Below, one piece after another: positions 1-13,024 of a stretch of DNA of 13,024 bases (position 1 is its first letter; each line of letters starts with the position of its first letter). The notes beneath the pieces are model-generated. The model saw nothing but the letters and a program-made list of their open reading frames with translations, had not been told where the DNA came from and made no database searches. A program made the translations under genes and the position numbers. Source of the stretch: Candidatus Phoenicimicrobium oleiphilum. GTDB lineage: Bacteria; Atribacterota; Phoenicimicrobiia; Phoenicimicrobiales; Phoenicimicrobiaceae. The DNA is taken from contig JBDIWJ010000043.1 in the NCBI GenBank assembly GCA_039638295.1, forward strand, positions 1 to 13,024, in the 5' to 3' direction.

Positions 1-166
1 GCCTAGGGAGAATTATGAGTGGTATTTAGATTTAAGAAAATACGGTTCAGTTCCTCATTCTGGTTTCGGTTTAGGCATTGAAAGAACAGTTGCCTGGATA
101 TGTGGATTAAATCATGTTCGGGAAACTATTCCATTCCCCCGTATGTTGAATAAAATTTATCCGTAG
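1..166 (+). CDS. asnS: Asparagine--tRNA ligase, C-terminal fragment (5' truncated by window)
   Basis: Frame from nt 2 reads [54 protein letters not shown], stop TAG 164-166. [21 protein letters not shown] (class IIb motif 3) plus IPFPR is typical of AsnRS. Not in the ORF track. Confidence 0.9.
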
Positions 167-167
167 A

Positions 168-198
168 AACAGTATCGAGTATCGAGTATATAGTATTT
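168..198 (+). repeat. Heptamer tandem array (AGTATCG/AGTATAT type) directly after the asnS stop
   Basis: AAC-AGTATCG-AGTATCG-AGTATAT-AGTATTT. 168-195 is identical over 28 nt to 10748-10775. Confidence 0.9.
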
Positions 199-232
199 GT
201 TAGTTGGTTAACTGGTTTAGTAAAAAGAGTAA

Positions 233-257
233 AAGCCAGGAGTCAGAATTTAGAAGA
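233..257 (+). repeat. Orphan copy of the CAGRAKT-type heptamer arm found upstream of the four-helix-bundle gene
   Basis: AAGCCAGGAGTCAGAAT (233-249) is identical to 7659-7675, followed by T-TAGAAGA continuing the 7-nt period. Confidence 0.85.
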
Positions 258-310
258 CAAAAATCAAATTAATATATGATTGAAACCCAAAAAGTAGATC
301 AAATGGTAAG

Positions 311-388
311 GTAGGGGGCACGATGCATCGTGCCCACAGTGGAAATTAGGTAATAATATTAAGAGGGCACAATTCATTGTGCCCCTAC
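311..388. repeat. Inverted pair of GTAG-type REP-like palindromes (REPIN/BIME-like)
   Basis: GTAG-G-GGGCACGATG/CATCGTGCCC (311-335, perfect 20-bp palindrome at 316-335). On the minus strand, GTAG-GGGCACAAT-GA-ATTGTGCCC (365-388). Confidence 0.75.
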
Positions 389-556
389 AACGTAATTATA
401 ACCAAAAAGTTGTAATTTATTATAAAATTATCTACAAGATACTATCTATATAACGCGTTAAAAATATTTTTGGCTTTTTGGGAAATAACCATATATAGTA
501 AATTAAAATATGGAAACTATTAGCCAAAATTAAGAATAAAAATAAATTTTGGAATC

Positions 557-583
557 TTTACGCGATACTCAATACGTGATACG
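557..583 (-). repeat. Inverted heptamer array (complement of the AGTATCG type) just before the aspS RBS
   Basis: CGATACT-CAATACG-TGATACG (563-583) reads CGTATCA-CGTATTG-AGTATCG on the minus strand. Confidence 0.7.
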
Positions 584-609
584 AAACATAAAAGGAGTTA
601 GATAATAAA

Positions 610-2415
610 ATGAAAAATACTAAAGAAATTATAGAATCTATAAGCTCTTGGAAGAGAACTAATTCTTGTGGAGAGCTTCGTAAAAAAGATATAGGTAAAG
701 AAGTAGTTTTAATGGGATGGGTACAGAGCAGAAGGGATCATGGTGGTTTGATTTTCGTAGATTTAAGAGACTGCAATGGATTAACTCAAATTGTATTTGA
801 TCCAGAAGAGTCTACTGAAGCACATCAGAAGGTCCGTAAAATTAAAAACGAATATGTTATCGCTATAAAGGGCATAGTTGTACCACGTTTACCAGGCTCA
901 GAAAATCCTAATATGCCCACAGGGGATATCGAAGTGAGGGTTAAACAAATAAAAATATTAAATATTTCTGAAGCCTTACCTTTTAACATCGACGATAAAT
1001 TGGAAATAAGTGATAACCTAAGGTTAAAATACCGTTATTTAGATTTAAGAAGGCCTAAAATGCAAAGAAATATAAAACTACGCCATCAAATTTGTATGGA
1101 AATCAGGAATTATTTAAATAATAAAGGATTTTTAGATATAGAGACTCCATTTTTAACCAAAAGTACACCTGAGGGAGCAAGGGATTATATAGTTCCCAGT
1201 AGAGTTAATCCAGGTAAATTTTATGCTCTTCCGCAATCACCTCAGCTATTTAAACAATTATTAATGATAGCCGGATTTGAAAAATATTATCAGATAGTTC
1301 GATGTTTTCGCGACGAAGATTTAAGAGCTGACCGAGCACCCGAATTTACCCAACTGGATATGGAAATGTCATTCATTGATAGAGAAGAAGTATTCAGTTT
1401 GATTGAAGAGATGTTTGTTTATTTATTTAAAAAATTATTTGATGTTGAAATTGCGACTCCTTTTTTAAAAATGGATTACCAGGAAGCAATATCTAAATAT
1501 GGAACAGATAAGCCAGATTTGAGATTTGGAATGGAAATAATTGATCTCACCAAAGTATTTAATAAAAGCTCTTTTAAGGTATTTCAAGAAGTATTAAGTA
1601 ATCAAGGTAAAATATGTGCGATAAAAGTAGAAGAAGATAACCAATTTTCTCGAAAGAAGCTCGATGATTTACAATTGTTTATTTCTTCTTTTGGAGCAAA
1701 AGGCCTTTCTTTTATAAAATTTAAAGAAGGAAAAGATTTTCAATCTTCAATTGCTAAATTTCTTTCTTCAGAAGAGATTGAAAAAATAAGGCGTGAAACA
1801 AAAGCCCAACAAGGAAACATTATATTGATAATTGCTGATAAAAAAGAAATAGTCTATGAGACATTGGGAAATCTTAGATTAAAATTAGCCAATGATTTAA
1901 ATCTAATTAAAAAAGAGAAAGAAGAATATAATTTTCTTTGGGTTACAAATTTCCCCTTATTAATGTATAACCAAGAAGAAAAAAGGTTCGAAGCAGTTCA
2001 TCATCCTTTTACTGCTCCTCTTGATGAAGATATAAAACTATTAGATAGTGACCCTTTAAAAATTCGTTCCAAGGCGTATGATTTAGTGCTTAACGGTAAT
2101 GAAATTGGAGGAGGAAGCATTAGGATACATAATAATGATATTCAAAAAAAGGTTTTTAAGTTATTAGGAATAGATGATAAAAAAGCTGAGCAAAAGTTTG
2201 GGTTTTTACTACAAGCATTAAAATATGGAGCGCCGCCTCATGGGGGAATTGCCTTTGGTCTGGATAGATTGGCGATGATTTTAGCCGGAGCTCGTTCAAT
2301 AAGGGAAGTAATTGCTTTTCCCAAAACCCAAAAAGCTACCTGTCTTTTAACTGATGCACCGTCAGAAGTAGACTTAAAACAATTAAAAGAACTGCATATT
2401 AAATTAGATTTATAG
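610..2415 (+). CDS. aspS: Aspartate--tRNA ligase, probably non-discriminating Asp/Asn type
   Basis: 601 aa. N-terminal OB fold (GWVxxRRDHGGLIFVDLRD), STPEGARDY, LPQSPQLFKQLLM, FRDEDLRADR-PEFTQ, GGGSIRIH, GAPPHGGIAFGLDR. RBS AAGGAG at 592-597. Confidence 0.97.
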   Translation: MKNTKEIIESISSWKRTNSCGELRKKDIGKEVVLMGWVQSRRDHGGLIFVDLRDCNGLTQIVFDPEESTEAHQKVRKIKNEYVIAIKGIVVPRLPGSENPNMPTGDIEVRVKQIKILNISEALPFNIDDKLEISDNLRLKYRYLDLRRPKMQRNIKLRHQICMEIRNYLNNKGFLDIETPFLTKSTPEGARDYIVPSRVNPGKFYALPQSPQLFKQLLMIAGFEKYYQIVRCFRDEDLRADRAPEFTQLDMEMSFIDREEVFSLIEEMFVYLFKKLFDVEIATPFLKMDYQEAISKYGTDKPDLRFGMEIIDLTKVFNKSSFKVFQEVLSNQGKICAIKVEEDNQFSRKKLDDLQLFISSFGAKGLSFIKFKEGKDFQSSIAKFLSSEEIEKIRRETKAQQGNIILIIADKKEIVYETLGNLRLKLANDLNLIKKEKEEYNFLWVTNFPLLMYNQEEKRFEAVHHPFTAPLDEDIKLLDSDPLKIRSKAYDLVLNGNEIGGGSIRIHNNDIQKKVFKLLGIDDKKAEQKFGFLLQALKYGAPPHGGIAFGLDRLAMILAGARSIREVIAFPKTQKATCLLTDAPSEVDLKQLKELHIKLDL

Positions 2416-2493
2416 CAGTGAGCGCAGAAACCTCAAAAGATAGCGTAAAGCATGTAGCGCATAGAAAATTAGTATATAGTATCGAGTATATAG
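2413..2493 (+). repeat. Stacked heptamer arrays after the aspS stop (TAGCGYA type, then AGTATCG type)
   Basis: TAGCAGT-GAGCGCA (2413-2426); TAGCGTA-AAGCATG-TAGCGCA-TAG (2441-2464); AGTATAT-AGTATCG-AGTATAT (2471-2491). Confidence 0.75.
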
Positions 2494-2508
2494 ATACTGT
2501 TTTGGATA

Positions 2509-2537
2509 TTGAAAAATAAAGCAAGTTGTGATATTAT
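2509..2537 (+). promoter_or_regulatory. sigma70/sigmaA promoter of the 6S RNA gene
   Basis: TTGAAA (2509-2514), 17-nt spacer, TATTAT (2532-2537), with an extended -10 TG at 2529-2530. Confidence 0.75.
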
Positions 2538-2561
2538 GAAATCGAAAAGAAATAAACAATT

Positions 2562-2790
2562 ACCCTGCTGTGTTCGTGTTGACTAATTAAGTTTTGAGCC
2601 AACACTTATTAAAAAGGGATCGATCTCTAAATGTAGCATGTAAGCCTAAGGTACGCCACTCCTCTAATTGAGGTAAGGCAAATACCAAATGTTAACTGAT
2701 TTAGTTAACACGGAAACATAAAGCATTTAGGTAGATGCCCACCTGTTTGAGGACAGGTATCAAAACCTAAAGCACACGACATGGCGGGGT
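2562..2790 (+). ncRNA. ssrS: 6S RNA
   Basis: Closing stem CCCTGCTGTGTTCGTG pairs with CACGACATGGCGGGG. TTTTGAGCC faces GGTATCAAAA. ATCTCTAAATG pairs with CATTTAGGTAGAT, and the 3' bubble carries CCCACCTG...CAGGT. Position downstream of aspS and upstream of the 5-formyl-THF cyclo-ligase gene matches known ssrS contexts. Ends are approximate. Confidence 0.85.
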
Positions 2791-2814
2791 TTTATAATTT
2801 ATTTACTAATAACT

Positions 2815-2844
2815 TTGACAAAACTAATAAATATAATATATTAT
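2815..2844 (+). promoter_or_regulatory. Putative sigma70 promoter for the cyclo-ligase/rpsA unit
   Basis: Perfect TTGACA at 2815-2820, followed by TATATT (16-nt spacer) or TATTAT (18-nt spacer). The AT-rich context lowers specificity. Confidence 0.5.
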
Positions 2845-3137
2845 ATTAACATTAAAAATTACAATTTTTATATTTATTGTATGTCTAAGGTATCAGAATT
2901 TTAAAGAAATTAGATGTTATAAATTAAATTCATTTTGAATAAGGAATGGGTTTTAACAAGTTTGTCCAGAAAGATGTATTCTATAAAACCGAATAGGAAT
3001 AAAAAAATAATGAGGGGTTTCAAGGGAGTTTACTCCCCTGACAATCTTGTTTACTAAAAAATTATGAAACAAATAATTTGATATATTCAAGAATGAAATA
3101 ATTATAAATAGATATTAAGTAAAGTAGAAAATTAAGA

Positions 3138-3758
3138 ATGAATAAAGCAGAGATTAGGAATAATATTTTAAAAAAAAGACTTTCTCTCTCTCCAGAAGAA
3201 ATAAAGAATAAAAGCCATAAAATTTTTTTAAATTTAGTTAAAACTCCAGAATTTTTAAATTCCTCAGATATTATGTTTTATGTTTCTACAAAAAGTGAAG
3301 TTCAAACTGAAGAGATGATTAAGTCATCAATAATGATGGGAAAAAACATTTTTGTTCCCATTATTTTGTCAGATTCTATTAATTTAGTTCCTTCAAGATT
3401 AATTGATTTTGATAGAGAATTAGCAAAAGGCAAAAAAGGAATTTTTGAACCAAAAGAAGAATATCGCAGATTATTTCCAGCCAAAGATCTTGATTTAATA
3501 ATATTACCAGGGGTAGCTTTTGATACTGAGGGGAATAGAATTGGTAGGGGATTAGGATATTATGATAACTTTTTAAAAGGAGTTAACCCTTCTACAAATA
3601 CTATTGCCTTAGCTTTTGAAATACAAATAGTAGAAAAAATACCAACTAACGAAAAAGATGTTCCAGTTAATAAAATAATAACTGAAAAAAGAATAATTAA
3701 CAGTAGTGAGTATCGAGTATATTATGAACAACGAGATACAAAGCACAGGGGGAAGTAG
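3138..3758 (+). CDS. ygfA: 5-formyltetrahydrofolate cyclo-ligase (YgfA/Fau family)
   Basis: K..IR N-terminus, SEVQT, GIFEP, DLIILPGVAFDTEGNRIGRGLGYYD, D-PV--IITE. The last ~19 aa look like read-through into repeat DNA. Confidence 0.95.
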   Translation: MNKAEIRNNILKKRLSLSPEEIKNKSHKIFLNLVKTPEFLNSSDIMFYVSTKSEVQTEEMIKSSIMMGKNIFVPIILSDSINLVPSRLIDFDRELAKGKKGIFEPKEEYRRLFPAKDLDLIILPGVAFDTEGNRIGRGLGYYDNFLKGVNPSTNTIALAFEIQIVEKIPTNEKDVPVNKIITEKRIINSSEYRVYYEQRDTKHRGK

Positions 3759-3762
3759 TAAT

Positions 3763-5742
3763 ATGAAATTAAAAGAAAAAACACAGAAAGAAAATAAATC
3801 AACCGAAGAAATGTCAGAAATGCTCAACGAATCTTTAGAAAAATTCAAAAAAATAAAGAGGGGAGACATAATTAAAGGAAAAATAGTCAAAGTTAGTGAA
3901 GATGGCTATTTTCTTGATGTAAAATACAAAATGGAAGGATTTCTTCCTAAAAATGAGGAATCGCTTTTTTCTAAGGAAACCAAAACTATGACTAATGCCT
4001 TAGAAATTGATGACGAAATATATGTTTATGTAAATAATATAGACGAAAAAAATGGACATATTATTTTATCAAAAGAAAAGGCAAAGTATATTCAATTATG
4101 GGAAAAACTTAATGAGATATATAGAAAAAAAGATAAAATAAATGCAGAAGTTATTGAAAAAACCCCTAACGGTTTAGTAGTAAATTTAGGTATAAAAGGA
4201 TTTGTCCCTAAATCACAAATTGAACAAAGAATGGTAAAAGAAGAAGATTTAGATAAATATATAGGTAAAAAATTAGATTTTATTATTATCAAATTAGACA
4301 AAAAAAGCGAGAAAGTAATTCTATCTCATCGCTTAATTGTGGAAAAGGAACGTAAAATATTGCATAAAAAAACCCTGGCAAATTTAAAAGTAGGACAGGT
4401 AAAAGAAGGAATTGTTACCAATTTAACTAATTTTGGTGCTTTTATAGATATAGGCGGGGTAGAAGGATTACTACATATTTCCGAAATTACCTGGCGCAAT
4501 ATGAAAGATGCCACTAAATTACTAAAATTAGGTGACAAAATTAAGGTAAAAATTATTGATTTTGATAAAGAAAAAAACAAGATTTCCTTAAGTATTAAGC
4601 AAATTTCTCCAGATCCTTGGGAAAATGTTAAGGAAAGATATTCTGTTGGTGATGAAGTAGAAGGAAGAGTGATATCAATTAAAGATTTTGGGGCATTTAT
4701 TGAGATTGAGGAAGGGCTTAATGGCTTATTGCACATTTCAGAAATGGCCTGGGCTTATGTTAAAAGCCCTTCAGATTTAGTTAAGGAGGGAGAGTTATTA
4801 AAATTAAGGATTTTAGAGATTGAGCCAGAAAAAAGAAAAATTTCTTTAGGATTAAAGCAATTACTCCCTGATCCCTGGGAAGATATTGACAAAAAGTACC
4901 CAATTGGTTCAGTTGTTGAAGGGAAAATAACTCAGGTAACTTCCTATGGAGCTAATGTGGAATTAGAGGCAGGAGTTGCAGGAGTAATTCATCTTTCTGA
5001 AATTGATTGGAAATATATAGAAAGACCATCTATGGTTTTTAAAAAGTATATGGTGCTCCCATTAAAGGTAATAAAAATTGATAAAGATTCTCGTATAATA
5101 TTTTTAAGTAGAAAAAGAACTTTACCCAATCCCTGGGATAATATAAGTAATTTTTATCAGACTGGTAATATCGTAAAGGGTAAAATTACGAGAATAAAAG
5201 ATTTTGGGGCTTTTGTTGAATTGGAAAAAGGAATAGAAGGATTTGTACCAGTATCAGAAATTGATTGGGAAAAAACAAAGCACCCTAATGAAAAACTAAA
5301 AAAAGATAAAGAATATGAATTTAAAATAATAAATATAGATAAAGATAAATTACAAATAACTTTAAGCAAGAAAAGGTTATTACCAGATCCCTGGGAGGAA
5401 ATTAAAAAGAAATATCCTGTCGGAACTTTAGTAGAGGGTAAAGTGGTAAAACTTACTGATTTTGGAGCTTTTGTAAATATAGAAGATAATATCGATGGTT
5501 TAGTTCCTTTATCAGAAATATCTAATAAAAAAATAGATAATCCAGCAAGTGTTCTTTCAGTGGGGGAAGAAGTTTTAACTTTAGTAATTAAATTAGATGG
5601 AAGAAGAAAAAAAATTAGTTTAAGTATCAGAAAGGCTGAAAAAGAAGAACAAAAACGATTTATAAGTGAATATAACAAAAAACAGGGTACTGACAGGATA
5701 TTATTTAAGGATATATTTGGAGATATATTTAAAGAGAAATAG
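3763..5742 (+). CDS. rpsA: 30S ribosomal protein S1 (seven S1 domains)
   Basis: Repeated G.v.eG.V.....FGAFv....G..GL.HxSEI units with DPW/NPW linkers. Start placed at ATG 3763 after the AGGGGG RBS rather than at 3706, which overlaps the upstream gene. Confidence 0.93.
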   Translation: MKLKEKTQKENKSTEEMSEMLNESLEKFKKIKRGDIIKGKIVKVSEDGYFLDVKYKMEGFLPKNEESLFSKETKTMTNALEIDDEIYVYVNNIDEKNGHIILSKEKAKYIQLWEKLNEIYRKKDKINAEVIEKTPNGLVVNLGIKGFVPKSQIEQRMVKEEDLDKYIGKKLDFIIIKLDKKSEKVILSHRLIVEKERKILHKKTLANLKVGQVKEGIVTNLTNFGAFIDIGGVEGLLHISEITWRNMKDATKLLKLGDKIKVKIIDFDKEKNKISLSIKQISPDPWENVKERYSVGDEVEGRVISIKDFGAFIEIEEGLNGLLHISEMAWAYVKSPSDLVKEGELLKLRILEIEPEKRKISLGLKQLLPDPWEDIDKKYPIGSVVEGKITQVTSYGANVELEAGVAGVIHLSEIDWKYIERPSMVFKKYMVLPLKVIKIDKDSRIIFLSRKRTLPNPWDNISNFYQTGNIVKGKITRIKDFGAFVELEKGIEGFVPVSEIDWEKTKHPNEKLKKDKEYEFKIINIDKDKLQITLSKKRLLPDPWEEIKKKYPVGTLVEGKVVKLTDFGAFVNIEDNIDGLVPLSEISNKKIDNPASVLSVGEEVLTLVIKLDGRRKKISLSIRKAEKEEQKRFISEYNKKQGTDRILFKDIFGDIFKEK

Positions 5743-5751
5743 AATGGTTGT

Positions 5752-5782
5752 TAGCGTATAGCGTCCAGCATCCAGCGTTTAG
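5752..5782 (+). repeat. Heptamer tandem array (YAGCRTN type) after the rpsA stop
   Basis: TAGCGTA-TAGCGTC-CAGCATC-CAGCGTT-TAG, starting 9 nt after the stop. Same family as 2441-2464. Confidence 0.8.
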
Positions 5783-5912
5783 GATAATCAGTAGAACTAT
5801 AAATTTATAGTTAAACTTGTGTTCGCAAAAAGCGGGTAAACAAAAAACTATAGTTAAAAACTTAAAACTTTTTTGTATAAACTATTGATTTTAATTGATA
5901 TGGTGAATATAA

Positions 5913-7628
5913 ATGGAAATGCCAAAAAAAGGTTTTACCCATCAAAGAATTGGAGAAATATTATTAAACCAAGGTTTAATTACTTCTCAACAATTAGAAG
6001 AAGCCCTTAAAGCACAAAAAGAAGGTAATAAAAAAAAGCTGGGAGAAATCTTGGTGGATATGGGGGCGTTAAGTAGAGAAGAATTATATGAGGTTTTACA
6101 ATATGTTTATGAAACTGAATATGTGGATCTATCTAATTATGTAATAGATCCAGAGGTAATATCTCTTATTCCCGAAAAAACTGCTCTACAATTTACCTTG
6201 ATTCCTATAAGTAAAAATAAAGATGAGTTAGTTGTTGCTATGGCTAATCCTTTAGATGTTTACGCTATAGACTTTGTAAAAGATTACACCAAAGTTAAGA
6301 AGATTAAGTGTATGTTAGCTCCCGAAGAAGATATTGTGAATGCCATTAATAGTTATTATAAGTTAGGGGAATATGATGATATTATAGAAAAATTAGACAC
6401 TGAAGTAGTGTTTAAAGAAGAGGAAAAAGAGGAAGATTCTAAAAAATTAGAGGCAATAAGTAGAGAAGCCCCTATTATTCAACTAGTAAATATGTTAATT
6501 GTCCAGGGAGTAAAAGATAGGGCAAGTGATATTCATATTGAACCAAACGAAAGGGGTTTATTAATTCGATTTCGTATTGATGGAATGTTACATGATATCA
6601 GAACTTTACCCAACAAGATAAAATCAGCCGTCACTTCTCGAGTGAAAATATTGGCAAAAATGGATATTGCTGAAAGGCGTATTCCTCAGGATGGACGTTT
6701 TCAAGTACAATTCGGAACAAGAGAAGTTGATTTAAGAGTTTCTACAATTCCTACAGTATTCGGAGAAAAAACTGTTTTAAGATTATTAGATAAGAGTAAA
6801 GGTTTAATTAAATTAGAACATCTCGGTTTCTTGCCTAAACAATTAACTCAGTTTAAATCAATGATTTCTAAATCTTATGGAATAATATTACTTACAGGAC
6901 CTACCGGTAGTGGTAAAACTACTACTTTATATGCCGCATTAAATAAGGTAAATTCTAAAGATAAAAATATTATTACCGTCGAAGACCCTGTAGAATATAG
7001 ACTTGATAGAATAAATCAAATTCAAATTATACCCAAAATAAATTTGACTTTTGCTAATGCACTACGCTCAATATTACGACAGGATCCGGATATAATAATG
7101 GTTGGTGAAATACGAGATATCGAAACTGCAGAAATTGCCGTTCAAGCCGCTTTAACTGGACACTTAGTTTTAAGCACTTTGCATACTAATGATGCAGCAA
7201 GTGCATTAACTCGTTTGATTGATATGCAAGTCGAACCTTTTTTAATTTCCTCTTCGGTTATTGGAGTAATAGCTCAAAGATTAGTAAGAGTGATTTGTGA
7301 AAAATGTAAAGAGGAGTATATACCCAGTGAAGAAGTATTGAGCGAGCTTAATATTAAGAATAATTTAAAGAATAATAGTAAAATTAAATTATATAGAGGA
7401 AAAGGGTGCTCTTTTTGTAAAAATACAGGATATTATGGAAGAACCTCTATATATGAACTTATTGAATTAGATGAGGAGATTAGATCTCTTATTGTTTCTA
7501 AAGCTTCTAGTGATGTAATTAAAGAGGTTGCTATTAAAAAGGGTATGATGACTCTAAAGAATAGTGGATTAGAAAAAGCAATGCAGGGAATTACTACTAT
7601 AGAGGAAGTTCTAAGAGTCGCAGGATAA
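5913..7628 (+). CDS. pilB: Type IV pilus / type II secretion assembly ATPase (PilB/GspE family) with N-terminal MshEN domain
   Basis: ASDIHIEP, RRIPQDGR, Walker A GPTGSGKTT, TVEDPVE, LRQDPDIIMVGEIRD, TGHLVLSTLHTND, Zn cysteines CEKC...CSFC. N-terminal RIGEILLNQGLITSQQLEEALKAQ. Confidence 0.92.
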   Translation: MEMPKKGFTHQRIGEILLNQGLITSQQLEEALKAQKEGNKKKLGEILVDMGALSREELYEVLQYVYETEYVDLSNYVIDPEVISLIPEKTALQFTLIPISKNKDELVVAMANPLDVYAIDFVKDYTKVKKIKCMLAPEEDIVNAINSYYKLGEYDDIIEKLDTEVVFKEEEKEEDSKKLEAISREAPIIQLVNMLIVQGVKDRASDIHIEPNERGLLIRFRIDGMLHDIRTLPNKIKSAVTSRVKILAKMDIAERRIPQDGRFQVQFGTREVDLRVSTIPTVFGEKTVLRLLDKSKGLIKLEHLGFLPKQLTQFKSMISKSYGIILLTGPTGSGKTTTLYAALNKVNSKDKNIITVEDPVEYRLDRINQIQIIPKINLTFANALRSILRQDPDIIMVGEIRDIETAEIAVQAALTGHLVLSTLHTNDAASALTRLIDMQVEPFLISSSVIGVIAQRLVRVICEKCKEEYIPSEEVLSELNIKNNLKNNSKIKLYRGKGCSFCKNTGYYGRTSIYELIELDEEIRSLIVSKASSDVIKEVAIKKGMMTLKNSGLEKAMQGITTIEEVLRVAG

Positions 7629-7641
7629 ATAGGTAGACAAG

Positions 7642-7676
7642 TAGAATACAGAATTCAGAAGCCAGGAGTCAGAATG
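7642..7676 (+). repeat. Left heptamer arm of the four-helix-bundle cassette
   Basis: TAGAATA-CAGAATT-CAGAAGC-CAGGAGT-CAGAATG. Contains the AGGAG RBS (7664-7668) and the ATG (7674-7676). Confidence 0.9.
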
Positions 7677-8039
7677 AGGAAACCAGCTAAAACTTTTCAA
7701 GATTTAATAGTATGGCAAAAGTCGTATAAGTTTGTTCTTGATTTATATAAATTAACAAAAGAATTCCCAAAAACTGAAATTTATGGTTTGTCCTCCCAAA
7801 TTCGACGTTCAGCTGTATCAATTCCTGCTAATATTGCTGAAGGATTTAAGAGGAAAGGAAAAATTGATAAAGCCCGTTTTATGAATATTGCTCATGGGTC
7901 TTTAGAAGAATTGCGCTGTTACTTATTTTTAGCAAGTGATCTTGGATATTGTGATTCTTCACAACATTTATTACAAATTGAAGAAATAAGTAAATTATTA
8001 GAAGCATATTATAATTCACTTCTGAATTCTGACTCCTGA
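7674..8039 (+). CDS. Four helix bundle protein (TIGR02436 / 23S rRNA intervening-sequence protein / Avd-like family)
   Basis: 121 aa with the family signature FQDLIVWQKS...LY..T..FP..E.YGL.SQIRRSAVSIPANIAEG..R......F..IA.GSL.E....L..A..LGY. Confidence 0.93.
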   Translation: MRKPAKTFQDLIVWQKSYKFVLDLYKLTKEFPKTEIYGLSSQIRRSAVSIPANIAEGFKRKGKIDKARFMNIAHGSLEELRCYLFLASDLGYCDSSQHLLQIEEISKLLEAYYNSLLNSDS

Positions 8040-8050
8040 CTACTGAATAC
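8018..8050 (-). repeat. Right (inverted) heptamer arm of the four-helix-bundle cassette
   Basis: ACTTCTG-AATTCTG-ACTCCTG-ACTACTG-AATAC. The reverse complement of 8026-8050 matches 7651-7675 at 22/25. Contains the TGA stop (8037-8039). Confidence 0.9.
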
Positions 8051-8088
8051 ATAAGTAAATTATTTTTAAATAAGGAGAAATGTTTTTT

Positions 8089-10740
8089 ATGAAATATATG
8101 TCTAGTTGCGAAATTAGAGAAAAATTTTTAAAATTCTTTGAAAGTAAAGGACACAAAATAATCCCCAGTGCATCTCTGGTTCCTGCAGATCCCAGTATTT
8201 TATTAACCATTGCTGGCATGGTTCCCTTCAAACCAATATTTTTGGGTCAGGTTAAGTCATCTTTGAAAAGAGCTACTACGTGTCAAAAATGTATTCGAAC
8301 AACTGATATTGAAAATGTAGGTAAAACAGCTCGTCATCATACATTTTTTGAGATGTTGGGAAATTTTTCTTTTGGTGATTATTTTAAGAAAGAGGCGATT
8401 CAATGGGGATGGGAATTTTTTACTGAGGTTATAGGATTTCCAGAGGAAAAGTTATGGGTGTCGATATATAAGGATGACAATGAAGCTTACGATATATGGC
8501 ACAATCTTATTGGACTTCCCGAGGGAAAAATTATTAGATTAGGAGAAGAAGATAATTTTTGGAAAGTTGGGCCTACTGGTCCTTGTGGACCTTGTTCGGA
8601 AATTTATATTGACTTAGGAGAAGAGAAAGTATCAGAAAAGGGTGGAGGAGTTGGAGTGGATGGCGAAAGATATTTGGAATTATGGAACTTAGTATTTATG
8701 CAATACAACCGTAATGAAGATGGTTCACTTACTCCTTTACCAAAAAAGAATATAGATACCGGCTTGGGTTTAGAAAGAATAGCATCTGTGTTACAAAAAG
8801 CTGATACTGATTTCGAAACAGATCTATTTTTTCCTATTATAAATTTTGTTGCTAAGAATGCAGGCGTAAAATATCATGAAGATGAGAAAAAAGATTTAGC
8901 TTTAAAAGTAATTGCTGACCATATAAGAGCTTTAGTTTTTATGATTGCTGATGGAATTATGCCTTCAAATGAAGGACGGGGATATGTGCTTCGAATGTTA
9001 TTGAGAAGAGCTTTTCGTTATGGTAGATGGCTTAATTTTAATCAGCCTTTCTTATATGAAATTGCTCCTGTGGTAATTAACCTAATGAAGGATGTATATC
9101 CTGATACAGCAAAAGCAGAAGGTCAAATTTGTCAAATAATACTTACAGAAGAGAGAAAATTTCAAGAAACTCTAAATGTGGGAATTCAAATTTTAGATAC
9201 GATGAAAAATGAATTAAAGAAAAAGAATAGGAAAATGCTTGGAGGAGAAGATGCATTTAAGCTTTATGATACTTATGGTTTTCCTATAGAATTAACTAAA
9301 GATATTCTTAAAGAGGATGGATTTGGAATTGACGAAGAAGATTTTGAACAAGAGATGAAAATTCAAAGAGAAAGATCACGAAAAATTTGGGTAGAATCGA
9401 AAATTAATTTTCAAAGTAATAAAGACAAAGAGATAATTTATGAGAAAATTCTTAAAGATTGCGGAGAAACAGAATTTACTGGATATGAATGTAAGATGGA
9501 AAAAGCCAAAGTAATCGCCATTATAAAAGAGGGCAAAATAGTAAGCAAGGTAAAAGAAGGGGATAAATGTGAAATAATTTTAAATAAAACTCCATTTTAC
9601 GCTGAAAAAGGCGGGCAAATTGGAGACCGAGGAGAATTTATATCCTCTAAAAAAAATGATAATTTACTACTTGCCATATCAGATACTCAAAGCCCTGTCG
9701 AAGGTCTTGTTGTCCATTTTGGAAAGGTAGTTAAAGGTGAAATAAAAATTAATGAAGAGGTAGTCGCCAAAGTAGATTTAACCAGAAGAAATGCGATTGC
9801 CCGAAATCATACCGCTACCCATCTTTTACATCGCGCGCTTAGAGATGTATTAGGAAATCATGTAAAACAATCAGGGTCCTTAGTAAATGATACCCATCTT
9901 CGCTTTGATTTTAATCACTTTGCCCCCTTAACTAAAGATGAATTAGATAAAGTAGAAGAATTAGTAAATAGAAAAATATTAGAAAATTTGGAAATAGAAA
10001 CAAAGGTAACCAGTTTTGACCAGGCCAGGGAAATGGGAGCGATTGCCCTCTTTGGAGAAAAATATGGAGAAAAAGTAAGGGTAGTAAAGATAGGAGAATA
10101 CAGTTTAGAATTATGTGGAGGAACACATTTAGAGAATACATCCAATATTGGTTTATTTAAAATATTAAATCAAGAAGGAATAGGAAGTAGTATAAGAAGG
10201 ATAGAAGCTGTAACTGGTGAATATGCCCTAAGATATGTTAAAGAAAGAGAAAATATTATAGACGATATTTCTGATAAATTACAAGTTGTTCCTTCGGAAA
10301 TTATCGTAAAATTGGATCAAATATTAGATAATCTTAATAATTTAAAGCGAGAAATTAAAATTACTCGAAATAGATTGGCTCGGTATGAAATTGAGGAAAT
10401 AATTTCTAAAATAAGAAAAATTAAAGAAATAAATATTATATCGGCTAAAGTTGAAGCTTCAGATAATAGTGATTTAAGAAATTGGGGAGACCTGATTAAA
10501 GAAAAGATTAAGTCAGGCATAATATTATTAGGAACGAAAATAGAAGAAAATAGAGTTGCTTTGTTGGTTATGGTAACTGATGATCTGGTAATGAAGGGTT
10601 TTGATGCTGTAAAGATTATAAAATCAATAGCTCCAATTGTAAATGGAAAAGGTGGAGGCAAAAAAACATTGGCTCAAGCAGGGGGGTCAGAAGTCAATAA
10701 ACTAAACCAGGCTTTAGCCAAAATATACGAAATTATTTAA
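8089..10740 (+). CDS. alaS: Alanine--tRNA ligase
   Basis: AGMVPFKP, CQKCIR, RHHTFFEMLGNFSFGDYFK, GPCGPCSEI, IDTGLGLER, editing HTATHLLH and ELCGGTH, C-terminal GKGGG...AQAGG. Start at 8089 preferred over 8080 on spacing from AAGGAG (8072-8077). Confidence 0.97.
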   Translation: MKYMSSCEIREKFLKFFESKGHKIIPSASLVPADPSILLTIAGMVPFKPIFLGQVKSSLKRATTCQKCIRTTDIENVGKTARHHTFFEMLGNFSFGDYFKKEAIQWGWEFFTEVIGFPEEKLWVSIYKDDNEAYDIWHNLIGLPEGKIIRLGEEDNFWKVGPTGPCGPCSEIYIDLGEEKVSEKGGGVGVDGERYLELWNLVFMQYNRNEDGSLTPLPKKNIDTGLGLERIASVLQKADTDFETDLFFPIINFVAKNAGVKYHEDEKKDLALKVIADHIRALVFMIADGIMPSNEGRGYVLRMLLRRAFRYGRWLNFNQPFLYEIAPVVINLMKDVYPDTAKAEGQICQIILTEERKFQETLNVGIQILDTMKNELKKKNRKMLGGEDAFKLYDTYGFPIELTKDILKEDGFGIDEEDFEQEMKIQRERSRKIWVESKINFQSNKDKEIIYEKILKDCGETEFTGYECKMEKAKVIAIIKEGKIVSKVKEGDKCEIILNKTPFYAEKGGQIGDRGEFISSKKNDNLLLAISDTQSPVEGLVVHFGKVVKGEIKINEEVVAKVDLTRRNAIARNHTATHLLHRALRDVLGNHVKQSGSLVNDTHLRFDFNHFAPLTKDELDKVEELVNRKILENLEIETKVTSFDQAREMGAIALFGEKYGEKVRVVKIGEYSLELCGGTHLENTSNIGLFKILNQEGIGSSIRRIEAVTGEYALRYVKERENIIDDISDKLQVVPSEIIVKLDQILDNLNNLKREIKITRNRLARYEIEEIISKIRKIKEINIISAKVEASDNSDLRNWGDLIKEKIKSGIILLGTKIEENRVALLVMVTDDLVMKGFDAVKIIKSIAPIVNGKGGGKKTLAQAGGSEVNKLNQALAKIYEII

Positions 10741-10775
10741 ACAGTATAACAGTATCGAGTATCGAGTATATAGTA
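10741..10775 (+). repeat. Heptamer tandem array (AGTATCG type) directly after the alaS stop
   Basis: AC-AGTATAAC-AGTATCG-AGTATCG-AGTATAT-AGTA, 28 nt identical to 168-195. Confidence 0.9.
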
Positions 10776-10792
10776 AAGACAATAAAAAATAT

Positions 10793-10815
10793 GTAGGACA
10801 GGCGTCTCGCCTGTC
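10793..10815 (+). repeat. GTAG-type REP-like hairpin
   Basis: GTAG-GACAGGCG-TCT-CGCCTGTC, a perfect 8-bp stem directly after GTAG. Confidence 0.7.
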
Positions 10816-10844
10816 TAAATCTTTAGTAATTAGAAAATTGTATT

Positions 10845-10880
10845 AATTGGTAAATTGGAAAATCGGGGCATTGGTGAATT
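10845..10880 (+). repeat. Degenerate octamer tandem array before ruvX
   Basis: AATTGGTA-AATTGGAA-AATCGGGG-CATTGGTG-AATT. Confidence 0.55.
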
Positions 10881-10885
10881 AAATT

Positions 10886-11308
10886 ATGCGAATTTTAGGT
10901 ATAGATTTAGGCGAAAAAAGGATTGGAATTGCTATAAGCGATGAATTAGGAATTACCGCTCAAGGGCTACCGATAATTCCTTCAACCACTGAAGACGAGA
11001 ACATTAAAAAAATTAAAAAATTAGTTGATAAATATGATGTTAAAAAAATTATTTTAGGGTTACCTAAAAATATGAATGGAACTTTGGGTAAGCAGGCAGA
11101 AAAATCTCTTTCCTTTGCCCGAAAAATTAAAAATATTTATCAAATACCAGTAGAATTAGAAGATGAACGTTTAAGCACTTCAAAGGCGGAAAAGTTATTA
11201 ATTCAAGCTGATAGGAGTCGAAAGAAGCGAAAAAAAGTTATTGATAAGATGTCAGCAGTAATTATTCTTCAATCATATTTAGATAGAAGGATGATGAATA
11301 AAGATTAA
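10886..11308 (+). CDS. ruvX: Holliday junction resolvase-like / pre-16S rRNA nuclease RuvX (YqgF)
   Basis: MRILGIDLGEKRIGIAISD, GLPKNMNG, DERLST, IDKMSAVIILQSYLD; usual position after alaS. Confidence 0.95.
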   Translation: MRILGIDLGEKRIGIAISDELGITAQGLPIIPSTTEDENIKKIKKLVDKYDVKKIILGLPKNMNGTLGKQAEKSLSFARKIKNIYQIPVELEDERLSTSKAEKLLIQADRSRKKRKKVIDKMSAVIILQSYLDRRMMNKD

Positions 11309-11312
11309 AAAA

Positions 11313-12260
11313 ATGAACTTCATTCATAAATTATTTTTCATATTTTCTTTAGTATTTTTAATTATTATCTTATTTTTTACTGCAGTATATTCCCCCTTTA
11401 ATGAGAATTCTACAATCCATAAAATTATTAATATTCCATCTGGCACCAATGCAAGAGAAGTGGTAAATATTTTAGAAGAGAATGAGATAATTGGAAAAAA
11501 TAATTATGCATTGAGAGTCTTAATAAAATTGTTAAAATTGGAAGAGAGATTGAAGTATGGGGAATATGATTTAAGCCCGGCAATGAATATGATACAAATT
11601 TTAAAAAAATTGGTTAAAGGGGAAGTGGTTTTATATAAAGTTACCATTCCTGAAGGTTATAATTGTGAACAAATTGCAGAATTATTAGATAAAAAAGGGA
11701 TTGCAAAAAAAGAATCTTTTCTAAATCTGGTAAAAAATGGTAAAAAATCCTGGGAAGGTTATTTATTCCCTGATACCTATGAAGTACCAAAAGGATATGG
11801 TTCAGAGAATATGCTTAAACTTTTATTATTGAACTTTAATCAGGAAATGGATAAACTTACAACTAAAGTTGAAGAGAATCAGTTTTCTTTGCACGAAATA
11901 ATTACCCTGGCTTCTATAATTGAAAAAGAGGTAAAATATAATGACGAAAAAAGCAAAGTTTCCTCAGTATTTCATAATCGGTTGAAAAACGGTATGAAAT
12001 TACAATCTTGTGCTACCATCCAATATATTTTAGGGAAACCAAAAGAAAAATTGGAAGAATCTGATTTGAAAATTGATTCACCCTATAATACATACCTCTA
12101 TAAAGGTCTTCCCCCAGGACCAATCTGTAATCCCGGACTTGACTCAATTATTGCTGCTCTTGAACCCGAAAAGGGCGATTGGTTATATTTCATTTTAGGA
12201 GAAAACGGAAGACATATTTTTTCTAAAACTTATCAAGAACATCTCAAAAACAAAATGTAA
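11313..12260 (+). CDS. mltG: Endolytic transglycosylase MltG (YceG family)
   Basis: N-terminal TM helix, VTIPEG, EGYLFPDTY, LASIIEKE, VFHNRL..GM.LQS, SPYNTY...GLPPGPICNPG. Confidence 0.95.
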   Translation: MNFIHKLFFIFSLVFLIIILFFTAVYSPFNENSTIHKIINIPSGTNAREVVNILEENEIIGKNNYALRVLIKLLKLEERLKYGEYDLSPAMNMIQILKKLVKGEVVLYKVTIPEGYNCEQIAELLDKKGIAKKESFLNLVKNGKKSWEGYLFPDTYEVPKGYGSENMLKLLLLNFNQEMDKLTTKVEENQFSLHEIITLASIIEKEVKYNDEKSKVSSVFHNRLKNGMKLQSCATIQYILGKPKEKLEESDLKIDSPYNTYLYKGLPPGPICNPGLDSIIAALEPEKGDWLYFILGENGRHIFSKTYQEHLKNKM

Positions 12261-12292
12261 ACAAAGGTGCCTGGCACCTTTGTTTACATTTT
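12252..12292. repeat. 41-bp perfect inverted repeat (20-bp arms) spanning the mltG stop codon
   Basis: AAAATGTAAACAAAGGTGCC-T-GGCACCTTTGTTTACATTTT. Confidence 0.9.
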
Positions 12293-12305
12293 AAGGAGAA
12301 AGTTT

Positions 12306-12917
12306 ATGAAACCGTTAATAATAGGTATTGCAGGAGGAACTGGATCAGGAAAAACTACAGTCGCTAATCGGATATATGAAAGTTTAAAAGGAGTAAATGT
12401 AGTAGTAATTCAACAAGATGCATATTATAAAGATTTAAGTCATCTTCCTTTAGAAGAAAGGAAGAAAATAAATTTTGACCACCCATCTGCTTTTGATAAT
12501 GATCTTTTGATAGAACATTTAAAGAAATTAATTAGGGGAGAAGAGATTGAAAAACCTATATATTCATTTACCGATTATACTCGCAAAAAGGAGACTGAAA
12601 AAGTTTTTCCTCAAGATATAATTATATTAGAAGGAATTTTAGTATTAGAAGAAGAGAGAATAAGAGACCTTTTAGATATTAAAATTTATGTCGATGCTGA
12701 TGAGGATGAAAGATTTATAAGAAGATTAGTGAGGGATACCAAAGAAAGAGGACGAACTATGGAATCAGTGATTGAACAGTATTTAAATGTAGTAAAACCA
12801 ATGTTTTTACAGTTTGTAGAACCTTCGAAAAGATATGCTGACATTGTTATTCCCCAGGGTGGTCTTAATGATGTTGCAATTGATATAATAGTAAGCAAGA
12901 TAAAATCTCGTACTTAA
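12306..12917 (+). CDS. udk: Uridine kinase
   Basis: [62 protein letters not shown]. Start moved to ATG 12306 after AAGGAG (12293-12298). Confidence 0.95.
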
Positions 12918-12930
12918 TTTAGTATATAGT

Positions 12931-13017
12931 TGACAACTAGCATAACATCGTGTACCAAAATTATAGCATAACATCGTGTACTGTCTAATACTATTCTATA
13001 GCATAACATCGTGTACT
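12931..13017. repeat. Three exact 18-bp direct repeats, possible transposon end (runs to the window edge)
   Basis: TAGCATAACATCGTGTAC at 12938-12955, 12964-12981 and 12999-13016, with spacers of 8 and 17 nt. Preceded by TGACAAC at 12931. Confidence 0.8.
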
Positions 13018-13024
13018 ATTTGTT

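Follow-up and report, generated by a model that had tools for sequence, protein, structure and literature searches.

The closest described counterparts of the locus analysed here are the intervening sequences (IVSs) of 23S rRNA. As described in the available part of PMC4990558, the IVS of Coxiella 23S rRNA combines an ORF of a four-helix protein family with tandem GACAGAT heptamers; its terminal stem measures 28 bp, and the first of the repeats is the site of RNase III cleavage. A second point of reference is Avd, the DGR accessory protein, a pentamer whose RNA ligand comes from the Avd locus itself and has bases flipped out between the protomers (10.1101/2023.10.23.563531, available text), and whose homology to PF05635 proteins is noted in the accessible portion of PMC10053308. 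Facing arrays of heptamers have also been described in Xanthomonas (PMC4692102, available text), and a term search of the main texts of PMC4692102 and PMC4679880, as far as these were available, yielded no reference to four-helix or S23 genes. No account of such a cassette outside rRNA was found in a literature survey that covered the main texts of mostly openly accessible papers; searches by family name returned nothing for TIGR02436 and found PF05635 only in the context of DGRs, and the accessible part of PMC5524665 merely lists the gene in a table.

This report concerns a cassette within a 13,024-nucleotide stretch of DNA from Candidatus Phoenicimicrobium oleiphilum, referred to throughout as the window. 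The cassette belongs to a real family of IVS-like units in operon spacers, for which mobility based on the arms and recognition of the arms by the encoded protein are likely. It brings together three puzzles, namely the role of a big protein family with solved structures, the origin of rRNA IVSs and the overabundance of 7-nt repeats between genes, and cassettes of this kind likely seed the unexplained 7-base repeats of bacterial genomes.

Organization of the Cassette

The original prediction, made from the letters of the window, described a gene set between inverted heptamer arrays that hold its RBS, start codon and stop codon, and this arrangement was recovered in full (Table 1). The left arm is made of the units TAGAATA, CAGAATT, CAGAAGC, CAGGAGT and CAGAATG, which start at 7642, 7649, 7656, 7663 and 7670; both arms are of the CAG(A/G)A heptamer type in inverted arrangement, and the right arm encodes the final codons of the gene (NSDS-stop). 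The arms are complementary at 21 of 23 positions (7653-7675 with 8026-8048), or at 22 of 25 when the left arm is taken as 7651-7675, a perfect 13-bp core being included. Among the 1311 ORFs of the genome, the inverted match of the flanks of this gene ranks second (score 17; 99th percentile 10).

Table 1. Coordinates of the cassette, its neighbours and related gene-less units. Positions without a contig prefix refer to the window; C numbers are other contigs of the same genome.
Feature	Position	Strand	Remarks
pilB/GspE ATPase gene, upstream host gene	5913..7628	+	PF00437 and PF05157; stop codon 7626-7628
Left arm, five heptamers	7642..7676	+	AGGAG 7664-7668; ATG 7674-7676
Four-helix-bundle gene	7674..8039	+	121 aa; PF05635 / TIGR02436
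Right arm, four clear inverted heptamers and one degenerate	8018..8052	-	clear units 8018-8045; TGA 8037-8039 inside
alaS leader	8053..8088	+	AAGGAG 8072-8077, outside the stem
Alanyl-tRNA synthetase gene (alaS), downstream host gene	8080..10740	+	named from translation
Internally deleted four-helix cassettes, arms intact	C35:7975-8180, C35:15039-15249, C35:17314-17532		
Gene-less mini-hairpins 1-4	C13:11200-11330, C41:71-197, C32:1373-1497, C32:18140-18260		window's unit
Gene-less mini-hairpins 5-8	C15:22824-22935, C64:1520-1690, C56:2303-2453, C33:12893-13035		window's unit

Folding of the whole region gave a z of -2.19, with 3 of 100 shuffled sequences equally stable. The arms had been expected to pair in the transcript, loop out the ORF and hide its RBS, and at the level of prediction they do so: in the predicted fold the gene's own AGGAG is fully paired and the RBS of alaS is 49-85% unpaired. 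The accompanying suggestion of several pairing registers is not favoured, since the predicted folding ensemble contains one register with a probability of 0.995 and an alternative 13-bp register at about 0. No promoter-like site was found upstream of the gene within 7500-8200. The cassette, placed between pilB and alaS, is outside any rRNA gene, and the sole Rfam match within the window is a 6S RNA. This 6S RNA occupies 2559-2794 and precedes a 5-FTHF cyclo-ligase gene, which is its usual arrangement.

The Encoded Protein

The protein scores 128.4 bits against PF05635 (curated cut-off 33.8) and 122.3 against TIGR02436 (cut-off 24), and 36.4 bits against the NCBIfam Avd model NF033474, which is below the threshold of 80. 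Its predicted structure (pLDDT 96.6) has four helices, with Xcc0516, BT_0352 and Avd as the best fold matches; the model superimposes on Xcc0516 (2GSC, five chains) with TM 0.88, Z 20.3 and 42% identity, and on Avd with TM 0.77 and Z 13.9-14.1. The identity to the five-chain 2GSC, together with the available part of PMC4990558, suggests that the protein is a homopentamer. Among 80 sequences, Q42, N53 and E79 are invariant and R45, S49, E56 and S76 almost so. The clade of the window protein is under purifying selection, with a median dN/dS of 0.105 and a maximum of 0.24 in 18 disjoint pairs.

The cassette encodes no known transposase, Pfam giving PF05635 and a sub-threshold bAvd match alone. 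No reverse transcriptase was found among the ORFs of the window, nor any match to PF00078 in the genome, which is 91% complete; the genome does contain an rnc gene.

Distribution and Specificity of the Repeat Arms

The same package of gene plus arms was anticipated for paralogs and relatives, and the comparison bears this out. The 80 best relatives, which are 59-72% identical and represent the best-scoring matches rather than a random sample, come from Cyanobacteria, Nitrospirota, Acidobacteriota, Verrucomicrobiota, Planctomycetota, Bacteroidota, Bacillota, Desulfobacterota and other hosts. Two tandem CAG(A/G)A units facing inward are present on both sides of the gene in 61/80 and on at least one side in 74/80; arrays in the wrong orientation number 2 and 2 among these relatives, and 3 of 295 control windows match. 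Across the whole PF05635 family, likewise represented by best-scoring rather than random matches and without L197-L200 (divergent proteins) and a few broken genes, 128 of 188 loci with full flanks have arrays on both sides, which are inverted, not direct, in 111 of the 128. The repeat period is 7 in 124 loci, 8 in 26, 6 in 5 and 9 in 2.

The stop codon falls within a repeat unit in 67 of the 80 relatives. An arm that contains the RBS characterizes the window protein's clade, occurring in 38 of 71 members having an ATG; other protein clades have the RBS in a purine-rich spacer instead. Where both neighbours are known (67 loci), they form 52 distinct pairs, none of which includes pilB or alaS. 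The GC3 of cassette genes follows that of the host (rho 0.86). No relatives were found in viral contigs or in 50,697 phage records. Plasmid records matching the gene number 43; close relatives (59-69% identity; H1-H10) reside on large plasmids of cyanobacteria, which may carry the gene from host to host.

The left and right arms of one locus share unit variants with an overlap of 0.43, versus 0.21-0.22 after shuffling (34 loci below 80% identity), and a control for GC leaves this value unchanged. Coupling of this kind agrees with constraint on arm pairing, and either selection to preserve pairing or conversion of one arm by the other would produce it. Unit similarity between loci grows with protein identity, from 0.21 at 30-50% to 0.86 above 90%. 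Several clades with differing units can inhabit one host, as in the present genome, where the paralog on contig C3 has the unit TAGTATA. Relative to its nearest relatives, the window's unit has been retained at a dS of 1.4-2.1, which suggests a sequence-specific constraint. Conservation of the unit is explained in part by its encoding the RBS and the C-terminus, and clades with RBS and stop codon outside the arms nonetheless keep their own unit.

A code linking protein residues to unit bases did not emerge. His at column 104 accompanied CG-containing units in 21/22 versus 22/103 loci, a contrast that comprises only 4 independent pairs and is not significant. Fixed beforehand as a rule and applied to 40 new array-bearing loci, it scored 0/1, the sole His locus having no CG. 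Lys107 went with units free of CG in 17/17 cases, versus 13/17 for Arg, a weak difference, and a scan of columns in 77 representatives found none above the permutation maximum (best z 5.0; null 95% 6.8).

Orientation, Transcripts, and the Possibility of an mRNA-Level Intervening Sequence

Gene-bearing cassettes mostly share the direction of the genes on either side (141 of 174 loci), and 6 run against both. Mismatches in paired arms favour the sense strand (G-U 114 vs A-C 84), and the sense duplex is the better one in 49/80, suggesting a weak strand lean. Both biases would be expected if the cassette were an intervening sequence acting at the level of mRNA, in which RNase III cuts the stem, releasing a piece of about 400 nt and dividing the pilB-alaS transcript in two, while the protein binds or protects the RNA and perhaps feeds an RNA-templated insertion, as Avd serves a reverse transcriptase. 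The presence of rnc, the Avd fold and a build equal to that of the Coxiella IVS, cut by RNase III at its first heptamer (PMC4990558, available part), argue in the same direction. The strand lean is weak, however, the genome has no PF00078 match, gene-less copies occur in both orientations, and neither an excision nor a circular RNA was seen. The runs examined, three of RNA and five of DNA, came as contigs, a form in which RNA ends are lost and gaps in RNA coverage carry no weight. The contigs of the three RNA runs contain no joint that leaves the gene out; one RNA-run contig (7661-8144) crosses the right arm and another covers the whole stretch, although either may be DNA. On this evidence, an mRNA-level intervening sequence is considered unlikely. 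A joint from 7627 to 8090 over the cassette, seen in a low-depth DNA run, was set aside, as it differs at 6 of 75 letters and most likely comes from a related organism.

Gene-Less Arrays and Hairpins in the Same Genome

The genome displays intermediate stages, from the intact cassette through internally deleted ones to gene-less hairpins that are dispersed and share the window's unit. Counted with seven unit classes, defined from cassette flanks and in some cases after viewing the genome's own arrays, there are 349 non-coding and 28 coding arrays. Opposite-facing pairs of arrays within a spacer follow the inward order of a cassette in 104 of 106 cases, and unit classes therefore nest rather than stand side by side; since an inverted repeat reads alike on both strands, the fact that orphan arrays run left then right is not evidence of strand. 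Arrays outnumber genes by about 350 to 2, the assembly contains no intact gene matching the commonest unit classes, and no near-identical second copy of the window gene was found in the genome.

Three cassettes on contig C35 have lost internal sequence and kept both arms. At the junction occupied by one of them, relatives have the whole gene; C35:15039-15249 and C35:17314-17532 share the same deletion, are 85% alike and lie in different spacers. Eight mini-hairpins in eight spacers have a common loop and are oriented 5 versus 3 with respect to transcription. The loop of one of the eight contains an inserted GTAG REP. A weak match on contig C49 was dropped from this group, having no arms. The simplest reading of the gene-less hairpins is copying or inversion at the DNA level through the arms, combined with selection for the gene's borrowed transcription; copying of DNA is indicated by the hairpins themselves, the deleted cassettes, the orphan arrays in cassette geometry and the occurrence of both orientations. 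The likeness among the eight mini-hairpins extends beyond arms and loop into the flanks, as would be expected if spacers rich in repeats underwent gene conversion among themselves and the protein took no part.

Such observations lend themselves to an account in which the repeats are passive, consisting of satellite hairpins that grew by slippage and have a host role, for example in transcript stability. The excess of arrays over genes, the commonest classes without an intact cognate gene, the failure to find a residue-base code and the copying of flanks along with units all favour this account. Opposed to it are the inward geometry of the opposite pairs, units that differ by protein clade inside one host and match across phyla, and the retention of their own unit by clades whose RBS and stop codon are outside the arms. 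This passive account, in which the gene would be linked to the repeats via its RBS and stop codon only, move by ordinary recombination and have a job unrelated to them, is judged quite improbable.

Two other features of the genome were recorded. Ordinary genes lie between outward-facing arms of two adjacent spacers at C51:5929-7279, C4:1739-2549 and C4:43026-44496, and these arms could pair across the intervening host gene. The genome has one Y1 transposase, associated with other repeats: a Y1 (HUH) transposase-like gene at C23:17300-18600 is flanked by short palindromes that recur after the next gene.

History of the pilB-alaS Junction

A junction tree covered 37 pilB-alaS rows. In the sister family, 16 of 17 junctions are 13-245 nt long, and the remaining one, of 429 nt and partly masked, contains other arrays, with no PF05635 match on its contig. 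Among 18 readable junctions of the cassette's own family, an intact four-helix gene is present in the window only. The junction of the same-genus genome G001 retains 18 nt of the gene, the gene end and a decayed right arm, and so does not qualify as a clean empty site. Three own-family junctions keep the right arm together with the leader, and one keeps the left arm, the alaS leader being present at remnant junctions of relatives as well. Another junction carries a frameshifted four-helix gene of a different clade, 44% identical and with its own unit. GIY-YIG-type inserts between TGTC-tagged repeats occupy four junctions (two confirmed by Pfam, two by eye), including the locus with the left arm; GTAG REPs are present at five and other arrays at one, and two are bare. 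The cassette is therefore an old insertion in its own family, at a spot of high turnover.

The 18-nt piece in the same-genus junction is able to form a GCAGGA / TCCTGC pairing with the pilB end, the corresponding window positions being 7620-7625 and 7823-7828, and is perhaps a replacement hairpin or a deletion guide. TGTC-tagged inverted repeats of REP-like type enclose short GIY-YIG genes in the window's genome (C3:13903-14218) and in the pilB-alaS spacer of relatives (L040:2118-2432; L042:951-1283). The available text of PMC3733652 describes CGTC/TGTC-tagged REPs as having no dedicated enzyme and makes no mention of GIY-YIG; these genes may be the partner enzyme of TGTC-tagged REPs.

These findings qualify two expectations. 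That the insertion comes and goes at this junction was supported by the outgroups, which do not have it, whereas the clean empty sites foreseen in the nearest relatives proved to be remnants. The idea of a mobile cassette stands insofar as arm-bounded gene-less units have been copied between spacers; the window copy itself looks old rather than recently mobile, given the absence of a close copy in the genome, its host-like GC3 and the remnants in its nearest relatives. Inspection by eye showed no obvious target duplication; the nearest relatives hold remnants, and the bare junctions have diverged too far for alignment.

In a search of 86 genomes of the phylum, an intact gene of the window's clade was found in the window's own alone (E <= 1e-33; assemblies incomplete). 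Triple arrays of the window's unit are present in 29/29 other genomes of the family and in 1/22 of the sister family. Arrays maintained in this way raise the question of a domesticated host regulator, in which the pentamer would read orphan arrays in operon spacers and tune mRNA stability or translation, its own arms providing negative feedback. Strong purifying selection, the 349 non-coding versus 28 coding arrays and the predicted full pairing of the gene's own RBS are in keeping with such a function, and a repeat-binding post-transcriptional regulator has been proposed for TAACTGA arrays (PMC4679880, available text). The gene, by contrast, is patchily present and often frameshifted or deleted, and that of the window's clade has been lost in the other family genomes searched, where the arrays are retained. 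A regulatory role is very unlikely on balance.

Proposed Mechanism

The explanation that we prefer, at about even chances of being correct, is that a promoter-less cassette spreads by DNA-level copying based on its arms and that its protein recognizes its own arm units. Copying would use the arms for recombination or template switching, perhaps with assistance in trans because the cassette encodes no known transposase. Since the promoter is borrowed from the host, copies that carry the gene would last only where they are co-oriented with a host transcript. Within this transcript, the arms are predicted to close a stem of about 23 bp, and the host would tolerate the cassette because the insert, its own RBS hidden, is looped out and the alaS RBS left free. 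RNase III may cut the arm stem, as in the rRNA version. By analogy with Avd, a pentameric ring would hold single-stranded arm units, one per subunit; such binding would fix the sequence of the unit and favour maintenance or copying of the cassette.

Several observations stand against this explanation. The preset His104-CG rule failed on new loci, arrays persist without a cognate gene (29/29 family genomes, against the gene in 1/86), and there is no near-identical second copy of the gene, no evident target duplication and a host-like GC3. A broader proposal, which is possible though doubtful, would make PF05635 proteins the center of undescribed, transposase-free selfish elements. Each pentamer would know its own 7-8-nt unit, drive the copying of cassettes and hairpins into operon spacers and prefer the loops of older hairpins as targets; the elements would be the source of rRNA IVSs and heptamer arrays, and the protein an ancestor-like relative of Avd.

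Comparison With Known Systems

The cassette is IVS-like in its build and is neither an IS nor a DGR. With the ORF-bearing IVSs of 23S rRNA (S23p; helix 45 in Coxiella burnetii, and Leptospira), as covered in the available part of PMC4990558, it shares the protein family, a length of about 400 nt, terminal inverted repeats that pair into a stem and leave the ORF looped out (here predicted), tandem heptamers ahead of the start codon and a sporadic distribution. Unlike them, it lies between protein-coding genes, has a usable AGGAG, belongs to a clade under purifying selection and has gene-less copies dispersed in the genome. Being outside rRNA, it is not a member of the IVS group.

The protein resembles the DGR accessory protein Avd (PDB 4DWL, 8UB7) in its four-helix fold, with TM 0.77 and Z about 14, but is about 12% identical to it and under the NCBIfam cut-off, and no reverse transcriptase or template repeat lies nearby. 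REP/REPIN-RAYT and TIR-TIRYT systems likewise consist of a small gene in its own inverted repeats with gene-less copies in spacers (PMC3733652, available text), and the parallel extends to the pilB-alaS junction of relatives, where GTAG REPs are present. The cassette differs from REP-RAYT in that its gene is not an HUH tyrosine transposase and its arms are tandem heptamers rather than tagged palindromes. The heptamer arrays of Xanthomonas, Nostoc and Beggiatoaceae, as described in the available texts of PMC4692102 and PMC4679880, are similarly intergenic, often form facing pairs and occur in unrelated phyla; in the cassettes, unlike those arrays, each unit goes with a particular clade of the protein.
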